This document shows positions 1 through 64,000 of a stretch of 64,000 nucleotides of DNA, one piece after another. A model generated the notes under the pieces. The model did no database searches. It was not told where the DNA came from and saw only the letters and a list, made by a program, of their open reading frames with translations. Numbering within the stretch: the first letter of the stretch is position 1; each line of letters starts with the position of its first letter. This DNA is from a virus. Taxonomy: Duplodnaviria; Heunggongvirae; Uroviricota; Caudoviricetes. Both the position numbers and the translations under genes were made by a program. Location of the stretch: the IMG/VR virus record IMGVR_UViG_3300028585_000514; one strand, 5' to 3'.

Positions 1-232
1 CATCTTAATGGAAACCCATGTTCCGGTTTACATGTCAAGTCCTGACTGTTGCATCGTCGTTTACCATGAGACTTGACGCACGATTGGTAACACTTTGGCG
101 ATTACAACAGCCCATGCCTCTCGGTCATGGTACGACACTAAGTCGGTAGTGGACACCGCTAGCTGTTGGAGTGACTGAATACGAAGTATGCATCCTTGTA
201 TTCCGGTATCACAAGCTTAGGTAGCTAGAAGT

Positions 233-308
233 TGGTAGGCCGGGTGGGACTCGAACCCACGCCTCTCGATTATGAGTCGAACGCTCGTACCAGATGAGCT
301 ACCAGCCC
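233..308 (-). tRNA. tRNA-Ile2/Met (CAT), probably Ile2
   Basis: Cloverleaf, anticodon arm TTCGA-CTCATAA-TCGAG, CCA end; C4-G69 favours Ile2. Confidence 0.85.
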
Positions 309-482
309 AGTTGAGGAACTACTAATGTTTTGCGCTTGCGAGATATTTACTTCTTGGCATTCTACCAACACGCCTGTCGGGTAAGCCTCTCCGGGTTCTT
401 GGCTCTTTGCGTAAGAGCCGTCAGCAAAACGAAGACCAGCGACGTAGCTAAGAACGATGTTTCCATCATCAGCAGTCCTCAT

Positions 483-511
483 AAAAAGAAAAGGAGACCG
501 AAGTCTCCTTT
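483..511 (-). terminator. Intrinsic terminator (AAGGAGAC-TTCG-GTCTCCTT), same hairpin as at 5486 and 27568
   Basis: UUCG-capped stem followed by a U-tract on the minus strand. Confidence 0.8.
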
Positions 512-885
512 CCCAGTATTGCGGTTCGAACCCTCTTACCTAGACCTAGCTAGACCATTACTGGCGGGTGGTTCCTTTCATCGACTTAGGGAACTCTTCT
601 TGCTGGACTCGCTTTACACCGATAACCTCGGGACCATGCGGCTTGGTCGGCATTGCACTCCTTACACCAGCTCCGTGCAAACTAAAGATCGTCTGTTCTC
701 TTTACAACAACTCCGGGTTGTCACCATCTTTCGATGATGGGCACTACGCTTTTACAAGACGTTCTGCGTAGCTTTTCACAACGGGTCCGCAGCCCATATT
801 CTTTCAAATCCACAGTAAAGCCGTGAAGCCATAAGACCGCATCGGCGTCGCAAGGGTTCGGTACTGTTCCGAAACATCCTTACCA
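512..885 (-). ncRNA. Putative large structured ncRNA between tRNA-Leu and a terminator
   Basis: No credible ORF; several hairpins, some GNRA-capped (CATC-GAAA-GATG, CCA-GTAA-TGG; also CTACGC/GCGTAG); ends at a terminator. Confidence 0.5.
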
Positions 886-887
886 TT

Positions 888-972
888 TGGTGCCTAGAGC
901 GAGACTTGAACTCGCAATCCTTTCGGCGCTGGCTTCTAAGACCAGAGTGTATTCCAATTCCACCATCTAGGC
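888..972 (-). tRNA. tRNA-Leu (TAG)
   Basis: Class II cloverleaf, loop CTTAGAA, CCA end. Confidence 0.95.
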
Positions 973-1096
973 ATGTGCGGACATTATGCTTGAAGGACAT
1001 AATGTCCTCTGCGATCCTCAAAGGGGTCACCATGGGCTGCGCAGCCAGTTATCCATGATCAGCAAAGTAAAACCTTCAATTCGACTTTGCGGCGGG

Positions 1097-1177
1097 TGCC
1101 CAGGGAGAGACTCGAACTCTCAATCCTTGCGGCAGTGGCTTCTAAGACCACCGTGTATACCATTCCACCACCTGGGC
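1097..1177 (-). tRNA. tRNA-Leu (TAG), second copy, no encoded CCA
   Basis: Class II cloverleaf, loop CTTAGAA, ends ACCC. Confidence 0.9.
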
Positions 1178-1383
1178 ATATTACTATTTATCGACACAGC
1201 AAGAACTGACTCTGAGGACCAGATGCGGGACGTCGAAAAATAGTAATGAGATTTAGTCCGATAATCTCGAAGAGTTGTAGGATTCGCAACCATATCCTTT
1301 CGGATTCGCGTGATCCATTATTTAGCTACTGACTTGAGTGTGCACCTCAATCAGAAACGGTGTTCACATTCACCGAATGTTCT

Positions 1384-1770
1384 TTAGTCCTTCTTGACGC
1401 CGATCACAAACTTAAGCTTACCAGTCGTTAGATCGTCAGATTCCTGGTTTGAACCTTGAACGCCTTCCGGTTGAGTGAAGGTGATACCTTGAGCGCGGAA
1501 CTCGCGATATAGCGGATCAATGATCTTGTTCAACTTCTTGGAAGTGTTTTGGCCTGGCTGATCGCCACCTTTACGCGAGTTGACAAAGTCAACAACGAAG
1601 GTTGCAATTTCCATGTCTGGGAAAGCAGAATTGTTTGGTGCGAATGATACGTCAACGGTGTAGTCTGAGTCGCGGTCATTTTTGATTGCTTTCTCAACCA
1701 TGTCTGCTAGACGATGAATGTTAATCGCTTTCAAATCTTGCTTCTCAGCAAGGATTTCACTAATCTTCAT
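1384..1770 (-). CDS. Hypothetical protein, N-terminus MKISEILAE (capsid-targeting-like)
   Basis: 128-aa ORF with phage-like codon usage. Confidence 0.8.
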   Translation of the reverse strand: MKISEILAEKQDLKAINIHRLADMVEKAIKNDRDSDYTVDVSFAPNNSAFPDMEIATFVVDFVNSRKGGDQPGQNTSKKLNKIIDPLYREFRAQGITFTQPEGVQGSNQESDDLTTGKLKFVIGVKKD

Positions 1771-1851
1771 ATTATTATTTTTGTTGTTAGGTTATGTAGC
1801 ACTTGAGACGACAGGAGGGCTCCAATTACCGAATGTGGGACCTAAAGTGCT

Positions 1852-1928
1852 TGGAGCGGGTGATGGGAATCGAACCCACCTCATCAGCTTGGAAGGCTGA
1901 GGTAATCAGACCAATATACGACACCCGC
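1852..1928 (-). tRNA. tRNA-Gly (TCC)
   Basis: Cloverleaf, TCAGC-CTTCCAA-GCTGA, CCA end. Confidence 0.95.
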
Positions 1929-1947
1929 TTGGATGACATCGTGTAGT

Positions 1948-1955
1948 TATTTATA
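1948..1955 (-). promoter_or_regulatory. T4-like late promoter TATAAATA
   Basis: Exact match about 20 nt upstream of tRNA-Gly. Confidence 0.7.
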
Positions 1956-2062
1956 GTAGTTTTGATGCAACTCACGATGAGATGAATTATATAATGGTCG
2001 TACGAGCTCCTGTCGAAATTGCAGTTGATAAATACTTTACCATACCGCACATAAGGAACATC

Positions 2063-2521
2063 ATGCAAGTACTAGAAATCCTAACCGAAAATAAATCATT
2101 CGTCGACACGAAGTCTTCGCTTACTTCAGACGCACTAGTAAAGAAACTCAACGCCCTGTTGATTAAGCTAGAAAAAGAAGGCCAAAAGATCACCACCGAC
2201 AGTAAGGTTCGTCCGGCAGCTCCAGACACCTCTAAATTTACAACTACCGCTCAAGGCTTTGTAAAGATCGAGAATAACGTACATATTTACGGCGCATACA
2301 ACTCGGTCGTGACGTACGATAAATTCCTGAAGATTGGTAGCGCAATTAATTCTAAGGATAAGCAAGCGTTGATTGACAAATTCTTCAAAGAACTTAAGAA
2401 GTATGCTGACGAAACCGCAACCGAGAATACTCACATCAAGTGTGAGGACGGCAAGACCGTGTCAGTCCGCTACACATACGGTTCAGCTTGGGGTGGTATT
2501 GGATTCAAAGTTTCGAAATAA
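2063..2521 (+). CDS. Hypothetical late protein (MQVLEILTE...)
   Basis: AAGGA RBS then ATG at 2063; GATAAATA box at 2027-2034. Confidence 0.8.
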   Translation: MQVLEILTENKSFVDTKSSLTSDALVKKLNALLIKLEKEGQKITTDSKVRPAAPDTSKFTTTAQGFVKIENNVHIYGAYNSVVTYDKFLKIGSAINSKDKQALIDKFFKELKKYADETATENTHIKCEDGKTVSVRYTYGSAWGGIGFKVSK

Positions 2522-2543
2522 TCTTTGAATTTTTACGAAGTGC

Positions 2544-2551
2544 TATAAATA
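2544..2551 (+). promoter_or_regulatory. T4-like late promoter TATAAATA
   Basis: Exact match 20 nt upstream of tRNA-Gly(GCC). Confidence 0.7.
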
Positions 2552-2571
2552 GAAATGTAGCACTTCACAGT

Positions 2572-2647
2572 GCGGGTGTAGCTCAGTTGGTAGAGCATTA
2601 CCTTGCCAAGGTAAATGTCGAGGGTTCGAATCCCTTCGCCCGCTCCA
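2572..2647 (+). tRNA. tRNA-Gly (GCC)
   Basis: Cloverleaf, TTACC-TTGCCAA-GGTAA, CCA end. Confidence 0.97.
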
Positions 2648-2712
2648 AATCAAAAGGAACCTTCGTGGTTCCTTTGTCGTTTCTATGCTCTACAAAATAA
2701 TTCAAGAAAGAG

Positions 2713-2754
2713 TGTACACTTCTCAGGATTCGCGTTATTATAGCTACATAAATA
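2713..2754 (+). promoter_or_regulatory. Tandem early promoter (TGTACA-N17-TATTAT) and late box (CATAAATA)
   Basis: -35 at 2713-2718, -10 at 2736-2741, late box at 2747-2754. Confidence 0.65.
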
Positions 2755-2780
2755 CTTCACACCATAACGGAGAATAATAT

Positions 2781-3944
2781 ATGAAGGTTAACGAAATCCT
2801 GTCCGAATCGATCGCTAAGCCGAAATTCACTGGTGAGTTCCCGATCGCAGTCAAGGCAATCAGCAAGAATCCATCCAATGGTCGTCGTCTCCGTAACATG
2901 GAAGAAGACACCGTCACGATCAAGTCAGCAATCGAAGCTGGCGAAATCCTGAACACCCAATTCAAACCAGTCAAAGAGCACGCGAACTACTTCGTTCAGT
3001 CGGCCTTCGACGCAACCATGAACTGGGACGAAGTCCGTCCTGCAAACCCTCGTGATCCTTCTCCTCTGTTCGATGAACTGTATGGTGCGATCAGTGTGTG
3101 GGATGTTCGCGGTATGGTTGCTACCAAGAAACGTCTCGGTAAGGTTTCGAAAGAAGCCAAAGCCACTAATATCTACAAAGAAGCAATGGCGCTGATCGAT
3201 GAACTCTGGCCTTTGGTCGAAGTCCTCGATTACCTGAAGTCGGTAACTGTCATGGCATCGGCAAAGAAAGCTGAAGCCAAAGCGGCCAAGACCGCTGAGG
3301 AAGGCGAGTACCAAAAGAAGTACACCGATCACAAAGATGTGAAGAAGGTCGTCTCGATCCTCAAGCAAGTCAGCAGCGAAGTCGAGGATGACTTGTACAA
3401 GCGTAATGCCGAATGGATGAAGCAGTCGGTCACGAAGTTCCAGAAGGAAGCAAAAGACGGCAATTCTGACTACGCTGAAATCTTCAAACGCGATGGCTTT
3501 GGTCGCCTGATCATGCAAAGCTTGTGCAAGCGTGTTTACCCGAAAGGCGCGAAGCCAAGTGAGAAGCATTTCGAACTGATCGACAACTGGGAAGGCAAGC
3601 TTGACGAAATGGCGAAGAAGGATGCAGCTACCATCGTCGACAAGTTCGTGTTCAAGAATTCCGGTAAGCTGTCGTACATCATCTACAACAAGAATAACCT
3701 GGCTCAGGTGACCTTGAAGAATGTGAAAGTGAGTCGTGGTGCAGTGGAAGCAGTGCTCCATCTTGAGTTCACTGACAAGTCTGAGTTCACCGCTCAATCG
3801 TCGGTTGAGATGGCATACTCGGTTCTTGGCAAACCATTCTTCCGCTATCCGACCCGCTTCAGCAATGTCAAGCTGCCGGATGGTTCGAAGATGAGCCAAC
3901 CTTCCGAACAACGCATGGACGAAGTGTTCGCAGTCACGAAGTAA
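2781..3944 (+). CDS. Hypothetical protein (MKVNEILSE..., capsid-targeting-like N-terminus)
   Basis: 387-aa ORF, GGAG RBS, typical codon usage. Confidence 0.9.
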   Translation: MKVNEILSESIAKPKFTGEFPIAVKAISKNPSNGRRLRNMEEDTVTIKSAIEAGEILNTQFKPVKEHANYFVQSAFDATMNWDEVRPANPRDPSPLFDELYGAISVWDVRGMVATKKRLGKVSKEAKATNIYKEAMALIDELWPLVEVLDYLKSVTVMASAKKAEAKAAKTAEEGEYQKKYTDHKDVKKVVSILKQVSSEVEDDLYKRNAEWMKQSVTKFQKEAKDGNSDYAEIFKRDGFGRLIMQSLCKRVYPKGAKPSEKHFELIDNWEGKLDEMAKKDAATIVDKFVFKNSGKLSYIIYNKNNLAQVTLKNVKVSRGAVEAVLHLEFTDKSEFTAQSSVEMAYSVLGKPFFRYPTRFSNVKLPDGSKMSQPSEQRMDEVFAVTK

Positions 3945-4006
3945 ATTTCAAGTTTCTCCGTTGAGATGACGATGTTATGATGTCATCACCTCAACGGAGT
4001 ACCGAA

Positions 4007-4318
4007 ATGGTTAACGTAGTACCAGCTGTAGCGTTTAAACAAGCGGCAGCACAACATGCTGAAGAACATAAGCGTGTGAAGTTTTATGATCTGATTGAGC
4101 GTTGCAATAAAGCGCTGAATGCCAAGATCGTGGCCTTTCGTCAAAACAAAGGTCTGAATGACATCGCGATGCAAGTGAATGTGCAGTATATGCGCCATGA
4201 GTTTGAAATCGTCGATCAAGTTATTCGTGAGTTGGAGAATGCTGGTTACGCGGTGAAGAAAGAGAATTATGATTCCCGTGATGAAGACCAGTACTTTTTG
4301 AAAATCTTTGTTAGCTAA
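4007..4318 (+). CDS. Hypothetical protein
   Basis: ORF with GGAG RBS before ATG at 4007. Confidence 0.8.
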   Translation: MVNVVPAVAFKQAAAQHAEEHKRVKFYDLIERCNKALNAKIVAFRQNKGLNDIAMQVNVQYMRHEFEIVDQVIRELENAGYAVKKENYDSRDEDQYFLKIFVS

Positions 4319-4327
4319 GGAGCTATC

Positions 4328-4366
4328 ATGAAAGTGTACGCATACAAGGAGAAGACTGACAAATAG
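4328..4366 (+). CDS. Micro-leader peptide 1 (MKVYAYKEKTDK)
   Basis: AAGGAG RBS; peptide conserved across three copies. Confidence 0.65.
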   Translation: MKVYAYKEKTDK

Positions 4367-4389
4367 GTTACCTTAACAAGGAGTCTATT

Positions 4390-4749
4390 ATGTCCCGTAC
4401 TATCCGCCGTACCAAAGAAAAACGTCTGGGCCGCAGCAGCAAAGTCCGTTCGTATCTCCGAACTATTCCTGATGAATGGAATGGTGTTCAACCAATGCAC
4501 GGTACCGTCTGGGCCTTCCCTCATGTTTGGAAAGAGGACAAGGAATACCAGGAAGGTTACTGGCGCTTTCACCGCGACAGCAAGAAGTACTACGGTTGGC
4601 AGCTGCTGAAAGGCGGCAAGACCTCTGCTCGCGCACACAATGAAAAAGAATTGATCAAAGCCATCAAGGACTTTGATTATGTTCCGGACATCCGGAACTT
4701 CATCGACGATCGTCGATACCACCGCTGGGCTAACCCATGGGATTGCTGA
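4390..4749 (+). CDS. MSRTIRR-family basic aromatic-rich protein, copy 1
   Basis: Shares MSRTIRR, YWRFHxD and C-terminal WD with the two following ORFs. Confidence 0.9.
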   Translation: MSRTIRRTKEKRLGRSSKVRSYLRTIPDEWNGVQPMHGTVWAFPHVWKEDKEYQEGYWRFHRDSKKYYGWQLLKGGKTSARAHNEKELIKAIKDFDYVPDIRNFIDDRRYHRWANPWDC

Positions 4750-4750
4750 T

Positions 4751-4789
4751 ATGAAAGTGTACGGCTACAAGGAGAAGACCGACTGTTAA
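4751..4789 (+). CDS. Micro-leader peptide 2 (MKVYGYKEKTDC)
   Basis: Starts 1 nt after the upstream stop; conserved peptide. Confidence 0.65.
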   Translation: MKVYGYKEKTDC

Positions 4790-4811
4790 GTTCCCTTGAA
4801 AGGAGATTAAC

Positions 4812-5138
4812 ATGTCGAGAACTATCCGTCGCAATCGCGACAAAAAGAAGAACAGCCCTCAACGTTACTTCGGTGACATCACTTGGTGGACCCACGACTG
4901 GATTTGTAAAGAAGAAGGTCACTGGATCAAAATCAAGAAAGAGGGCAAAGCATACGGTCGCGGTTACTGGCGTTTTCACGGTGACCGCATCAAAGGTTGG
5001 TCCTACACCAAATGGCTTCGCAACGATGCCGAAGGTCAGGCCCGCATGAAGAACAAGACTGAAATCGCTCGTTACCTCAAGGATGAGGATTACGAAGTGA
5101 TTGACCATCAACCACGCGATTTGTCCTGGGACGTATGA
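4812..5138 (+). CDS. MSRTIRR-family protein, copy 2
   Basis: Paralog motifs; AAGGAG RBS. Confidence 0.9.
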   Translation: MSRTIRRNRDKKKNSPQRYFGDITWWTHDWICKEEGHWIKIKKEGKAYGRGYWRFHGDRIKGWSYTKWLRNDAEGQARMKNKTEIARYLKDEDYEVIDHQPRDLSWDV

Positions 5139-5233
5139 TGAAAATTTATGCATATAAGGAGAAGTCGACACGACATTGTAACCATCAAGGAGCAATGTCA
5201 TGTCAAGAACTATCCGCCGTACCAAAGCACTAA
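5138..5233 (+). CDS. Micro-leader peptide 3 (MKIYAYKEKSTRH..., 31 aa; overlaps next gene out of frame)
   Basis: TGATG coupling; conserved first 9 residues with synonymous changes. Confidence 0.55.
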   Translation: MKIYAYKEKSTRHCNHQGAMSCQELSAVPKH

Positions 5234-5481
5234 AGAACTACAGCCGTTTCGAAGATCAGTATGTCGAGTATCGTAAAGGCGATAAGCCAAACACGAACTG
5301 GAGATACTTCACTGACAACGGCATCGATTCATTCAGCTTCGAAAATGCGTTTCACTATCCATGGCGCGAAGATGAAGGATGCTATCGAATCCGGCTCAAG
5401 AACGAAATCAAAAAATGGTTAGAAGACCGTGAGTATGAAATCATCGATAAGCCGCACAAACTGATGTGGGATTTATGCTAA
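5200..5481 (+). CDS. MSRTIRR-family protein, copy 3
   Basis: Paralog motifs (WRYFTD, DREYEII, WDLC). Confidence 0.9.
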   Translation: MSRTIRRTKALKNYSRFEDQYVEYRKGDKPNTNWRYFTDNGIDSFSFENAFHYPWREDEGCYRIRLKNEIKKWLEDREYEIIDKPHKLMWDLC

Positions 5482-5485
5482 AGAG

Positions 5486-5510
5486 AAAGGAGACTTCGGT
5501 CTCCTTTTTT
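5486..5510 (+). terminator. Intrinsic terminator
   Basis: AAGGAGAC-TTCG-GTCTCCTT followed by a T run. Confidence 0.9.
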
Positions 5511-5528
5511 GCGTTAATAAATACGAAT

Positions 5529-5614
5529 GGCCACTTAGCTCAGTTGGTTAGAGCCCCACAATGTGTAGCGCTGCACGTGGAGGTCGTCGGTTCGAGTCCG
5601 GCAGTGAGTCACCA
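5529..5614 (+). ncRNA. tRNA-like RNA with an extended anticodon arm and no 7-nt anticodon loop
   Basis: Canonical D arm, T arm and CCA; 25-nt central hairpin; AATAAATA box at 5516-5523. Confidence 0.7.
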
Positions 5615-5626
5615 AAGGAGTATGAC

Positions 5627-6097
5627 ATGAAAATCAAATTAGTAGAGTTTGAAGACATTCTGCCAGTTTGGCGAGATAAGCTTTGGCCAGGAAGAAATTC
5701 AGCCATTGAACATTTTAGCGCAATGACGATTGATCGTGATTACGATATGTCATTCGCGGATAGCGAACCTGTATTCTTGGCTGGTTATGAAGGCGATCGC
5801 ATTGTCGCGGTAAACAGTTGTCACTTAGCTGGCTATAATGCTTGCGGAGACTTGATGGCTCGCAGTCGTGGCTTATGGGTTGATCCCGAGTTTCGTGGTA
5901 AAGGATATGGCTACAAAATCCTGGATCGCAGCTGTGATATGGCTGGTGGATTAGGCGCAGTATTGGTTTGGAGTTTTCCGCGACAGTCGAGTTTCCAAAC
6001 GTATGAGAAGGTTGGATTTGTTCAGCTTTCGGATTGGCTGGAAGATGGTGAGTTTGGGCCGAATTGTTATGCAGCGAAACGGTTGGTAGGGTTATAA
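5627..6097 (+). CDS. GNAT-family acetyltransferase
   Basis: Motif A LWVDPEFRGKGYG; AAGGAG RBS before ATG at 5627. Confidence 0.85.
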   Translation: MKIKLVEFEDILPVWRDKLWPGRNSAIEHFSAMTIDRDYDMSFADSEPVFLAGYEGDRIVAVNSCHLAGYNACGDLMARSRGLWVDPEFRGKGYGYKILDRSCDMAGGLGAVLVWSFPRQSSFQTYEKVGFVQLSDWLEDGEFGPNCYAAKRLVGL

Positions 6098-6158
6098 TTC
6101 CACATGTGCTTCCAATGCAATTCCACAGGAAGCACTTCAACCTCCTCATAAAAATAAT

Positions 6159-6788
6159 ATGGCAAAATCAATCTTAGTCACGCTGACGGCTACGTCATGC
6201 AGTGGCAAGTCTTATCTGTTTGACTACATCCGTGATGTTGCTCAAATGCCATGCCTGATTTCAACCACGACTCGTGCGCCACGCGCAAACGAAATCGATG
6301 GCCGCGATTACTACTTCATCTCGCATGAAGAGTCGATCCGTTTGGAACAGGAAGGCAAGCTAGCCGAATTGGCTATCTACAATAGCAATCGTTATGGTGT
6401 AACTACCGACGAGTTCTTCAGCAAGCTCTCGGAAGGTATCGCTTTCCTAATCGTTGAACCAACTGGCGTAGAGCACTATGCAAAGCCAGCGGTCGATGTT
6501 GGTGCGTTGCACATGACCGTCTACGTGGATGTTCCTCTCGATGTTCGTCTAGCGCGATTCAGAACTCGTGCAATGAACGACATCATCAAAGCGGCCGGTA
6601 CAATGGAACTTGGCGAAATCGAAAAGGCGGTTAACACCGTTTTGAAGCGTCAGCAATCCATGCTTACCGAAGAACTGTCTTGGCACACTGCTGCTAAGTG
6701 GGACTTGACTATCGATGGCCGCGATACGCCAGAGAAAAATCTGGAACTGATCCTGAACAAGGTTGGTGAAATGGCTGGTGTTGCATGA
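6159..6788 (+). CDS. gmk: Guanylate kinase-like protein
   Basis: P-loop SCSGKS; STTTRAPRANEIDGRDYYFIS; YG motif. Confidence 0.85.
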   Translation: MAKSILVTLTATSCSGKSYLFDYIRDVAQMPCLISTTTRAPRANEIDGRDYYFISHEESIRLEQEGKLAELAIYNSNRYGVTTDEFFSKLSEGIAFLIVEPTGVEHYAKPAVDVGALHMTVYVDVPLDVRLARFRTRAMNDIIKAAGTMELGEIEKAVNTVLKRQQSMLTEELSWHTAAKWDLTIDGRDTPEKNLELILNKVGEMAGVA

Positions 6789-7054
6789 ACGCCGAGCAAA
6801 TCTACAAAGCTGCCCTCGAACAGCTAGCAAATGAAGGTCATGCCTCCGCTGCGCTAGCCCTAATGATCGGCGGCAAAGCAGAAACGGAAACGCCAGTAGT
6901 TATTCCAACTGGACACATCATCGCTGAGCTCAAAGAAGCGAGCAGCAAGTTAAACGATGCTCTTCGCACAAATAACGATAGCTGGACGTCTTCGACCGAC
7001 AGCTACATCAAACAAGCGCAGACTCGCATTCTCAATGCAGTAGCGCTGCTGTAA
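6785..7054 (+). CDS. Hypothetical protein
   Basis: ATGA-coupled ORF. Confidence 0.8.
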   Translation: MNAEQIYKAALEQLANEGHASAALALMIGGKAETETPVVIPTGHIIAELKEASSKLNDALRTNNDSWTSSTDSYIKQAQTRILNAVALL

Positions 7055-7061
7055 GGCCGGC

Positions 7062-7472
7062 ATGAAAGTCTCTCTACACATTTCAAAAAGCCCGGTGCTT
7101 GGCCCGTCGTATAACAACATGTATGAGCTCGTCTCAAATTACATGCATGGCGATGGAGATGGTGAAACAGTAAACACAATCTTCTTCGAAGGTAATCAAG
7201 AAGGCATTGATCGCCTAAAGCTGTTCCTAGCAGCATACGAACATATCTGTCAAGATGACGACTTCGAGTATCTTGACGATAAAGCTACCGAATTCTTCAA
7301 ATCGATAGGTATCGCTGAAGATGAAGCTGAAGACTTAGGTGCCGAATTTCGTGATGACTTCTATGAAGGCGATATCACTTGTGACGGTAATGCTGCTGCT
7401 TTCGTTGGTATCGATTTGTTCTACTGGAACGAATTCGGTGTGAAGTTCGAAGTCGACTACGACATCAAGTAA
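7062..7472 (+). CDS. Hypothetical acidic protein
   Basis: 136-aa ORF. Confidence 0.8.
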   Translation: MKVSLHISKSPVLGPSYNNMYELVSNYMHGDGDGETVNTIFFEGNQEGIDRLKLFLAAYEHICQDDDFEYLDDKATEFFKSIGIAEDEAEDLGAEFRDDFYEGDITCDGNAAAFVGIDLFYWNEFGVKFEVDYDIK

Positions 7473-7578
7473 CATAAAACAAAAATTATAAAGGAAATAT
7501 CATCATGAAAGTTTTATTCTCGTTTGACAAGCAAGACAATCGCAGTACCCACAATTCAAACAAGAAAGATATTTCCGT

Positions 7579-8178
7579 ATGTTGCAATACCCATCAATCG
7601 ACGGGAGCGCGAAAGCTCCGCTAGGCAAACCATGCATCGCTTTTTACAAGTACGACGGCTCCAACCTACGTTGGGAGTGGTCACCTAAAAAGGGATGGCA
7701 CAAGTTCGGCACACGCCGACAACTCTTCGACGAGAAGACTGAACTGTACAATCAGGCAATCCCGTTGTTCCTCGAGAATATTGGCGATGAGCTCGTGTAC
7801 AAAGTCAAGCAACAGAACAAAGGCATCGAACGTATCACTGCGTTCACTGAGTTCTTTGGCCCGTCGAGCTTTGCTGGCTCCCACGATGAGCACGAACAAA
7901 AGGAGCTAAAACTCCTCGACGTGTTCCTATTCAAGAAGGGATTCATCCCGCCTAAGACATTCAAAAAGATGTTTGAAGGTGCGGATTACTTCCCAGAGAT
8001 TATCTACGAAGGTAACCTCAACAAGCAGTTCATTATGGACGTGCGTGATAGCAAATATCCTGTCGACGAAGGTGTCATCTGCAAAGGTGATGACTTCATG
8101 GTCAAGATCAAGACACACGCATACTTTGAAAAACTCCGAAATCAATTTGACGAAAGCTGGATGAACTATGGCGAGTAA
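7579..8178 (+). CDS. ATP-dependent RNA ligase-like nucleotidyltransferase (standalone adenylation domain)
   Basis: Motif I KYDGSN, III EFFG, IIIa LDVFL, IV EGVICK, V KIK. Confidence 0.75.
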   Translation: MLQYPSIDGSAKAPLGKPCIAFYKYDGSNLRWEWSPKKGWHKFGTRRQLFDEKTELYNQAIPLFLENIGDELVYKVKQQNKGIERITAFTEFFGPSSFAGSHDEHEQKELKLLDVFLFKKGFIPPKTFKKMFEGADYFPEIIYEGNLNKQFIMDVRDSKYPVDEGVICKGDDFMVKIKTHAYFEKLRNQFDESWMNYGE

Positions 8179-8497
8179 TGGCTACACCCTGACCGCGAGC
8201 GAAATGCTCAACAACTGGATTCTGAAGTACGATCGAATCTGCATCGCTACCAAGCGTGGCATCAATGGCAATCCTCACAAGATTTGGTTCCGTCGTGGAC
8301 GATCCGAATTCGATGATGCATCACCGTTGACCCACGTGCTGTTCAACGAACTGAAGCGAAACGTTGACATCGCTTGGTTGGGTGGGCCAATGCTCGAAAA
8401 TCTGGCAGCAGTCACGCTCCTCGAAGATGGTAATCTACTCGTCGAGGAGTCCAACCAGCTAGTATCGCTGGACCACTACTATCCTTCATACACATAA
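8168..8497 (+). CDS. Hypothetical protein
   Basis: 109-aa ORF overlapping the ligase stop. Confidence 0.75.
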   Translation: MASNGYTLTASEMLNNWILKYDRICIATKRGINGNPHKIWFRRGRSEFDDASPLTHVLFNELKRNVDIAWLGGPMLENLAAVTLLEDGNLLVEESNQLVSLDHYYPSYT

Positions 8498-8498
8498 T

Positions 8499-8672
8499 AT
8501 GGCAACTGCACGCAACGAATTCACCGGAGAGAAAATCCAAACCAAAGGAGCGACTAACGCGTTCCGCTCAGGTTGGGATACGATCTTCGGTAAGAAAGAA
8601 GTGACCGCTGAACCGGTGGCTGAGGTCGAAGCTGAGACTGAAGAAGTCCAAGTGGAAACCGAAGCTAAATAA
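8499..8672 (+). CDS. Small hypothetical protein (MATARNEFTGEKIQTK...GWDTIFG, acidic tail)
   Basis: 57-aa ORF not in the supplied track; fills the gap with normal codon usage. Confidence 0.7.
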   Translation: MATARNEFTGEKIQTKGATNAFRSGWDTIFGKKEVTAEPVAEVEAETEEVQVETEAK

Positions 8673-8734
8673 AGTTCGACCAAAAAACGGAGTGTGATAT
8701 GATTTCAACATGTCCACTCCGTTAGGGTATTTGT

Positions 8735-9136
8735 ATGCAATTCGATGTTTCCGTAGAAGCAAAATTCCATTTCACTCCAACGATGGAACAGGTCGATCTT
8801 CTGATTGGTATGGCAAAGCGTCATTATGACGCCACGTGTCGAGCAATGGCTGGCGACTATAACCTGTTCACTGCGTCGGATGGTACGGCCGGTACGTTGA
8901 CTACATGGAAGCGTATTCTCGAGAGCTACAATGGTGAGATGCCTACCGACTACCGTGTCATCACCGCCACCTCGCGTCAGCTAGACATCCTCCTGAAGGT
9001 CATGGAAGCGAGCATTGGTTTGTCGAATGAACAGAAAGAAATGCGGGATGAACTCGCGGACGCATTCATCTGCGTACTGAATGCAATGCAGCCGAAATAC
9101 AAGGAATGGAAGCTGTCGGTGGATTCCGATAAATAA
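8735..9136 (+). CDS. Hypothetical protein
   Basis: 133-aa ORF. Confidence 0.8.
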   Translation: MQFDVSVEAKFHFTPTMEQVDLLIGMAKRHYDATCRAMAGDYNLFTASDGTAGTLTTWKRILESYNGEMPTDYRVITATSRQLDILLKVMEASIGLSNEQKEMRDELADAFICVLNAMQPKYKEWKLSVDSDK

Positions 9137-9140
9137 GCTA

Positions 9141-9221
9141 TCCGTCATTATCCACTCTGCCTTCTAAGCAGTTGAAATGGTAACTGGACACATGTAGGTT
9201 CGAATCCTACCTGGCGGGCCA
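9141..9221 (+). ncRNA. Rearranged tRNA-Arg(TCT)-like RNA with no D arm before the anticodon arm
   Basis: Acceptor stem, CTGC-CTTCTAA-GCAG, perfect T arm, CCA; GATAAATA box at 9128-9135. Confidence 0.7.
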
Positions 9222-9310
9222 GACTTGCAAAAGCACTTTCGAAAGGAAGTGCTTTTGTCGTTTCTGTAGTATGATGTGTATGCAGTAACACAACAAAAAT
9301 AATACGCATC

Positions 9311-10003
9311 ATGTCAAAAATATTCCTACCTCCTGCGGCTACCACTACGCCGCTTCCTCATCTAGTCAATGTGTTCTTAGCTGGCAGTATCGAAATGGGT
9401 GTTGCCGAAGATTGGCAAACTCGTGTCGGTAAGGCCCTTAATGCTTTAGAGCCTATTGGTCATGTCTACAATCCGCGTCGTGACGATTGGGATTCTTCCT
9501 GGACTCAGCATATCGACAACCCACAGTTCAATGAACAAGTTAACTGGGAAGTTGATCATATCGAGAAGTCGAACATCATCTTTATGTACTTCGATCCAGC
9601 GACCAAATCGCCAATCTCCCTTCTCGAACTAGGATACATCCTGGGGCTACAGAAAACGTACCAGGGAATCAATGCCCATCGCCGACCAGAGATCATTGTC
9701 TCCTGCCCTGACGGCTTCTGGCGCCAAGGTAACGTTGAAATCATGTGTGCTCGTGCGAACACCGTAGATAATCGATTTACCATCCATCCAAGCTCTGGTG
9801 TGACCTTCTTCCGTGATCCGATGGAAGCCGAGAAAGCCTTGATCGGCCGCGTCTGGTCCAAGCATAAGCAGCTTGCCAATGACTTCCATGTCTTCCCATT
9901 CATCTCGCCGTACGATTCCCAGCGCGAGATAAAAATGTACAGAAATGAAACTCGCGGAACCAAAATTCCAAAGGGTTGGATGCCACCCGAGAAAGACGAA
10001 TAA
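9311..10003 (+). CDS. Nucleoside 2-deoxyribosyltransferase-like protein
   Basis: VFLAGSI...WQ, YNPRR, QVNWE, SPISLLELG motifs. Confidence 0.85.
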   Translation: MSKIFLPPAATTTPLPHLVNVFLAGSIEMGVAEDWQTRVGKALNALEPIGHVYNPRRDDWDSSWTQHIDNPQFNEQVNWEVDHIEKSNIIFMYFDPATKSPISLLELGYILGLQKTYQGINAHRRPEIIVSCPDGFWRQGNVEIMCARANTVDNRFTIHPSSGVTFFRDPMEAEKALIGRVWSKHKQLANDFHVFPFISPYDSQREIKMYRNETRGTKIPKGWMPPEKDE

Positions 10004-10083
10004 ATTTCACGCTTGACAGTGTACAATGTCCTCTTTACTGGGTATACTAGCTATACCATCAATCTGTAAAGAGGAAATCTTAA

Positions 10084-10482
10084 ATGGCAAAGGAAGATAT
10101 GATGGCGATTAATGCAATGCGTCAGGCTGGAGAAGCTCAGGCTCTAGCCTTCGCAAAACGTGAAATCGCTTCGGCATTCAGGGAAGATGATACAATCAAT
10201 GTCCGGCCGATTACCACAGCTTACATTGAGCAAGGTGAAGTCGTCAAGAAATTGACGGCGTCGAATCCGAATAGTGCAATGATGCGAGCGTTTGGTCACA
10301 TGGCCATGAATCACTATGGCGCCAGCGTTGTCCAGGTGTATTCGACCGAAACCGGTCGTTTGTACTGCGAATTTGTCCTCCGTAAGGATGGCAAGCTCGA
10401 AACGACCTTCAAAGCGAATCCGGCAGATTTCGACGATCCGCTTCGCAAAAACGTGGTGCGAGCCACAGCGTTCTTCCTGTAA
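10084..10482 (+). CDS. Hypothetical protein
   Basis: GAGG RBS; early promoter TGTACA(10020)-N17-TATACT. Confidence 0.85.
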   Translation: MAKEDMMAINAMRQAGEAQALAFAKREIASAFREDDTINVRPITTAYIEQGEVVKKLTASNPNSAMMRAFGHMAMNHYGASVVQVYSTETGRLYCEFVLRKDGKLETTFKANPADFDDPLRKNVVRATAFFL

Positions 10483-10488
10483 GAACCG

Positions 10489-10640
10489 ATAAGTCCGAGG
10501 AAACTTGGGCTTATTAAGGGTCTGGTTGTAAAGGGGACAAGAGTTAATCGATGCCAACGATCGCTCTCCTGAACACACCTAGACCAGTGGGTGCCTTGTC
10601 CCTGATAGACTGGGAATAGCAGCCAGACCCTTAATAAGTC
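10489..10640. ncRNA. Putative structured intergenic RNA with a long closing stem
   Basis: About 20-bp stem 10509-10528/10620-10639 plus an inner GGGACAAG/CTTGTCCC stem. Confidence 0.5.
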
Positions 10641-10685
10641 TAACACTTTCAATAAATACTGTACCAAACCAAATAAAGGTACAGT

Positions 10686-11099
10686 ATGTCTAAATTCACA
10701 TTCATCCAACAACTCGAAAACGACATCGAAGATTCGTCGTTGCTTGAGAGCGCAGATAAAACCGCAGGTCTAACTCGCTCAACGTTCTACAAACAGATCA
10801 AAGCAAAACACGAAGAACTCGCGTCCACGCTAGAAGGTTTCTGGGGTCATGTTGACTTCGTCGAATTCGTCGAACTCACTCTGAACAGCATCAAACTCAA
10901 GCGTGGTAAATGGAAGAACCTCGATCAAACTTCGCAGGAACATATGGCGAAACTCGTGGAACTTCACAACAAGCTATTCCCAGCAATCGCGAAAAAGATC
11001 GAACGTCTCCCAAACAACTATTCGAGCAAAGAAGCTGTATCAGCTGCTGCTGCAGGTCGTAAGGCCGAACGCGAATGGTTAGCTGGCATGGGCGCTTAA
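10686..11099 (+). CDS. Hypothetical late protein (MSKFTFIQQLE...)
   Basis: AATAAATA box at 10651-10658. Confidence 0.8.
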   Translation: MSKFTFIQQLENDIEDSSLLESADKTAGLTRSTFYKQIKAKHEELASTLEGFWGHVDFVEFVELTLNSIKLKRGKWKNLDQTSQEHMAKLVELHNKLFPAIAKKIERLPNNYSSKEAVSAAAAGRKAEREWLAGMGA

Positions 11100-11160
11100 T
11101 TTCCAGTTTACTTTTCTTTACATGTGATAATATTTCCCTACGGATACACAGGAGATTATT

Positions 11161-11385
11161 ATGGCATTGTCAAGGAAAGATCAGCTGAAGTTTGCAGCAA
11201 TTCGTCTGTCCCATCGGATCGTCAAGATCGACATTTATGGAGTTCGTATTTTCGGACTCCAATTCACTCCTAAAGTCACCGCGGACATCTTGAATGATGG
11301 CGGTGACTTTGTGCCATCTATGCGCCGCAACTTCAATATCAAATTAGTTTTCGGTGTCTATATCTTTTTGCCAAGGTTCGCATAA
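11161..11385 (+). CDS. Hypothetical protein
   Basis: GGAG RBS; 74-aa ORF. Confidence 0.7.
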   Translation: MALSRKDQLKFAAIRLSHRIVKIDIYGVRIFGLQFTPKVTADILNDGGDFVPSMRRNFNIKLVFGVYIFLPRFA

Positions 11386-11451
11386 ATCATTGTACAAAGT
11401 TTAAAGTTGACGGTAGAATATCTCTAACGTCAACGAACTTTGGAGTGATAC

Positions 11452-12243
11452 ATGAACCAAACAGCGGCCATCCTGTTCCAGCACGATTTGAATAAGGCAG
11501 AGCGCGAGAAGCTGTTGTTGAAGGCTCGCGAAACGATTCTGGCAATGCCAGGAATTACCAAAGAAGGAAACATCATGCTGGATGCCAATATGGAGCGTAC
11601 CTCCATGTGCATTCGCTTCATGAGTACCTTCCCTCGAGTCGATGCGCAGAACGGTGACGTCCTGTCGACCCGCCTGAGCGAGTCAGGGATCAAATCGAGT
11701 GAGCCATCACATGGTATGATCCACATGGACCTCGGTGACTTCCTGGTAAACCTCTGCGGTCTCCAGGTCGAAAAGATCGGTGAACGTTGCGCCGACACAG
11801 GTAAGTGCCATCACCAGTGCACTACCGAATGCTTCCGTAAAACCTGTTGTGAGCCGCTGACGATCAGTGGCCTCGGCCCGAATTGGAAGCCGATCGAACC
11901 AAAGCGTGCAGCTGATGTGTCGATTCACGACGATCGCACTGTGACCTATGTTGACGACAATACCAAGGTCCTGAACAACGGCATCTACAATGTCAAGAAC
12001 CGTGTTGTCAAGTATCGCGGCTTCGAGATCAAGCCAAAACTCGACTTCGGTCAGTACCCATATCGCAGCCATGGCAATGTCATCTCGACCGGATGGGTCG
12101 TCATCAAAGATGGTTGTCTCGCTATGCCTGGAGCAACGTGGAGCGAAAGCATCCTGTCCGCTCGCGCAGCAATCGACATCTGGATCGAATCGGGCTTCGA
12201 TGCCAAGAAGTTCTGGGAGTTGATGGAGCCATACCGATACTAA
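11452..12243 (+). CDS. Hypothetical protein with a central Cys-rich segment
   Basis: GGAG RBS; early promoter TGTACA(11391)-N17-TAGAAT. Confidence 0.85.
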   Translation: MNQTAAILFQHDLNKAEREKLLLKARETILAMPGITKEGNIMLDANMERTSMCIRFMSTFPRVDAQNGDVLSTRLSESGIKSSEPSHGMIHMDLGDFLVNLCGLQVEKIGERCADTGKCHHQCTTECFRKTCCEPLTISGLGPNWKPIEPKRAADVSIHDDRTVTYVDDNTKVLNNGIYNVKNRVVKYRGFEIKPKLDFGQYPYRSHGNVISTGWVVIKDGCLAMPGATWSESILSARAAIDIWIESGFDAKKFWELMEPYRY

Positions 12244-12262
12244 AAAGCTTTGATGTAAAAGA

Positions 12263-12285
12263 AAAGGGACCCAATGGGTCCCTTT
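12263..12285. terminator. Bidirectional terminator between convergent genes
   Basis: AAAGGGACCC-AAT-GGGTCCCTTT; same hairpin at 59304-59326. Confidence 0.8.
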
Positions 12286-12303
12286 GTTGTTTCTACTTAA
12301 TGA

Positions 12304-13290
12304 TTAAGCAGGAATCAGATGACGCACAAATGATCCGCCGCCACCGCTCACATTCATATTGATGATGTGATATGTGGTAGGTGTACCATCAGCTGCTGTA
12401 TCAAAGAATTCTGAATCACTCTTGATTGTGGCAGTGTCCATATCATTCCAGGTCGTTGATCCGTATCCTAGCTTAATACCCATGATGCGTCCACGAATTG
12501 CAGCAGTTTGTGAGCCGCCATAGGAACTTGACAATTCGGACGCAATCATCGAGCATGCGCCTTGGAATGTGGTCGGCAAAATGCTGCTATATCCAATATT
12601 GCCACTGCTGGAATTTGAATTACACAATGTACCGAATGGAGTGGAAATTGTGTTGTATCCATTAAATATTTGAATAGAACTAGCGCCTCGTGTAATAGAA
12701 GCTACAGAACCATATAAACCCAAATAACCTCCACTTGGCGCGTATACTGGCACCGCGGTCGTCATAAAGATATTTGTTTGGACATTTGGCGCTTCTCCAA
12801 ATTCTTTTTTAATTTCAAATGAACCAAACATATGACCATATGCATTCACATTTGATTTGGTACGGAATGCCAACCATTTCTGATTTGCAAAAATAATAAT
12901 ACTATTGCCATCGGTGCCGAGTCCAGAAGCAATGCCACCGAATAGAGCTAGAGTACTACTTGAGCTGTAGTTATAGTAGGTTCCATCATTGGTTCCTACA
13001 TGAGTTGTAGCATTCCAAGATTGAAAAATCTTTATAACTATTAGCGTTGATGTCATGCCGATGGCTACGTATTTGTAAACATCGGTGCTTCCATCTTGCA
13101 AAGTTCTAAAGACGTACGAAAAAGGATTAGCTCCAGTCATACCAAGATTGAATGTGCCGCTATCAAATATTTCCCAACCATGTTCAGAAATATAGGTAGC
13201 AAGTTGAGCCATGATTGATGCGGGTGTTTCGGTAGCGTCAAAAGTAAATGACGCCGAGTGTTGACCTAGATTTGTTTTAGTAATTGCCAT
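12304..13290 (-). CDS. Putative virion (tail or appendage) protein, paralog of 13594-14565
   Basis: Gly/Ser/Thr-rich; shared HGWE, QDGST.VYKY, SWNATTHVG motifs. Confidence 0.75.
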   Translation of the reverse strand: MAITKTNLGQHSASFTFDATETPASIMAQLATYISEHGWEIFDSGTFNLGMTGANPFSYVFRTLQDGSTDVYKYVAIGMTSTLIVIKIFQSWNATTHVGTNDGTYYNYSSSSTLALFGGIASGLGTDGNSIIIFANQKWLAFRTKSNVNAYGHMFGSFEIKKEFGEAPNVQTNIFMTTAVPVYAPSGGYLGLYGSVASITRGASSIQIFNGYNTISTPFGTLCNSNSSSGNIGYSSILPTTFQGACSMIASELSSSYGGSQTAAIRGRIMGIKLGYGSTTWNDMDTATIKSDSEFFDTAADGTPTTYHIINMNVSGGGGSFVRHLIPA

Positions 13291-13347
13291 TGTGATTCCT
13301 TTAATTGATTAAGCGAGTATCGTTGACACTCGCTTTTAAGATTCTAA

Positions 13348-13584
13348 TTAACCCCAGTATTGCTTAACAGCAGAACCAGAGCTGAAGTCTTTAGATGCAG
13401 GTAGCATACCAATATCCACATTCTGACGCATTGCAGGAATAACGGCATATTCAGCTATCATGAATGTAGTATCCAATTCTGGCGCAAGTTCTACCTTCTC
13501 ACGAGTATTGATTTGGTGAGAGTATGCCATCGCGTTGACGATAGACGCATTCTTAACGGTATTTAGTAAACCGATATCGGCCAT
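13348..13584 (-). CDS. Hypothetical protein in the late operon
   Basis: AGGAGG RBS. Confidence 0.75.
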   Translation of the reverse strand: MADIGLLNTVKNASIVNAMAYSHQINTREKVELAPELDTTFMIAEYAVIPAMRQNVDIGMLPASKDFSSGSAVKQYWG

Positions 13585-13593
13585 AATTCCTCC

Positions 13594-14565
13594 TTATACC
13601 GGAATGGCAAATCTAGCGAATGCGGTTGGCCATTGATTAGATGGAGTGTAGAAAACGCAGTGGTGATCCATCAATGCAGAACCAGGATTTTGGAAGAATT
13701 CAGAATCCGTAGCGATTTGAGTTTTATCCATATCATTCCAATTCACTGTTCCATAAATCAGTTTGATACCAAAGATGCGGCCTCGCATTTTTTCAATACC
13801 ATAGCTACCAGCCACGCGATTTTCTGCTGCGGTCATTGTCATAGTGCCGTTTGGGTAAACCTGTGGCTGAATATCGCGTAATGAAACGTTATAGCTATTA
13901 TTCACCCAACCCAGTACGCCAAATGGAGTAGAGATGGTATTGATATTTGATCCTGCTTGTCCAACGGTACCTTTTGAAGTTCTAGGTGAACCGAAAAAGT
14001 TGATGGCGCTTGATGGTAGCGAACCTACGTTTTGGCCACCACACATAAGAATAACAGTTGGTAAAGATTCTGGTTCGCCAAAGTCCTTTTTGATTTCAAA
14101 TGCGCCAATAAATGCGGTATATGAATAATTAACATCGCGACCGCGGAATGCAAGCCATTTTTTATTCACGAATAGGATAAGTGCTGATCCCTCAACAGCA
14201 TATTGAATTGGTACATACACTGCATTGGTACCGTTCACGAATGCCCCTTCATTAACTCCAACATGAGTAGTAGCATTCCAGCTCTCAAATACCTTCATCA
14301 GCATATTAGCGCTAGCTGTAGCCGTAGTGAAGTACATAGCAACATACTTGTATACTGATGTGCTTCCATCCTGGAGTGCACGGTAAACGCGACCCAGAAT
14401 AGCTGCATTTCCGGTAAGATTTGCGCCAGGTGCAGCATCATGTACTTCCCAGCCATGCGCAGATACGTATGCGTCGATTGCAGCGAATACGGTTGCTTGT
14501 GTTTCACCTGCGCCCATGGTGAACATAGATGAGTTTGGGCCTAGAATAGTTTCAGTGATAGCCAT
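13594..14565 (-). CDS. Putative virion (tail or appendage) protein, paralog of 12304-13290
   Basis: Clear paralogy; same late operon. Confidence 0.75.
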   Translation of the reverse strand: MAITETILGPNSSMFTMGAGETQATVFAAIDAYVSAHGWEVHDAAPGANLTGNAAILGRVYRALQDGSTSVYKYVAMYFTTATASANMLMKVFESWNATTHVGVNEGAFVNGTNAVYVPIQYAVEGSALILFVNKKWLAFRGRDVNYSYTAFIGAFEIKKDFGEPESLPTVILMCGGQNVGSLPSSAINFFGSPRTSKGTVGQAGSNINTISTPFGVLGWVNNSYNVSLRDIQPQVYPNGTMTMTAAENRVAGSYGIEKMRGRIFGIKLIYGTVNWNDMDKTQIATDSEFFQNPGSALMDHHCVFYTPSNQWPTAFARFAIPV

Positions 14566-14586
14566 TTTTAATTCCTAGATGATTAG

Positions 14587-14775
14587 TTATTGTGCCGCTG
14601 GTTGTTCGACCAGCTTTGCGGATAGCGATTCGATTTCAACATTGGCACCGACGATACGGATACCTTGGATGAAAGTCACAAAGTGCGAAACGGCTAGGGC
14701 TTCATACTCTTCGTCGGTGACGTTTTCGTAAATGAATGGTGCGATCAAAAATTGTGAGATTTCTTCGAATGTCAT
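14587..14775 (-). CDS. Hypothetical protein
   Basis: 62-aa ORF in the operon. Confidence 0.65.
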   Translation of the reverse strand: MTFEEISQFLIAPFIYENVTDEEYEALAVSHFVTFIQGIRIVGANVEIESLSAKLVEQPAAQ

Positions 14776-14792
14776 AATAGATTCCAGTTAAG

Positions 14793-15290
14793 TTACTTGT
14801 ATTCGATACGCACAGCTAGGTCGTTGCCATTGCCGCTTACGATATCGATTGTTAGATAGTCGGCTGCTGACATCGTGACTGCTAGTGGAATCATCGATGA
14901 AATATTGCTGCCGGCGTTGATCGATGGCTTTGGGCCAGTATGAATGCTTATGCCGTTCTTCTTGACGTCGATCGCTAGTGTTTGGGTCGGTGCACCAGTG
15001 ATCATCATGAATACTGAAGTCAATGTGCATGCTCTTCCTGGATACCAGCGAACAGTTCCAGTCATTGGAGCGATGGTGCCAGGGAAGAATGATTTTGTGT
15101 CGAAGAATACGTCGACTTTCTTGTCCAGTTGAACCCACTCGGTGCCGTTATATGAATGCAAACCGACTCCGTTCTTGAAGAAGAGTTCGCCAACGGATGA
15201 CTCGGCAGGAATTGGAAATTCTTGGCCGCGGACAACTGACATGTTTGATGCGGATGATGTATCCGTGAATTTAATGCCGTCTGTTAACAT
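14793..15290 (-). CDS. Putative virion protein, paralog of 44926-45531
   Basis: MLTDG...FP N-terminus and beta-rich C-terminal domain; late box at 15453-15460. Confidence 0.75.
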   Translation of the reverse strand: MLTDGIKFTDTSSASNMSVVRGQEFPIPAESSVGELFFKNGVGLHSYNGTEWVQLDKKVDVFFDTKSFFPGTIAPMTGTVRWYPGRACTLTSVFMMITGAPTQTLAIDVKKNGISIHTGPKPSINAGSNISSMIPLAVTMSAADYLTIDIVSGNGNDLAVRIEYK

Positions 15291-15452
15291 GTTGATGCTC
15301 TCATTAAATAAATTGTCGAGCTACTTATCGTAGTCGAATGAGTGCTGAAACCAGAGGGTGTTTGGAAGTCCAGCTACGCCAATGGTTCGAGACTTGCGGC
15401 AGGATTGCCGGCTGAATATTGGTATGATATGCTGGGAAGGTATTGACAGACC

Positions 15453-15576
15453 TATTTATCAACGTTGTGTTGAAATGAGAGATTTCTAGCCAGCAGTGGT
15501 ATAATTCTCTCTATCATTTCGGAGAGTCGTTCGACTTTCCATCACGAATATCCGTAGTAAATTCCCACTATAAATA
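15453..15576. promoter_or_regulatory. Divergent late-promoter pair (GATAAATA minus, TATAAATA plus)
   Basis: Boxes at 15453-15460 (-) and 15569-15576 (+). Confidence 0.6.
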
Positions 15577-16377
15577 TTCATGCGTACTCCACACGCACTG
15601 AAGAATATGACACGTCAACCCTGGTGGTCTGGAAGAAAAGGGGTTATCGCTTTGTCGCAAGCGAGTCGAGAGACTTAAGGTACAGATGAACAATCGAACC
15701 AGCGGGCGCCCTTCTGAGGACCGGGGCCGAGCTATGTGAGGGCATAGCCAATAAATGCGAGAACACAGCAATCCATACAGGGGACACCCTGATACCGTCT
15801 AGGCTCACGTCACGAGTCTCGCAATAATTATCTTGATCGTGATGGGTCAAACGTTTGTGGAGCGCCATCATCATCGGAACCCTCCTGGAAGATTCAATAC
15901 ACGCCTCTTTGCGACTCAGAATTTCCAGGCAAACCACCTCCTTCCCTTTCTTTGATTTTTAATCTCTTGAGATTGTCGAGAAACTAGGGGGTTCGCTCGT
16001 GTCACCTGCAGTTCGACGCGCCAGCGATGGGTTTGAACTCTTCATTCATATTATTATTTCTTAATACTATGGTGGAGTGATGGTCCTCCTATGGCCCGAA
16101 GCATGGTATTCTTATAGTTGTGCACGATTGGAGTCGTACAAGACATGATCCTGTGAGGTTGGTATAATAGACATATCAATGTTCATTATTCATGCAATTT
16201 GAATATCAAAATAATATTGTTCCAAAGTTAGTGTATCGTTAATGAAACAAAGTTTACGTACTTCATCACAAAAATAATATATTTTTGTTAATTCCAGTGT
16301 ACATAAGTGAAGTTTTTTGGTATAGTTACTTCTGTGACAACGTTATTTGATATTACAAAAATATAGAGGGTATCATC

Positions 16378-16653
16378 ATGGCTTTTCTCCGACGTGGTCT
16401 GGTAACTAACAAAGGTGCAGTGCCGAGCGTTCATACTCGTCCATTTGCAGCTCCGACCTTTACTGAAACCCATAACCAACTGGGTTCACTAAATACACGT
16501 GAAGCACAGCCAGCAGTGGTCATCAAAGGCGTAACGAAGGTCATCAAGATGGCCTCAAGCCAAAATGACTACCACCTGGTCCAGTTGACCTGCGGTCACC
16601 AAGCTCGTAGTAAAAGCACGTTCCAAGGCTACTGCCGCAGCTGTCAGCACTAA
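16378..16653 (+). CDS. Small basic protein with a C-terminal Cys/His cluster (CGH...CRSC), possible zinc ribbon
   Basis: GAGG RBS; CxH and CxxC. Confidence 0.7.
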   Translation: MAFLRRGLVTNKGAVPSVHTRPFAAPTFTETHNQLGSLNTREAQPAVVIKGVTKVIKMASSQNDYHLVQLTCGHQARSKSTFQGYCRSCQH

Positions 16654-16813
16654 GTAGTAACCCGCGTACTTTACCAAGTTCTGCGGCTCCGAAAATATGG
16701 CCTGGCTTTGAGTACAGGCCATAGGGGCATCTAGGGCTTTCAAAAGCCATAACCATCTAAGAAATAAAAACGCCGCCAATAGGCGGCGTCCTGTACTATG
16801 AGACAGGTATTTG

Positions 16814-18001
16814 TTAACGGACAAGAATCACGAAGCGACGGGTCCCAGATGATGCCGTGGCACTATACGTCTGGTCGGAACGCGATGCATAATCTTGTGT
16901 GCTTGTAGCAAAGGCATTGTAAAAAGGTGCTGCCGTATTTGTGATACCAATTCGGCCGTACTGGCTGCCTGAAACCCATGGATCAGCTATTCGTGTGTTA
17001 AACGTATTACGACCATATCGCAATATCCCAGAAGTCTGAACACCAGTAGCAACCGCAGTAGCAACGATATTATTATCTGCTTGGGTATAATTGAACGGGT
17101 GTTGTACCTTCCACTCAGCCGGAATCGGAAAACTATACATCTCAATAGGTGTAAATGTATTGTCCAACGGATTGTAATAAGCAATAGCTGCTTCCGTAGC
17201 TTTCTGGATTATAGAAAGATCAACGTCATAAGCCCATGTTGCTGAGGGATTGTTGTAATTATCCGAAACTGCCTTCCAAGCAACCGTCCAGCCTTCAGCA
17301 GTGATTGAAACATCTGAGAACGGACCAGTCGGCGGAACAAAGTCATTCACGTATAGCCCCGCGCCCTCAATAATACGCAATTCATCGATGTCATAGTTAC
17401 CTGTTGCTGTTCGGTATGCGTTATTAGCTCGAGAACCAACGAAGAAGTCTCCAGTTTGTGAAATATCCATACCACTGAGGCGAGTCGTTTCTCCAACTTT
17501 TTTGCCATTGAAGAACATGCGAGTGATGCCATTCACTCGAGCAACTGCGACATGAGTCCATGCGCCAGAAGTATCTAATGCTGTGCTGCTTACAATGGTA
17601 CCACCCCATCCGTAATTGTAGTGATCAAAGTGAAGTTGGCGGGTAGAGTTCATACCAATCTGAATTGGATAGAAATCAAAATTGACATAGTCATGATCGC
17701 CGATGGCGCCAAGCAAGTTTACACGAACGAAGAATTCAAAAGTAAAGTCTTTGGTGCCAACATTTGCTAGTGGACGAGTGGTAGAACGGATGCAACCGGT
17801 ATTGCCTAGACGTAGAGAAGAATTGCCAAACCTACCAGGCGCCACCGTAGGCGCTCCGAACAAGGTAAATGATGCACCAGCAACATCAGAGTAAATGCCG
17901 CTCCCTGCCAATGCGTCTGTGCCTTCCATGTGCATTAGGAGAGCTAAGCGACTTGTCACAAGTTGGTCTATAAAATATGGTTGAGTGAAGATTAGAGGCA
18001 T
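16814..18001 (-). CDS. LamG/concanavalin-A-like jelly-roll virion protein
   Basis: DFTFEF, WTHVAVAR, DELRI..G...Y...F.PPT motifs; late box at 18027-18034. Confidence 0.8.
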   Translation of the reverse strand: MPLIFTQPYFIDQLVTSRLALLMHMEGTDALAGSGIYSDVAGASFTLFGAPTVAPGRFGNSSLRLGNTGCIRSTTRPLANVGTKDFTFEFFVRVNLLGAIGDHDYVNFDFYPIQIGMNSTRQLHFDHYNYGWGGTIVSSTALDTSGAWTHVAVARVNGITRMFFNGKKVGETTRLSGMDISQTGDFFVGSRANNAYRTATGNYDIDELRIIEGAGLYVNDFVPPTGPFSDVSITAEGWTVAWKAVSDNYNNPSATWAYDVDLSIIQKATEAAIAYYNPLDNTFTPIEMYSFPIPAEWKVQHPFNYTQADNNIVATAVATGVQTSGILRYGRNTFNTRIADPWVSGSQYGRIGITNTAAPFYNAFATSTQDYASRSDQTYSATASSGTRRFVILVR

Positions 18002-18103
18002 AAGAATATCTCAGAATTGTTTCAAGTATTTATCATTTGGTGGTCATTTTCCATGTGTTAAAATTCTCCGCATAATGTAGTACTCAATAATAAGAAAAAT
18101 AAT

Positions 18104-18655
18104 ATGAGAACCGACAAGGTCCTAGTGGTCGACCTAGAAGCCACTTGCTGGGAAACTCGCGAAGAGTCAGCCCGCAACAATTCCGAGATCATCGAAATCG
18201 GTGTTGCAGTTTACAACGTCAAGACCCGTCAAATCGAAAAGTCTGAAGGCATTATCGTCAAGCCTCGTGAATCCGTTGTCTCTCCATTCTGCACACAGCT
18301 CACCACCCTCACGCAAGAAGACGTAGACAAAGGCGTTGACATCGCTCAAGCAATGTCTAAGCTGCTTCGCCAATACGATGCCAAGAACTATCCTTGGGTT
18401 TCGTACGGTGACTATGACAAGAACATGATCGCGCGTCAGTGTGCTCGTTTCAACATCCGCAATCCGATGTCCGATTCACACCTAAACATCAAGGTTGCGA
18501 TGGCTGAGCTATTGAAGGTTAAGCCGCGCGGTATGGATGCGATGCTAGGCAATCTTGGTATCGTCATGGAAGGCACCCATCACCGCGGCGTCGACGATGC
18601 AAAGAACATCGCCAAGATTTATGACAAGTACCTGGAGCTGAAAGCACAACAATGA
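18104..18655 (+). CDS. DEDDh 3'-5' exonuclease (ERI-1/KapD-like)
   Basis: VVDLEATCW, EIIEIG, LT.LTQEDVD, HHRGVDDA. Confidence 0.9.
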   Translation: MRTDKVLVVDLEATCWETREESARNNSEIIEIGVAVYNVKTRQIEKSEGIIVKPRESVVSPFCTQLTTLTQEDVDKGVDIAQAMSKLLRQYDAKNYPWVSYGDYDKNMIARQCARFNIRNPMSDSHLNIKVAMAELLKVKPRGMDAMLGNLGIVMEGTHHRGVDDAKNIAKIYDKYLELKAQQ

Positions 18656-19398
18656 AAACTCTCGTCGCGCTTCTAGCGGCGGCAGTGTTCTCAACCGCTG
18701 CTTTCGCTGCTTCACCGTGCGACCAGATGTTTGCGTTCGGCTATCCAACACAGACCACTGTACAAGATACCACCAAGCTCTGTCGCATCAACTACTTCGT
18801 TGAACACGATAATACCAAGAAGGTTCCTTTGTACTCAGCGGAACTCCTTCTCAAGGAATACTTCACGAGCAAGAACAAGCGTGTCAACGCTTTCAAGCCT
18901 GATCCAGACCTTGACGAAGGCAAACGCGCTGAACTATCGGATTATGATAAGCGGTACGATCGTGGTCACATGACTCCCTTCGAAGATACTAAATACGAAT
19001 CAGCTGCATCGCTTCAAACGTTCTACCTCTCGAATATGATCCCGCAAGACCTCCACCTTAATCGTGGACTATGGCGATCTATCGAGAATAGGACCCGGCG
19101 ATATGCGTACAATCGTCCACAAGGCGTTTACGTTATCACCGGTCCCGTGTTCACTGGAAAGTACAAGACGATCGGCGATGGTGTCGCTGTACCGACGTCC
19201 GTTTTCAAAGTCATTATTGACAGGAAAACAAAACAAGGAATTGGCTACATCGTTCCTAACACCAAGCCAAAAGCTGGTGTGACTCCGGAAACTTATCGAG
19301 TTCCGATTTCGGAAGTTGAGAAGGCCACTGGTTTGAACTTTACTCCATCGCTCAAGAATGCTTCGTTCAAAACCGCGATTGGTGTAGGTTTCCAGTGA
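18652..19398 (+). CDS. DNA/RNA non-specific endonuclease (NucA/EndA family) with a signal peptide
   Basis: YDRGHMTP, FYLSNMIPQ...N.G.W..IE, VITGPVF; hydrophobic N-terminus. Confidence 0.92.
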   Translation: MKTLVALLAAAVFSTAAFAASPCDQMFAFGYPTQTTVQDTTKLCRINYFVEHDNTKKVPLYSAELLLKEYFTSKNKRVNAFKPDPDLDEGKRAELSDYDKRYDRGHMTPFEDTKYESAASLQTFYLSNMIPQDLHLNRGLWRSIENRTRRYAYNRPQGVYVITGPVFTGKYKTIGDGVAVPTSVFKVIIDRKTKQGIGYIVPNTKPKAGVTPETYRVPISEVEKATGLNFTPSLKNASFKTAIGVGFQ

Positions 19399-19464
19399 GA
19401 TGAATAACCGATGCAGGGTACAATATGATCCTGCATCACCATAACAAAAATAATAGGAAATACC

Positions 19465-19890
19465 ATGTCTTTGATCGACAAAGTAAAGGCAGACCAATTG
19501 GCTGCCCGTAAAGCCCGCGACCAAGTTGCGGCATCCCTCCTAACCACTCTAATCGGTGAACTGACCACTGTCGCTAAGAACGCTGGTCGTGAGTACCCAA
19601 CCGACGAAGAAGTTACTGCAGTCATTCGTAAGTTCCTGAAAAGCAACACCGAACTGCAGACCCACCTAATCGACGTCGCAATGCTGGCTACGGCAAAGAT
19701 CGAAGCTCTGCTTCTGTCTTCGTTCCTACCAAAGCAAATGTCCGAAGATGAACTGCGCGAAGCTGTTAAGGCGATCGTTGCAGATGGTGCGTCGAACGTT
19801 GGTGCTGTAATGGGCCAACTGAAAGCAAAGCATACTGGTCTATACGATGGTAAGCTAGCAAGCACCATCATCAAGGAAGTCTTGGGCTAA
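19465..19890 (+). CDS. GatB/YqeY domain protein
   Basis: A.KARD...L, E..LL.SFLPKQMSE.EL, G.VMG.LK...G..DGK.AS. Confidence 0.9.
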   Translation: MSLIDKVKADQLAARKARDQVAASLLTTLIGELTTVAKNAGREYPTDEEVTAVIRKFLKSNTELQTHLIDVAMLATAKIEALLLSSFLPKQMSEDELREAVKAIVADGASNVGAVMGQLKAKHTGLYDGKLASTIIKEVLG

Positions 19891-19891
19891 T

Positions 19892-20440
19892 ATGCAGAAC
19901 TTCAACAAGGACGCGGAAGTCCAATTCACTTCCGACTGGTGGGTACGTGTCAACCAAGATGAGACCAAGCTAATCGCATGGTTGAAAAAGTTGTACGGAA
20001 CCGAGATTGGTGGTCATGATGATTACTTCTCGTTCTTGTCGAAGTTCCAAGTCGATGATCGTACGGAGAAAATTTTTACGAACATCGCACTTGATGAACT
20101 GAAACATGGCGGCTTGATCGAAAACCTACTCGATGCTCGTGGTCATAAGCTCGATCCGAATCCGCCACAGAGTTCGTATTGGCTGGAAATGGATTCACAC
20201 ATCGAGGACCTGAAAACTGCTGCGGCAGTAAACTACTTCGGTGAAGCGTTGGCTGCATTCCGGTTTGAAGTGATCATCGATCATCCAGCAACACCGTCTG
20301 ATGTCAAAGAAATCCTGAACGTGATTCTTCCTGATGAGCAGTTCCATCGCACCACTTTGCGTCGCATTGCAGGTGAAGACATGATCGGTAAGTTCCAGGA
20401 AATCCACGACACTGCAGTTCGCCGTTTGAAAGGCACGTAA
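19892..20440 (+). CDS. Ferritin-like diiron protein
   Basis: Two E...DExxH motifs (DELKH, DEQFH). Confidence 0.75.
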   Translation: MQNFNKDAEVQFTSDWWVRVNQDETKLIAWLKKLYGTEIGGHDDYFSFLSKFQVDDRTEKIFTNIALDELKHGGLIENLLDARGHKLDPNPPQSSYWLEMDSHIEDLKTAAAVNYFGEALAAFRFEVIIDHPATPSDVKEILNVILPDEQFHRTTLRRIAGEDMIGKFQEIHDTAVRRLKGT

Positions 20441-20985
20441 TGCACACAAAGGAAAGCAAGTTCGTTTCATTCGTTCTTCGCCACTCTGCAGAAAAGCTTG
20501 GCCTCGACATCGACTCACAAGGTTGGGTGTCGGTTGAAGGTCTGCTGCGACTTTGTCACAAATCGAAGTACACCAACGTTACGATGGAAGTCCTTGAACA
20601 GATTGTTGCTCAAGATCAAAAACACCGTTACAACTTCAACGAAGATCGAACTAAGATTCGTGCAAACCAAGGTCACTCCATGGAATGCGTAAAGATCAAT
20701 TTCGATAAAACAGTACCCCCGCAGGTACTGTTTCACGGAACTTCATGTGATTCGCTTCAAGCCATCCATGAACACGGTATTTCGAAAATGAAGCGCCATC
20801 ATGTCCACCTCTCCGAAACATTGGAGACAGCGCAAACCGTTGGTCTGCGCCATGGCAAACTTGCTGTGCTTGTTCTCGATACTTCTCAAATGTGGGCCGA
20901 CGGCATCGAGTTCCTCCGTTCCGACAACAACGTTTGGCTGGTCGATCACGTCGATCCAAAATACATCAAAGACACCTTCATATGA
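20440..20985 (+). CDS. kptA: RNA 2'-phosphotransferase (Tpt1/KptA)
   Basis: S..LRH, KIRANQGHS, LFHGT, RHHVHLS, NNVWL. Confidence 0.95.
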   Translation: MHTKESKFVSFVLRHSAEKLGLDIDSQGWVSVEGLLRLCHKSKYTNVTMEVLEQIVAQDQKHRYNFNEDRTKIRANQGHSMECVKINFDKTVPPQVLFHGTSCDSLQAIHEHGISKMKRHHVHLSETLETAQTVGLRHGKLAVLVLDTSQMWADGIEFLRSDNNVWLVDHVDPKYIKDTFI

Positions 20986-21482
20986 GTTTGATTGCCCCTT
21001 CCCTTCCTCAACCTAAGGTTCGTGCCAAGATCACCAATGGCACGACCGAGTACAACATCATGTTCAGCGTCCTCCGGGAGTTTTCTGGAGCGAAGCGCAA
21101 CGTCATGCTTCACGCATTCTTCGTAGCATACGTGAACAAGCTGATCAAGACTTCGCTGGCAAATCATGTCGAAGGTACGCAAGATTATTACAACACCCTC
21201 CAGAGTGTTGGCAGCAGCCAGTCCCAGTATCAGGAAATCTTCGATCAAAGTCCACAGCAATATCAAACCAAAGGACTTGATCTTGTTCGCGACTTTGCTT
21301 GTGCTCTCGAACTCGAAGCCAATACCAAGAAGCTGATGGACATCGCCGGAGTGGAAGGCTTCGACATCGAACCGATGTCGACTCTGGACTCGAGCTACTT
21401 CTACGACATCAACTATCTCGGTTTCGACGTCAAAGTAATCAGCGCAGCCGAGCAGGCAGCAAGAACGCGTCCTGGAAAATAA
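20982..21482 (+). CDS. Hypothetical protein
   Basis: ATGA-coupled start at 20982. Confidence 0.8.
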   Translation: MSLIAPSLPQPKVRAKITNGTTEYNIMFSVLREFSGAKRNVMLHAFFVAYVNKLIKTSLANHVEGTQDYYNTLQSVGSSQSQYQEIFDQSPQQYQTKGLDLVRDFACALELEANTKKLMDIAGVEGFDIEPMSTLDSSYFYDINYLGFDVKVISAAEQAARTRPGK

Positions 21483-21504
21483 TTTGTAACAGCGCAAAAA
21501 TTGT

Positions 21505-21562
21505 TGTACATTTCTTCAAGTTCAATGTATTATAGCTACATCGACAACGAACTTGAAGGAAA
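21505..21562 (+). promoter_or_regulatory. Early promoter plus a repeated leader (ATCGACAACGAACTTGAAGGAAA)
   Basis: TGTACA-N17-TATTAT; the 23-nt leader is identical at 41105-41127. Confidence 0.7.
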
Positions 21563-21567
21563 ACAAA

Positions 21568-21981
21568 ATGGCTGCTTATGTCTACGCTCTGAACACCAAC
21601 GTCCGCACCATCGCTGGTTTCACCGTGGGTGTAGCTGAATATCGCTACAAAGAGCACACCACCGCCTTCGGTGCAGACGACCTGAACCAGAAGCTGTACA
21701 ACAAGCTCTGCGCTCGTCGTGCCAAGTTCTTCGAGAAGAATCCTCTCCCAACCTTGATGACCACTGGCAATATGGATAAGCCGGATACCCTGGTCGAAGG
21801 TCACGAAGTCTACATCTGCGCTGGTGCAGTGTATGATGACTACAAGGTCCGCACCAAGGTCGGCACCCTCCGCAAGGATGGCCGTAGCTGGACCATCGAC
21901 TTCATTCCAAATGCTGACAAGCTGATCGCCATCCACAAAGAGGCGGAAGCCTTCCGTGCAGCTAACATGAGCGAGGCATAA
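21568..21981 (+). CDS. Hypothetical early protein
   Basis: AAGGA RBS; strong codon bias. Confidence 0.85.
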   Translation: MAAYVYALNTNVRTIAGFTVGVAEYRYKEHTTAFGADDLNQKLYNKLCARRAKFFEKNPLPTLMTTGNMDKPDTLVEGHEVYICAGAVYDDYKVRTKVGTLRKDGRSWTIDFIPNADKLIAIHKEAEAFRAANMSEA

Positions 21982-21982
21982 T

Positions 21983-22192
21983 ATGCCTTTCCTCTTTCCT
22001 CTCAAACTTCGTACCGTGCCTCTCGAAAAACTCTGGACTGGTGTCGTTGAACCGACCGAAGCTCAGAAGAAACGTGTTCGCTTTGGTACCATGTTTACCC
22101 TGCACCAGATGCTGAATCGCGCTGGTGTCAAGCACGAGAACGCTGACACTCTGATTTGCTCTGGTTACGTTAAAACTAAGGATCGTTTCTGA
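21983..22192 (+). CDS. Hypothetical protein
   Basis: 69-aa ORF in the operon. Confidence 0.7.
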   Translation: MPFLFPLKLRTVPLEKLWTGVVEPTEAQKKRVRFGTMFTLHQMLNRAGVKHENADTLICSGYVKTKDRF

Positions 22193-22548
22193 TGAACTAC
22201 ACCCAAACCAAGAAGCACACCTTCAATGACCTAGTTAAGCGGAAGCGCGCAGCATGGAGGAAACGCCGATACGGCTCCCGCTACATCCGTAAGGATGTCA
22301 AAGTCGGTTCCGTTGTCGAAGGCTGTGACCTCCACATCGGACACGTCACTCACGTGAATCCTTACAATGGTGATGTGACGATCAAATCGTTCTTCACTGG
22401 CAAGGAAGGCAACTGTGACCTCTACCACTGCGGTGTTGTCGTGCAGACGACCAAGCAAATCATCCAGAAGCTGGAGCTGTATCGCACTGGCGGTAAGAAG
22501 GCAATCAGTGACCTGTGGGAGGAACGTGTCCGCAAAGGTACATACTAA
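22192..22548 (+). CDS. Hypothetical protein
   Basis: TGATG-coupled ORF. Confidence 0.8.
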   Translation: MNYTQTKKHTFNDLVKRKRAAWRKRRYGSRYIRKDVKVGSVVEGCDLHIGHVTHVNPYNGDVTIKSFFTGKEGNCDLYHCGVVVQTTKQIIQKLELYRTGGKKAISDLWEERVRKGTY

Positions 22549-22614
22549 AATATAAATTTTAGTTACCTCGAATAAATATCAAGAAGCAATTCTTGATATT
22601 TTTCGGGGCATTCG

Positions 22615-23274
22615 ATGGGTTCATTCTACGATTCATTCATTTACAAGGCGTATTCCAAAGCTCTCTACCACATCACTCATATCAACTGGAACTGGATTGA
22701 TAAGAAGATAAACGGTAGCTACTACAATCTTACTGAAGCTGACCACAACGATATTCGTGCGGCATTAGCTAAGAATTACTTCATCATCGGTACTCGACGC
22801 AATAACTTCATGTCGACATACCTAATCATGCTTGCCCATTTCGTCAAAACCGGAAAGAAGTGTCATTACTCACACGTCCTTCTAAACCTTGAAGAAGATG
22901 ATCCTGCAACTGACGAGCATTATCAACTTTACGAATCCACTTCAAAAGGTGTTGGCATTGGTACTTTCAAAGAAGTATTTGATGTCGATTCTGTTGTCCT
23001 CCTACGTCCTAAGAATATCTCGATTGAAGAATGGCACTATGTTGTCGAGCAAGTAAAGAAAGACATTGGCAAGCCATACGATGATTTCTTCAAGATTAAC
23101 GATGATACTCACCTCTCGTGCGTTGAGTTGATCCGAAATGGTCTAAAAAAGATTCCGGATTACGATAAGAAGTTTGCAAACTTTGAGGCAGAGATTGCAA
23201 AGGCAGGCAACTTAACTCCAGAAATGTATTACACTTCCAAGGACTTCGAAATCGTTTACGAAATTCGTCGTTAA
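22615..23274 (+). CDS. Permuted papain-like amidase (YiiX/YebB-like NlpC/P60)
   Basis: HYSHV before YES, GKPYD.FF, LSCVELI (His before Cys); late box at 22571-22578. Confidence 0.75.
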   Translation: MGSFYDSFIYKAYSKALYHITHINWNWIDKKINGSYYNLTEADHNDIRAALAKNYFIIGTRRNNFMSTYLIMLAHFVKTGKKCHYSHVLLNLEEDDPATDEHYQLYESTSKGVGIGTFKEVFDVDSVVLLRPKNISIEEWHYVVEQVKKDIGKPYDDFFKINDDTHLSCVELIRNGLKKIPDYDKKFANFEAEIAKAGNLTPEMYYTSKDFEIVYEIRR

Positions 23275-23390
23275 CACTTCAGCAACACCTCAGAAAAGCG
23301 AACCTATAATGGTTCGCTTTTTTCGTATGGAAACACACTTTATGTGCTTCCCAATTTATAATTCACTCCGTCGTCAACCAGGAAAATAAT

Positions 23391-24065
23391 ATGACTTACA
23401 TTGTAGGACTGACCGGTGGTATCGGTTGTGGTAAAAGCACCATTGAAAAAATGTTTCTCGCTCAGGGCAACGTAGCGATCATCGACACCGATGTCATTGC
23501 ACACGAGCTCCAGCAACCAGGAAAGGCAGGTTTTGTATTCATCAAGCAGGCGTTTGGCGACGCCGTTGTCAACTTCGATGGCACGCTGAACCGTGACTAT
23601 CTGCGCAATCTGGTCTTCAACGACAAAGAACAGAAAGCTAAGCTGGAGTCGATCATGACTCCTCTGATCTACCATGTCGTGCTCGACGAGATTGCTAAGG
23701 TAAACCAAGAATCCGTCCTTAATAAAATCAAGGCGAAGCTCTCCGGTGATACTGGCTACGAAGTCAAGTACATCATCCTGACCGTTCCTCTCCTGCTCGA
23801 GAGCAAGGTGTTCAGCAAGTTGGTCGATCGCATTCTGGTCGTCGACTGCCCAGAAGATGTGCAAGTTGCTCGTGTGATGAAGCGCAGTGGCTTGTCGAAG
23901 AAGATGGCAGAGAAGATTCTGCAGGCTCAGTGCCCCCGCATCTTCCGCATCATGAAGTCGGATGATGTCTTGCACAATTACGACTGTGATCCTTCCGATA
24001 ACGAAGAAGCCGTGAAAGCACTACATCAACGCTATCTTGATCTCGCAATTCAAGGTACGAAGTAA
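23391..24065 (+). CDS. coaE: Dephospho-CoA kinase
   Basis: VGLTGGIGCGKS, IDTD.IAH, LNRDYLR.LVF, VPLLLE, DRILVVD. Confidence 0.95.
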   Translation: MTYIVGLTGGIGCGKSTIEKMFLAQGNVAIIDTDVIAHELQQPGKAGFVFIKQAFGDAVVNFDGTLNRDYLRNLVFNDKEQKAKLESIMTPLIYHVVLDEIAKVNQESVLNKIKAKLSGDTGYEVKYIILTVPLLLESKVFSKLVDRILVVDCPEDVQVARVMKRSGLSKKMAEKILQAQCPRIFRIMKSDDVLHNYDCDPSDNEEAVKALHQRYLDLAIQGTK

Positions 24066-24114
24066 TTTCCGCTGAGTATAATTCAACTTCCACATTCCAA
24101 CAAGGATAATATAA

Positions 24115-24756
24115 ATGTTCGACAAGCTCAAGAGCATGGTCTGGACTTCGGATGAACCGGCTCAAACGCCGGCCGCCACTCCGGCTCCAGCACCACAACC
24201 GGCACAAGCTACTCCGATGAACCAAAACTTCCAGTTCGCAACGGAAGTCGCTGCACCGGTTGATCCGGTTCTGGATGTCGATGGCATCCGCACTGCAATC
24301 GTCAGCGTCATCGAAACCCAGCCTGGCTTCGCCGACTTCATGAAATTCGCTGCCGCATCGGCCGCTCTCGAAAAGGTGATCCCGATCGAAGGCACTCGTA
24401 TGCAAGCAGCACAGGCTACCTCCGGCCTGACCCGTGATCAACTGCTGGCTTCGGTGAATACCTTCACCGGTGTGCTGGAAGGTGAAGCACAGAACTTCCA
24501 GACCTCGTACGTCGCCGCTGCTGAACAGAACATTCAGCTGGTGAATAACGAAGTCGGTACGATCGATGGTGAAATCCAGGCGCTGACCGCGAAGCTGGCT
24601 GAACTGTCGACTCGCCGCCAAGAACTGGTTGCCGATGGAATGACCAAATCCTCGGAACTGGCCAAAGCCAAGATCGACTTCGACTCGATCATGAAATCGA
24701 TCACTGCACGTTACACCGACGCAGCGAACAAAATCCAACAATTCCTGACTGCTTAA
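24115..24756 (+). CDS. Hypothetical coiled-coil protein, first gene of the envelope cluster
   Basis: Pro/Ala linker and helical C-terminus; AAGGA RBS. Confidence 0.85.
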   Translation: MFDKLKSMVWTSDEPAQTPAATPAPAPQPAQATPMNQNFQFATEVAAPVDPVLDVDGIRTAIVSVIETQPGFADFMKFAAASAALEKVIPIEGTRMQAAQATSGLTRDQLLASVNTFTGVLEGEAQNFQTSYVAAAEQNIQLVNNEVGTIDGEIQALTAKLAELSTRRQELVADGMTKSSELAKAKIDFDSIMKSITARYTDAANKIQQFLTA

Positions 24757-24760
24757 AATC

Positions 24761-25762
24761 ATGACCACCACGAACAAGAAATCCTTCTGGGACTCCAAAG
24801 AAGGCACGACCGGTATGGTCGTCGGCCTTGGCATCTTCGGTGCCATCGGCTACGGCGCCTACAAGATCATGCCGTACGTTGCCAACCTGCTCGAGAACAC
24901 GTTCTACGCGATCCTGTTCGGCACCCTGTCCGTGGCACTGTTCTACGCAGTGGTCATCGACAACACCCTTCGCAGCCGTGGCTGGTTGGTGTACAAGATG
25001 CTGATGCGCGCACTGACCTACTCGATCATCAAATTCGATCCAGTCGGCGTGCTTCGCGAACTGCAAAAGAAAGCCAAGCAACGCATCGAAGACATCGCCA
25101 ACAACCGTAACGCAGTTAACGGCCAGGTCAAGCAAATCACCGCCACGGTAAATGCGCTGATGAACGACGAACGTTCGCTGATCAGCAAGTGCGAAGCACT
25201 GCGTAAGCAGAATGCTGACCCGATGGAAATCCAGTCGGCACTTTCGAAACTCGGCAAGGTCCGTGCATCGAAAGAACGCATGAACAAGACCCAAGCTCAA
25301 GTTCAAGGCTTCTACGACCAGCTGAACAAGGCTTACAAGGCGCTCGTGATCATCGACGGCGACATCGACTTCGAGATCAACATCCAGGAACGTGAGTACA
25401 AAGCTGTCTCCGCTGCCCATGCTGCCTGGAAGAATGTCCGTGCCGCACTGAAAGGTACCGACGAAATCGATTCGCTCCGCAATGACACCCTGGCCTGGAT
25501 GGCTGAAGACTACGGCAACAAGCTTGGCGCCATCGAATCCTGGATGGACGACTCGAAGAAGTTCATCGATGATGTCGACCTGCAGCAACTGATGTACGCT
25601 GAAGACGGCTTGAAAGTCCTCGAAGGTCTCAACAGCGTCGACCTGAACGTGGTACAATCGAAGACTGCTGCACCGGCTCTGTCGCAAAGCACCCCTAATG
25701 TCCTGTATCCGAATGTGAACGTCGGTGCAAAGACTGTTGAATATTCCGTTCGCAACAAGTAA
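24761..25762 (+). CDS. Membrane-anchored coiled-coil protein, PspA/IM30-like (tentative)
   Basis: Two N-terminal TM segments, DP..VL motif, about 200-aa heptad region. Confidence 0.6.
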   Translation: MTTTNKKSFWDSKEGTTGMVVGLGIFGAIGYGAYKIMPYVANLLENTFYAILFGTLSVALFYAVVIDNTLRSRGWLVYKMLMRALTYSIIKFDPVGVLRELQKKAKQRIEDIANNRNAVNGQVKQITATVNALMNDERSLISKCEALRKQNADPMEIQSALSKLGKVRASKERMNKTQAQVQGFYDQLNKAYKALVIIDGDIDFEINIQEREYKAVSAAHAAWKNVRAALKGTDEIDSLRNDTLAWMAEDYGNKLGAIESWMDDSKKFIDDVDLQQLMYAEDGLKVLEGLNSVDLNVVQSKTAAPALSQSTPNVLYPNVNVGAKTVEYSVRNK

Positions 25763-25783
25763 AAAAGAAAGGCATCAAATAAT

Positions 25784-27550
25784 ATGGCTCTCACTCCTGG
25801 CTTCAAGAAGTTCATCGCCCTGATCGCTACCGTCGGTGTTGTTGGTGGTGGTATCTACGGATACAAAGCAGGCTACTTCGCTTCCAAGGCAACTGCCGAA
25901 TCGCAAGTCCTGGAAAAAATGGATGTCACCGCATCCGCTTCGTCCACCCCGATGCCTTCGTCGGTACTGAACATCGCTCCAGTGACCAGCGGCTTCAAAG
26001 CAAAGCTGCTGACCATCCCCTGGAATGCAACACTCGGTCTGCAATACGCTAACGGTGCACCGACCACTGCACCTGGCTCGATCATGGCAAAGCATGGCGT
26101 CAACTTGACGATCGAACGTCAAGACGACTACGCTCAAATGCTGACCGAGCAAGTCAAGTTCGCAAAAGCTGTCGCAAACGGCGAAGCGAACCCTTCCGAA
26201 GGTGCAGCATTCGTCATCATCATGGGTGACGGCTTCCCTGGCTATGTCGCTGGTGCTCAAGAAGCACTTGGCAAACTCGGTCAACAAATCCAGGTCGTCG
26301 GCTCCGTCGGCTACAGCCGCGGTGAAGACAAGTGCATGATGCCAGCCAACGTCAAGGCTGATGCACAAAAAGCACGTGGTACCCTGATCGGTGGTGTCAA
26401 GGCCGATGGTGACCTGAACATCTGTCTGAAGTGGGCAAGCGACAACGGCATCCCAGTGAACGTCGATGGCTCGACCTACGATCCAAAAGCGATCAACTTC
26501 GTTTACACTGACTCGTTCGTCAAGGCTGACGAGAACTACATCGCTGGCTACTGCGAAAATCGTCCAGTCGTCGACGGTGGCAAGAAGACCGGTGAAACTC
26601 GCAAGGTCTGCCAGAACGGCACCGCTACCTGGACTCCAGGTGACGTGAAGGTCGCTACCAAGAAAGGTGGTCTGGTCTCGATCGCTTCGACCAAAGAATA
26701 CATGTGGCAGATGCCGTCGATCATCATCGGCAACAAAGCATGGATGGAGAAAAATCCGCAGTACGTCGAGAACCTCCTGGCTGCAGCATTCGAAGGTGGT
26801 GAAGCAGTTCGTTCGAACGATGCTGCTCTGACCCAAGCTGCTGACATCGCTGCCAAGGTCTTCAACGAAGAAACCGGCGCTTACTGGAAGCGCTACTTCA
26901 AAGGTGTGGTCGAGCCTGACCTGCAAGGTCAAGACATCCACCTGGGTGGTTCGACTACCAATGGTCTGGGTGACAATGCCTTCCTCTTCGGTCTGAACGG
27001 CAATGACAACCTGTACAAGCGAGTCTACAACGTCTATGGCGGCACCGTTGCCAAGCTGTACCCAGATGTTCTGCCGAAGCTGCTGCCTTACGAAAATGTC
27101 GTGAACACTTCGTACATCCAGTCGCTGCTCGGTAAAGCTACGACCACTGCACAAGCTGTCAAGCCAGAATTCAGCTCGACCCAGCAAGTGACCGGTACCT
27201 TCGCCAAGAAATCGTACTCGATCGAGTTCAAGACCGGCAGCGCAGAGTTCAACTCGTCGGCAATCGCTACCTTGAACGACCTGCTCGACCAAGTCTCGAT
27301 CAGCGGTCTGACGATCCAGGTCAATGGCCACACCGATAACACCGGCAACAGCGAGATCAATCAAGCCCTGTCGAAGAAGCGTGCCGATGCTGTCAAGACC
27401 TGGCTGATGAACAATGCTTCGAGCACCTTCCCAGCCGAACGTATCCGTACCCGTGGTTATGGTGACAGCCAGCCAGTCGCTGACAATGGCTCCGAGTCCG
27501 GCAAAGCTCAGAACCGCCGCGTCGAAATCGTCCTGCTGAACACGAACTAA
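25784..27550 (+). CDS. Substrate-binding protein (NitT/TauT-like) fused to a C-terminal OmpA peptidoglycan-binding domain
   Basis: N-terminal TM; PBP2-like body; F.TGSA, GHTDNTG....N..LS..RA..V, GYG...PVADN...G...NRRVE. Confidence 0.9.
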   Translation: MALTPGFKKFIALIATVGVVGGGIYGYKAGYFASKATAESQVLEKMDVTASASSTPMPSSVLNIAPVTSGFKAKLLTIPWNATLGLQYANGAPTTAPGSIMAKHGVNLTIERQDDYAQMLTEQVKFAKAVANGEANPSEGAAFVIIMGDGFPGYVAGAQEALGKLGQQIQVVGSVGYSRGEDKCMMPANVKADAQKARGTLIGGVKADGDLNICLKWASDNGIPVNVDGSTYDPKAINFVYTDSFVKADENYIAGYCENRPVVDGGKKTGETRKVCQNGTATWTPGDVKVATKKGGLVSIASTKEYMWQMPSIIIGNKAWMEKNPQYVENLLAAAFEGGEAVRSNDAALTQAADIAAKVFNEETGAYWKRYFKGVVEPDLQGQDIHLGGSTTNGLGDNAFLFGLNGNDNLYKRVYNVYGGTVAKLYPDVLPKLLPYENVVNTSYIQSLLGKATTTAQAVKPEFSSTQQVTGTFAKKSYSIEFKTGSAEFNSSAIATLNDLLDQVSISGLTIQVNGHTDNTGNSEINQALSKKRADAVKTWLMNNASSTFPAERIRTRGYGDSQPVADNGSESGKAQNRRVEIVLLNTN

Positions 27551-27567
27551 TTCAGCAACACCTCTAG

Positions 27568-27596
27568 AAAAGGAGACTTCGGTCTCCTTTTCTTTT
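27568..27596 (+). terminator. Intrinsic terminator inside the envelope cluster
   Basis: AAAAGGAGAC-TTCG-GTCTCCTTTT followed by a U-tract. Confidence 0.85.
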
Positions 27597-27617
27597 CACA
27601 AAAATAATAGTGAAATC

Positions 27618-28391
27618 ATGAACTTCAAAAAACTCGTAGCACCATTCTCTGGCGGCTCCATCGCCCTTCTCGCAGGAATCCAGTTTGCTTTCCTGATGCT
27701 GATGTGGATCATCGCTCCAAACAGCCTGTTCCCATCGCCAGTCGAAGTTCTCCAGTCATGGAATAAACTCGCAACCGAACATGGTCTACTAGTCGAACTC
27801 GGCCGTAGCTCATGGACCATCCTTCAAGCCCTGTTCTACAGCTCGATCATCGGTGCCACCATCGCCTATCTTGCTGCACTGAATATCATCAAGCCAATGG
27901 CTAAAGGCCTTGCTGGTCTCCGCTTCCTCGGCTTTGCTGGTATCACGTTCATGTTCACTATGTGGACCGACGATGGTGCCTCGCTCAAGGTCTGGTTGTT
28001 GACCTTTGGTATGTTGGTGTTCCAAGTCACGAACATGCTTGCGGTCACGAATAGCGTCACGCAAGCTGAAGTTGACTATGCCAAGACTCTGCGACTGTCT
28101 CCGTTCCGTACGGTGTACGAACTCCTGATCCGTGGCAAGTCGCATGACTTCCTCGACATCCTGCGCCAGAACATGGCAATCGGTTGGGTGATGCTCTCGA
28201 TGGTGGAAGGTCTTGTTCGTTCGGAAGGTGGCATTGGCTCCCTGCTCCTGACGCAAAGCAAGTACCTGAACTTGTCGTCGATCGCTGCAATCCAGATCAC
28301 GATCTTGCTGTATGGCATCGTTCAAGATTATGTCATGGCGATGATCCGTCAACTTGCTTGCCCATACCTGAAATACACCAACGTGAAGTGA
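27618..28391 (+). CDS. ABC transporter permease (NitT/TauT-like)
   Basis: Six hydrophobic segments; FPSP.EV; EAA-like AKTLRLS; E......GGIG.LL. Confidence 0.9.
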   Translation: MNFKKLVAPFSGGSIALLAGIQFAFLMLMWIIAPNSLFPSPVEVLQSWNKLATEHGLLVELGRSSWTILQALFYSSIIGATIAYLAALNIIKPMAKGLAGLRFLGFAGITFMFTMWTDDGASLKVWLLTFGMLVFQVTNMLAVTNSVTQAEVDYAKTLRLSPFRTVYELLIRGKSHDFLDILRQNMAIGWVMLSMVEGLVRSEGGIGSLLLTQSKYLNLSSIAAIQITILLYGIVQDYVMAMIRQLACPYLKYTNVK

Positions 28392-29209
28392 TGAACATGA
28401 ACCGCTCTTACACCCGCAACGATCGCCTCTTGACTGTTGAAAACCTGAATCTGGATTTCAACGGCAACAAGATTCTCCGCAACGTCAATGTCAAGGTCGA
28501 CGACATCGTTCGTCCTGGCATGAATCAAGGTCAGGTCATCTCCCTCCTGGGGCCGTCAGGGATCGGCAAAACCCAGCTGTTCAAATGCTTATCTGGCCTG
28601 ATGCGTCCTACCTCTGGTGGCGTCCTGGTCGGCAAGGAACGTAAGCTGGTCGAGGCTGGCGAAGTTGGTTTCGTGTTCCAGAACTATCCGTTGCTGCAGC
28701 ACAAGACTGTGATGGAAAACCTGATGCTGGCTGCCAACAACGCTGGCAAGAAGAAGGAAGAAGTGACCGACCTTCTTGCTCAGTTCGGTCTTGCTGACAA
28801 GGCGGACATGTACCCGGCACAGTTGTCTGGTGGTCAACGCCAGCGCATCTCGATCATGCAGCAAATTCTGTGCAGCGAACATTTCTTGCTGATGGATGAA
28901 CCATTCTCTGGCCTGGACGTCCTGTCGAAGAAGCGCATGATGGACCTGATTCTGAAGATTTCGACCCTTCATGAACATAACACGATCATCTTGACCACCC
29001 ACGACATCGAGGCAGCAGTTTCGATTTCCGACACGATTTGGATGCTTGGCTTCGAGAAGAAGGACAACGCATACCTTCAAGGTGCTACTATCGTTCGTGA
29101 AGTCGACTTGATCGAGCGTGGGCTTGCCTGGAATCCAAACGTCGAAAAACACCCTAACTTCCGTCCAACGGTGGAAGAACTTTATAAATCGTTCCATACG
29201 ATTTATTGA
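28391..29209 (+). CDS. ABC transporter ATP-binding protein (NitT/TauT-like)
   Basis: Walker A GPSGIGKT, Q-loop VFQ, LSGGQRQR, LLMDEPFSGLD, THD. Confidence 0.95.
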   Translation: MNMNRSYTRNDRLLTVENLNLDFNGNKILRNVNVKVDDIVRPGMNQGQVISLLGPSGIGKTQLFKCLSGLMRPTSGGVLVGKERKLVEAGEVGFVFQNYPLLQHKTVMENLMLAANNAGKKKEEVTDLLAQFGLADKADMYPAQLSGGQRQRISIMQQILCSEHFLLMDEPFSGLDVLSKKRMMDLILKISTLHEHNTIILTTHDIEAAVSISDTIWMLGFEKKDNAYLQGATIVREVDLIERGLAWNPNVEKHPNFRPTVEELYKSFHTIY

Positions 29210-29288
29210 GAAAAATACATGTTACCCTAGGAAATCCCTAGGGTATAATGCAAACTCCTTCCACACCTAATCTAATATAGGGAATATC

Positions 29289-29591
29289 ATGGCTCTGACC
29301 AATGGTGCAAAGAAATTTCTGGGACTGGTCGCGACTGTCGTCGTAATCGGTGGTGGTATCTACGGCTACAAGGAATACAAAGCCAAGAACCCAACGCCAG
29401 TGACCGAAGAGGTCGTGCAACAAGCACCGACTGAAATCCCACAGCCGATCAACTCGCCGATGGCACAAGCTGAACGCGTCGAAGACATCGTCGAACCGAC
29501 CGAACACGAAGAACCAGCGCCGGCACCGACCAACAACGCGTCGAACAACCGCGGCCTGGCAAACGTGCTGAACGCTGCCAAGAACAAGTAA
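29289..29591 (+). CDS. Small membrane-anchored protein sharing the N-terminal anchor of the SBP-OmpA protein
   Basis: MALTNGAKKFLGLVATVVVIGGGIYGYK versus MALTPGFKKFIALIATVGVVGGGIYGYK. Confidence 0.85.
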   Translation: MALTNGAKKFLGLVATVVVIGGGIYGYKEYKAKNPTPVTEEVVQQAPTEIPQPINSPMAQAERVEDIVEPTEHEEPAPAPTNNASNNRGLANVLNAAKNK

Positions 29592-29616
29592 TTTCACCTG
29601 CTACCAAGAGAACAAC

Positions 29617-30522
29617 ATGAAGAACTTCATCCGCGCCGCCGCATTCGCTACCGCTGCCATCATTTTCGCCAACGCTCATGCAGCGCCGATCGGCATCGCT
29701 TCCGGTGCTCCGACTGGCACGAACCATCCGATGGGCGAAGACATCGCCAAGACCTGCTCGACCAAGCAGTCGCCGATCACCAACGTCCAGACCGAAGGCT
29801 TCCTGGACAACGTGTTCAAGATTTACAGCGACAAGAACGTGCAGTATGGCATGGTCACCGTCGACGCCCTGGCCTACCAGCAAGGTATCGACCCGAAGAT
29901 GATGGATCGCATCGTGATGGTGTTCCCGTTCTTCTCGGCAGATATGCACCTGGTGGTGCGTGAAGATTCGCCATACCAGACCCTGACCCAGCTGCAAGGC
30001 AAACGCGTCGTCGAAGGCCCGGAAGGCAGCGGTACCTGGGTTTCGGCACAGGTGATCAAGCAAATCACTGGCATGAACTGGCAGCCGATGATCGCTTCGC
30101 AGAAAGCCGGCCTTGACGCAGTGCTGTCCGGCAAAGCCGATGCTGAATGGATCGTCGCCGGCTACCCAGTCGACATGCTCTCGAAGCTGCCGAAAGGTGT
30201 CCGTCTGATCAGTGTCGCTCACCCGAAGCTGGACTCGTTCAACTTCTACACCAAGACGATGATCTCGTCCGGTTCGTATCCGTTCCAGAAGAAGTCGGTC
30301 TCGACCTATAAAGTCGACTCGGTCCTGGCAACGTACGCTTACAAGAACCAGTACCAGAAAGAAATCGGCGACCTGGTGTCGTGCATCACTCACAACCTCG
30401 GCGACCTGCAGCGCAATGGCCATCCAAAGTGGAAGGACGTCGATCCACTGGACATCGAACGTATCAAGTGGCAAGCTCACCCTGCCGCAGTGAGCGCCAT
30501 CAAGCGTGAGATGAAGCGTTGA
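29617..30522 (+). CDS. TAXI-family TRAP solute receptor
   Basis: Signal peptide; IASGAPTGT, TEG..DN, L.GKRV..GP.GSGT. Confidence 0.85.
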   Translation: MKNFIRAAAFATAAIIFANAHAAPIGIASGAPTGTNHPMGEDIAKTCSTKQSPITNVQTEGFLDNVFKIYSDKNVQYGMVTVDALAYQQGIDPKMMDRIVMVFPFFSADMHLVVREDSPYQTLTQLQGKRVVEGPEGSGTWVSAQVIKQITGMNWQPMIASQKAGLDAVLSGKADAEWIVAGYPVDMLSKLPKGVRLISVAHPKLDSFNFYTKTMISSGSYPFQKKSVSTYKVDSVLATYAYKNQYQKEIGDLVSCITHNLGDLQRNGHPKWKDVDPLDIERIKWQAHPAAVSAIKREMKR

Positions 30523-30734
30523 TCCAAAAACCAGGCCGCCAACCAACCCGGTCCGAACAGTTACTTCTTCAAGACTTGGTCAAGCGTCACAGTCAACATG
30601 CCGACGATAACGCCGCGACAGTAATTGTTCACCACATCACTGAAGACACACCCAAAGGTCTTCAGCTCGAAGTCGAGTGGCGAATCTACAACTTCCGTAT
30701 GACTCGCCTCCGCTTCGAACGAATCTTCCTGTAA
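30519..30734 (+). CDS. Hypothetical protein
   Basis: 71-aa ORF overlapping the upstream stop. Confidence 0.6.
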   Translation: MIQKPGRQPTRSEQLLLQDLVKRHSQHADDNAATVIVHHITEDTPKGLQLEVEWRIYNFRMTRLRFERIFL

Positions 30735-30793
30735 TTCCTCCAAACGATCCCTGACAACCTCAGGGATCGTTTCTCTTTTGTCCCATAGATATT

Positions 30794-31057
30794 ATGACCG
30801 AGCAAATTGCCCGCGCCCTGGCGGCGCGTATTCGTGCCCTAGACTGGGCCTACCAATACACTGACGACTACACTGTTTACTGTCAGGAGAAAAGAAAGAT
30901 TGAAGCGATGCGTAAAGAACTGATGCAGCTTCCGGTCGAATTGACCAAAGAAATATTGTCGGAGCTGGTTGCCAAAGATGGCGAATACGCAGCCCCGATC
31001 AGTTTTATGGAATTGATTGTCGTCAAGCAGATGATGGCCAACTCGACGACTGACTAA
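30794..31057 (+). CDS. Hypothetical protein
   Basis: 87-aa ORF (DW.Y.Y.DD motif). Confidence 0.75.
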   Translation: MTEQIARALAARIRALDWAYQYTDDYTVYCQEKRKIEAMRKELMQLPVELTKEILSELVAKDGEYAAPISFMELIVVKQMMANSTTD

Positions 31058-32161
31058 TTACTTTTGGCCTTCTTCAAACTTGATCCATGCGCGCCACATA
31101 CCAGAGGCGACATTGGCATCAGCCAATAGGTCCATGTAGCTATCGTACCTGACCTCATCAATATCCGTATTATACAAGTAAGTCATCTTTGCAACCATAT
31201 CGTTAGTATCCGTAGGCGAAGCATGCAAGTACGGAGGAACAAACGTGATTTCATTTGATGTGATGACCGGCGAACCAGCAGCAATCGCATCCGCCGCAAC
31301 GATATTGTAAGTTTCAGTGAAGCTTACTTGCAAGGTCATATCCATGTCCTTCAGCAATTCGGTAAACGTTTCATGCGGCATCCAAGGATGTTCAATCAAC
31401 GTGTGCTTGTTCTGGCTACCGAATAGCTTACGGATGTTCTTGATAACTGGATCACCTTTACCTTCAACACGATTTCCATTGATGTGGAAATGCAATTCTT
31501 TACCAACGCTGTCAGCAAAACGCATAGCAGCGACGGCTTGAATCAATTGATTCTTGAGTGGACGAATAGCACCAAAGCATCCGATATGAAGGATTGGGCC
31601 AGTTGTTTTGCGTAGACGGTTGGTTGGAATAAATCCAAGCTTCTTAAGCATTTTCTGGTATGCAGACGTTTTTGCTGGTGCTGGGACTTTATATAGCGGA
31701 TAGAAGTTCGGCAGGAACACAACCTTCTGACGATATAGATGCTTGATGTCGTCGCAAATGCCACGGCTGTTTGCTGCCACATAAACATTCTTGTAGTTGT
31801 AGTATTTTGGAATCCAGTCAAACGCCATGCCTTCGCCAGCAATGAATGGCACTTCGCTATGTAGGCGAACAAGCCACTCAACCTTAGGATGTAGGCGAGT
31901 TAGGACTTCAAACTTTTCCGGAACAACCCATAGGGCTTCGATGATGACGTGAGTTGGCTTGTATGCTGAAACTTCACGGTCGATGCAATTATTGTCTTGA
32001 ACACCGACCACTTTACAATCGACGCCATCTTTGGTAAGCATGTCGACAACGAAGTTGACAGAGTTTAGTAGGCCGGATGATTTGCCGCCTGTTGAATAGG
32101 CTTCACCAGTTTCTAGTGGCGTATCGCGGTTCTTGCAGAGGAATAGGATTCTGGTTTTCAT
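31058..32161 (-). CDS. Glycosyltransferase (GT-B, GT4-like)
   Basis: CFGAIRPLKN, SFTETYNIVAADA..AGSPVI; late box at 32192-32199 (-). Confidence 0.8.
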   Translation of the reverse strand: MKTRILFLCKNRDTPLETGEAYSTGGKSSGLLNSVNFVVDMLTKDGVDCKVVGVQDNNCIDREVSAYKPTHVIIEALWVVPEKFEVLTRLHPKVEWLVRLHSEVPFIAGEGMAFDWIPKYYNYKNVYVAANSRGICDDIKHLYRQKVVFLPNFYPLYKVPAPAKTSAYQKMLKKLGFIPTNRLRKTTGPILHIGCFGAIRPLKNQLIQAVAAMRFADSVGKELHFHINGNRVEGKGDPVIKNIRKLFGSQNKHTLIEHPWMPHETFTELLKDMDMTLQVSFTETYNIVAADAIAAGSPVITSNEITFVPPYLHASPTDTNDMVAKMTYLYNTDIDEVRYDSYMDLLADANVASGMWRAWIKFEEGQK

Positions 32162-32191
32162 ATGGAGGATTGGAAGGAAGGTTAACATGGC

Positions 32192-32203
32192 TATTTATAA
32201 ATA
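32192..32203. promoter_or_regulatory. Overlapping bidirectional late promoter TATTTATAAATA
   Basis: Perfect palindrome carrying TATAAATA on both strands, between divergent genes. Confidence 0.7.
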
Positions 32204-32223
32204 CCGACTTCTGGAGTTAACAT

Positions 32224-32514
32224 ATGATCGACCCAACATTCATAATCTTGTATCAAAAGAATCCTGATGGTATTGCAATGAAAGAAATAGTTGACATGCT
32301 ATACACAGCTGTTACTAAAAAGCAATATGACTATCTGAACATAATTCTCGGCAGAATAAATTTCAACAGATTGGACGATGTTATAATCGTAGCGATCTTG
32401 AGAACTACTTTCGAGGTCCGCGATAAGCTTAAGCATTGGGAAGGATTCCACGCTAAAGCGAAAAAGAAACTCACTGGCACTAATATGGAGAAACACCTTT
32501 TAGCGCTAGCATAA
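32224..32514 (+). CDS. Hypothetical protein
   Basis: GGAG RBS. Confidence 0.75.
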   Translation: MIDPTFIILYQKNPDGIAMKEIVDMLYTAVTKKQYDYLNIILGRINFNRLDDVIIVAILRTTFEVRDKLKHWEGFHAKAKKKLTGTNMEKHLLALA

Positions 32515-32527
32515 TAAGAAAAATAAC

Positions 32528-32836
32528 ATGAGAAAGCGTAGGCCTAGAAAGCCGAAAAGTGCTGTAACGCTTACACCTCAAATTCGCTACGCCGTCATCG
32601 ATGTCGTTCACGGTGAGGTGTTTACAGCTAATCATAAAGTCATCGGTGAGGCATTCAATAGCCGCGACGAAGACTACATACCGACCACAGGCATTATCGT
32701 GGTAGCAACACTGAATGACGTCATTCTTGGCGAAGTAAACCGAAGAGGTGAACTCAAGAGCGATGGAGTTCCAAACCTCAAAACCATTTGGGATGGGCCA
32801 AGAAATATCTGGTTTGTCCCTCCTCCAAAACTATAA
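32528..32836 (+). CDS. Hypothetical protein
   Basis: 102-aa ORF. Confidence 0.7.
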   Translation: MRKRRPRKPKSAVTLTPQIRYAVIDVVHGEVFTANHKVIGEAFNSRDEDYIPTTGIIVVATLNDVILGEVNRRGELKSDGVPNLKTIWDGPRNIWFVPPPKL

Positions 32837-32841
32837 CAAAT

Positions 32842-33036
32842 ATGAAACTTTTCTCTTCCGTCTGGAACTTCATCTTCGAACGTTCTTTCAACATGTTTGA
32901 CATGATTCTTTTTGGCGTCATCTGTCAAACGCCTTGGCGATGGAATGACTGGCAGTTCTGGGTCGCCATAATCATCGGCGGGTTTATCTCGCAGACCGCA
33001 CAACTTTTCAACAAACGTCTCCAGTCCAGGACCTAA
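32842..33036 (+). CDS. Small membrane protein
   Basis: Two hydrophobic segments. Confidence 0.65.
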   Translation: MKLFSSVWNFIFERSFNMFDMILFGVICQTPWRWNDWQFWVAIIIGGFISQTAQLFNKRLQSRT

Positions 33037-33038
33037 TC

Positions 33039-33563
33039 ATGGAACGCAAAGCACTCTACGCGGGCAGCTTTGATCCACCAACCCTCGGTCATTTCCACAT
33101 GATCGAGGAAGGCCTCAAGCTCTTCGACAAGATTATTGTTGCCATTGGAGTGAACCCGAACAAGCGGGATTACTTCGCTCCGGCTCAACGCATGTCGATG
33201 ATCGACGAATGGATTCACACCCACGACCTATGGGATCGCGTTGAAGTCATCTTCTATTTCAAACAGCTCACTGCTGACGTTGCCGAAGAGCATGGCTCCA
33301 TGTTTATGCTTCGCGGCATTCGAAATGCAAAGGACTATGACTATGAAATGGAAATCAAGGAATTCAATGACAAATACAACCCGCGAGTTCAAACCGTCTT
33401 CCTCACACCAAAGGAAGGTTTCGCTGGCATCAGTAGCAGCGTTGTGCGCGGTCTGGTTGGTTTGGCAAACTGGGAAACTGCTGTCAAAGATTATGCACCG
33501 GAGAACGTAATTGAATATCTTAAAAAGAAGTTGGAACAAGATACTATCACTTGCACTGGGTGA
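33039..33563 (+). CDS. coaD: Phosphopantetheine adenylyltransferase
   Basis: YAGSFDPPTLGH, NP.K..F...R, RGIRN..DY.YE, ISSS.VR. Confidence 0.95.
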   Translation: MERKALYAGSFDPPTLGHFHMIEEGLKLFDKIIVAIGVNPNKRDYFAPAQRMSMIDEWIHTHDLWDRVEVIFYFKQLTADVAEEHGSMFMLRGIRNAKDYDYEMEIKEFNDKYNPRVQTVFLTPKEGFAGISSSVVRGLVGLANWETAVKDYAPENVIEYLKKKLEQDTITCTG

Positions 33564-34047
33564 GCCTTGTGCTTCTGGTCGACCACATCGTTGGCCAAGG
33601 CTCAACGTAATTGAGGGCAATAAATATTGCATGCATCCTGATTGTGTGCTTGAACGCGAGTGCGGCGAAATTCTTCGGAAGACCACTGCCAAGCATGTTG
33701 AAGCATACAAGACCAAGCTGACCATCACGGACCTTGAAAACCGTGTTGCTGAGCTCGAGAAAAATAACAATAAGGCGTATCAATTAGGCCTAGAAGAAGG
33801 AATGAAAATGCAACGTAAAGCTCTATTCGACACCTTGCTGGAATCGCGCCAGCACTTGCTAGATTCACTAGCACCAATCGGCATCAATGAACATCGTGTC
33901 CGTCAGTTCGCTGAATGGTACGAAAATCAGCGTGATGCTCGAGTGAACCCAAAGCAGGATATGGTCACCTATAAAATCTGCAAGAACATCATGGCTCTTG
34001 AAGACGTCCTACGTGAAGTCCAAAACGCTGATGTACAGCTTACCTAA
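33511..34047 (+). CDS. Hypothetical protein (start uncertain)
   Basis: ORF with a Cys/His cluster and a coiled coil. Confidence 0.7.
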   Translation: MNILKRSWNKILSLALGEPCASGRPHRWPRLNVIEGNKYCMHPDCVLERECGEILRKTTAKHVEAYKTKLTITDLENRVAELEKNNNKAYQLGLEEGMKMQRKALFDTLLESRQHLLDSLAPIGINEHRVRQFAEWYENQRDARVNPKQDMVTYKICKNIMALEDVLREVQNADVQLT

Positions 34048-34086
34048 TTCTTGGTAAGATAACCCTATTACCTTGAAGGAATTTTC

Positions 34087-34377
34087 ATGGAACTCATTAA
34101 ACAACTACACGAAGCAGTCACTCGTACCGAGCGTCTCAAGACTGCGTTCGGCAAAGCAATCGACGCAGCCGTCGAGAAATTCGTTGACGAATTCAAAGAC
34201 GGTAAAAGCGAACAAGTCAAAGATGCATTGCTTGACAAGTTCGATCCAAACATGAACAAAGGCCAGCTCAAGACGATGCTGAAGGAACTCGGTGTCGAGA
34301 ATACCGACAGCATTGCGCAGACCATCATCAGCATGGCTCACAAGTTTGACACTGAACTAAGCCGCGCATCAACTTAA
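34087..34377 (+). CDS. Hypothetical protein (MELIKQLHE...)
   Basis: AAGGA RBS. Confidence 0.8.
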   Translation: MELIKQLHEAVTRTERLKTAFGKAIDAAVEKFVDEFKDGKSEQVKDALLDKFDPNMNKGQLKTMLKELGVENTDSIAQTIISMAHKFDTELSRAST

Positions 34378-34443
34378 AAAGATGTACACTTCAAGAAAGT
34401 TTGGGTATAATGAATCATCTGCTTAAACTTTCTTGGAGCTGTT

Positions 34444-34815
34444 ATGACTTTCAACGATTTGAAAACGAAAAAAGCACGTATCGATTTCATCCGTGACAAG
34501 TTGGCAACAAATGACCTGTGGGCTCTCAAAGGTCTCCTCACTGTCTTCGACAATCAAACTGCCGAAGAACAGCAGCAAAAAACTGTGAAGGTCGACAATG
34601 GCATCGGCTTCACTCGTGCTGACGCTGATTTGATGTGCAACCTCGCCAAGCTTGCGATCGCCAAAGGTGTTCGCCAAGCACTTGAGCTGAAGCAGCAAGT
34701 CAAGATCGACCAAGTCTTCAGTTCGAAGCAAGCCTATCTGTTCCGCAAGAAAATCGTGAAGTACGCCGGCCAACTTGCTAAGGAAGCCGAAGCAAAAACT
34801 CCGATCGTCAAATAA
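34444..34815 (+). CDS. Hypothetical early protein
   Basis: GGAG RBS; promoter TGTACA(34383)-N17-TATAAT. Confidence 0.85.
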   Translation: MTFNDLKTKKARIDFIRDKLATNDLWALKGLLTVFDNQTAEEQQQKTVKVDNGIGFTRADADLMCNLAKLAIAKGVRQALELKQQVKIDQVFSSKQAYLFRKKIVKYAGQLAKEAEAKTPIVK

Positions 34816-34907
34816 GTCCCTCTAGAAATTCTACGGTGAGCTTCGCTCGAAGCTCACTTATCTCCTCCCCAAAAGTATAATTCATTCCATAACAACAATA
34901 ATATGGA

Positions 34908-35285
34908 ATGTTTATGGCATACACCGCGTTTGTGTTATCACAACGCGCTCGTGCTGAACTTCTAAGCAAATTTCCACCTAAGTTTCCTGACGTTATCTGT
35001 CATCACGTGACAGAACGATTTGGTGTACCTAACGGCTTTCAAGCTCCTAATGATTCAAACGTCACCGTGGTTGGTTACGCGAGCGATGACTCATTAGAAG
35101 CTCTTGTCGTTGAGGTAGACGGCGCCAGGGAACGGAAGGATGGGAAGGTCTATCACATCACTCTCTCGTTGGATCGATCCCAGGGACGTAAGCCTGTCGA
35201 ATCTAATGACGTGATCGGTAGATTTGGCTTTGAAACAGTAGAGCGTGTCGAACTTGGCAAAGTCCAAGGCGTGACACTTAATTAA
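34908..35285 (+). CDS. 2H phosphoesterase (cyclic phosphodiesterase-like)
   Basis: Two HxT motifs: HHVT and YHITLS. Confidence 0.75.
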   Translation: MFMAYTAFVLSQRARAELLSKFPPKFPDVICHHVTERFGVPNGFQAPNDSNVTVVGYASDDSLEALVVEVDGARERKDGKVYHITLSLDRSQGRKPVESNDVIGRFGFETVERVELGKVQGVTLN

Positions 35286-35295
35286 AAAGAATAAT

Positions 35296-35772
35296 ATGAA
35301 AACTCCAATCACAAGAATCTACCACGACCTCGATGGCGTACATGCCGACTTTGAAGCCGGCGTAAAGGCGATCACCGGTGGCTTTCCGCACCAAATCGAA
35401 AAGCGTCACATGTGGAAGGCGATCAATCGCAAAGGCGACTTCTTCGAATCGCTGAAGCCTCTGAGCGACTCGCGCGAACTGTTCGAGTTCACCAGCACCC
35501 TGAAAGTGGAGCAACTGGTTCTGACCGGTATGCCAACAATCAAGGATGGCGCTGGGCAAAAGACTCGCTGGGCGCATCGTTACCTGCGTGACGACTTGGA
35601 AGTCATCGTCCTGCCATCGAAGCAGAAATACCTGCACGCTGCACCTGGTCGTATCCTGATCGATGACCGCATCGACATGATCTCGGCATGGAGTGAAGCT
35701 GGCGGCATCGGCATCCTTCACACTAGCGCAGAATCGACCATCGCTCAACTCAAACCGTTCTTCGGCCTATGA
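35296..35772 (+). CDS. HAD-family 5'(3')-deoxyribonucleotidase
   Basis: DLDGVHADF, VLTG.P, ILIDDR, GGIGILH. Confidence 0.9.
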   Translation: MKTPITRIYHDLDGVHADFEAGVKAITGGFPHQIEKRHMWKAINRKGDFFESLKPLSDSRELFEFTSTLKVEQLVLTGMPTIKDGAGQKTRWAHRYLRDDLEVIVLPSKQKYLHAAPGRILIDDRIDMISAWSEAGGIGILHTSAESTIAQLKPFFGL

Positions 35773-36227
35773 CCACCGTTTTCGTTGAGGCATCATCGAC
35801 TGTTCTTAGTCACAAACGTGCTAAGAAACAATTCGGCTCATGGAGTTCGGAACGCGAATTCGGTGTAGTTGGAGTAACGCTTAACAAAGATGCTTACTTC
35901 TCACCACATCTATTTGAGGTACCATACGAAGTGAACGTTGGCGACAAGATTTTCGTCTTGTCAATGACGTACAGCTCCGGTGATTCATTTGGTACCTCTC
36001 GCGGCAACGGTGACATCATTGCGATCTTCAAGGATCAAAATCTTGCAACTGAAGCTGCACAAGAAATCCGTAAGGATGAAGATGCCCGCGATTTCGAGTT
36101 CACCATGGAGGATGGCACGAAACAGAAGTTTCACAACTCCGCATATGGTTACTTCGAGCACATCACAACCGTAAGTGTTCAAGGTTTCATTGTCTCTGAC
36201 AGCGACCTTGACATTCAACAATTCTAA
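35769..36227 (+). CDS. Hypothetical protein
   Basis: ATGA-coupled ORF. Confidence 0.8.
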   Translation: MTTVFVEASSTVLSHKRAKKQFGSWSSEREFGVVGVTLNKDAYFSPHLFEVPYEVNVGDKIFVLSMTYSSGDSFGTSRGNGDIIAIFKDQNLATEAAQEIRKDEDARDFEFTMEDGTKQKFHNSAYGYFEHITTVSVQGFIVSDSDLDIQQF

Positions 36228-36236
36228 GAAAATAAT

Positions 36237-36716
36237 ATGTACGATAATCTACAAGTTTGGTTCCAACTAGTCCAGCGTTTCATCAGCACTACCGCATTCA
36301 TCGATGACGACCGTGTCTACATCAAAGAAGGCGGCATCATCGAAATCCCAATGTTCGATGCCGAAACCGTGATGATGTTTATGAATGATCATCCTCATCT
36401 GACGGAAGACCTGTTCAACGAATGGCGCCTGACTGGTGATGATCCAACCTTCAGCATCCAACGTGAATTCTCGATCATCCTGTTCGAAGACATGCTGGAA
36501 CAGGACGAAGCTGCCAAAGTGCGCGCAACGTTCGGTGATGTACATTCCGGTACCGGCGAAGAAAACGCAGTTGCCGCGATCATCAACGCGCTGGCAAGCA
36601 TGGGCTTCAGCATCCTGAACCAAACAGACAATCCAAAGTTTGGACCAATCGTGAAGCCTGAACAAGAGCGTCCCGAGCTGTTCCAACATGCGTTGTTTAA
36701 ATTCCCAACCGCATAA
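36237..36716 (+). CDS. Hypothetical protein
   Basis: 159-aa ORF. Confidence 0.8.
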   Translation: MYDNLQVWFQLVQRFISTTAFIDDDRVYIKEGGIIEIPMFDAETVMMFMNDHPHLTEDLFNEWRLTGDDPTFSIQREFSIILFEDMLEQDEAAKVRATFGDVHSGTGEENAVAAIINALASMGFSILNQTDNPKFGPIVKPEQERPELFQHALFKFPTA

Positions 36717-36718
36717 TC

Positions 36719-37342
36719 ATGCATCTCACCGGCCTCCAACTCGCTGTTCGTGCCTTCGTTAAGAATTACTATATCGAAGGCCATCGGTTCTATCACACCA
36801 TGGATCACATCGAGTCTATGCTCGATGGCTTCGACAAGTACTTCCATGACAATTTCACGGAGGCCGAATTCCTTGCAATTCTGTACCATGACATTGTGTA
36901 CTTGCCATGGGCTAGCGGAAACGAGGAGAACAGCGCGAGCATGCTCAACGCGCACCACAAACTCTACTTCTGCAAAGTGAAGCAAGAAGTCATCGACGAA
37001 GCAATGGACATCATCCTTGCTACGAAGCATACCGATCCGGGCAAAATGCATCTGGTCACCGCGCAACGTGTCGTCGATCTGGACCTCATGATCCTCGGCA
37101 AACCAGAAGATGTGTACAAAAAGTACGTCGCAAACACTCGCCGTGAATACGGCATGTTTAGTGATGAACAATGGAGAGAAGGTCGGATGAAGGTCCTGCA
37201 AGGGATTCTTGGTCAGGACCGAATCTATCACACCGAAGTGATGCACGAGAAGTTCGAGCAAAAGGCACGCGATAACATACAAAAAGAATTAGAAGAACTC
37301 GCATGTCCACCTCCAACATCCTTAAACTCCGACAAGAGCTAA
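36719..37342 (+). CDS. HD-domain metal-dependent phosphohydrolase (COG4339-like)
   Basis: R.YHT..HI, ILYHDIVY, NEE.SA, DLDL.ILG, RREY. Confidence 0.85.
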   Translation: MHLTGLQLAVRAFVKNYYIEGHRFYHTMDHIESMLDGFDKYFHDNFTEAEFLAILYHDIVYLPWASGNEENSASMLNAHHKLYFCKVKQEVIDEAMDIILATKHTDPGKMHLVTAQRVVDLDLMILGKPEDVYKKYVANTRREYGMFSDEQWREGRMKVLQGILGQDRIYHTEVMHEKFEQKARDNIQKELEELACPPPTSLNSDKS

Positions 37343-37803
37343 TCAGCTTATTCAATTGCACAACAGAGGCACCGATCCTTTTCTTCCAAGATGAGTATCG
37401 GTTCCTCTCAAACTTTTGGATGTGTGATCTGGTTTTTGAAGGCGTAACATACAAAAGCTCCGAGCACTGCTTCATGTGCCAAAAGACATTCGATGAAGAA
37501 GAACAACTTCGGATTCGAATGGCGCCTACTCCTTCCAAAGCGAAGATGATCGGTAAAACGGTTCCGCTTCGCGCAGATTGGGAGGAAGTAAAAGTCGACG
37601 CAATGTACAACGCAGTCTTTGCGAAGTTCAGTCAGAACCCCGATCTGAAGCGTCGTCTACTTTCAACGGGTAACAGGTACCTCGAGGAAGGGAATACCTG
37701 GAACGATGTGAACTGGGGAGTATGCAATGGCGTGGGCCTGAATCTCCTCGGGCAAGTCCTCATGGCAGTTCGTCAACAACTACGAGAAATGGAAAATCAA
37801 TGA
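37303..37803 (+). CDS. NADAR (YbiA-like) family protein
   Basis: FLSNF, SSEH.F..QK, AKF.QN, E....D..WG, G.N.LG..LM.VR. Confidence 0.92.
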   Translation: MSTSNILKLRQELISLFNCTTEAPILFFQDEYRFLSNFWMCDLVFEGVTYKSSEHCFMCQKTFDEEEQLRIRMAPTPSKAKMIGKTVPLRADWEEVKVDAMYNAVFAKFSQNPDLKRRLLSTGNRYLEEGNTWNDVNWGVCNGVGLNLLGQVLMAVRQQLREMENQ

Positions 37804-38276
37804 GCAACTTACGTCTGTATTCTTTTGTCACCTTCTACCTGGCCAAAGGCATTCATGCCGGCATCCAAACCGGCCATGCCGCCGTGGACCTCGTCCGCAA
37901 GTATGAATGCTACGCTGGCGAACCAACCGAGCAATCGAAGATGGTTGCTAAATGGGCTGATGAAGACAAGACCTTCATCGTGCTGAACGGTGGCATGCAC
38001 TTCGAGATGCAACATGTCCTGGACCTGGTTCGTGACAGCGGATACCCGTTCGAAGTGTTCCATGAATCGGTCGAAGCTTTGGCAGGAATCATGACCTCGA
38101 TCGTCGTTGTGCTGCCTGAAGAAGTGTATGACCTGCGTCGCGTCACCGACCAATACGGCACTCACTACACTCGTAGCTGGGTCGAGAACAACATCAACTT
38201 TACCGAGACTATTAATCCCGGCAATCCGCTGTTCGCGTTCGTCGACATGCTGAAGTCCAAACGGATGGCTGACTAA
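37800..38276 (+). CDS. Peptidyl-tRNA hydrolase 2-like protein (tentative)
   Basis: GIQTGHA (Q..HA), W.....T.IVL, F.E, T.IVV pattern. Confidence 0.6.
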   Translation: MSNLRLYSFVTFYLAKGIHAGIQTGHAAVDLVRKYECYAGEPTEQSKMVAKWADEDKTFIVLNGGMHFEMQHVLDLVRDSGYPFEVFHESVEALAGIMTSIVVVLPEEVYDLRRVTDQYGTHYTRSWVENNINFTETINPGNPLFAFVDMLKSKRMAD

Positions 38277-38542
38277 TGTCTAAGCCGAACTGCTACGAAT
38301 GTGTGCACCGTCGTAACGTTCCGGGTGATGCCCACTCCCGATGCGTGCATCCAGAAGCCAGTGGTGCTGACGAAGTCATGGCCATTCTTCAAATGCTCGG
38401 AATGGGTGGCGTATCACAATCCAACCTGAAGGTTGTAGGCAATCCCCATGGCATCATGAGTGGATGGTTTATGCACCCAATTAATTTTGATCCTGCGTGG
38501 CTCGTAAGCTGCAACGGATTCACGGAGAAGAAAAATGACTGA
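38276..38542 (+). CDS. Small Cys-rich protein
   Basis: CxxC...H..C...C. Confidence 0.8.
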   Translation: MSKPNCYECVHRRNVPGDAHSRCVHPEASGADEVMAILQMLGMGGVSQSNLKVVGNPHGIMSGWFMHPINFDPAWLVSCNGFTEKKND

Positions 38543-39161
38543 CAAGTTCAGTAAGCTGTACATCGCACTCAAGTTCCGTCTTCATGGCATGGGCTTCTTC
38601 GATGCACTCGATGCGTTGGAATACGCTCGCGAAATCCACAGCGGAATGAGGAAGGATGGTCTGACTCCAGAGTTCCAGCATCAGCTCGAAATCGCGAAGT
38701 ACATCCTCACGCTGAAAGGCATTGAGGACCTTGAAGGAGCGATCATCGTTGCGCTGTTGCACGATACCGATGAAGATTATCCATTCCAAATCCCAATGGG
38801 TAAGCTGGAGTCCTACGGTACGGCACGTGCTGAAGCGATCATGTTGCTGAACAAGCATCGCCATCAGTCACTCGCTGAATACTTCGCTGCACTGCCATCA
38901 AATGTTCTAGCTGCAATCGTGAAGGGTGCTGACCGCATCAACAACTTCCAATCGATGAAGCGTGGTAACTTCTCACTAGAGAAGCAAGATCGTTATGCCG
39001 CAGAAGTTCGTGACTACTTCCTGCCAATGCTCAAACGAGCACGCAAGAAGCATGCCAAGTACATGGACGCGTTCTATAACATCGAGACTTTCCTGAAGTT
39101 CCAATACGAGCTGATCACGGATCGACTTCTTGTCGAGAAGCGTACAGCGACTGTCGAGTAA
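38535..39161 (+). CDS. RelA/SpoT-type HD hydrolase ((p)ppGpp hydrolase-like)
   Basis: H....RKDG.TP...H, ALLHD..ED, VK.ADRI.N. Confidence 0.8.
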   Translation: MTDKFSKLYIALKFRLHGMGFFDALDALEYAREIHSGMRKDGLTPEFQHQLEIAKYILTLKGIEDLEGAIIVALLHDTDEDYPFQIPMGKLESYGTARAEAIMLLNKHRHQSLAEYFAALPSNVLAAIVKGADRINNFQSMKRGNFSLEKQDRYAAEVRDYFLPMLKRARKKHAKYMDAFYNIETFLKFQYELITDRLLVEKRTATVE

Positions 39162-39233
39162 TTTCAAGCGCAGCATACAGAAAGTATTATGTCCGAATGG
39201 ATATAATACTTTTGTCGCATCTACCTACCTACT

Positions 39234-39566
39234 ATGACTACCACTAAAGAAATTCAAGAACGGGACGAGAAGCTGAAGGTCATGGGAATGATCATCAAGC
39301 ACAATGGCCATGTTGCATATCAAATGTTTACGCAACAGCCATTGACCCATGAAATCCAGATTGATGCGATCGACTGGCCTCTCGGTGCAATGCCCACCAG
39401 TGTCGCGTTCAAGAACGCTGACCTGATCGGTACCTTGTCGAGCAATGATGTCGACAATCCTGATGGCTCTGAAGCTCCGAAGGTCTTGGAACCAATGGCG
39501 ATGCCTGCACCTCCAGCCGCTCCGATTCCAGTAAAGAAAACGAATCACCTGAAGCGCATCAAATAA
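39234..39566 (+). CDS. Hypothetical protein
   Basis: 110-aa ORF. Confidence 0.75.
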   Translation: MTTTKEIQERDEKLKVMGMIIKHNGHVAYQMFTQQPLTHEIQIDAIDWPLGAMPTSVAFKNADLIGTLSSNDVDNPDGSEAPKVLEPMAMPAPPAAPIPVKKTNHLKRIK

Positions 39567-39597
39567 AAATGGGACCTCAATTGAGGTCCCATTTTAT

Positions 39598-41019
39598 TTA
39601 GGTTACTACGGTAATCGGTACACTGGATGGAGTAAAGTTCGCCTCATACTTAGCGCCAGTCGAAATACAAAAATCGCTTAGATAGGCCTCAACTGTATTT
39701 TGGTTTGATGTGCCAACTGGGTCAGAACCCACACCGAAGATCGCATCGGTAAAATTATAGACTGTAGCTGAATAATTACCTACCGCCACACCATTCAAAT
39801 ACAACGTCATCATGCCGTTTTGACGAACCAAGGCAATATGATTCCAAGTGGTCTTGCTTAATGTGCCACTAGCAGGAATTAGGAACTTATCCGCGTAGCA
39901 ATAAACTTGCGAGTTAATAACGCCAACCGAGAAACCGCTTGTTGTTTCGAAGATGCGTTTTCGATTGCCGAACAAGTTTTTGTAAATGCCATCAGCGGTG
40001 GTCGAGTGATACCAAATCTCTGCGGTAAAGTCATCGGTTCCGAGAACGACCGGTGATGGTGCATTTAGCGTCTGTGTGCCTGGGCCGCAGTAAAGTGCTG
40101 GCAAATCTTGCTGTGGGCGTAGACCTTTAAACACATATGCCTTAGCTGCTTCACGTGAAAACACCCAAGCACCCAATTTAGCATCCACCGGCTCCTGTGA
40201 TGCATTCTTGGTTTCGAAGTCAATGAATGACGTGACGCTATTCCAACTTGGGTCGGTCGCAACGGTGGTTCCGAACGGAGTAACCGGAACCGAATATGTA
40301 GCGCCGGCGTAACGAGCAACGCCTTTGGTCACGCGCCAATTGTCGATATAGCCATTGAAGTTGTGAGCTTGATCGGCAAAGTTAAGTTGAGATGAAGTTG
40401 GGAAGTTGGCCAACATCGTGTAATACGTCGGCTGGAACGGGGTTAGGGAACTTGTGATTGCTAATACTCGTTCGCCGTTTAAATACACGGAATACTGGTT
40501 CCCTTGGCGAGTAATAGCGACGTGATTCCAAGCATCGAGGATCATCGGCTTCGAGACTTTGATTTCATTAGCGATAGTTGTCGATGGTGAATTACCGCCC
40601 GTCGAAGGATTACTAAACGCGCAGTAGTGTAGATAGCCTGTGCCGTCGACATACATACTCTGGCTTTGCCAGCTCACATTTACCATGCCGCCAATGTTGA
40701 ACAGGTTTCCTGTGAAATATTCGGTTGGGTATGCGAAAAATTCGATTGTGAAATCGCCCGGGAAGTAGAATGGGGTAGTTTGTGCAGTATAAAGCACATC
40801 CTTCTTAGCGGTGGTTTTTAGACTCGTAGTACCGCTTTTTGCTTTCTCGGTACTTAGTGCAATTTCGGAACGAGAGAATGGGCTTGTTACTCCGGCGCCT
40901 GTAACAGAGTCAACGACTTTGTTATTCGTGAGTCCGGTTAAACTCATGAGCAGTTTGGTGGTGACACTATTAAAATCGTTCAGCTTGAACGTATACGGAT
41001 GGCATAGAATAAGTGGCAT
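39598..41019 (-). CDS. Virion protein with two LamG-like domains, paralog of 16814-18001
   Basis: MPLI..PY start; DFTIEF/DFTAEI, WNHVAITR/WNHIALVR; late box at 41044-41051. Confidence 0.8.
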   Translation of the reverse strand: MPLILCHPYTFKLNDFNSVTTKLLMSLTGLTNNKVVDSVTGAGVTSPFSRSEIALSTEKAKSGTTSLKTTAKKDVLYTAQTTPFYFPGDFTIEFFAYPTEYFTGNLFNIGGMVNVSWQSQSMYVDGTGYLHYCAFSNPSTGGNSPSTTIANEIKVSKPMILDAWNHVAITRQGNQYSVYLNGERVLAITSSLTPFQPTYYTMLANFPTSSQLNFADQAHNFNGYIDNWRVTKGVARYAGATYSVPVTPFGTTVATDPSWNSVTSFIDFETKNASQEPVDAKLGAWVFSREAAKAYVFKGLRPQQDLPALYCGPGTQTLNAPSPVVLGTDDFTAEIWYHSTTADGIYKNLFGNRKRIFETTSGFSVGVINSQVYCYADKFLIPASGTLSKTTWNHIALVRQNGMMTLYLNGVAVGNYSATVYNFTDAIFGVGSDPVGTSNQNTVEAYLSDFCISTGAKYEANFTPSSVPITVVT

Positions 41020-41131
41020 GTTAATCCTTTGTTGTTAACATCATATTTATTCGTGGCCACTCAAAAAGTTGTACAAATACTTAAAGTCTGTGTAGAATGC
41101 ATCTATCGACAACGAACTTGAAGGAAATAAC

Positions 41132-41548
41132 ATGTACCGTACCTTGAACGATGCCCAACACATCAACCCGATGTTCGCTGAAGGCGACGCCGTCAAGGTG
41201 TGGTACGTGAAGGATGAATTCCACCGTGCCCTCAGCATGGGAATCAAGTTCGCTGTCGAGGTGGAAGGTAATGACATTGTCGACCTGAACAATCTCGAGA
41301 AGACCCACGTCATGATCGGCTCGATCGCCGGCAACCCAGATTACGATGCATACACCTATGGTGGCTACCTGCAGGGTGAATACTGGTCACCAAACGGCGA
41401 AGCTCGTGACTTGATCCGGTCGTTTGGTCTGTACAGCACCTCGTTCGAGCGCGGCGACATTCTCCAGATCGGCGACAAGTTCTACACCTGGAGTGGCATG
41501 GGCCGCTACCAAGAATTCAACAACGATACTTTTAAGAAAGCAAAATAA
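41132..41548 (+). CDS. Hypothetical early protein
   Basis: Promoter TGTACA(41070)-N17-TAGAAT plus the repeated leader. Confidence 0.85.
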   Translation: MYRTLNDAQHINPMFAEGDAVKVWYVKDEFHRALSMGIKFAVEVEGNDIVDLNNLEKTHVMIGSIAGNPDYDAYTYGGYLQGEYWSPNGEARDLIRSFGLYSTSFERGDILQIGDKFYTWSGMGRYQEFNNDTFKKAK

Positions 41549-41549
41549 G

Positions 41550-42149
41550 ATGGATTTGCAAGATATTGGCAATATGGACCTGGCCTATGCCGGAGCTCCA
41601 TACACCGCGCTCAACGCAGACGGCACGGAAGATAAGGCGATGATCGCCGAACGTATGCGAGTCTTCATGATGTGCCTGGCTTCGCTGACTCGCCGCGGTA
41701 TCAAGGTTTGCTCGCCGCTCCTCATGGATGGTGTCCGCAAACACGATGCCGACATTCCCGGCGACTGGAAGTACTGGGGTGATTACTCCACGGTCATGCT
41801 CGAGAAATGCAACGTGCTGATCATCATCAAGATTCCTGGCTGGGATAAATCTTCCGGCGTTGCTGGCGAAATCCAGATCGCGAAGGTGAACCGCATCCCG
41901 GTGATCTACGTCGACCCTATCGAGTTGATCGGCGAGGCCGGCAAGATTGCCGACAAGAATCTGATCGACGACGGCGCCATCCTGGTCCGTGTCAGTAAGA
42001 TCAAGAACACCTTCGTACGCCGCCTGGCGATCGCAGCGAGCATCATCCCGATCACAGCAATCAACATACTCCTCGTTGGGGTTGCGATCCCTAAAGCCCT
42101 CCTGGGCAATACGGCGATCGCTTTCCGTTCAGCGAAGAAGCACTGGTAA
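41550..42149 (+). CDS. DUF1937-like (NDT-superfamily) domain with a C-terminal hydrophobic segment
   Basis: Y.GAPYT, V.SPL, L.KC..L....PGW.KS.GV..EI..A. Confidence 0.7.
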   Translation: MDLQDIGNMDLAYAGAPYTALNADGTEDKAMIAERMRVFMMCLASLTRRGIKVCSPLLMDGVRKHDADIPGDWKYWGDYSTVMLEKCNVLIIIKIPGWDKSSGVAGEIQIAKVNRIPVIYVDPIELIGEAGKIADKNLIDDGAILVRVSKIKNTFVRRLAIAASIIPITAINILLVGVAIPKALLGNTAIAFRSAKKHW

Positions 42150-42270
42150 CAATCTGATACATTAAATCAGTAATGGGAGCCAATGGCTCCCATTTTCGCG
42201 TTATAAATAAAACATTCAAGTGCGCGATTCTCCTCAAATCGTTGCTGCGAAATATAATTCATTTATCAAT

Positions 42271-42348
42271 TGCGGGATAGAGAAGCCTGGTCATCTCACT
42301 AGCCTCATAAGCTAGAGGTCGGTGGTTCGAATCCACCTCCCGCAACCA
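42271..42348 (+). tRNA. tRNA-fMet-like (CAT)
   Basis: TGCGGG start, A11-U24, loop CTCATAA, CCA end. Confidence 0.85.
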
Positions 42349-42364
42349 TTTCCTTTTAATCTAA

Positions 42365-42437
42365 TGCGGGTTCCAATGGTGGACTCTGGTCTCATAAGCC
42401 ACGATGGGATGAAGTTCGATTCTTCAGCCCGCATCCA
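42365..42437 (+). tRNA. tRNA-Met-like (CAT) with a reduced D arm
   Basis: 7-bp acceptor, TCCA-ATGG-TGGA mini D arm, TGGT-CTCATAA-GCCA, T arm, CCA. Confidence 0.65.
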
Positions 42438-42452
42438 ATATACGGAGTAAGC

Positions 42453-42758
42453 ATGACAACCAAGACTGAATTAGTCGAGTTGGCCAAGCAGAAGTATGTC
42501 GAAACCAATCCGGCCATTCGCTGCCTGATTACTGCCATCACCGAGGCTCAGAACCAGCAAATCGCTGCTCGCATGTTCATGAGCCGCAATGCTGAAATTC
42601 TCAGCAACGCCTTCACCCACGAACCCTACACCACCTACGTAGACGAGAATGTCATGCGTCACACGACCGACTTTGTTGCATCCGCGGCGAAGCTGAATAC
42701 GTTGCTCATGACATTAGCGTGCGCCCTCGAGGCATGCGGAGAGAAAATCGAATACTGA
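42453..42758 (+). CDS. Hypothetical protein
   Basis: GGAG RBS. Confidence 0.8.
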   Translation: MTTKTELVELAKQKYVETNPAIRCLITAITEAQNQQIAARMFMSRNAEILSNAFTHEPYTTYVDENVMRHTTDFVASAAKLNTLLMTLACALEACGEKIEY

Positions 42759-42759
42759 C

Positions 42760-43080
42760 ATGTCAAAGAAACCTAAAGAGCAGAAACATGCTGTTGCCGG
42801 GAAGCCGGAAGAACAGAAGAAGCCAGAGCCGCGCAAGATGACAGTGTGGTCGGAGTATCACAAAGAACATCAGCAAATGTCGCTTGAAGCTGCGGTTCGT
42901 GAATCAATCAAGAACTGGAACGCTCCTACATGGGGCGTGAGTGAGCAATGGTTCGCGGAACCCGGAATCACTGGTCCAGTGAATGCTACGATGAAGTCGT
43001 GCAACTACTATCCGGTCCTCGTGAATGGTAAGCAAGTTGCGGTGAATGGCGTGTACGAATTCGAATACCGTCCTTCATAA
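42760..43080 (+). CDS. Hypothetical protein
   Basis: 106-aa ORF. Confidence 0.8.
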   Translation: MSKKPKEQKHAVAGKPEEQKKPEPRKMTVWSEYHKEHQQMSLEAAVRESIKNWNAPTWGVSEQWFAEPGITGPVNATMKSCNYYPVLVNGKQVAVNGVYEFEYRPS

Positions 43081-43159
43081 TTCAAGTACTACTTTCGATG
43101 GCGTAAGATATAATGCATCTATCGACAAACACAACGTCGGTAGATGCAGAAACAAAAAC

Positions 43160-43236
43160 GGCGAGTTAGCTCAGTTGGTTAGAGCAGGAAACTTCAAATC
43201 TCTTGGTCACCGGTTCGAGTCCGGTACTCGCCACCA
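43160..43236 (+). tRNA. tRNA with a TCA anticodon (opal suppressor-like, not Sec)
   Basis: Perfect acceptor, D and T arms; loop CTTCAAA; weak anticodon stem; short variable loop. Confidence 0.75.
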
Positions 43237-43326
43237 AATTCTAAGACGATGTTATCTTAATTGATGACATCGTCTTTTCGTATATCATCCGATAAATAAA
43301 ACAATAACATAATCGGAAATCCCAAA

Positions 43327-43740
43327 ATGTTGCTTCAAGAAATCAAAGACCTATCTACGGCCCAGATCGCCGAGCTTCGTAAGCAGATGCTTAAGAACTT
43401 GCGCGACTTTTGCCAAAAGTCCTTTCAAAAGCCTGTTGACCTAAACAGCAAAGGCGAACACATCTACGCCAAGCATCACACCAATGAACAGATTGAATTC
43501 GACCTATGGATTCATTCTGATTTCATTTTCCTTGATAATTTCTATCTTGATGATAGCCTCAAAAATCATGGACTTGGTACTCGCTTCGTTGAAACCTTGG
43601 TCGCCACCCTTCCGGACACTATGACTATCAAAGTCCGTGATCATGATGGCCCTGAGACCGATATGGTGAGCATGAGTAATACCTTCTGGGCTAAGATGAA
43701 AGCCAAGCATGATTCACATAAGTGGATCATCACACACTAA
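43327..43740 (+). CDS. Late protein with a GNAT-like motif (tentative)
   Basis: FYLDDSLKNHGLGT; GATAAATA box at 43291-43298. Confidence 0.6.
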   Translation: MLLQEIKDLSTAQIAELRKQMLKNLRDFCQKSFQKPVDLNSKGEHIYAKHHTNEQIEFDLWIHSDFIFLDNFYLDDSLKNHGLGTRFVETLVATLPDTMTIKVRDHDGPETDMVSMSNTFWAKMKAKHDSHKWIITH

Positions 43741-43747
43741 GGATGAC

Positions 43748-44410
43748 ATGAAGCTATTTGAGATTTTAGATTCTGCTGGCAAGAAAGGCGATTTGAAGGA
43801 TGCGGTCGAACGACTAGCTAAGGCTCATGGGCGAGAATTGTTTAGCGGCCAACAAGCCTACGTCATTCCTTCAAAGAATGGCAAGTATGTTTACCGAGTA
43901 TGGAGTCGCGACGCTGGCTACGAAAAGTGGCTAAAGGAAGCACTCAAGATGCAGGATAATCCTCACGTGATGAAGGTCTTAGGCAAGCTACGCGTCATCG
44001 AGAACGTCACATACGGCGGTAAGCAAGGCGATGTCAAGGTCCTAAAGCTGGAACGTTTGAAGCCCGTCACCGATTCGAATTTTGAAGATGCGCTTGAACT
44101 ATTGACCGCGGTGAAGTTTAGCACAACGCTGGACGATATTAAGAAGATGGATGCTAAATCCTTCCTCGAGCTTGCTCTTACTCCAGAAAATGCAGCCAAG
44201 TTTTATATCGACGAAATCAAACCTGGTCCAGCAAAGTTCTTGACTAACAATAAGTCATTTGTCGCTACATACTTGAAACTACTCCAACTTGGGTACAACG
44301 ACTTAACCCCAGACAACATTATGGCACGTGGTGATATTCCAGTTTTTGTTGATCCATACGGGATGGACGAAGAAATGTGGGGAGACTATGATGATGATGG
44401 CGATTGGTAA
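43748..44410 (+). CDS. Protein-kinase-like (APH/RIO-fold) protein
   Basis: SGQQAYV, P.V.KV, LERL, NDLTPDNIM, VFVDP. Confidence 0.7.
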   Translation: MKLFEILDSAGKKGDLKDAVERLAKAHGRELFSGQQAYVIPSKNGKYVYRVWSRDAGYEKWLKEALKMQDNPHVMKVLGKLRVIENVTYGGKQGDVKVLKLERLKPVTDSNFEDALELLTAVKFSTTLDDIKKMDAKSFLELALTPENAAKFYIDEIKPGPAKFLTNNKSFVATYLKLLQLGYNDLTPDNIMARGDIPVFVDPYGMDEEMWGDYDDDGDW

Positions 44411-44440
44411 TCTCTAGGCGTCCTAGGACGCCGCCTATAA

Positions 44441-44518
44441 GCGGTATTAGCATATGGCAATGCATGAGCCTACCTCAAATTGGCTGACTTCAGGTTCGAT
44501 TCCTGATGACCGCTCCGA
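44441..44518 (+). pseudogene. Degenerate tRNA-like element with a Gly-like acceptor
   Basis: GCGGT/ACCGC ends, GCAT/ATGC D stem, TCAGG-TTCGATT-CCTGA; irregular anticodon arm. Confidence 0.45.
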
Positions 44519-44576
44519 CACGTAAATTCTCAACGGATTGATAAATACTGGTAACGTAATCGTTATCGGAGCCAGT

Positions 44577-44831
44577 ATGCTTTACCTAAGCCTTACCCCG
44601 CATGTCAGCACGATTCGTTTCTATGATCAGCCTGACGGGTATGAAAATCGCGTACCATATATCGGAATTATGACCATCACTCACTTGAGTGATACCACGG
44701 CATATATTTCCGGAGCACTAGGCAATTTCGATAAAGCCGCTTATACTCAAGTCATGGCTTTGTTGAAAGAGCACGGAGTCAAAACTCTTCTTTACGAGCG
44801 TCGTGGCAAGTTCATTACGCGAGACTTGTAA
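44577..44831 (+). CDS. Hypothetical protein
   Basis: GGAG RBS before ATG at 44577; late box at 44540-44547. Confidence 0.7.
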   Translation: MLYLSLTPHVSTIRFYDQPDGYENRVPYIGIMTITHLSDTTAYISGALGNFDKAAYTQVMALLKEHGVKTLLYERRGKFITRDL

Positions 44832-44925
44832 TCACAAGAGAAACTTCTCCAAGAACATAAATAAGACTTATAACAAAGATGGGCTTGATCCCACGCGCAA
44901 AAAATAATTCTTATGGAGAAGATTC

Positions 44926-45531
44926 ATGCTTAATGATGGCCTAACACTCGTCGACGGTTCTTCCGTCAACAATCTAAAAATCGCTTCTGGTACTACCTTC
45001 CCAGCATCACCGATGGACGGTCAAAACTTCCGTTTGACCGCGACTTCTGGTAGCTATGCACCTGGTCAATACTGGTACAATGCTTCAACCTCAACCTGGG
45101 TTTCAGGTGACATCACTGCTGTTGTCGCTGGTGCTGGTCTTCTTGGTGGCGGTCAAATCGGCGACGTAACTCTATCGCTAGACAAGTCTGCGATCCCTTA
45201 CGACATCGCTGGTTCGATCCTAAGCAAGCCAACGGCATCTGCTATTGTGATGCGTTTTGTTTCGGTTCGCGCATTCACTCTACCGACAAACTTTGCTGGT
45301 AGCCGTGCAGTGGCATCGACCGTGCCGACTGGCACAACTGTATTTGTCGTGCGCAAGAATGGTACACAAGTTGGTACCCTAACCTTCTCCGCAAATAACG
45401 AACCAGGCGTCTTCGCTAGCACAGCTCCGGTTACTTATGAACCAGGTGCAGTCATGGCGATCGTCGCACCAGCGACCCCAGACGCAACTCTAAATAACGT
45501 TCAGTTTACTTTCGTCGGTACTCTAGCTTAA
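44926..45531 (+). CDS. Putative virion protein, paralog of 14793-15290
   Basis: MLNDG...FP; Gly/Thr-rich; CATAAATA box at 44856-44863. Confidence 0.8.
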   Translation: MLNDGLTLVDGSSVNNLKIASGTTFPASPMDGQNFRLTATSGSYAPGQYWYNASTSTWVSGDITAVVAGAGLLGGGQIGDVTLSLDKSAIPYDIAGSILSKPTASAIVMRFVSVRAFTLPTNFAGSRAVASTVPTGTTVFVVRKNGTQVGTLTFSANNEPGVFASTAPVTYEPGAVMAIVAPATPDATLNNVQFTFVGTLA

Positions 45532-45592
45532 TTTAGAAGTGCAATGCAAAAAGGCTCCCAATTGGGAGCCTTTTTTGTTTCTGTTGAAGAAG

Positions 45593-45727
45593 TTATGCGT
45601 CTTCTTCCTCGGCTTGCTGGAAACCTTCGACCCAGTCATTCCAGTCAGCGGAGCCGTATTTGTACGGATTGTCGTCGATCGAGTCTCCGTCGGTATAGGC
45701 TTGATAGCCTAAGTCACGGGCGTTCAC
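45593..45727 (-). CDS. Rmf/CrpP-fold-like small protein
   Basis: GTG start coupled to the upstream TGA; GY.AY..G.....NPY......W..GF pattern. Confidence 0.55.
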   Translation of the reverse strand: MNARDLGYQAYTDGDSIDDNPYKYGSADWNDWVEGFQQAEEEDA

Positions 45728-46074
45728 GCTGGCACCTTTTCGGCTTCGGCTTCCGCAACGATCTTGACCATCGCGCGGATGGTCGCTTCGACGCCGAGCT
45801 GGGAGTTGGCATCGTAACCGGTCGCAGCCTTGATGTCGCCGACTTGACGCCAGCCATCTTCGGTCTTGACATAGCCGCCGACCATGTATCCGCACTTGGT
45901 GCCATGTGCCGTGCTAGCGAAACGCCATGCCACGACTGCACCGGTGCCAGACTTGGTCAGGCTTCCTTCCGCGATTGGGCCGAAGCCTTGCCACGGAGTT
46001 TTCTTGGCTTTCATGTCACGCTGCACATCTTTTTGAATTGCAGCAATGATTTTGCCAGGGAGGCCAGTTGCCAT
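45724..46074 (-). CDS. Hypothetical early protein
   Basis: AAGGA RBS; TTTACA-N17-TACGAT promoter at 46110-46138. Confidence 0.85.
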   Translation of the reverse strand: MATGLPGKIIAAIQKDVQRDMKAKKTPWQGFGPIAEGSLTKSGTGAVVAWRFASTAHGTKCGYMVGGYVKTEDGWRQVGDIKAATGYDANSQLGVEATIRAMVKIVAEAEAEKVPA

Positions 46075-46195
46075 GTCGAAGTTCCTTTCAATAATTAAGT
46101 GGTATAGCTATCGTACCCCATGATTCCACGAATGTAAACAACTTTTGTGAAATATATTTTGAGAAACAAAAAAGCCACCTTGCGGTGGCTTTTCT

Positions 46196-46522
46196 TTATG
46201 CGTTCGGATACTTAGCATCGAGAATATCGATGTAAGCAAGAGGACTTGTACCAGGCTCAAGCGTGGTGATGTTCTTGAAACCATTCTCTGGAGTAATGAG
46301 ACTTTCAGTTTCATCGATTGCACCGTGATACTTACGGAAGCCAGGTTTATTCATCATCTTGCCTGTCGCTGGATCGATCGAACCCCATTGAGTCCAATCA
46401 GTCTTGTTGCGATTGTCGATCGGTTCGACGTAGTATGTTTTGCCAGTTCGTTTGGAGTGAACAATGAAGCGACCAGTGTCGTCAGTGTTAGTTAGGAATT
46501 TGGAGGCTAGGGTGGAGTTCAT
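46196..46522 (-). CDS. Hypothetical protein
   Basis: AAGGA RBS before ATG at 46522. Confidence 0.8.
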   Translation of the reverse strand: MNSTLASKFLTNTDDTGRFIVHSKRTGKTYYVEPIDNRNKTDWTQWGSIDPATGKMMNKPGFRKYHGAIDETESLITPENGFKNITTLEPGTSPLAYIDILDAKYPNA

Positions 46523-46710
46523 ACGATAATCCTTTATTTTCGGTGTGTCTCTGTTCGTTGGCAGCTGCCCATGTTTCCACGGAGACACGAAGTTGCTCTG
46601 ATAGCTTTACTGCGTAATTTAGTCGTTCGATTAAAGATTGATCGGCTGTAGTTGACATCGGAGCACCTATGAAAAATTAAAGAGTTATGTAGGGGTTGTT
46701 TTAAGTTATT

Positions 46711-46786
46711 TGGTGCTGACAACTGGAATCGAACCAGTGACCTCTTCCATACCAGGGAAGTGCTCTACCAATTGAGCTACGTCAGC
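46711..46786 (-). tRNA. tRNA-Thr (GGT)
   Basis: CTTCC-CTGGTAT-GGAAG; CCA end. Confidence 0.95.
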
Positions 46787-46933
46787 ATTGTTTTAATTCA
46801 AGCGAAATTTCCTCGCTATGTTAAATGGAGCACAGAGCGAGTGTGACTCCATCCGTATAATGGACTCATCGATGCGAATTACCGTATTGATTACTGAAGG
46901 AAATTTCCTTTAATTAACCTTTTGGAGGTCATC

Positions 46934-47326
46934 ATGGCAGGTAATCGTCAAAGCAGCAACGCAGGCAATTCGTCGGGTAGCGGCACCATCCAGGTGGAAG
47001 TCGAAGTAGCACGTCGTCTGAATGTCGAAGGCGTCATCTACGAAGAAACCATGGATCAGGGTGAACAGGTCATCAAGATTTCCGGCAACGGGATCAAGGA
47101 ACGTGTCATGTCCGAAGACGAAGTCAGTGCAATCTCCCGCTTCTTCGTCGGCCATCAGCGCCGCTCGGCCCGTGGTGGTCAAGGCGTCATGGACGGGCGT
47201 GGTCAAGTGCAAGACTCGGCTCACGATGCTCGTCTCAAGGGCAATGAAGATCAACGTCCTTCCGATCCAGATCGTTCGAAGCAAGCTGGTCGTGCTTCTG
47301 CTACCGGGAATGCCAAGGCTTCGTAA
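46934..47326 (+). CDS. Hydrophilic hypothetical protein, antisense to the tRNA array
   Basis: GGAGG RBS; phage-typical codon usage. Confidence 0.75.
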   Translation: MAGNRQSSNAGNSSGSGTIQVEVEVARRLNVEGVIYEETMDQGEQVIKISGNGIKERVMSEDEVSAISRFFVGHQRRSARGGQGVMDGRGQVQDSAHDARLKGNEDQRPSDPDRSKQAGRASATGNAKAS

Positions 47327-47564
47327 GCCTGCTGTACTCCGCAATTCACGTTACAAGGGCTTGGGACATCATCGTGAGGTGGTGTCCCTTTTTTATTGCC
47401 ACTAGGAAATTGACCTTCGTCAATACATACTTCGCCTAAAGGGTTAGTATGAATCATCGGCACAGGAAAAGGAGGTGTTTATCGAGAACTGTGAAGCAGT
47501 TAGCAGTGTCCATCTACGTAGTTTTCGGCGAGTGGTCTTCGGAGATTCCACTCGCCACTTTTAT

Positions 47565-47640
47565 TGGTGCCGCATGTAGGATTCGAACCCACGACATCCG
47601 CGTTACAAAGGCGGCGCTCTTCCAGCTGAGCTAATACGGC
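47565..47640 (-). tRNA. tRNA-Thr (TGT)
   Basis: Cloverleaf, loop TTTGTAA. Confidence 0.9.
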
Positions 47641-47645
47641 ATACT

Positions 47646-47721
47646 TGGCGGCCCAGACGGGTTTCGAACCCGCTACCTTTTGATTGACAATCAAACGCTC
47701 TCCCGATTGAGCTACTGGACC
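47646..47721 (-). tRNA. tRNA-Asp (GTC)
   Basis: TTTGA-TTGTCAA-TCAAA; ends GCCA. Confidence 0.92.
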
Positions 47722-47725
47722 GTAA

Positions 47726-47801
47726 TGGTGTGTTCGGCAGGTTTCGAAACTGCGACGCAGGCTTTCATATCACCCCGCTCTACCATCTGAGCTACAAACA
47801 C
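47726..47801 (-). pseudogene. Degenerate tRNA, apparent anticodon ATG
   Basis: Good acceptor and D arms and CCA; mismatched anticodon and T stems; loop ATATGAA. Confidence 0.55.
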
Positions 47802-47803
47802 GT

Positions 47804-47877
47804 TGGCGACCTATGCGAGACTCGAACTCGCTTCATACGCTGGACAGGCGTAGGTAATACCCATATACGAATAAGCC
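47804..47877 (-). tRNA. tRNA-Asp (GTC), variant body
   Basis: TACGC-CTGTCCA-GCGTA; ends GCCA. Confidence 0.9.
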
Positions 47878-47879
47878 AT

Positions 47880-47956
47880 TGGTGCTGACAACTGGAATCG
47901 AACCAGTAACCTCTTCCATACCAGGGAAGTGCTCCGCCAGATTGAGCTATGTCAGC
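47880..47956 (-). tRNA. tRNA-Thr (GGT), near-identical to 46711-46786
   Basis: Same anticodon arm and T arm. Confidence 0.95.
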
Positions 47957-47958
47957 AT

Positions 47959-48034
47959 TGGTGCACACGACTGGAATCGAACCAGTGACGCCTACCTTTT
48001 CAGGGTAGCGCTCTACCGTCTGAGCTACGCGTGC
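47959..48034 (-). tRNA. tRNA-Phe (GAA)
   Basis: CTACC-CTGAAAA-GGTAG. Confidence 0.95.
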
Positions 48035-48041
48035 ATATTGT

Positions 48042-48118
48042 TGGTGGAGCCTGTGGGAATCGAACCCACCAATGCTTGGTTAAAAGCCAAGTGCCTAATG
48101 CCGATCGGCCTAAGCTCC
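48042..48118 (-). tRNA. tRNA-Lys (TTT)
   Basis: CTTGG-CTTTTAA-CCAAG; atypical D arm. Confidence 0.9.
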
Positions 48119-48150
48119 GTTTCATGCCTTACGGCAATCTGATCAAAGAT

Positions 48151-48225
48151 CGGTGGGGTGGCAGGGAATCGAACCCTGTTCTTTCGGTTAAGAGCCGAGT
48201 GCTTCGCCATAAAAGCTTACACCCC
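48151..48225 (-). tRNA. tRNA-Lys (CTT), ends ACCG
   Basis: CTCGG-CTCTTAA-CCGAA. Confidence 0.85.
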
Positions 48226-48297
48226 ATAAATTGTTTTACAACTTCAAGAAAACTTGATATTATGCTTCTATCGACAACGCACTTGGAACTACATATC

Positions 48298-48576
48298 ATG
48301 ACCCTCGGCAAATTGAAGAAAGACGATTTTCCTGACATCGACTATGCACGTTCGTTGGATGTCAAGATCAAAGGTCGTTGGGTAACGATCTATAACTTCA
48401 TCCTCCGTAACTGGACCGTTAAAGGTCGCGAGAAGATTGCGCTGCGCGATTGGCCAGAGTTTGCGATGGTCACTGCTGAATATCCAGCAGATTCGCAGTT
48501 CCGTATCACGTCGACTTTGAGTATCATCCCATTCGATGACATGATCACGAAGATGCGTCTCGAAGGTAAGCTGTAA
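48298..48576 (+). CDS. Hypothetical early protein inserted antisense in the tRNA array
   Basis: TTTACA(48235)-N17-TATTAT promoter plus an ATCGACAAC leader; ORF. Confidence 0.75.
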   Translation: MTLGKLKKDDFPDIDYARSLDVKIKGRWVTIYNFILRNWTVKGREKIALRDWPEFAMVTAEYPADSQFRITSTLSIIPFDDMITKMRLEGKL

Positions 48577-48579
48577 GTT

Positions 48580-48655
48580 TGGTTGGCAGTGAGGGAATCG
48601 AACCCTCGACCTAACGATTATCGGTCGTTTGCTCTACCAGCTGAGCTAACTGCCA
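48580..48655 (-). tRNA. tRNA-Ile (GAT)
   Basis: AACGA-CCGATAA-TCGTT. Confidence 0.92.
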
Positions 48656-48704
48656 AGTGTCCGGTTACTAGCTCCGGCGTCCGCTATTATCACTGCGGCA
48701 GATT

Positions 48705-48781
48705 TGGTAGTCGGTTCGGGATTCGAACCCGATATCTCACGCTTATCAAGCGTACGCTTATGCCACTTAAGCTTCCCGACT
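48705..48781 (-). tRNA. tRNA-Ile (GAT), variant body
   Basis: TACGC-TTGATAA-GCGTG. Confidence 0.9.
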
Positions 48782-48794
48782 ATCTTGTTGTTGC

Positions 48795-48871
48795 TGGTCG
48801 GAGATGTAGGATTCGAACCTACGACCTCTTGGTCCCAAACCAAGCGCACTACCAGGCTGTGCTAATCTCCG
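48795..48871 (-). tRNA. tRNA-Pro (TGG)
   Basis: CGGAGAT start; CTTGG-TTTGGGA-CCAAG. Confidence 0.95.
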
Positions 48872-48952
48872 ATGGCGGTATGATGACAAATTGCTATCTG
48901 TCTAGAACATCATAGCAAACTGCGTTATCTAGAAATCACATTCAAACATACC

Positions 48953-49027
48953 TGGTACACGATGTTGGGATCGAACCAACGACCTCTTCCGAGTCATGGA
49001 AGCCTTCTACCGCTGAAATAATCGTGC
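48953..49027 (-). tRNA. tRNA-Val (GAC)
   Basis: CTTCC-ATGACTC-GGAAG. Confidence 0.85.
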
Positions 49028-49037
49028 ATTGAATTTC

Positions 49038-49116
49038 TGGTCAGTGGTGGAGGATTCGAACCTCCGATTTCTCGGGTCCAGACCGAGTGACTTAAACCTG
49101 ACTAGCCTAACCACTG
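49038..49116 (-). tRNA. tRNA-Pro (TGG), variant body with C33
   Basis: CTCGG-TCTGGAC-CCGAG; C1-G72, A73. Confidence 0.75.
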
Positions 49117-49146
49117 ATGTTGGGAGTATTTACGCTCCCATTTTTC

Positions 49147-49368
49147 TTACTCCGCTTTCGCAGTTTCAAGCATGGACATGTGTTTGCGAATCCATCTCAT
49201 GAAGAACATTCCTTTGTCTTCTGCTTTGAACTCTGCACCTTCGGTATCAACCATCGGTACTGGGAATTCGAAGCCGTCTTCGCAAACGTAAATCAATTCT
49301 TTTTTCTTGTCGGTGTTACTGAACCGGACAAACCGAACTACTCCGGAAACACGTTGCTTTAGCGTCAT
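49147..49368 (-). CDS. Hypothetical protein inside the tRNA array
   Basis: ORF ending ...KGMFFMRWIRKH... Confidence 0.75.
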   Translation of the reverse strand: MTLKQRVSGVVRFVRFSNTDKKKELIYVCEDGFEFPVPMVDTEGAEFKAEDKGMFFMRWIRKHMSMLETAKAE

Positions 49369-49385
49369 GATCAAATCTTTCTATA

Positions 49386-49463
49386 TGGCTCCGGTACGTG
49401 GGATCGAACCACGCTCTATGCTGATTAACAGTCAGCCGCTTACACCCTGCTTGCTCTACCGGA
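49386..49463 (-). tRNA. tRNA-Asn (GTT), variant body
   Basis: GCTGA-CTGTTAA-TCAGC; ends GCCA. Confidence 0.9.
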
Positions 49464-49480
49464 ATTGTTGTTTGTACTGC

Positions 49481-49556
49481 TGGTGCCTAGTGCTGGACTC
49501 GAACCAGCATAATTCATCTTGTAAGGATGACGGTTAACCTCTCACTCCAACCAGGC
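49481..49556 (-). tRNA. tRNA-Val (TAC)
   Basis: TCATC-CTTACAA-GATGA. Confidence 0.88.
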
Positions 49557-49574
49557 ATTTCGTTTTACTACGTT

Positions 49575-49650
49575 TGGCTCCCCAGGCTGGCTTCGAACCA
49601 ACGACCACTTGATTAACAGTCAAGCGCTCTACCAACTGAGCTACTGGAGA
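49575..49650 (-). tRNA. tRNA-Asn (GTT)
   Basis: CTTGA-CTGTTAA-TCAAG. Confidence 0.95.
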
Positions 49651-49656
49651 ATTGTT

Positions 49657-49732
49657 TGGGGTGAAAGAAGGGGTTCGAACCCTCACTGAAAGATTCACAG
49701 TCTTCCGTGCTAACCATTACACTACTAACACC
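49657..49732 (-). tRNA. tRNA-His (GTG)
   Basis: G-1 and C73; GAAGA-CTGTGAA-TCTTT; T.T mismatches in the acceptor. Confidence 0.8.
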
Positions 49733-49741
49733 ATCGAAATT

Positions 49742-49819
49742 CGGTCGGTGATCTTGGACTCGAACCAAGTTCTTACGCTCTTCAGGCGTACGCTGAATGA
49801 CCCCACTAGCTCATCACCG
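49742..49819 (-). tRNA. tRNA-Phe (GAA), variant body, ends ACCG
   Basis: TACGC-CTGAAGA-GCGTA. Confidence 0.82.
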
Positions 49820-49903
49820 ATTTGGTGCCAAACAAACATCAAATTCCCCTGTGGATGTTATGTCAAAGATCAGCACGCAGTTTTCCTGATCAAATCTGGC
49901 GGG

Positions 49904-49975
49904 ACCCACCACCTGGAATCGAACCAGGTCCTCTTCGTTCGTAGCGAAGTGTATTATCCAGTTTACTATGGTGAG
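49904..49975 (-). tRNA. tRNA-Arg (ACG), no encoded CCA
   Basis: CTTCG-CTACGAA-CGAAG. Confidence 0.88.
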
Positions 49976-50030
49976 TTAGTTGGCATCCTTGCAGATAACC
50001 TGGAGCATTTAACGTCCCAATGCTCTAACG

Positions 50031-50104
50031 TGGTGGACCGCCGGGGGATCGAACCCCGATCTTCGACGTGCAAGGCCAGTGTAATCCCATTATACTAGCA
50101 GCCC
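50031..50104 (-). tRNA. tRNA-Ala (TGC)
   Basis: G3.U70; loop CTTGCAC. Confidence 0.88.
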
Positions 50105-50107
50105 ATA

Positions 50108-50371
50108 TTACTTCTTGAAGATTGAATCTAACCACCAATGTGGAAACAAACCTTCTTCATACAATTCGTGCTTACGCAGAATGCCTGACTCGATATCCTC
50201 TTTCCACATTTTGACGTGGACATTCAGATATGTCTTGCCAACGCTGAAACCATTCTTTGGATTAACACGTCCTCCGTAAGATTCGGAGTTAAACAGCTCG
50301 ACGCAAGCATCGTCGCTGAAGTCTAGAACATGTTCCCAATGTCGTGCAAAGATTCGATATACTTCACACAT
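50108..50371 (-). CDS. Hypothetical protein (start uncertain)
   Basis: ORF between tRNAs; the N-terminal extension in the ORF track overlaps tRNAs and was dropped. Confidence 0.65.
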   Translation of the reverse strand: MCEVYRIFARHWEHVLDFSDDACVELFNSESYGGRVNPKNGFSVGKTYLNVHVKMWKEDIESGILRKHELYEEGLFPHWWLDSIFKK

Positions 50372-50463
50372 ACGTTTGAATTTGTTGCTAACACCATTGA
50401 TGGTTAGCTTAGGTTTACCTTGGTTGCGTTTAGCGATGTCATAGCATCCTCCATTTGTAAGTT

Positions 50464-50539
50464 TGGTGGTGACAGCGAGAATCGAACTCGCGACGACTAC
50501 GTTATGAGTGTAGCGTTCTACCAACTGAACTACGTCACC
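50464..50539 (-). tRNA. tRNA-Met (CAT), elongator type
   Basis: CTACA-CTCATAA-CGTAG. Confidence 0.9.
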
Positions 50540-50547
50540 ATATGATT

Positions 50548-50622
50548 TGGCAGGGGTACACGGATTCGAACCGTGGCAACTAGAGTCAAAGTCTAGTGCT
50601 CTACCAATTAAGCTATACCCCA
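50548..50622 (-). tRNA. tRNA-Gln (TTG)
   Basis: CTAGA-CTTTGAC-TCTAG; G73. Confidence 0.93.
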
Positions 50623-50633
50623 ACAGTTATTTC

Positions 50634-50723
50634 TGGCAGAAGTGGTAGGACTCGAACCTACAAGGACTATTTCGTCCGCCTGGGTCAAAACCAGGTGCGT
50701 CTAGCCAATTTCGCCACACTCCT
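50634..50723 (-). tRNA. Class II (long variable arm) tRNA with a TTG (Gln) anticodon
   Basis: CCTGG-TTTTGAC-CCAGG; GGAC-GAAATA-GTCC variable arm; Leu-like D arm; G3.U70; G73. Confidence 0.85.
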
Positions 50724-50741
50724 ATAATTCTTTTGGACAAC

Positions 50742-50770
50742 AAAAAAGGCGAACCTTTTGGATTCGCCTT
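50742..50770 (-). terminator. Intrinsic terminator (attenuator) directly upstream of the tRNA array
   Basis: AAGGCGAA...TTCGCC followed by U6 on the minus strand. Confidence 0.85.
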
Positions 50771-50800
50771 ATCGGATACTACTTAGATTTTTCTGTGATC

Positions 50801-50953
50801 TTAAATCTTCAGAATAATCCCCGATAAGGCTTGTGAGCGGTCATCATGCTTCGGTGCATTCATATTAAACGCAGGTGCAAACGCGACGACAACTGTGCGG
50901 GTTGCACGTTGAGCCGGTTTAGCTTGGCGGTTAATAATGGTTGCGAAGGTCAT
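50801..50953 (-). CDS. Putative 50-aa leader peptide (MTFATIINRQAKPAQR...HDDRSQALSGIILKI)
   Basis: Open frame ATG to TAA; codons 42-45 form the antiterminator strand; late box at 50993-51000. Confidence 0.65.
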   Translation of the reverse strand: MTFATIINRQAKPAQRATRTVVVAFAPAFNMNAPKHDDRSQALSGIILKI

Positions 50954-51196
50954 GATAGTAAGATTGCTCTCAAGTAATGGTGTTGTTAATTCTATTTATA
51001 GTAAGTCGAAGAATTTCTACGACGAACTCGTTGTTGTGTTATGCGACTCAATGAAAGCATTATAAATGTTTAATGCGTTTTCAGGAGAATTGAACACGTA
51101 ATAATCTGTATCAATTGTGCGTATGTTTCGTTGCCGCACCGTCGATAGTTTTATTTATAGCGCCTAAATGTCATCAGACCTTAGGCGTTACAACTT

Positions 51197-51604
51197 TTAC
51201 ACATCGACCTTTTCAAGGTCATCTTCGATACTTTGCAGTTCGATTTCGATCGCCTTGGTGCTGATAATAATTTCCTGAAAGGCAAGCACCAGGGACGCGC
51301 CTAGGAACACGAGACTCGTTCCGAATGCTCTCACCACATGGATGGGAAGGAAGTCCAGGAGGATCATCAGGATGGCCAGGGTACATATTAGGAACGATAC
51401 CACTCCAGTCGCCTGCATCCATTTGATCAGGGTGAGACGTTGTCTGAAGTTCGCCAACTGTTGCAGTACCTGCTCGGTTGACGTTTTTGCGTACTTCTCG
51501 TGAAGCGTACGGATACGCTGAGAGATGACCATGAAGCGATTTGTGTATGCAACCAGCAACATCGAAATGGCTGGGAATACGATAGCGGGCGTTTGAATTT
51601 CCAT
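51197..51604 (-). CDS. DUF2721-like membrane protein
   Basis: TPA..FPAISMLL.AYTNRF..I..RIR.L; three TM segments. Confidence 0.8.
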   Translation of the reverse strand: MEIQTPAIVFPAISMLLVAYTNRFMVISQRIRTLHEKYAKTSTEQVLQQLANFRQRLTLIKWMQATGVVSFLICTLAILMILLDFLPIHVVRAFGTSLVFLGASLVLAFQEIIISTKAIEIELQSIEDDLEKVDV

Positions 51605-51895
51605 AAGAGAAATTATACAATGAGCATCCAAACGCCTGCTGATTTCAACAACGATTATTTGATCTTTGCTTCGCGGTAGAGAACATGCTTACGTGCAACC
51701 GGATCAAACTTCATGAGTTCGAGTTTCTCTGGATGATTGCGTTGATTCTTTGTGGTAGTGTAGAAGTGCCCAGTGTCCGCAGTGGAGACCAGACGAATTT
51801 TGATAACGCCGTTTTTCTTTGCCATGATATTTCCTTAGAATGCCCGAAAGGGCGTGATGACTTATTTATCATCACGCCCTTTCGAGTAGATCGGC

Positions 51896-52330
51896 TTAGT
51901 TGCCTGGCATCACCGTGAAGCCGCTCTTGATCAGGCGCGGTTCATGATGTGGGTACAGCGCGATTTCACGACGCTTCGCTTCCGAACGACGGTTATACAG
52001 GTTCCGAGCCTTGACTGCGATCTCGGTCTCGTCCTTGGTGCCAGTACGAATCGTGAATTCGTAGGACACTTTCAGTACGTCGTCTTGATGGGACACGACT
52101 TCGAACTTCATGGCTTCGATCGCCTTGATGCTCGGGTCTTGACCAACCGTCGCGTTGTGATTCAACAGAATCATTTCGTACAGTTCTGGGAAGGCGACGG
52201 ATGGGTGACGAGCACCGACTGTCGAGGTCACTGCTGCAGCAATCAGGCGAAGACCCGAAGCTTGGAACTCGATGTCTTGCCATTTGCCACCGTCGAAACG
52301 GAATTGGAAAAGATTCTTTGCGATAGTCAT
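51896..52330 (-). CDS. Hypothetical protein
   Basis: 144-aa ORF. Confidence 0.8.
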   Translation of the reverse strand: MTIAKNLFQFRFDGGKWQDIEFQASGLRLIAAAVTSTVGARHPSVAFPELYEMILLNHNATVGQDPSIKAIEAMKFEVVSHQDDVLKVSYEFTIRTGTKDETEIAVKARNLYNRRSEAKRREIALYPHHEPRLIKSGFTVMPGN

Positions 52331-52348
52331 GATATTAGATTTGTGTGG

Positions 52349-52738
52349 TTAAGCGACGTTCTTGTCCAGAACGATGGTTGCTACTTGTTCGGGTTTGTGG
52401 TCGGCCGGGTAGGGAACTTCGCCGACTGGGTCCCACGAATGAGTTCGGGTGTTGTAGCTGAACACACCGACACTGTTTGGTTCTTCTAGGAAGTGCAGTT
52501 GGTTTTCCACGCCGTTGGCAGGAAACGCTGGTCCGGAAGTTACGACTTGAGGATAGGAGCGTTCTTCCGCATAGTCGTCTTCGACATCATCGTCTTCATC
52601 TTCATCTTTATCGTCGAAGCCACCTTCCGATGCGACATGGAGGATTGCTAGCGACAAGAAGAATGCGAGGAACATGGCATCGGTTTGTGCGCCGATAATC
52701 CATACTGCAACAATAGTTGCAAAGGTAAAAAAGTTCAT
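52349..52738 (-). CDS. Membrane protein with an acidic tract
   Basis: Two TM segments followed by a D/E-rich stretch. Confidence 0.75.
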   Translation of the reverse strand: MNFFTFATIVAVWIIGAQTDAMFLAFFLSLAILHVASEGGFDDKDEDEDDDVEDDYAEERSYPQVVTSGPAFPANGVENQLHFLEEPNSVGVFSYNTRTHSWDPVGEVPYPADHKPEQVATIVLDKNVA

Positions 52739-52783
52739 TAGAGTTGTCCTATTATTTTTGTGTTACGGTGTGGAAAAATTATA

Positions 52784-53143
52784 TCATACGGCTAAAGCCG
52801 CAACCACATTATTGGTGTTGTAGAACCTGGAAGATTGTTTCGCACGGAACTTATTCATCCACTGTTGTTCTTTTTTCTTCAACTCATTTTCGTCTTCGAC
52901 GTATTCTAAAATAACCCTTTTGAATTGAGTGATTCCATAATATTCGAATACTTTCTTAAAACGCTTTCCAGAACCACGATAGTCATCATGAATAATGCCT
53001 TTGTGACTTCCGACATAAAACATATCTTCTGGGATACACTTCCAAAGATAGATGAAGCCAGAGTACTTTTCAGGTTTTGGTTGGTGAAGGGTTTCGAAGT
53101 TTTCAAGGAGAGGATTTTGATGGGTATGAATGATGCGTTGCAT
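52784..53143 (-). CDS. GIY-YIG (Seg-like) nuclease domain, short
   Basis: GFIY...FYVGSH...Y.GSG...F.R.ILE...E; CATAAATA box at 53168-53175 (-). Confidence 0.75.
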   Translation of the reverse strand: MQRIIHTHQNPLLENFETLHQPKPEKYSGFIYLWKCIPEDMFYVGSHKGIIHDDYRGSGKRFKKVFEYYGITQFKRVILEYVEDENELKKKEQQWMNKFRAKQSSRFYNTNNVVAALAV

Positions 53144-53183
53144 AACGAGCCAATGTTTGTTGACTCGTATTTATGGCGGCCAT

Positions 53184-53810
53184 TTAGAGCGTATTAGCGT
53201 TAGAGAGGAGGGCGTGCAATGTTTCTGGGCCGGTCATGACATTGAGTACCAAAAGGATCGATCCATCTGTGTACGAGAACACCGAATGTTCCTTGCTGGT
53301 GTTGATGAAGTATGGTCGACCTTCTTCCAAATGAAGAAGCTTACCATCCTGAATCCAGACGGCATGATTGTATTGCCATCGTATTGGCACCAGGATACGT
53401 ACAGTTCGCGGCGGGAGCGCGATGCCATTATCTCTATGAGGAGGGAAGAAGCCGCCCTTGTCGAGTCTCAGGAAGTGTGAGCGACCCAAGTGCCGACCCC
53501 ATATGTCAAGAAATGGTCCTAAGCCAAGTTCATCGACAATTGGCGTGCGAGTCTTGAAGACGCTTTCACCATACGTGGCGCCGTTGATCTTGTTGTATTC
53601 ACGAAGGCTGTCCAAGTCCGGAACACCAGAGTATCCGCCATCAAGCGAGGTGACCGAAAGGCCATATCGATTAATGTTCTTGCGTGGATTGTATTGCTTC
53701 CAATGAGGACTTGTATCGAGCACATTTGTCATGTGCTGAAGATTGAAGTTTGGATCGTTGAGGCGAATGACATCGCCGAAGTTTGTAATGAGGTCTGTTA
53801 ATGTGGCCAT
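53184..53810 (-). CDS. 2OG-Fe(II) oxygenase (Asp/Asn beta-hydroxylase-like)
   Basis: L.L..GG..PPHRD, R..VPI, EG..Y..NT...HSV. Confidence 0.8.
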   Translation of the reverse strand: MATLTDLITNFGDVIRLNDPNFNLQHMTNVLDTSPHWKQYNPRKNINRYGLSVTSLDGGYSGVPDLDSLREYNKINGATYGESVFKTRTPIVDELGLGPFLDIWGRHLGRSHFLRLDKGGFFPPHRDNGIALPPRTVRILVPIRWQYNHAVWIQDGKLLHLEEGRPYFINTSKEHSVFSYTDGSILLVLNVMTGPETLHALLSNANTL

Positions 53811-54089
53811 AGATGCGGGAACGGACAGCCATGGCTGTCCGTTTAGAAGGCTGTGTTACTCGAGGTAGACTCGCACTAGCCGAATAGTGAAGTGGCAGTA
53901 CTTCCCTAACCCTTCGACATCGGTTGGTCCCTAGTCGATCGTATACGTTGGTCATGACCTACGGAAGTATCTGAGTCATGACGGGCTATTTGCTACCACT
54001 AAACGTCATACCTTGAATCTGATTCACCACTCATGAGACGCCGGCTGTAATCTTTGTGCATGGTGGTGGAAATAAGGTACTTCGAATTC

Positions 54090-54356
54090 TTACCAAACTA
54101 TGAGGTTGCCACGAACCATATAGTTCAGAATGTTGCGGATGTAATTTTCGTTGATGTCTGGATAAGCAGCAATGACATCCTTCATTGTCTTACCTTCTTT
54201 CTGGTACATCGTCCGCATCTTGATGATCATCTCATCCGGATACTTGATTACACCAGTACGCTTACGTTCTTTCTTCTCTGGCCTCGGTTCAGCTGGACCA
54301 GAGAATAGCGACTTCGGAAGTCGGGGCATGATATAGCCCTTACGCATCTGCGGCAT
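54090..54356 (-). CDS. Small basic HTH-like protein
   Basis: KTMKDVIAAYPDINENYIRNIL helix-turn-helix pattern. Confidence 0.65.
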   Translation of the reverse strand: MPQMRKGYIMPRLPKSLFSGPAEPRPEKKERKRTGVIKYPDEMIIKMRTMYQKEGKTMKDVIAAYPDINENYIRNILNYMVRGNLIVW

Positions 54357-54547
54357 ATTATTTTTGTGTTTGAGATTTTAGGACCCATCGTATGGTGTGC
54401 CTGACTATGTGGTTGCGAGCCACACGCACCGTCTTGACAACTAGCCCGCCTCTACGTAAGTTACTTGCAATACGCCTACGGCAAGTGTTTCTCGAAGAGG
54501 GTTGCTATCACCAGCCTAGTGCTACCTCGGCCTGATGGGTATAACTT

Positions 54548-54673
54548 TTACTTCGTGATGCGGAAGCCGGCGAACCAGAGGTCAATACGGAAGAACCAAT
54601 TGCCGTTGTTCTTACCAAAGCCAATCCGCAACATGCGGTTGTTCTCGTCTAACGGGAGTTTTTTGAAGGTCAT
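54548..54673 (-). CDS. Small hypothetical protein
   Basis: ATGA-coupled 41-aa ORF. Confidence 0.6.
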   Translation of the reverse strand: MTFKKLPLDENNRMLRIGFGKNNGNWFFRIDLWFAGFRITK

Positions 54674-63633: not shown

Positions 63634-63999
63634 TTAGATCATTTCCATTGCGAGTTCGAAGGCCGAGTTCTTCAGGTTCTCGCTGTAACCGAACCAGGAG
63701 TTCCAGAGCTTGTTGTCGGCTTTCTGACCGATGCGGTGGTCGGCGTATTCGGTGATGGAGTTCAGCGCTCCCCACACGGTGCCGGTGACCTCAGTGGCGC
63801 CCATGCCAGTACCTTTGTACATGGCGAAGATTTCGTCGAGCTTGGCCTGGACACGCTTGTGGACTTCGTTCTGCTCTTCCAGGAGCTTCAGCTGCTCGGG
63901 GTTCAGCATGATGTCGGCGATGAACTTCTTGGCAGCAGCGTCGGACATCTTAGTCTTCGACATCGTGCGGATGTTCGTCATGAACTGGTGCCAACCGTG
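63634..63999 (-). CDS. DUF932-family protein, C-terminal part (5' end outside the window)
   Basis: GT.WGA.N..TEY.DH motif; frame open to the window edge. Confidence 0.75.
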   Translation of the reverse strand, partial: HGWHQFMTNIRTMSKTKMSDAAAKKFIADIMLNPEQLKLLEEQNEVHKRVQAKLDEIFAMYKGTGMGATEVTGTVWGALNSITEYADHRIGQKADNKLWNSWFGYSENLKNSAFELAMEMI

Positions 64000-64000
64000 A

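Follow-up and report, generated by a model that had tools for sequence, protein, structure and literature searches.

The locus raises the question of why three small related genes, lying one after another in a phage genome, should each be preceded by a tiny open reading frame (ORF) whose end is able to fold back over the start of the gene behind it. The DNA analysed, hereafter the window, is a stretch of 64,000 nucleotides from an uncultured jumbo phage whose genome record is 185 kb. The answer that we favor, with a probability of roughly 0.6 and on the strength of sequence comparison, is that each gene of this family would be translationally gated by its own leader ORF, its output probably being set by a pause of the ribosome on that leader. 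The features of the unit, in order, are these:

3952 to 4001, plus strand: long stem-loop 5′ of the operon, its apical loop containing the extended -10-like sequence TGTTATGAT (RNAfold, -22.5 kcal/mol)
4007 to 4318, plus strand: first gene of the unit, 103 aa, an ORF beginning MVNVVPAVAFKQ, its start chosen by homology to the orthologs in the related loci L025, L012 and L013
4317 to 4322, plus strand: Shine-Dalgarno (SD) sequence AAGGAG of leader 1, read from the sequence, 5 nt 5′ of the leader ATG
4328 to 4366, plus strand: leader ORF 1, MKVYAYKEKTDK and stop, the stop codon lying within the 5′ arm of hairpin 1
4358 to 4394, plus strand: hairpin 1 (RNAfold, -9.8 kcal/mol), leader nt 31–47 pairing with the SD (AAGGAG), the AUG and the Ser codon of gene 1
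4390 to 4749, plus strand: gene 1, MSRTIRR family, 119 aa, C-terminus ...ANPWDC
4751 to 4789, plus strand: leader ORF 2, MKVYGYKEKTDC and stop, its ATG 1 nt past the TGA of gene 1 (TGAtATG)
4780 to 4817, plus strand: hairpin 2 (RNAfold, -13.6 kcal/mol, z -3.6), leader nt 30–39 pairing with positions -5 to +5 of the main gene
4812 to 5138, plus strand: gene 2, MSRTIRR family, 108 aa, C-terminus ...DLSWDV
5138 to 5233, plus strand: leader ORF 3, MKIYAYKEKSTRHC..., 31 codons, overlapping the TGA of gene 2 (ATGATG)
5167 to 5204, plus strand: hairpin 3, GACA.GACATTGT / GCAATGTC.TGTC (RNAfold, -16.9 kcal/mol, z -4.2), covering the AUG and flanking the SD
5200 to 5481, plus strand: gene 3, MSRTIRR family, 93 aa, C-terminus ...LMWDLC
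5483 to 5510, plus strand: intrinsic terminator-like hairpin, GGAGAC TTCG GTCTCC followed by T6 (-15.8 kcal/mol), which closes the unit and is unlisted by a simple terminator scanner

The three micro-ORFs and their pairings over the next start, as well as the hairpins, are as an earlier sequence-only reading of this DNA had described them, in coordinates and bases alike. The stem-loop at 3952–4001 is likely a promoter/terminator junction at which the transcription unit begins, with a putative role as promoter, and counterparts with TGnTAnnAT or TATAAT in the loop occupy the same site in L025, L012, L008 and L013. A 387-aa gene, a gene of ~110 aa and the cassette or cassettes follow one another in conserved synteny; in the window the TAA stop of the gene at 4007–4318 lies 9 nt 5′ of leader 1, and an equivalent of the terminator-like hairpin is also found 3′ of the last cassette in L025. 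In four leaf-litter RNA libraries contigs run continuously over the gene-leader-gene junctions (4083–4463, 4671–4893 and 4918–5241), which is weak evidence, as DNA carry-over is possible; in all four the contigs end at 5470/5471. Library cover is absent over 3744–4006 and 5472–5700, and this was left out of the reasoning on operon boundaries.

Is the leader read as a peptide, or is it a conserved piece of nucleic acid? The 27-nt leader pattern occurs three times in the window, against 0.00 expected from shuffles, with no further copy in the 185-kb record. Seventeen distinct close cassettes were compared, namely the window copies and those of L004, L005, L006, L008 (two), L012 (two), L013, L015, L024, L025 (two), L026 and L032, and all 17 carry a leader of the form M-[KN]-[VIT]-Y-[AGSNE]-Y-K-[EQ]-[KTR] together with a hairpin, the leader ATG standing 60–65 nt before the ATG of the gene. 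Over leader codons 2–9 of these cassettes the entropy at codon positions 1, 2 and 3 is 0.34, 0.35 and 1.11, as expressed in synonymous changes such as TAC/TAT for Tyr, AAA/AAG for Lys and GAG/GAA for Glu; thus the sequence-only reading, which had proposed conservation as a peptide through synonymous change, is borne out. The leaders are identical at 21–25 of 27 nt, against an identity of 31–34% for the proteins behind them. On this comparison, conservation over the first nine codons of the leader is at the level of the amino acids or of tRNA identity, and the constraint on the peptide ends at codon 9, where the hairpin arm begins. Matches to MKxYxYKEK in L016–L022, from a pattern scan of IMG/VR, were set aside as chance, the pattern there standing at the N-terminus of ordinary proteins of AT-rich phages; that of L021 (MKTYVYKEKEW...) opens an unrelated protein of 74–78 aa.

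The same data bear on the idea that the conserved 27 nt are an untranslated operator, whether a repressor site (possibly for the basic protein itself), an antisense target of the hok/sok kind or an SD-like pause site. The internal AAGGAG, which had been noted as invariant and is indeed common to the window copies, would suit such a role, and the minus strand has weak sigma-70-like matches (4415–4387 and 4362–4333). However, the homologs have AAGGAA, AAAGAA or AAGCAA in its place, so that the element corresponds to a Lys-Glu codon pair and not to a nucleotide motif, and an internal SD pause site was dropped for this reason; in addition, changes cluster at third codon positions while the amino acids are kept, and the promoter-like matches are no commoner than in shuffles, that is, at the level of chance. 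An operator is thus highly improbable.

The start contexts of the leaders are likewise specific. Those that come first in an array have their own SD, also in L004, L006, L012a, L013, L015 and L025a, while the internal ones begin at the stop of the gene upstream (TGAtATG, ATGATG, TGATG, TAAaATG). Their length is free: 12–13 codons, with a stop 21–25 nt 5′ of the gene AUG, or 31–53 codons, in which case they pass the gene start out of frame and stop ~30–100 nt 3′ of the AUG; leader 3 is one of these, running through hairpin 3 into gene 3. The phase of leader to gene is 0, 1 or 2 according to the copy. A recoding event, in which bypassing of the T4 gene 60 kind or frameshifting would yield a fusion MKVYAYKEK...SRTIRR, could be imagined here, given the resemblance to gene 60 of a stop within a hairpin after a short Lys/Tyr-rich peptide and an SD-like element before the landing zone. 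This is barely credible, because take-off and landing codons do not match (the stop is preceded by AAA, TGT, CGT, CGG, CAT or TTG, and by ATG in L012a only), in many leaders no stop falls within the hairpin, the phase is inconsistent, and in every copy the main gene has its own SD and an ATG or GTG.

Past codon 9 the constraint turns to that of an RNA. In almost every cassette the 5′ arm of the hairpin, made up of leader codons 10–13, begins at leader nt 28–32, and its GAC(A) pairs with the (T)GTC around the gene start, the same arm bases being read as T-D in some leaders and, shifted by one base, as S-T-R in others; in L004, where the gene encodes Ser-Arg by AGT CGA, the leader arm is altered to match. 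In all three window copies the SD and AUG are covered by the hairpin as folded by RNAfold: the probability that the SD is unpaired is 0.15 in hairpin 1, and in hairpin 2 an inner helix covers GGAG. Every copy is predicted to form one hairpin, with the 5′ part of the leader unpaired.

RNAalifold on a plain MAFFT alignment predicted zero pairs, since the stem register shifts by 1–3 nt between copies, and in its place we used anchored pair counts and a test of native arms against chimeras, in which the 5′ arm of one cassette was joined to the 3′ arm of another. Native arms fold with a mean energy of -14.5 kcal/mol and chimeras with -8.9 kcal/mol, none of 20,000 permutations reaching the native mean, and single stem positions show three to four types of Watson-Crick pair; the compensatory covariation proposed from the three copies alone is therefore upheld. 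The stability of the hairpins is ordinary (ranks 27, 15 and 6 when set beside 55 other ORF starts of the window that have an SD), and the support for them comes from covariation and conservation among homologs and not from free energy. The sole match in a search with the Rfam covariance models was Mu-gpT-DE at 4793–4814, with 18.5 bits against a gathering score of 49 (E 0.62).

The arrangement extends to distant relatives of 25–35% identity, 10 of 11 of which have an upstream ORF (uORF) at -59 to -71 nt and a hairpin that covers the SD or AUG. The ten are the loci of the Ralstonia phages RsoM2USA and RSP15 together with L033, L030 and L035–L040, the lone exception being L029, which has neither uORF nor hairpin; in RsoM2USA the leader reads MTQHTYMEVDMS and stop, and the stem is perfect, with 12 bp and -25 kcal/mol. 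A second class of leaders (MFIVHHYKASHI, MFITSHFTNSR, MTFFTSHS) is also conserved at the peptide level. Since leader peptides differ among subfamilies, no one arrest sequence is universal. The micro-ORF and hairpin, whose lack in homologs would have spoken against the sequence-only reading, are thus retained in close and distant cassettes, and its central claim, that the leader ORF would govern a hairpin hiding the ribosome-binding site (RBS), holds on comparative grounds.

It could be argued that the hairpin acts alone, as an RNA thermometer, a stabilizer of the mRNA, an RNase site or a damper on the translation of a toxic gene, and that the uORF is incidental. Similarly stable RBS-hiding hairpins do lie at other gene starts of the genome, and the proteins could, speculatively, harm the host and need low expression. 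Against this, a uORF at a fixed distance is found in 27 of the 28 family loci, close and distant, whereas an ATG uORF at that distance precedes 18 of 143 other SD-bearing ORFs of the genome (~13%); moreover, the start contexts of the uORFs are under selection, by SD or stop overlap, and their substitutions are 3-periodic. We regard the hairpin alone as a very unlikely explanation.

The anatomy of the cassettes, their conservation, their covariation and the selection on the leader peptide are demonstrated by these comparisons, and we infer that translation of the leader is what opens the hairpin. In the free mRNA the hairpin would hold the SD and AUG of the gene closed. As the 5′ arm consists of leader codons 10–13, a ribosome at the end of M-K-x-Y-x-Y-K-E-K would cover and unwind it, so that a second ribosome could start on the gene. 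Conservation ends at the arm, and the leader may stop anywhere from codon 12 to codon 53, which suggests that output would be set by the dwell of the ribosome at codons 7–9, in the form of a programmed pause or arrest; in other words, we infer that a pause, rather than simple transit, would be what matters. Candidate signals could be the supply of Lys, Tyr or Glu tRNA, or a ligand of the ribosome, K-E-K being a +X+ motif. Within the array, leader 1 would start from its own SD, and leaders 2 and 3, which start at the stop of the preceding gene, would be loaded by terminating ribosomes, making the three genes a relay.

There is one serious rival, although we hold it to be rather unlikely: constitutive translational coupling and nothing else, where the hairpin would be melted transiently by every ribosome that passes through the leader or terminates there, with neither sensing nor arrest, and translation of the gene would be tied to the upstream ORF to give a relay of fixed stoichiometry or the silencing of read-through transcripts. 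The internal leaders, which start at or overlap the preceding stop, have the classic layout for this, with a pause unneeded; the short leaders end inside the hairpin, well placed for re-initiation; leader sequences diverge widely between subfamilies; and no ligand or signal is evident. However, under coupling the peptide would be unconstrained, and yet nine codons are better conserved than the proteins that they precede, with the variation at third positions, and the second leader class is conserved as a peptide as well. The variable position of the leader stop argues against termination and re-initiation as the conserved step.

If leader-gated translation with a pause is accepted, the nature of the signal may be considered further. 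Nearly all codons of MKxYxYKEK are for Lys, Tyr or Glu, and among the host defenses AriB of PARIS targets tRNA-Lys and PtuAB of retron-Eco7 targets tRNA-Tyr (PMC12409363, PMC11555353, PMC12673091). It is conceivable, if quite improbable, that these leaders are decoding sensors of host anti-phage tRNA nucleases and that the MSRTxRR proteins are the counter-measure: once the tRNAs are cleaved, ribosomes stalled on the leader would free the gene start from the hairpin and so allow the proteins to be made, and the leader classes would each monitor different tRNAs. The phage encodes 49 tRNAs, including tRNA-Lys, tRNA-Tyr and tRNA-Glu, by which this idea is neither favored nor disfavored.

The regulated proteins themselves are paralogs, all three with MSRTIRR at the N-terminus, 31–34% identity, pI 9.9, 9.7 and 8.5 and 15–17% aromatic residues, in agreement with the basic, aromatic-rich family already recognized from the translations. 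The family as a whole comprises ~124 clusters at 50% identity, with MSRTxRR at the N-terminus, in jumbo and large phages of soil, litter, water and Ralstonia, and its genes often lie in phage tRNA clusters (among tRNA genes in the window and in at least 6 of the 11 distant loci). It was found solely through searches of metagenome proteins, as phage GenBank, queried with the DNA and with protein 1, gave no match. The window proteins have no Pfam match and no named PHROG, with PHROGs at E 0.008–0.015 at best. When 120 family members were searched, 4 matched DUF7295 of Pfam (best E 2.5e-4) and 11 matched phrog_31697 (best E 3.4e-6); DUF7295 and PHROG 31697 are both of unknown function. A structure model from 15 sequences was poor (pLDDT 59), and when remodelled with 120 sequences it reached pLDDT 77.6; this second model had no match in the PDB or the AFDB clusters, a profile search of the PDB gave none either, and the ESM Atlas returned viral hypothetical clusters only. 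With no family, fold or solved relative found, the suggestion that these are ribosome- or RNA-binding effectors of stress is left without evidence. Our search of the literature found no description of the MSRTxRR cassette or family, and the initial reading knew of none for the cassette.

Leader-peptide attenuation is textbook knowledge for antibiotic-resistance and amino-acid operons, but to our knowledge it is hardly known as a standing trait of a phage gene family. Here the putative gate would be carried by almost the whole family, with at least two leader classes independently conserved as peptides, and MKxYxYKEK becomes a new candidate regulatory nascent peptide. The leader gate could offer a handle on small basic phage proteins that are otherwise opaque and that cluster with tRNA genes, and the natural compensatory variants of the hairpin are a resource for the study of how ribosomes unmask an RBS. 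Should the pause respond to the supply of tRNA or to a molecule bound to the ribosome, phages would own a sensor of translational stress.

How, then, does the cassette compare with known systems? It differs from the transcription attenuators of trp and his in that the hairpin holds an SD and AUG and leads into coding sequence, with no U-run terminator. In the late genes of T4 (e, soc, I-TevI), RBS hairpins are opened by the start of transcription inside the stem. Those are likewise a phage device that hides SD and AUG and lets some states of the mRNA only be translated, but here ~15 nt separate the 5′ arm from the SD, and the 5′ arm belongs to the coding part of a conserved uORF. The idea of a late promoter of the T4 kind within the hairpin was dropped, there being no late-promoter motif between the 5′ arm and the SD.

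Coupling to a leader ORF is known from tap-repA of plasmid R1, mok-hok and the iraD uORF (PMC5574718; review PMC12548453). There, as would be the case here, a closed downstream RBS requires translation of a short upstream ORF, and the internal phage leaders would also receive ribosomes from the preceding cistron. In those systems, however, the leader peptide is neither conserved nor important and the leader ends at the start of the downstream gene or overlaps it, whereas in the phage leaders the peptide is conserved and the stop is free. Neither an antisense RNA nor a CsrA-type site was found at the phage cassettes, and antisense promoters are not above chance.

Of the two systems in the analogy first drawn, ermC and cat, it is the latter whose geometry is seen here, namely the single hairpin of cat/cmlA and not the double hairpin sets of erm. 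Attenuation in erm (ErmCL, ErmBL, ErmDL) depends on two alternative hairpins, 1:2 and 3:4 against 2:3, and the macrolide arrest motif is +X+. Each erm leader is conserved as a peptide up to the stall site and free beyond it, as are at least two classes of phage leader; in contrast, the phage cassettes have one hairpin and no four-segment exclusive sets, the L012a leader reads K-E-T and lacks the +X+ motif, and nothing points to macrolides or other drugs for the phage.

In the chloramphenicol-inducible attenuation of cat-86 and cmlA, a single RBS-sequestering hairpin follows a leader of ~9 codons. The likeness to the phage cassettes is fourfold: (i) a short leader with a usable start, by SD or, in the phage, by coupling to the upstream stop, lies directly before the regulated gene; (ii) the SD and AUG of the gene that follows are sequestered by a single hairpin, for which the 3′ part of the leader supplies the 5′ arm; (iii) the leader peptide is conserved over the first ~9 codons only; (iv) a ribosome held at codons 8–9 could open the stem, with ~40 nt left to the AUG. 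The differences are that MKxYxYKEK is unrelated to the MVKTD and MSTSKNAD of cat/cmlA, that the jumbo phage has tandem copies of the cassette, in which the internal leaders are coupled to the stop of the gene before them, and that the cassette would control an uncharacterised protein instead of a CAT or CmlA resistance determinant, nothing similar to CAT, MFS or Erm having been found among the regulated proteins. With these differences allowed for, the phage cassettes are best read, by analogy, as a cat/cmlA-like form of leader-gated translation.

The segment 3952-5510 of the window, which belongs to a jumbo phage carrying 49 genes for tRNAs (parent IMG/VR record of 184,871 bases, with an estimated completeness of about half), forms a single compact unit on the + strand, and its core consists of three tandem paralogs for small, basic, aromatic-rich proteins with pairwise identities of 31-34%:

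3952-4001, +, long stem-loop with an extended -10-like TGTTATGAT in the loop
4007-4318, +, gene for a 103-aa protein
4358-4394, +, hairpin 1, RNAfold -9.8 kcal/mol
4390-4749, +, paralog 1, 119 aa, pI 9.9, MSRTIRR start
4780-4817, +, hairpin 2, RNAfold -13.6 kcal/mol
4812-5138, +, paralog 2, 108 aa, pI 9.7, MSRTIRR start
5167-5204, +, hairpin 3, RNAfold -16.9 kcal/mol
5200-5481, +, paralog 3, 93 aa, pI 8.5, MSRTIRR start
5483-5510, +, terminator GGAGAC-TTCG-GTCTCC-T6

The DNA and RNA libraries containing the locus originate from leaf litter, and contigs of four of the RNA libraries span the gene-leader-gene junctions, all of them stopping at 5470/5471, which lends weak support to co-transcription, DNA carry-over being possible. 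Strong intergenic stem-loops with an extended -10-like motif (TGTTATGAT, TGTTAATAT or TATAAT) in the apical loop occur at 3952-4001 in the window and on homologous phage loci (L025, ~190-235; L012, ~125-150; L008, ~1105-1150, with a T-run directly after; L013, ~1120-1150); they look like a combined terminator/promoter element and resemble the promoter-stem-loop cassettes of T4-type phages. In two related phages (L012, 614-829; L013, 1594-1782), a ~110-aa gene and the first cassette are separated by a small inserted gene that the window lacks; its product, of 62-71 aa, is predicted to be a membrane protein, and it has a TGnTATAAT promoter-like motif to itself.

Ahead of each paralog there is a micro-ORF, at 4328-4366, 4751-4789 and 5138-5233, exactly where the sequence-only reading had placed them, encoding in order MKVYAYKEKTDK and MKVYGYKEKTDC, each closed by a stop codon, and MKIYAYKEKSTRHC... 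The degenerate 27-nt leader pattern is found three times in the window, never in 100 shuffles, and nowhere else in the 185-kb record. The first leader of the array has its own SD (AAGGAG, 4317-4322), and the internal leaders begin at the preceding stop (TGAtATG, 4747-4753; ATGATG, 5135-5140), an arrangement similar to that in L008, L012, L025 and L032. The three leaders are identical at 21-25 of 27 nt, as against about one third identity of the proteins behind them, which implies that purifying selection has been stronger on the leader than on the gene that follows. RNAfold also reproduces the three hairpins written out in the sequence-only reading, with the SD and AUG inside each; in stability they take ranks 27, 15 and 6 out of 55 starts of SD-bearing ORFs, which is ordinary for this genome, and so the evidence of the window is by itself no more than suggestive.

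The relatives matched by a profile built from the three proteins were confined to metagenomic data, and their DNA, retrieved where possible, gave together with the window 17 distinct close cassettes (those of the window and of L004, L005, L006, L008 [two], L012 [two], L013, L015, L024, L025 [two], L026 and L032). All 17 carry a leader of the form M-[KN]-[VIT]-Y-[AGSNE]-Y-K-[EQ]-[KTR] followed by a hairpin, with the leader ATG 60-65 nt before the gene start. Entropy over leader codons 2-9 is 0.34, 0.35 and 1.11 bits at codon positions 1, 2 and 3, with synonymous exchanges of Tyr TAC/TAT, Lys AAA/AAG and Glu GAG/GAA. The internal AAGGAG, previously described as invariant, becomes AAGGAA, AAAGAA or AAGCAA in other cassettes; what these sequences share is two codons, for Lys-Glu (or Lys-Gln), and not an SD-like nucleotide element. 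The leader stop is variable, lying within the hairpin in leaders of 12-13 codons and in others only after 31-53 codons, beyond the gene start and out of frame. On L005 (360-kb contig IMGVR_UViG_3300009709_000002), the cassette has ~1.2 kb upstream, at 1675-1749, an ARAGORN-called tRNA whose anticodon is CUA (labelled Pyl, i.e., amber-suppressor-like), and on L004 (IMGVR_UViG_3300049460_000128) the one cassette is flanked at 2600-2900 and 3400-4150 by long, GC-rich, ORF-free, structured-looking stretches with T-arm-like GGTTCGAGTCC and GGTTCGACCCC...CCACCA segments, where ARAGORN calls no tRNA and which could represent tRNAs with introns or in permuted form, or structured RNAs of another kind.

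From codon 10 onward it is the RNA that is conserved. Some leaders read the GAC(A), which pairs with the (T)GTC at the AUG-Ser region, as Thr-Asp (ACN GAC), and others, shifted by one base, as Ser-Thr-Arg (TCG ACN CG.); in L004, whose gene encodes Ser-Arg by AGT CGA in place of TCN CGN/AGA, the leader arm TCGACTC shows the matching change. In an alignment-free test, in which the 5′ arm and loop of each cassette were folded with its own 3′ arm or with that of another cassette, native arms averaged -14.5 kcal/mol and swapped ones -8.9 kcal/mol, and none of 20,000 partner permutations reached the native mean. With coordinates anchored on both ATGs, a given position of the stem is occupied by three or four kinds of Watson-Crick pair, such as pair (39,-5), with G-C in 4 cassettes, with A-U in 4 and with U-A in 5. 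In almost every cassette the 5′ arm starts between leader nt 28 and 32. The compensatory covariation first proposed from three copies is borne out.

At 50% identity, an exhaustive profile search extends the family to 124 clusters, almost all with proteins of 90-130 aa, with an almost invariant MSRT[IFYV]RR N-terminus, a common [FY]H[SG][DE] motif, a block R...NK.EL.K..K[DN].[DE]YE and an aromatic W[DW] C-terminus. Micro-ORF and hairpin are retained not only in the 17 close cassettes but in 10 of the 11 distant members examined, with the uORF at -59 to -71 and the hairpin over the SD or AUG, L029 being the sole member without the device; as a baseline, any ATG uORF at that distance precedes 18 of 143 other SD-bearing ORFs of the genome to which the window belongs. 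The ten members with the device are Ralstonia phage RsoM2USA (leader MTQHTYMEVDMS and stop; perfect 12-bp stem TCGACATGTCGT/ACGACATGTCGA, -25 kcal/mol), Ralstonia phage RSP15 (leader MKFYMPHF..., whose ATG overlaps the stop upstream), L033 (MMIKGRGAFY and stop; hairpin of -20.9 kcal/mol), L030 (MKNFKERYYFKMR and stop) and six IMG/VR loci (L035-L040) of an MSRTFRRK...WDWS subfamily, which has a second leader class (MFIVHHYKASHI, MFITSHFTNSR, MTFFTSHS...) with synonymous changes and differing compensating stems, as in the first. In RSP15 (NC_030948.1), the annotation gives ORF119 as a CDS of 213 nt (locus 1645-1857); aligned with the family, the gene starts at 1502 (MSRTYRCKNF...; gene 1502-1857), the deposited start being ~48 codons too late.

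The anatomy is that of single-hairpin translational attenuation of the cat-86/cmlA type, which is also the most likely mode of action. Given established ribosome footprint sizes, a ribosome whose P or A site is at leader codon 8 or 9 would reach to about nt 35-37 and so cover the outer stem together with half of the inner one, which would free the AUG and SD and leave ~40 nt for a second ribosome to bind. A switch dependent on pausing or arrest predicts, and plain coupling does not, peptide-level (or tRNA-level) conservation limited to codons 1-9, the abrupt turn to RNA-level constraint at codon 10, a free leader stop, and homologous genes whose conserved leaders fall into more than one class; such a switch is favoured. 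The separate SD of the first leader and the placement of the others at the preceding stop point the other way. They suggest that the array is a relay as well, ribosomes ending one gene loading the next leader, and this layout is typical of constitutive translational coupling, the main rival, which is less likely but serious.

The proteins match no Pfam family, DUF7295 matches weakly in 4 of 120 members, the PHROGs matched are function-less, and no solved relative was found by sequence. In the reasonably confident predicted structure (pLDDT 77.6), residues 17-23, 50-61, 68-93 and 106-109 are helical and the basic N-terminal tail is disordered; neither PDB nor the AFDB clusters contain a match. 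Family genes recur co-oriented inside phage tRNA clusters, in RSP15 (between two tRNA-Ser genes), RsoM2USA, L030, L036, L037 and L038 (directly after tRNA genes). The window has five tRNAs upstream, and a tRNA-like element (5532-5606) immediately 3′ of the terminator scores 33.6 bits against Rfam tRNA (gathering score 29), with no ARAGORN call. Clusters of tRNA genes are also general dumping grounds for accessory genes, and so this context offers a lead but does not establish a function; the ribosome- or RNA-binding stress effectors first suggested are conjectural. Unusual among the many tRNAs of this phage, as regards decoding, are the ARAGORN calls at 43160-43236, 44441-44516 and 47726-47801 of the window: two tRNAs of 76-77 nt whose anticodon is UCA (labelled SeC, more likely opal-suppressor-like), and a tRNA-His whose anticodon is AUG. 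PARIS cuts tRNA-Lys (PMC12409363) and retron-Eco7 cuts tRNA-Tyr (PMC11555353, PMC12673091); that the Lys/Tyr/Glu-rich leader senses depletion of tRNAs cut by such anti-phage nucleases is improbable, and if true, it would switch on a counter-measure encoded among the phage's own tRNA genes.

A leader ORF with an RBS-sequestering hairpin is a principle known from cat, cmlA and erm; tap-repA, mok-hok and the iraD uORF show it in the form of coupling (PMC5574718, PMC12548453). The cat/erm-like attenuation first suggested stands as to this anatomy, and not as to the features that define those families: the gene regulated in cat/cmlA is a resistance determinant, which that of the phage cassettes is not, and erm has two alternative hairpin sets, whereas here there is one. 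Unlike trp-type attenuators, the cassettes have no terminator ahead of the gene; unlike tap/mok-type leaders, which stop at the gene start, theirs stop elsewhere and conserve the peptide; and the take-off and landing codons of the gene 60 type are absent. Rfam gave no match, and no description was found in full-text literature on MSRTIRR, DUF7295 or phage leader-peptide attenuation. We rate the cassettes as a translational gate of large phages that extends across a protein family and conserves its leader peptide, known in its principle and new in this form.

What the first reader, a model, noticed from the sequence alone, without database searches (positions are those of the whole stretch)
9141..9221. 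Rearranged tRNA-Arg(UCU)-like RNA with the D-loop-like segment after the anticodon arm
Seen: acceptor TCCGTCA/TGGCGGG plus CCA; perfect T arm GTAGG-TTCGAAT-CCTAC; anticodon hairpin CTGC-CTTCTAA-GCAG starting only 9 nt after the acceptor. A 22-nt stretch containing D-loop-like AATGGTA follows the anticodon arm, and a TCCA(9151)/TGGA(9185) helix can enclose both. It has its own late box (9128) and a downstream hairpin (about 9229-9256), so it looks like a dedicated transcript. Inference: a non-cloverleaf topology that tRNA scanners would miss, possibly still L-shaped, decoding AGA or acting as a decoy.
Basis: partly seen in the sequence, partly recalled or inferred. Interest (0 to 1): 0.7.

Follow-up and report, generated by a model that had tools for sequence, protein, structure and literature searches.

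The report
Rewired phage arginine tRNA
This is an intact member of a large, apparently undescribed family of phage transfer RNAs whose D stem is built from two distant segments that pair around the anticodon arm, so tRNA finders miss it; this copy carries the arginine anticodon UCU.

Summary
Window 9142-9221 (+) is a real, conserved, structured RNA. ARAGORN does not call it and Rfam tRNA scores it 22.4 bits, below the cut-off of 29. It matches more than 100 distinct relatives in phage genomes and viral contigs, from Streptomyces, Microbacterium, Vibrio and Bacteroides phages, with a divergent form in Salmonella phage Felix O1.

Covariation supports four helices: acceptor, T arm, anticodon stem, and a 3-bp helix (9152-9154 with 9178-9180) that encloses the anticodon hairpin. 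That helix is paired in 102 of 102 sequences, with 4-5 pair types per position. Its invariant GG is better read as G18-G19 of a D loop.

Compared with the cloverleaf, block 22-43 seems to have moved in front of block 10-21. Every helix and most tertiary-contact nucleotides are kept.

Anticodons in the family are only Arg, Ile or CAU. Arg members have GGA (A20-like, an ArgRS determinant) and Ile/CAU members have GGU. Rewired and canonical Ile(GAU) genes rarely occur in the same array.

Most likely this is a chargeable tRNA-Arg(UCU). Charging and decoding were not tested. I found no published description. Earlier agents of this scan found the same fold on other DNA.

The parts
9142..9148 (+). 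Acceptor stem, 5' strand (positions 1-7)
   Evidence: Pairs with 9211-9217. Six pairs plus a U-C mismatch at 7:66. All 7 pairs covary in the family.
9149..9150 (+). U8-A9 connector, invariant
   Evidence: Invariant in alignment A2 and in 99 relatives.
9151..9154 (+). 5' strand of the enclosing helix (U, then CCA). Proposed equivalent of canonical 22-25.
   Evidence: 9152-9154 pair with 9178-9180. 100% paired in 102 sequences, with 4-5 pair types per position. RNAalifold predicts the helix independently. The mapping to 22-25 is inference.
9155..9156 (+). CU linker (26- and 27-like)
   Evidence: Nearly invariant: C in 99 of 99 and U in 98 of 99. This is partly imposed by one search pattern. The role is inferred.
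9157..9171 (+). Anticodon hairpin: 4-bp stem and 7-nt loop with U33, anticodon UCU (9163-9165) and A37
   Evidence: Stem is 100% paired with compensatory changes at all 4 pairs. Family anticodons are only Arg, Ile or CAU.
9172..9177 (+). Invariant 6-nt linker TTGAAA (43/44-like bases plus a GAAA bulge)
   Evidence: Invariant in this sub-family, but it was required by the search patterns. Distant members such as Felix O1 have other linkers. In Mildred21 it was misread as a Phe anticodon.
9178..9180 (+). 3' strand of the enclosing helix (TGG). Proposed equivalent of canonical 10-12.
   Evidence: Covaries with 9152-9154. It gives the highest mutual-information pairs of the whole alignment.
9181..9193 (+). 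D-loop-like and variable-like segment: U13, A14, A15, C, U, G18, G19, A20, C, A21, C, A, U48 (proposed numbering)
   Evidence: The GG is invariant. The base after GG is A in Arg members and U in Ile/CAU members. 9183 and 9193 covary as A-U or G-C, like a Levitt pair. The genome's own canonical tRNA-Arg(UCU) has the D loop AGAUGGAUA.
9194..9210 (+). T arm: 5-bp stem and canonical 7-nt T loop
   Evidence: 98% paired and all 5 pairs covary.
9211..9221 (+). Acceptor 3' strand (9211-9217), discriminator G73 (9218), encoded CCA (9219-9221)
   Evidence: Arg members have A or G at position 73 in 56 of 62 sequences.
9227..9258 (+). Terminator-like hairpin with T-rich tail, 5 nt after the CCA

Best explanation
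The element is a gene for a tRNA-Arg with anticodon UCU, built on a non-cloverleaf body plan shared by a large phage-borne family.

Shown: acceptor stem, T arm and anticodon hairpin are standard. There is no local D hairpin. Instead, three bases just after U8-A9-U pair with three bases that follow the anticodon hairpin and a 6-nt linker. This short helix encloses the anticodon arm. It is followed by an A-A-N-U-G-G-A segment and a 5-nt connector to the T stem.

Inferred: the gene order is 8-9, then 22-43, a GAAA bulge, 10-21, a 48-like base, then the T arm. This is a swap of two adjacent blocks. The D-stem/anticodon-stem stack keeps 10 layers, as in a cloverleaf. U8, A14, R15-Y48, G18-G19 and the T loop remain available, so an L shape can form.

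Inferred: the RNA is cut from the 3' end of the upstream transcript by RNase P and 3' trimming. The host ArgRS charges it through C35, U36, the A20-like base and G73. It then reads AGA, and probably AGG, on the ribosome.
For: 1. The structure is real.
- 97.9% of cells are paired, against 61% in shuffles.
- All 19 pairs show changes on both sides.
- The enclosing helix is 100% paired across 102 distinct sequences.
- RNAalifold returns the same structure unprompted.

2. This copy is intact. R1 scores it 96.4 bits, near the family maximum of 98.

3. Anticodons are confined to Arg (ACG, UCU, CCU, UCG, GCG, CCG), Ile (GAU, UAU) and CAU. The loop keeps Y32-U33 and A37.

4. Identity-linked features follow the anticodon.
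- GGA occurs in 18 of 18 Arg members and GGU in 36 of 37 Ile/CAU members. This subset came from a pattern that left that base free.
- A73 occurs in 37 of 37 Ile/CAU members. A or G at 73 occurs in 56 of 62 Arg members.
- That A20, C35 and U/G36 are ArgRS determinants in E. coli is established knowledge, not tested here.

5. Levitt-like covariation between 9183 and 9193: A-U 77, G-C 10.

6. The genes sit in tRNA arrays, with a median of 8 canonical tRNAs per locus of 15 kb or less.
- A rewired Ile(GAU) and a canonical Ile(GAU) seldom coexist: 2 of 39 against 25 of 49, Fisher p 1.7e-6.

7. Felix O1 has an unannotated rewired Arg(UCU) at 25951-26032 (R1 52.4 bits). Its genome paper noted that AGA is over-used and that a tRNA for it was expected but not found (PMC3185647).

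8. Hosts span Actinomycetota, Pseudomonadota and Bacteroidota. This fits a role in the universal translation machinery.
Against: - There is no direct evidence of expression, processing, charging or decoding.
- In this genome the anticodon is redundant. A canonical tRNA-Arg(UCU) lies about 20 kb away.
- AGA is rare in the phage's ORFs: 2.85 per 1000 codons.
- This copy has a U-C mismatch at 7:66.
- Single-sequence folding does not favour the structure: -16.4 against an MFE of -18.5 kcal/mol, shuffle z-score -0.26.
- The L-shape model is reasoning from numbering, not a 3D prediction.
- The identity correlation and the array exclusivity come from related sequences. They are not independent events.
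- The invariance of the linkers is partly imposed by the search patterns.
Confidence: 0.7

Rival explanations
1. It is a tRNA mimic used as a decoy or shield. It keeps the arginine anticodon loop and tRNA surface to soak up or block a host tRNA-directed nuclease or modifier, and it is not itself used in translation.
For: - The anticodon is redundant with a canonical tRNA-Arg(UCU) in the same genome, and AGA is rare in its ORFs.
- Phage tRNAs are known to counter tRNA-targeting defences (PMC10264068 and PMC11464382, listed; PMC12445682).
Against: - A decoy does not need a covarying 7-bp acceptor stem, identity-matched discriminators, an A20-like base that tracks C35, or an encoded CCA.
- In other phages the rewired gene seems to fill the anticodon slot instead of duplicating it (Felix O1).
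Confidence: 0.13
2. It is the tRNA-like module of a Y RNA (YrlA type) that works with a phage Ro60 protein. Earlier agents of this scan proposed this for other odd phage tRNA look-alikes.
For: A weak Rfam YrlA match over the T arm (13.2 bits). Earlier notes e1-1833011 and e1-1867399 gave this reading for other arrays.
Against: - The YrlA score is far below its cut-off of 69.
- No TROVE/Ro60 match in the 185 kb held, although the controls did match. The record is only about 53% complete.
- The element has a full anticodon arm with amino-acid-restricted anticodons.
- It ends in CCA followed directly by a terminator, so there is no Ro-binding stem around it.
Confidence: 0.02
3. It is a decayed tRNA gene or a tRNA-derived attachment-site remnant with no RNA function.
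For: Standard finders reject it. IMG/VR classes the record as a provirus.
Against: - Compensatory changes occur at all 19 pairs across 102 sequences from unrelated phages.
- Unpaired bases are invariant, and this copy scores near the family maximum.
- An attachment site would not need both acceptor strands.
Confidence: 0.02

Closest known systems
Canonical bacterial and phage tRNA-Arg(UCU) (Rfam RF00005), for example the copy in this same genome at G000 127854-127930
   Same: - 7-position acceptor stem, discriminator and CCA.
- 5-bp T stem with a canonical T loop.
- Anticodon loop CU-UCU-AA.
- A GGA motif with an A20-like base.
- U8 and A14-like bases.
   Different: - No D hairpin between positions 9 and 26.
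- The D-stem strands lie on either side of the anticodon arm, in the order 22-25 first and 10-13 second.
- The anticodon stem has 4 Watson-Crick pairs plus a U-U.
- An invariant 6-nt linker takes the place of the variable loop.
- Rfam score 22.4, below the cut-off of 29, and no ARAGORN call.
D-arm-lacking mitochondrial tRNAs, such as nematode and mammalian mt-tRNA-Ser (review PMC7609411)
   Same: No local D hairpin, so the secondary structure is a three-way junction.
   Different: - The mitochondrial forms replace the D arm by a short flexible connector, and often lose the G18-G19/T-loop contacts.
- Here a covarying D-stem-like helix, the GG motif and a canonical T loop are all kept.
- This family occurs in phages of bacteria. 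The review does not mention phages at all.
Permuted tRNA genes of the red alga Cyanidioschyzon merolae (own knowledge: Soma et al. 2007)
   Same: Segments of a tRNA occur in a non-standard order in the gene.
   Different: - Those genes are circular permutations of the whole tRNA. Processing through a circular intermediate restores a normal cloverleaf.
- Here the 5' and 3' acceptor strands are in normal order. The swap is internal and must persist in the mature RNA.
allo-tRNAs with 8/4 or 9/3 acceptor/T branches (PMC5389517)
   Same: Naturally occurring non-canonical tRNA body plans found by mining metagenomes, some of them in phages.
   Different: allo-tRNAs keep the four-arm cloverleaf order and change helix lengths. 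This family keeps the 7/5 branch and changes strand connectivity.
YrlA-type Y RNA tRNA-like modules (Rfam RF02553)
   Same: A tRNA-like T arm and acceptor-like helix, found in phages, and missed by tRNA finders.
   Different: No Ro-binding stem and no Ro60 gene found. A full anticodon arm is present. YrlA score 13.2 against a cut-off of 69.
Phage tRNAs altered to resist host tRNA nucleases (PMC10264068; P2-OLD-resistant phage tRNA-Thr with a shorter anticodon stem, PMC12445682)
   Same: Phage-encoded tRNAs that depart from host tRNA features. A shortened anticodon stem is compatible with function.
   Different: Those are cloverleaf tRNAs with local changes. No nuclease is known that this rewiring would evade.

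Membership tests
Canonical cloverleaf tRNA (Rfam RF00005) | Acceptor stem of 7 pairs, a discriminator and a CCA end | tested here: met
   9142-9148 with 9211-9217 (6 pairs plus a U-C mismatch), G at 9218, CCA at 9219-9221. The pairs covary in the family.
Canonical cloverleaf tRNA (Rfam RF00005) | T arm of 5 pairs with a 7-nt T loop | tested here: met
   9194-9210. 98% paired, and all pairs covary.
Canonical cloverleaf tRNA (Rfam RF00005) | Anticodon arm with a 7-nt loop, U33 and a purine at 37 | tested here: met
   9157-9171. The stem has 4 Watson-Crick pairs plus a flanking U-U.
Canonical cloverleaf tRNA (Rfam RF00005) | Local D hairpin between position 9 and the anticodon arm | tested here: not met
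   Only 6 nt lie between A9 and the anticodon stem. The Rfam alignment skips the D arm. ARAGORN makes no call.
Canonical cloverleaf tRNA (Rfam RF00005) | Score at or above the Rfam gathering threshold (29 bits) | tested here: not met
   22.4 bits.
Canonical cloverleaf tRNA (Rfam RF00005) | Aminoacylation and decoding on the ribosome | not testable with these tools
   There is only indirect support: anticodon restriction, an A20-like base tracking C35, and array exclusivity.
   9152-9154 with 9178-9180. The family is 100% paired, with 4-5 pair types per position.
   All invariant bases are present. R1 scores it 96.4 bits, within a family range of 60-98.
   Anticodon UCU with GGA.
YrlA-type Y RNA with Ro60 | Match to RF02553 at or above 69 bits | tested here: not met
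   13.2 bits, over the T arm only.
YrlA-type Y RNA with Ro60 | Ro60 (TROVE, PF05731) gene in the same genome | tested here: not met
   No match in the 184,871 bases held. Controls matched. The record is about 53% complete, so absence is not proven.
D-arm-lacking mitochondrial-type tRNA | D arm replaced by a short unpaired connector, with loss of the D-stem | tested here: not met
   A covarying D-stem-like helix exists, made of distant strands, and the GG motif is kept.
Permuted tRNA gene (circular permutation) | The 3' half is encoded upstream of the 5' half, with acceptor strands in reversed gene order | tested here: not met
   The acceptor 5' strand lies at the 5' end. The 3' strand plus CCA lies at the 3' end.

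The most novel reading that the evidence does not exclude
The block-swapped core is a phage-specific tRNA body plan that is fully active in translation. It persists because the rewiring removes a feature, such as the normal D arm/anticodon-stem junction, that host tRNA-directed defence nucleases or other tRNA-binding factors need. On this reading phages carry nuclease-proof Arg and Ile tRNAs. The milder claim, a naturally occurring and translationally active non-cloverleaf tRNA used across bacterial phyla, I put at about 0.6.
Probability: 0.2. Interest if true: 0.9.

Novelty: new variant of a known kind. Interest (0 to 1): 0.78.

Why it matters
- If these RNAs are active, the cloverleaf order of arms is not required for a bacterial-type tRNA. 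A 2024 paper states that all known bacterial tRNAs are canonical (PMC11551756, abstract).
- The family would show which 3D contacts the synthetases, EF-Tu, RNase P and the ribosome really need.
- It also exposes an annotation gap. These genes are unannotated in most phage records examined, or misnamed or overlaid by protein-coding calls in a few. Phage tRNA repertoires and codon-supply analyses are therefore incomplete. One example is the AGA tRNA that the Felix O1 genome paper expected and did not find.
- Such scaffolds could serve as orthogonal tRNAs for genetic-code engineering.
- They may bear on the arms race over tRNA-targeting defences.

Tried and rejected
- Metatranscriptome contigs from four leaf-litter RNA runs were laid on 7500-10800. 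Contigs cover 7704-8543 and 9771-10629, and none covers 8610-9720. Short structured RNAs are poorly captured and contigs cannot show absence, so this says nothing either way.
- Single-sequence thermodynamic folding does not single out the structure.
- An alternative local hairpin (9169-9173 with 9182-9186) is 85% paired but has no compensation when the anticodon stem changes. Rejected as the conserved fold.
- I considered reading the invariant TTGAAA as a Phe anticodon loop, as Mildred21 is annotated. Rejected, because no closing stem exists and the flanking bases covary with 9152-9154.
- Late promoter: the 7-of-8 match lies inside the end of a coding region. TATAAATA occurs 19 times in the genome, with only some copies near ORF starts. 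Not established.
- Pfam on neighbouring ORFs found only a nucleoside 2-deoxyribosyltransferase-like protein downstream, at 9311-10003. No linked partner protein was seen.
- Eight literature searches and one review found no description of this fold. The library lacks most subscription journals, so prior publication cannot be excluded.
- Pattern scan of 185,579 species genomes: 22 hits, of which only 8 are real members. Seven are on MAG contigs. At least one of those matches an IMG/VR viral contig in length, so they may be binned phage DNA. One is in an isolate, Pedobacter nyackensis, and matches an IMG/VR viral contig (L099) derived from an isolate genome. I therefore treat the family as phage-borne.

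Full report
**What is in the sequence.** Positions 9142-9221 on the + strand read as follows:
- a 7-position acceptor strand (9142-9148);
- U-A (9149-9150), then U (9151);
- CCA (9152-9154), then CU (9155-9156);
- a 4-bp stem with a 7-nt loop carrying UCU (9157-9171);
- a 6-nt linker (9172-9177);
- TGG (9178-9180);
- a 13-nt segment containing TGGA (9181-9193);
- a perfect T arm (9194-9210);
- the acceptor 3' strand (9211-9217), G (9218) and CCA (9219-9221).

A terminator-like hairpin follows at 9227-9258. The upstream ORF on the same strand stops at 9136. ARAGORN finds 32 tRNAs in the window but not this one. The Rfam tRNA model gives 22.4 bits against a cut-off of 29. It skips the D arm and places an insert in the variable region.

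**Relatives.** The core is 83-88% identical to a site in 16 Streptomyces phage records.
- In Mildred21 the site is annotated tRNA-Phe(gaa).
- In other records it is unannotated or overlaid by an endonuclease ORF.
- Three pattern scans of IMG/VR contigs brought in about 135 loci.
- I built covariance model R1 from 11 sequences. It finds more than 150 hits of 60-98 bits in those loci.
- R1 finds exactly one hit in the window and one in the whole 184,871-base genome record.
- Cultured carriers also include Microbacterium and Vibrio phages and a crAss-like Bacteroides phage.
- Felix O1 carries a divergent, unannotated copy at 25951-26032 (52.4 bits).
- Among 185,579 species genomes, only 8 real members appeared. 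Seven are on MAG contigs. At least one of those matches an IMG/VR viral contig in length, so they may be binned phage DNA. One is in a Pedobacter isolate and matches an IMG/VR viral contig (L099) derived from an isolate genome.

**Structure.** On 102 distinct sequences, the four-helix structure is 97.9% paired against 61% in shuffles and 35-47% when partners are slid. All 19 pairs show changes on both sides.
- The 3-bp helix 9152-9154 with 9178-9180 is paired in every sequence, with 4-5 pair types per position. It gives the top mutual-information pairs of the alignment.
- RNAalifold predicts the same structure without being told.
- The positions of the new helix were left free in all search patterns. 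The invariant linkers were partly required by them, and distant members have other linkers.

**Reading of the fold (inference).** Going 5' to 3' towards the anticodon, U-CCA-C-U plus the stem corresponds to canonical 22-31. Coming back, the stem plus U-U corresponds to 39-44. GAAA is an extra bulge, and TGG-U corresponds to 10-13. The following A-A-C-U-G-G-A-C-A corresponds to 14-21, and the last three bases end in a 48-like U.

So block 22-43 has moved in front of block 10-21. The stack keeps 10 layers, as in a cloverleaf. All new connections join points that are neighbours in the canonical L shape.

Three observations fit this mapping:
- The GG is invariant.
- 9183 and 9193 covary as A-U (77) or G-C (10), like the R15-Y48 Levitt pair.
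- The genome's own canonical tRNA-Arg(UCU) has a D loop of the same pattern.

**Function.** Family anticodons are ACG, UCU, CCU, UCG, GCG and CCG (Arg), GAU and UAU (Ile), and CAU.
- In the subset found with a pattern that left the base after GG free, Arg members have A in 18 of 18 and Ile/CAU members have U in 36 of 37. The discriminator is A in all 37 Ile/CAU members, and A or G in 56 of 62 Arg members.
- A20, C35 and U/G36 are the known ArgRS determinants in E. coli (established knowledge).
- The genes lie in tRNA arrays.
- Arrays with a rewired Ile(GAU) almost never have a canonical one: 2 of 39 against 25 of 49. The loci are related, so this is not a clean probability.
- The Felix O1 genome paper noted over-use of AGA and the lack of a matching tRNA (PMC3185647). 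The rewired gene fills that gap.
- Together these favour a chargeable, decoding tRNA-Arg(UCU).

**Points against, and limits.**
- This genome also has a canonical tRNA-Arg(UCU), and AGA is rare in its ORFs. A special role, such as a decoy or a nuclease-resistant spare, remains possible.
- The Y RNA reading raised by earlier agents is not supported here. YrlA scores 13.2 bits, no TROVE gene is present in the held half of the genome, and a full anticodon arm is present.
- RNA contigs from leaf-litter metatranscriptomes do not cover the element, which is uninformative.
- Expression, processing, charging and 3D shape are untested.

**Context.** The record is an IMG/VR virus contig from leaf litter, 48% G+C, about 53% complete, with 49 ARAGORN-called tRNAs. 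One neighbouring gene is distantly related to genes of jumbo phages of Ralstonia, Caulobacter and Xanthomonas. The host is unknown.

**Novelty.** I found no published description. A 2020 review of non-canonical tRNAs does not mention phages. Earlier agents of this scan reported the same fold on other DNA. I checked the Felix O1 claim myself.

Noticed in passing
window 43160-43236 and 44441-44516 (+): Two tRNAs with anticodon UCA, which ARAGORN labels SeC. The first scores 67 bits on the Rfam tRNA model. They look like opal-suppressor-type tRNAs. TGA ends 49 of 211 long ORFs in the genome.
   Followed up: no
window 5529-5611 (+): A tRNA-like element just after a terminator hairpin. It has a normal D arm and T arm, a 17-nt loop on a 4-bp anticodon stem, and a poorly paired acceptor top. 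Rfam tRNA scores it 33.6 bits and ARAGORN makes no call.
   Followed up: partly
window 47726-47801 (-): ARAGORN calls a tRNA-His with anticodon AUG (A34), which is unusual. Its Rfam score is the lowest of the array, at 40.2 bits.
   Followed up: no
L001:1494-1569 (Streptomyces phage Mildred21, record 91367-91442): This is annotated tRNA-Phe(gaa). By the family structure it is a rewired tRNA-Arg(UCG). The 'gaa' is the invariant linker that happens to fall at the usual anticodon distance.
   Followed up: yes
L173:25951-26032 (Salmonella phage Felix O1, NC_005282): An unannotated rewired tRNA-Arg(UCU) with a different linker. Its 3' end is overlapped by the annotated start of an HNH endonuclease CDS at 26003.
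   Followed up: yes
L009:10186-10349 (-): Two rewired tRNAs in tandem, 4 nt apart: Arg(UCU) and Arg(CCU).
   Followed up: partly
L076:5182-5350, L055:1558-1807, L030:310-390, L086:4358-4438, L064:4970-5049: More divergent non-cloverleaf tRNA-like genes with Ile, Arg or CAU anticodons (R1 33-50 bits, no ARAGORN call). They have other linkers, and several carry a TGAAAAT-like stretch after the GG. The rewired plan seems to have several sub-types.
   Followed up: partly
L158:2189-2268 (Pedobacter nyackensis DSM 19625): The only isolate genome with a family member (CAU anticodon). It lies next to a canonical tRNA-Ile(GAU) and is identical to the copy on an IMG/VR viral contig derived from an isolate genome, L099.
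   Followed up: partly
window 9157-9159 with 9169-9171: The conserved anticodon stem holds a paired CUG/CAG. This is the CNG-type motif that P2-OLD is reported to cut in anticodon stems (PMC12445682). Whether that matters here is unknown.
   Followed up: no
window 7704-8543 and 9771-10629: Contigs from leaf-litter metatranscriptome libraries match these neighbouring stretches exactly. The phage, or its DNA, was therefore present in those RNA libraries.
   Followed up: no

Follow-up and report, generated by a model that had tools for sequence, protein, structure and literature searches.

The window analysed here, a 64-kb stretch of viral DNA, contained a cluster of seven co-oriented open reading frames (ORFs) on the + strand, all with intact frames (Table 1): three genes to which we refer as A, B and C, followed by genes for an ABC permease, an ABC ATPase, a small anchor-only protein and a TAXI binding protein. 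Family, profile and fold searches bore out the gene identities given for the seven ORFs in a first-pass annotation made from the sequence alone. The ORF check also confirmed their coordinates with the exception of the ATPase, which starts at 28391 and not at 28184; its ATG overlaps the permease TGA (ATGA), an overlap by which the ATPase is probably translationally coupled to the permease. Phage genes and tRNAs were present on both flanks of the cassette (32 tRNAs in the window), and a CoaE gene adjoins it. The record is a 185-kb fragment of a soil jumbo phage, about 53% complete (CheckV) and classed as 'provirus' in IMG/VR, in which the cluster lies at 86.5–92.9 kb in genome coordinates; its TerL was 55% identical to that of Ralstonia phage RsoM2USA. 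The GC content of the cluster was 0.53 compared with about 0.47 in the flanks, and GC3 was 0.61–0.77 in the cassette genes against 0.46–0.66 in other genes of the window. The strong codon bias reported earlier was an overstatement. Fragments 100% identical to all seven genes were detected in four leaf-litter metatranscriptome runs, a weak hint that the cassette is expressed, DNA contamination being another possible source of these fragments.

Table 1. Features of the cassette, numbered from the first letter of the window
Feature	Position	Strand	Description
A	24115..24756	+	213 aa, putative cytoplasmic helical partner protein
B	24761..25762	+	333 aa, predicted two-TM protein with PspA/IM30-like domain
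C	25784..27550	+	588 aa, TM anchor + NMT1-class + OmpA
Hairpin between C and permease	27566..27593	+	RNA fold
Permease	27618..28391	+	257 aa, multi-pass, predicted BPD_transp_1 group
ABC ATPase	28391..29209	+	272 aa, PF00005
Hairpin between ATPase and small gene	29218..29250	+	RNA fold
Small anchor-only protein	29289..29591	+	100 aa, anchor aligns to C anchor
TAXI binding protein	29617..30522	+	TIGR02122
Intrinsic terminator closing the cluster	30742..30772	+	consensus scan and RNA fold

No TM segment was identified in protein A. In its AF2 model (pLDDT 84), an N-terminus that is disordered and rich in Pro/Ala was followed by three short helices and a single helix of 105 residues. From the N-terminus, the polypeptide comprises a short amphipathic motif, a linker rich in Pro and Ala, a small head of helices and a stalk helix of about 105 residues. 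Neither a PDB fold match nor a sequence match was obtained, and A falls in no known family; a comparison with PspA, proposed in the first-pass annotation, aligned only 29 columns by hhalign and gave no fold match, and A itself is therefore not PspA-like. Homologues of A were found by jackhmmer directly 5' of B in about 40 loci, including a neighbour protein in Paraburkholderia with 37% identity (E 2e-29). From its model and position, A would be a new helical partner in the cytoplasm, and its gene almost invariably lies immediately upstream of B.

The AF2 model of B consisted of helices at residues 13–66 (two TM), 69–89, 94–149, 154–230 and 240–291, with pLDDT > 88 for residues 100–200 and an FDP motif at residues 92–94. 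According to the model, B would sit in the inner membrane by means of a two-TM hairpin (N-in/C-in) and expose a PspA/IM30 (ESCRT-III-like) domain to the cytoplasm; in this domain, an amphipathic helix is followed by the FDP motif, a helical hairpin and further helices. An hhalign comparison of the B family (86 sequences) with 23 canonical PspA sequences resulted in a probability of 92.6% (P 4.4e-7) over 136 columns, aligning B residues 92–235 to PspA 23–161 with FDP in register with EDP, and a smaller alignment still gave 83%. Scores of 45–54 were obtained in these comparisons against a maximum of 31 in 31 shuffled or reversed controls; even so, profile-profile and fold comparison of a coiled-coil protein is error-prone. 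The best Foldseek matches in the PDB were Vipp1 7o3w (E 1.6e-3) and PspA 4whe (TM 0.80, rmsd 2.2 over 119 columns), and the AFDB clusters matching the fold included PspA, although helical hairpins are a common fold. The Pfam model PF04012 did not match B at E <= 0.1 or any of the six frames of the record at E <= 10, and matched only 1 of 35 relatives (E 2e-5); PF03357 (Snf7) likewise had no match to B or in the record. Taken at the profile-profile and fold level, below the reach of the curated Pfam model, these comparisons indicate that B is a remote PspA/IM30 homologue, as the first-pass annotation had proposed from a DPxxxL start. The B family is large (1208 clusters at 50% identity), and an ordinary PspA is encoded elsewhere in genomes with B.

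Protein C begins with a glycine-rich single-pass TM anchor (N-in), continues through a linker into a periplasmic NMT1-class binding domain and ends in an OmpA-like domain. Residues 60–470 had an NMT1-class binding fold (Atlas structure, TM 0.65–0.76), and PF09084 was matched by 11 of 20 relatives. The OmpA domain (residues 482–578) scored 67.4 bits with PF00691, for which the cut-off is 27.2, and was also matched in NCBIfam and by OmpA-like domains of the PDB (up to E 3.5e-30). Residues D518 and R533 were invariant in the family alignment (20 relatives); from Pal and OmpA structures we take these to be the conserved Asp and Arg of the peptidoglycan-binding site. The C-terminus of C is accordingly predicted to tether it to the wall as an OmpA-like peptidoglycan-binding domain. 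The TAXI protein has its own signal peptide, scored 101 bits with TIGR02122 (cut-off 84.35), matched NMT1_3 (3.7e-16) and was matched by TAXI proteins of the PDB (E 1e-8 to 2e-7). No TRAP membrane component (PF06808, DctM) was found at E <= 1 in the incomplete 185-kb record, and a partner encoded by the host is possible.

The N-terminus of the small protein preceding TAXI is a paralogue of the C anchor and is followed by an acidic/Pro-rich tail; we propose that it is the membrane tether for TAXI. A small ORF of the anchor type also precedes the TAXI gene in L006, L053, L056, L057, L062 and RsoM2USA, though none was found before it in L063/L064, and in the viral contig L061 anchor and TAXI are fused in one 356-aa ORF. 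The anchor of the small protein was always of the same type as that of the local C. Moreover, the C anchor was 58–66% identical to the anchors of Paraburkholderia proteins in which it carries SBP_bac_3+LysM, and all loci with a B at least 33% identical to the present one had the same anchor type, with either NMT1+OmpA or SBP_bac_3+LysM. Anchor score correlated with B identity (rho 0.39, p 0.016) and not with binding-domain similarity (rho 0.06), in loci that are phylogenetically non-independent and form essentially two lineages, such that shared ancestry could explain the co-variation. The glycine-rich anchor thus appears to go with A-B rather than with the binding domain, and to carry NMT1+OmpA, SBP_bac_3+LysM or TAXI (encoded apart from it here and in RsoM2USA, joined to it in L061); both observations are new here.

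The ATPase was readily assigned (PF00005, ABC_tran, 100 bits), with Walker A, Q-loop, signature, Walker B and H-loop all present in its translation, and its best NCBIfam matches were to the PhnT2, sulfate, SaoA, SsuB and TauB types. Matches of the permease were weaker: PF00528 (BPD_transp_1) gave 21.1 bits (E 2.8e-4), below the cut-off of 26.4, the NCBIfam models SsuC/TauC/SaoP gave E 2e-5 to 4e-3, and phrog_6743 gave 3e-11. The polypeptide has hydrophobic segments and an EAA-like loop that lacks the usual Gly, and its gene was syntenic with those of C and the ATPase in many loci, consistent with a divergent member of the BPD_transp_1 or SsuC-TauC-SaoP group. Permease and ATPase probably form a homodimer-type NitT/TauT ABC pair, encoded between two receptors. 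Their scores were far below the equivalog cut-offs, and hence no substrate can be transferred by homology.

Stable RNA hairpins lie between parts of the cluster. A terminator at 27568 had been suggested earlier; the hairpin present there (12 bp stem, UUCG loop, -18 kcal/mol, z -4.5, none of 200 shuffles as stable) was followed by CUUUUC, and is missing from the consensus scan list because its T-run is weak, making it a candidate partial terminator or attenuator. The hairpin downstream of the ATPase gene (-18.4 kcal/mol, z -5.8) lacks a U-tract on the + strand and is overlapped on its 3' side by a TATAAT; the consensus scan lists it as terminator-like on the - strand. The terminator closing the cluster is strong and has a 13 bp stem and a U-rich tail (-20.1 kcal/mol, z -6.95). 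The locus looks composite, with stable hairpins separating three blocks, namely A-B-anchor, C-body/permease/ATPase and small/TAXI.

The view that these genes form a conserved unit was upheld, as the genes of the cassette were conserved together in 43 loci of bacteria and 14 of viruses, as well as in Lak phages. The order A-B-C-permease-ATPase was found in Geobacter, Fibrobacteria, Saprospiraceae, Chitinophagales, Methylococcales, Gemmatimonadaceae and Xanthocytophaga, and among viruses in viral contigs, the 462-kb phage LR756500 and Lak phages. The bacterial copies lay among housekeeping genes on chromosomes of up to 2.7 Mb, and the closest bacterial homologues of B were from Burkholderiales, the order of the likely host. 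The same seven-gene order, flanked by typical jumbo-phage genes, was present in related phage contigs with 47–78% protein identity; relatives were located on contigs of 324–350 kb. In Paraburkholderia, RsoM2USA and the viral contigs L054 and L058, A-B and an anchored binding protein were found without the ABC genes. The Paraburkholderia variant carries SBP_bac_3+LysM on the anchor and has no transporter. In RsoM2USA, ORF55–ORF52 (MG752970) encode counterparts of A and B (24% and 45% identical, respectively) and, directly after B, a small protein of the anchor-only kind and TAXI (40%). Their order is the same, but C, permease and ATPase are missing, and the locus thus represents a minimal variant without transporter. 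GenBank lists each of these four genes as 'hypothetical'; a BLAST-based annotation of the B homologue gave PspA, 'integral component of membrane' (PMC8504454). The recurrence of A-B with an anchored binding protein but without ABC genes suggests that the transporter is an optional add-on to an A-B core.

We consider it probable, though well short of certain, that the cluster is a jumbo-phage copy of a widespread envelope cassette of bacteria and huge phages, made up of an A-B core, anchored receptors and an ABC pair, which guards the host envelope. The core would be the A-B pair, and the periplasmic binding proteins attached to it all appear to start with the same kind of glycine-rich single-pass anchor; the two predicted receptors in this locus are C, of the NMT1 class and linked to peptidoglycan via OmpA, and TAXI with its separately encoded anchor. 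The anchors may dock on the TM hairpin of B, which would join A, B and the receptors in a single complex reaching from the cytoplasm through the inner membrane to the cell wall. A small solute would be handed to the ABC importer by C, and perhaps by TAXI as well, and polymerisation of B could protect or reshape the inner membrane. By expressing the cassette, the phage would preserve both the envelope and the proton-motive force of its host throughout an infection cycle that is very long; for RsoM2USA, a cultured relative, the latent period is 270 min (PMC8504454). A bolder extension, which we regard as possible but rather doubtful, is that an A-B 'docking platform', and not the transporter, makes up the real unit. 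It would be a membrane-integral ESCRT-III/PspA-like polymer whose glycine-rich TM hairpin recruits interchangeable periplasmic receptors through the shared anchor. If so, jumbo phages would manage the host envelope in very long infections with a modular trans-envelope device that links membrane remodelling, on the side of the cytoplasm, to a ligand in the periplasm or to the condition of the wall.

Other explanations have to be weighed against the guarding of the host envelope. The cluster encodes a full importer set, namely a binding protein, a permease and an ATPase in which no catalytic motif is missing; the NMT1, Phosphonate-bd and OpuAC binding classes are classic import receptors, and metabolic genes are frequent in huge phages, with CoaE adjacent here. 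It could therefore be a plain auxiliary importer with two alternative binding proteins, boosting the uptake of a limiting solute from the sulfonate, nitrate, phosphonate, thiamine-precursor or compatible-solute class, with A and B as scaffolds or unrelated neighbours. We think this unlikely, as the synteny of A and B with C extends over several phyla, as simple uptake needs no tethering of a receptor to both membrane and peptidoglycan, and as A-B with an anchored receptor is kept in the variants without ABC genes; these variants lend indirect support to the earlier assertion that the system is not a plain nutrient importer. The same variants, bearing SBP_bac_3+LysM or TAXI receptors, would also fit a signalling device in which receptors tethered to wall and membrane sense a periplasmic ligand or the peptidoglycan state and switch the polymerisation of B, the ABC ATPase acting as energiser or regulator and not for import. 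The occurrence of two unrelated wall-binding domains (OmpA and LysM) and three receptor classes at one position on one anchor, as well as the missing TRAP partner for TAXI in the record, are in keeping with this idea. However, NMT1+OmpA is almost always followed by permease and ATPase as expected for a working importer, the cassette has no linked output domain or regulator, and ligand binding would have to be relayed through a single TM helix, and we give signalling little credence.

A function in conflict, be it superinfection exclusion, lysis timing or an envelope sensor for defence or anti-defence, is suggested by analogy with Zorya, in which a wall-anchored single-pass protein is combined with a membrane protein whose long coiled coil lies in the cytoplasm. 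Superinfection blocking and delayed lysis, like stabilisation of the infected cell, had been put forward in the first-pass annotation as conjectures. The cassette is carried by phages with a patchy distribution, and its C OmpA domain matched ZorB models in PADLOC. These matches, however, were confined to the generic OmpA domain (residues 505–585) and to the fold of the ABC ATPase; B has a two-TM hairpin compared with the four-TM MotA/ZorA body, Asp and Glu are absent from the C anchor in contrast to the acidic residue of MotB/ZorB, and bacterial copies sit among housekeeping genes, making such a role highly improbable. A wall-anchored stator of the MotAB/Zorya type was rejected on account of the two-TM B, the non-acidic C anchor and the restriction of ZorB matches to OmpA. 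Least credible, and in our opinion barely worth entertaining, is passenger DNA with no role in infection, that is, a recently captured host operon or mis-assigned host DNA. The elevated GC content, the 'provirus' class and partial completeness of the record and the Burkholderiales affinity of B could be read in this way, but every frame is intact, phage genes and tRNAs flank both sides, the seven-gene order is kept in the related phage contigs within jumbo-phage surroundings, and versions of the cassette occur in RsoM2USA, Lak phages and LR756500.

Compared with known systems, B resembles canonical PspA, Vipp1 (IM30) and LiaH in its amphipathic helix, DP motif, long hairpin and further helices; those proteins, however, are soluble or peripheral and recruited by PspB/C or LiaI, whereas B is predicted to be integral through its own hairpin. 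Among NitT/TauT importers (SsuABC, TauABC, NrtABCD, SaoABC), the ATPase and permease are nearest to SsuB/TauB/SaoA and SsuC/TauC/SaoP, and the binding domain of C is likewise of the NMT1 class, but C differs in being TM-anchored and wall-tethered. In relation to TAXI-TRAP systems, the TAXI protein passes TIGR02122 but has no TRAP membrane partner in the record. Operons of the same kind as the cassette have been published, which lowers the novelty implied at first. Yuan & Chen (bioRxiv 10.64898/2026.10.24.761521) reported 189 pspA genes in 184 huge phages, 15 of them with a complete ABC system as neighbour and ten beside a 'two-TM transporter substrate-binding protein', and proposed mitigation of membrane stress; theirs is a survey-level description, in which the A partner, tethering by OmpA or LysM, the anchor that the receptors share and the pairing with TAXI go unmentioned. 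Ravi et al. [quoted passage not shown] The latter shares with the cassette the order of unknown protein(s), PspA-like protein, signal/TM with binding domain and OmpA, permease and ABC ATPase, and their reading, that OmpA binds the wall and the binding domain feeds the linked ABC transporter, is the same as ours. The OGG56892.1 operon continues with a TM+Snf7 protein and a tandem (inactive and classical) AAA+ ATPase, neither of which adjoins the cassette: PF03357 was not found in the record, PF00004 matches were at 3.9, 27.9 and 47 kb (at least 38 kb from the cluster), and the related loci L006 and L008 had no AAA+ neighbour. The cassette is a variant of this PspA-linked ABC/PBPB-OmpA kind of operon, with a function that we infer, and differs from the operons of Ravi et al. 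in that the PspA-like protein itself bears the two-TM hairpin and that an anchor-only protein and a TAXI binding protein are added.

The seven genes described in the first-pass annotation as a phage envelope system comprising a PspA-like protein, an SBP-OmpA fusion, an ABC transporter and a TAXI receptor were all found and are co-oriented. They are referred to here as the cassette, and its first three genes as A, B and C. The ATPase start was corrected from an upstream TTG to an ATG overlapping the permease stop codon. Domain searches placed an OmpA-like domain at the C-terminus of C (67 bits) and identified an ABC ATPase (100 bits) as well as a TAXI binding protein exceeding the TIGR02122 cut-off; the permease match (BPD_transp_1 / SsuC-TauC-SaoP-like) was weak but consistent. 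The middle of C had no Pfam match of its own, and because a phmmer search of residues 60–470 against PDB found nothing, its assignment needed family-level and structure-level evidence. The Atlas model of the exact C protein superposed on NMT1 binding proteins and NMT1+OmpA fusions (TM 0.65–0.76), and PF09084 was matched by 11 of 20 aligned relatives, two lines of evidence that this domain belongs to the NMT1 class. The OmpA domain of C retains D518 and R533, both invariant across the family. An additional 71 aa ORF with a TTG start was not counted as a gene; none of the related loci has a relative.

Features of the cassette and its surroundings in the window.
Feature	Position	Strand	Remarks
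Peptidase_C92 homologue and CoaE	22615-24065		directly upstream of cassette
A	24115-24756	+	helical partner of B
B	24761-25762	+	two-TM, PspA-like domain
C	25784-27550	+	anchor, NMT1-class binding domain, OmpA
Hairpin	27566-27593		3' of C; -18 kcal/mol; weak T-run
Permease	27618-28391	+	
ATPase	28391-29209	+	
Hairpin	29218-29250		3' of ATPase
TATAAT	29243-29248		overlaps 3' side of hairpin
Small protein	29289-29591	+	anchor-only
TAXI	29617-30522	+	
Rejected ORF	30519-30734		
Intrinsic terminator	30742-30772		strong; closes cluster
87-aa ORF	30794-31057		just 3' of terminator
Glycosyltransferase	31058-32188	-	GT4 family
tRNA (SeC label)	43160-43236		UCA anticodon
tRNA (SeC label)	44441-44516		UCA anticodon

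Three stable hairpins split the cluster into blocks. At 27568, where a terminator had been proposed, the stable hairpin does exist, but its T-run is weak; likewise, the claimed codon bias is present as GC and GC3 above those of neighbouring genes, but the rise is only moderate. Sigma-70-like sites were not enriched over shuffled sequences (4 vs 4.8), and no promoter is therefore claimed. The TATAAT hexamer 41 nt before the small-protein start codon, for which a promoter scan found no -35 partner, could be a separate promoter for the small protein/TAXI pair. Four leaf-litter metatranscriptome assemblies contained fragments that match all seven genes exactly, which hints only weakly at expression, since DNA carry-over is possible. 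The RNA contigs do not cover the two flanks (23300-24091 and 30692-31200) or some internal bins; as these data are contigs, such gaps are readable neither as absence of transcription nor as operon boundaries.

The window corresponds to positions 53051-117050, minus strand, of one viral record of 184,871 bp, labelled 'provirus' by IMG/VR and 53% complete according to CheckV. In its large terminase, the record shares 55% identity with the cultured Ralstonia jumbo phage RsoM2USA and 43% with Xanthomonas phage XacN1, the window contains 32 tRNA genes among mostly small ORFs, and metagenomic contigs of 324–350 kb carry close relatives of the cassette proteins. The cassette is therefore phage-borne, as had been suggested, and the record probably covers part of a phage genome of about 340 kb. 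Leaf-litter metagenomes contain stretches identical to the cluster; a megablast comparison with 50,697 phage records gave zero matches. The genes directly upstream encode a homologue of Peptidase_C92 (YaeF/YiiX-type amidase, E 7.6e-5) and the dephospho-CoA kinase CoaE (E 4.9e-49); the same pair lies before the cassette in related contig L006, and the wider neighbourhood is thus conserved. The 87-aa ORF beyond the terminator occupies the same position in related contigs L006 and L007 (32% identity, E 1e-12) and had no family match. It is followed by a glycosyltransferase gene matching Glycos_transf_1 and the 'GT4-conflict' family (E 1e-5). Two of the 32 tRNAs have a UCA anticodon and were labelled SeC by ARAGORN.

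The curated models PF04012 and PF03357 had no match on the record, only one of 35 relatives of B matched PF04012, and a B profile recovered generic coiled coils only from PDB sequences. In the AF2 model of B, two TM helices (13-66) are followed by a short helix (69-89) and an FDP motif, then by a long hairpin (94-149 and 154-230, pLDDT above 88) and one more helix. Foldseek against PDB ranked Vipp1 and PspA first (7o3w, E 1.6e-3; 4whe, TM 0.80, rmsd 2.2 Å), and against AlphaFold DB matched PspA clusters behind three uncharacterised clusters aligned over almost the full length. The B family was aligned by hhalign to a reference built from 23 canonical PspA proteins of bacterial genomes, giving a probability of 83% with 35 sequences and of 92.6% (P 4.4e-7) with 86; residues 92-235 of B aligned to PspA 23-161 with the DP motifs superposed. 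Real alignments scored 45–54 and control PspA alignments (one reversed and 30 block-shuffled) 31 or less. The proposed PspA-like nature of B is thus upheld by fold and profile comparison, the curated HMMs being blind to it, and we conclude that B is a divergent, membrane-integral member of the PspA/ESCRT-III superfamily. Judging by the distribution of charges, both its termini and the PspA-like domain are predicted to lie in the cytoplasm. The family comprises 1208 clusters at 50% identity (E <= 1e-3) from many bacterial phyla and giant phages, Lak megaphages included. One Sphingobacteriales genome (G002) also encodes a canonical PspA (C2:2185611-2186249; PF04012, E 2.4e-32), which may lie ~12 kb upstream of the A-B pair of locus L016 (contig range 2190222-2207061), only if C2 is the contig of that locus.

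In the model of A (pLDDT 84), a short conserved amphipathic motif at the N-terminus leads through a Pro/Ala-rich linker into three short helices and a helix of ~105 residues. Its profile matched only generic coiled coils among PDB sequences, Foldseek against PDB gave no match below E 0.37, and the Atlas search returned unnamed bacterial clusters only. A reading of A as a second PspA paralogue was rejected, hhalign aligning it over only 29 columns with PspA (49% probability) and 23 columns with B (15%); a PspA-like assignment does not extend to this gene, which is detectably related to neither. A is the most faithful neighbour of B, with homologues in ~40 loci (jackhmmer, ORFs directly 5' of B), that of Paraburkholderia being 37% identical (E 2e-29).

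Used as query against genomes and viral contigs, the B alignment identified 43 bacterial loci and 14 viral ones. An A-B-C(NMT1+OmpA)-permease-ATPase order was found in Geobacter, Fibrobacteria, Saprospiraceae, Chitinophagales, Methylococcales, Gemmatimonadaceae, Chitinimonas and Xanthocytophaga, as well as in viral contigs, the 462-kb uncultured phage LR756500 and Lak megaphages. The cluster is clearly co-conserved elsewhere, which contradicts the second of the two refuting observations named beforehand, a lack of co-conservation. TAXI was confined to the viral loci. Reduced forms comprised A-B only in some Cytophagales and B alone in some Saprospiraceae. In five Saprospiraceae MAGs (L031, L034, L036, L037, L043), which lack A, C and the ABC genes, B was always preceded by an ORF of 150–158 aa whose N-terminus resembles low-molecular-weight phosphotyrosine phosphatases or ArsC-type proteins. 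In Paraburkholderia eburnea (L003:1-9014), an A-B-SBP/LysM triad lies immediately 3' of a type VI secretion cluster (VipB, VgrG, TssF, TssG, SciN) and a 166-aa OmpA-domain protein; this association was not seen in a betaproteobacterial MAG (L005) and may therefore be coincidental.

C opens with a 35-residue, glycine-rich single-pass anchor, whose sequence begins MALTPGFKKF and is 58–66% identical to the N-terminus of the protein 3' of B in Paraburkholderia, Caballeronia and the betaproteobacterial MAG. Those proteins are otherwise unrelated to C, having an SBP_bac_3+LysM architecture that also occurs in viral contigs L054 and L058, and ABC genes are absent from the three bacterial loci. Two unrelated wall-binding domains, OmpA and LysM, thus take the same position. 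The small protein of the cassette is an anchor-only paralogue, and the anchor type of the small protein 5' of TAXI is always that of the local C; in locus L061, anchor, linker and TAXI form a single ORF of 356 aa. As the NMT1+OmpA, SBP_bac_3+LysM and TAXI forms share the anchor, one anchor carries three receptor classes. A 339–343 aa protein encoded between B and the NMT1+OmpA protein in Xanthocytophaga flavus (L026:9131-10162) and a Sphingobacteriales MAG (L046:9129-10148) carries an anchor of this kind at its N-terminus together with a weak Ppx/GppA (ASKHA-fold) match, and would be a fourth kind of cargo. Across loci, anchor similarity tracks B identity, not similarity of the binding domain: at L056 the binding domain shares 66% identity with that of C, yet the anchor is of a different type and B is only 29% identical, and L003 combines an anchor 60% and a B 46% identical with a binding domain without similarity to C. 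The Spearman coefficient between anchor and B was 0.39 (p 0.016) and that between anchor and binding domain 0.06, the loci being non-independent and the comparison in essence one of two anchor lineages.

RsoM2USA encodes, in this order, A (ORF55), B (ORF54, listed as PspA-like on the basis of BLAST; PMC8504454), an anchor-only protein (ORF53) and TAXI (ORF52), and lacks C, permease and ATPase. The present locus looks like this arrangement with an inserted C-permease-ATPase block, a picture that fits both the hairpin boundaries, which fall between blocks, and the nearest kin, B being closest to Burkholderiales-type copies and C, permease, ATPase and TAXI to a different viral lineage.

The analysis shows the component identities, topology, synteny and modularity, and that the anchored TAXI protein occurs both fused and split. 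In the mechanism proposed, A would bind B, B would polymerise on the inner leaflet, the anchors would dock on the glycine-rich TM hairpin of B, and the ABC importer would be fed by C and perhaps by TAXI too. The phage may use this A-B/receptor/importer system to keep the envelope functional through a long infection; the latent period of RsoM2USA is 270 min (PMC8504454). The earlier interpretation of a membrane-maintenance or signal-uptake machine is partly supported. Against defence-system models, PADLOC returned matches to the generic OmpA and ABC folds only.

PspA/Vipp1/ESCRT-III proteins are universal membrane-repair and remodelling machinery, the targeting and regulation of which are, to our knowledge, largely unknown beyond the classical Psp and Lia systems. 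The cassette is informative here in that a PspA-like protein is hard-wired into the membrane and tied genetically to cell-wall-bound receptors, often also to an ABC importer. An answer would explain the repeated retention of host-envelope genes by giant phages and possibly a new route for periplasmic information to an ESCRT-III-like polymer, and the question is testable at the bench because cultured RsoM2USA has a minimal A-B-anchor-TAXI version.

Fifteen huge-phage pspA genes have been reported to adjoin complete ABC systems (Yuan and Chen, bioRxiv 10.64898/2026.10.24.761521). In the operon of Ravi et al. (PMC11237479), the first five genes have the order observed here, whereas its last two, a TM+Snf7 protein and a tandem AAA+ ATPase, are missing from this locus. 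Operons of this type have been published already; what the locus contributes is detail and not a new category, namely the anchor-centred modularity, the split and fused anchored TAXI receptor and a cultured phage with the minimal version.

Follow-up and report, generated by a model that had tools for sequence, protein, structure and literature searches.

Multivalent leader-peptide attenuators are known from the amino-acid operons of enterobacteria, where ilvGMEDA (Ile/Val/Leu) and thr (Thr/Ile) stand beside trpL, hisL, leuL and pheL. The genes for phenylalanyl-tRNA synthetase of E. coli, pheST, are attenuated via the pheM leader. The T-box riboswitches of Gram-positive bacteria bind uncharged tRNA directly and without translation; each responds to one tRNA, and Stem I and the T-box sequence are conserved among them. 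The tRNA genes of phages are usually viewed as constitutive cargo, which either corrects codon bias or replaces tRNAs destroyed by defence, and the literature on T4 and T5 presents phage tRNA arrays as a counter to the depletion or cleavage of tRNA by anticodon nucleases and tRNA-targeting defences. We know of no demand-sensing control of phage tRNA arrays in this T4/T5 anticodon-nuclease literature, and a full-text literature search returned no description of leader-peptide control of tRNA genes, phage or cellular. The leader peptide of E. coli pheV was considered as a precedent and rejected, as in K-12 the promoter lies directly against the tRNA and a Phe-rich ORF is lacking.

The locus described here appears, with a probability that we put at roughly 0.8, to be a transcription attenuator of the leader-peptide (ribosome-mediated) kind that controls a phage tRNA operon. 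It shares with ilvGMEDA and thr a short leader ORF rich in regulatory codons, by which more than one amino acid would be sensed, an intrinsic terminator before the first regulated gene, and an alternative helix that takes part of the terminator stem and whose 5' strand a ribosome would cover after moving past the regulatory codons. It differs from them in that the targets are tRNA genes and not biosynthetic enzymes, in that the leaders list 13 (or 6) amino acids and present nearly every anticodon once or a few times, in place of runs of one to three amino acids, and in the much greater length of leader A (50 codons). As in pheST, a component of the translation apparatus would be attenuated rather than a biosynthetic pathway, whereas pheST responds to one amino acid, has a protein-coding target and is cellular. 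The likeness to the T-box lies in a choice between terminator and antiterminator that would report the state of specific tRNAs and control genes for aminoacylation or tRNA supply; unlike a T-box, the phage leader shows a coding signature and has no T-box match. With the T4 and T5 arrays it has in common the regulated cargo, a large set of phage tRNAs that could replace those of the host.

The window, that is, the whole analysed stretch of 64,000 nucleotides, is the reverse strand of bases 53051-117050 of an IMG/VR virus record of 184,871 bp, the completeness of which is estimated at about 53%. The protein neighbouring the leader has an identical copy on a contig of 348,873 bp, and the top protein matches of the phage are huge uncultured phages. 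The phage is known from metagenomes alone, and its DNA is present in leaf-litter and soil metagenome runs. There are 49 tRNA genes in the whole record and 32 in the window, where 24 form array A (46711-50723, minus strand), which serves 13 amino acids: Gln, Met, Ala, Arg, Phe, His, Asn, Val, Pro, Ile, Lys, Thr and Asp. Orthologous loci in other metagenomes were found by synteny, via homologues of the adjacent DUF2721 gene and of an 83-aa gene that precedes a second cassette (B) of the same genome; they are L004, L005-L007 and L008 for cassette A and L012, L013 and L018 for cassette B. The surroundings of more distant DUF2721 homologues are unrelated and contain no tRNA arrays. Scans of IMG/VR with the neighbouring DUF2721 protein, the terminator pattern and the first tRNA gave no relative, and a pattern scan of metagenomes gave no hits.

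The order of elements on the minus strand is that given by an earlier, sequence-only reading: TATAAATA boxes with a TATAAT, a 50-codon ORF, an intrinsic terminator and the first tRNA were all found as it had listed them. The ORF of leader A (50801-50953, minus strand) runs from an ATG through 50 codons to a TAA. Its first 39 codons form the sensing segment (50837-50953, minus strand), in which exactly the 13 amino acids of array A occur, all of them and no others. Calculated from the phage's own amino-acid frequencies, a run of this kind has a probability of 2.3e-7, and it is the longest of its kind in the six-frame translation of the 185-kb record. The match extends from amino acids to codons. 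A strict-wobble cognate codon is present in codons 1-39 for 16 of the 17 anticodon species of array A, and the seventeenth, Val-UAC, is represented by GTT in leader A and by GTG in the relatives. Arg appears in the catalogue as CGY only, which corresponds to the Arg-ACG of array A, Arg-UCU being encoded elsewhere in the genome. The last 11 residues (SQALSGIILKI) include Ser, Leu and Gly, which lie outside the array A set. Leader A is thus a catalogue of the codons read by the tRNAs of its own array. The sequence-only reading had taken the leader for a general stress sensor or an arrest peptide centred on an HDDR segment; this part of it does not hold, the segment being merely His, Asp, Asp and Arg, all of which are served by array A tRNAs. 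The tRNAs for Lys, Asp and Thr are confined to the distal part of array A (48225 and below) and their codons are present in leader A, which suggests that the entire array is a single regulated unit. The peptide belongs to no Pfam or PHROG family, and no useful relative was found when the leader A DNA and the 50-aa peptide were compared with a phage collection. The single DNA match there, a tRNA-Leu of Erwinia phage Kaldavass, was set aside, as the tRNAs of that phage are scattered among genes and have no cassette.

Searching the record with leader A revealed a second copy of the terminator at the head of the other large array. This cassette B (G000:C1 135844-136085, equal to L002 1321-1562) lies outside the window and precedes array B (G000 136078-138697), which comprises 14 tRNAs for Leu, Trp, Glu, Tyr, Ser and Cys. 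The elements follow the same order, namely TATAAATA, GAGAG, a 33-codon ORF, a terminator nearly identical to that of cassette A, and the first tRNA 30 nt further on. Residues 4-22 of leader B (SSLYLLSCLEESSYSYCEW) all fall within the six amino acids of array B (19/19), and cognate codons are present for all 11 array B anticodons, including four Ser and three Leu isoacceptors. The probability of this run is 1.3e-11, and it too is the longest of its kind in the six-frame translation of the record. The amino-acid sets of the two arrays are disjoint, and therefore each leader fits its own array only. Together with the directly promoted Gly tRNAs, cassettes A and B account for all 20 amino acids. 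Those tRNAs of the record that stand singly or in small groups have promoters, and no further leader cassette was found upstream of them. As a separate observation, L003 (9148-9178; IMGVR_UViG_3300011793_000004), whose DNA is high in GC and bacterial-looking and which was the sole hit of the IMG/VR scan with the terminator pattern, has a tRNA-Val(GAC) with a terminator behind it that is almost the same as that of cassette B; judged from sequence, this likeness could be convergence or a hint to the host lineage.

The leaders are better conserved than the flanking proteins, and the leader A ORF is kept, with 50 or 49 codons, at the three orthologous loci. Counted by codon position, the variable sites stand at 2:8:15 in leader A and 1:4:8 in leader B (3:12:23 in sum), most of them at third positions, and the leader indels, one deletion of 3 nt in cassette A and one insertion of 3 nt, are in frame. 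Replacements within the catalogues stay inside the set of the array, in 7/7 cases in A and 1/1 in B. L012 and L018 lack the TCG of codon 4 but have one at codon 11, where Cys has become Ser, so that each of the four Ser isoacceptors still has its codon. Beyond region 2, the 5' strand of the putative antiterminator, the peptide tail diverges freely. Taken together, the in-set replacements, the relocated TCG and the free tail indicate that selection acts on codon content and frame rather than on the peptide sequence, and they would fit an ORF that is translated.

These data also bear on the simplest alternative, in which the two ORFs are ordinary genes for small proteins with terminators of their own, the arrays are expressed independently, and the match in composition is a coincidence or reflects, for example, the codon adaptation of a late peptide. 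An ORF conserved in length at 50 codons and changing mostly by synonymous substitution is indeed also typical of a small protein gene, and terminators are common after short late genes. Such a gene, however, would not account for two unrelated peptides that each match their own array only (P of 2e-7 and 1e-11), for tails that diverge freely, for a Ser codon that is relocated while the residue is not conserved, or for a leader that belongs to no protein family. The gap between terminator and tRNA, which offers a promoter neither space nor motif, and the RNA contigs that bridge the terminator, both described below, point the same way, and we regard this alternative as scarcely credible.

The likely promoter of the leader-tRNA transcript is a TATAAATA box at 50993-51000 (minus strand). 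The motif occurs 8 times in the window against 0.95 expected, an 8-fold enrichment, and in the 185-kb record 19 of 19 copies stand upstream of a gene or tRNA and are oriented to it; enrichment and uniform orientation are the behaviour of a promoter box. It resembles the T4 late-promoter consensus and, like promoters of that type, has no -35 element and lies close upstream of transcription units; the copy at leader A is invariant in the orthologues L004, L005 and L008. Two of the 19 copies stand 19-20 nt ahead of single Gly tRNAs. These are divergent boxes at 1948-1955 (minus strand) and 2544-2551 (plus strand), each before one Gly tRNA (UCC and GCC), and Gly is the sole amino acid that neither leader cassette covers. 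In the gap between the terminator and the first tRNA of array A (the tRNA begins at 50723, 18 nt past the T run) no promoter-like site or motif was found. The weak Shine-Dalgarno-like element GAGAG (50967-50971, minus strand) lies 13 nt before the AUG of leader A and is kept in all A-type and three B-type leaders; in the B-type orthologue L018 the corresponding site reads GGAG. Elsewhere in the phage, genes have GGAG or AGGAG 6-9 nt ahead of the start.

A second TATAAATA box is located at 51152-51159 (minus strand), 159 nt upstream of the first, and a small conserved ORF lies downstream of it (51017-51139, minus strand), between the two boxes. This micro-ORF contains FNSPENALNIYNAFIES and, at 51064-51059 (minus strand), a perfect TATAAT. 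In L008 it shows conservative replacements of codons by changes of several bases (N>S, L>V, A>S), and for this reason it is probably a genuine micro-protein. Similar TTGATACA and TATAAT motifs are found upstream of leader B.

The terminator of cassette A (50742-50770, minus strand) consists of a 10-bp stem (50770-50761 with 50755-50746), a 5-nt CAAAA loop and a U6 tract that ends at 50742; folded alone it has -13.1 kcal/mol. Its rival structure was already recognised in the sequence-only reading, which had reported a complementarity of 10 nt between codons 42-45 and 50775-50766, overlapping the 5' arm of the terminator. This complementarity is exact: GCCUUAUCGG (50830-50821) is the complement of CCGAUAAGGC (50775-50766), and one closing G.U pair extends the helix to 11 bp (with 50776-50766). 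Region 2, the antiterminator 5' strand, thereby occupies 50820-50830 and region 3, the 3' strand, 50766-50776 (both minus strand), where the last five nucleotides of region 3, AAGGC, are the first five of the terminator stem. When the upstream 150 nt were shuffled 20,000 times, 11 of the shuffles gave a helix of 11 bp or more with AAGGC in it, and the shuffle tests for the two cassettes give P of 5e-4 and 1e-3. The long hairpin formed by regions 2 and 3, with the stop codon near its tip, has -23.4 and -24.3 kcal/mol in cassettes A and B, and the fold of the 256-nt leader A RNA has a z-score of -6.2. In both cassettes region 2 begins 9 nt past the last catalogue codon and 27 nt ahead of the stop; its position inside the ORF is another difference from ilvGMEDA and thr.

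The helix is conserved together with the terminator. The latter is invariant between ORF and tRNAs in eight sequences, and the antiterminator has 11 bp in 8/8 sequences of both cassettes, its pairs having been counted by script because the MAFFT alignment misplaced the helix columns. Between A and B there are three double compensatory changes (A-U to G-C, C-G to U-A and G-C to U-A) and one further pair that changes from U-A to G.U; three more single changes keep the pairing. Covariation is present between the two paralogues, as three compensatory pairs, and in three single changes, whereas the orthologues within a cassette are too alike to display it.

How a ribosome might influence this choice was modelled by folding the nascent RNA with a stretch of 31 nt held open to mimic the ribosome. 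The antiterminator has a probability of 0.8-0.99 when the ribosome is absent or has its A site on one of the catalogue codons (about 0.9 for the nascent RNA with no ribosome). This drops to 0 once the A site has reached codon 41 in A or codon 23 in B, and a ribosome whose A site lies on codons 41-47 of leader A leaves the 11-bp helix a probability of 0. The switch points of the scan imply that the catalogue run ends exactly where stalling ceases to favour read-through. The earlier proposal that a ribosome at codon 42 or beyond blocks the antiterminator agrees with this, and the wider proposal of a trp/his-type ribosome-sensing switch before the array gains from the scan as well as from the compensation between the paralogous helices, the coding signature and the bridging RNA.

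The antiterminator overlaps the terminator stem at only 5 of 10 positions, so that exclusion is partial, and in equilibrium folds (-26.3 versus -28.8 kcal/mol for A, -30.7 versus -30.1 for B) the terminator is as stable or more stable, P(T) for the full-length RNA being 0.5-0.9. Given this stability and the overlap of five bases, the modelled switch must be kinetic, as in classical attenuators. No clear trp-like 1:2 anti-antiterminator hairpin is seen, and because of this the untranslated leader is predicted to be ON. A default of read-through would set the cassette apart from classical attenuators, ilvGMEDA and thr included.

The lack of a classical 1:2 hairpin leaves a place for a reading in which the same elements work with reversed or different logic, so that stalling would promote termination by way of a pairing partner lying upstream of region 2, or a protein or uncharged tRNA would be sensed in a T-box-like manner. 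The full-length MFE structure of leader B, the only fold with such an upstream partner, where region 2 is paired to the 5' UTR and not to region 3, and the highly structured nature of the leader are in accord with it. Several observations are not. A cmscan of 46000-52500 against Rfam at E <= 1 returned tRNAs only, and neither a Trp_, His_, Leu_, Thr_ or Phe_leader nor any riboswitch, T-box included; variation at third positions and indels that keep the frame indicate selection on translation; the nascent antiterminator has a probability of about 0.9 with the ribosome absent or on catalogue codons; and the boundary of the catalogue fits the forward logic. Reversed or different logic is accordingly very improbable in our estimate.

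RNA assembled from four leaf-litter metatranscriptome runs (depth about 3; 1101 bases compared) yielded contigs that all lie within 50554-50923. Three of them (50554-50800, 50619-50811 and 50621-50843) span the terminator and enter tRNAs 1 and 2, and one (50742-50923) stops on the last U of the terminator tract; no contig covers 50924-51400, a region that is for this reason uninformative on the transcription start. The pattern gives a weak hint of a leader transcript that is in part terminated and in part read through, as the contigs prove neither ends nor the absence of DNA. The bridging contigs and the lack of a motif in the gap argue against a tRNA promoter downstream of the terminator.

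Contigs that span leader and tRNAs would also be produced if the leader sensed the codons of the array but acted on how the precursor is processed or how stable it is (access of RNase, release of the first tRNAs), or if the translation of the peptide were itself the output. The terminator and a shortened antiterminator hairpin can coexist at equilibrium, as such an output would allow, and the leader region is unusually structured (z = -6.2). Against such outputs stand a canonical terminator with U6 placed exactly between ORF and tRNAs in both cassettes and invariant in eight sequences, a competing helix that takes part of the terminator stem and covaries, the contig that ends at the U tract, and a peptide tail that is not conserved. 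An output of this kind seems very improbable to us, and transcription attenuation is the reading followed below.

In the proposed attenuator, transcription would start at the TATAAATA box and a ribosome would load on the 50-codon leader, where codons 1-39 offer it one or more codons for each tRNA species encoded behind the terminator. If decoding is fast, the ribosome should have reached codons 40-50 while RNA polymerase makes the terminator; there it would cover or unwind the 5' strand of the antiterminator, the terminator would form and the array would not be transcribed. If any codon of the catalogue is decoded slowly, the cognate tRNA being scarce, uncharged or cleaved, the ribosome would lag, the 11-bp antiterminator would take 5 nt of the terminator stem, and polymerase would read through into the 24 tRNA genes. 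The net logic would be an OR-gated negative feedback on the supply of the tRNAs that the array encodes, and cassette B may exert the same control on its 14-tRNA Leu/Trp/Glu/Tyr/Ser/Cys array. Host tRNAs decode the same codons as the array tRNAs, and hence it would be the total pool, not the phage tRNAs as such, that is sensed. The expression of tRNAs on demand when host translation is damaged, which the sequence-only reading had put forward, is one possible use of such a switch.

A broader proposal, to which we give slightly less than an even chance, is that large phages run an array-specific tRNA homeostat, a timed ribosome run with one codon per encoded anticodon, in which the loss of any single tRNA resupplies the whole set. 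It could be triggered by a mismatch in codon usage, by host shut-off or by host anticodon nucleases. If the attenuator is real, phages gauge the speed of decoding codon by codon and adjust their tRNA supply to it, and classical attenuation is extended to tRNA genes and to a multi-input OR gate of 13 amino acids and 17 anticodons. The codon list of a leader would then predict which tRNA shortages induce the operon and which genes belong to it, and the cassette could be used as a compact reporter of tRNA availability.

Phage phiCbK offers a partial parallel. In the ORF ahead of its Pro/Lys/Leu/Ala/Ser block, 31 of 44 residues belong to the set of that block (P = 3e-6), and a terminator comes after the ORF; for the Trp/Gly/Glu/Asp block the match is suggestive, with P = 0.003 on a segment chosen post hoc, and the Phe/Val/Ile/Gln/Gly block is not significant over the whole ORF. 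Cassettes A and B are much cleaner than those of phiCbK.

Some features of the array and its surroundings may be recorded in their own right. Two genes upstream of leader A there is a homologue of ribosomal protein L33 (51655-51825, minus strand; Pfam PF00471, E = 3e-19), which is kept in L004, L005 and L008, and an ORF of the GIY-YIG (SegE-like) homing-endonuclease type lies near the array (52784-53143, minus strand; Pfam E = 7e-6). Inside array A, the gap between tRNA-Met and tRNA-Ala holds an ORF of 87 aa (about 50108-50370, minus strand), and a gene of equal length is called in L004 and L005. Among the tRNAs of the window, two of standard size have a UCA anticodon and are assigned to SeC by ARAGORN (43160-43236 and 44441-44516, plus strand), and another tRNA-His has the anticodon AUG (47726-47801, minus strand). 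The first tRNA of array A (50634-50723, minus strand) is a 90-nt class II molecule with a long variable arm and a Leu-like D arm that carries the UUG (Gln) anticodon and adjoins a normal tRNA-Gln(UUG). Its closest paralogues in the same genome are the Leu, Tyr and Ser tRNAs, and the relatives retain it, the anticodon stem showing a compensatory change.
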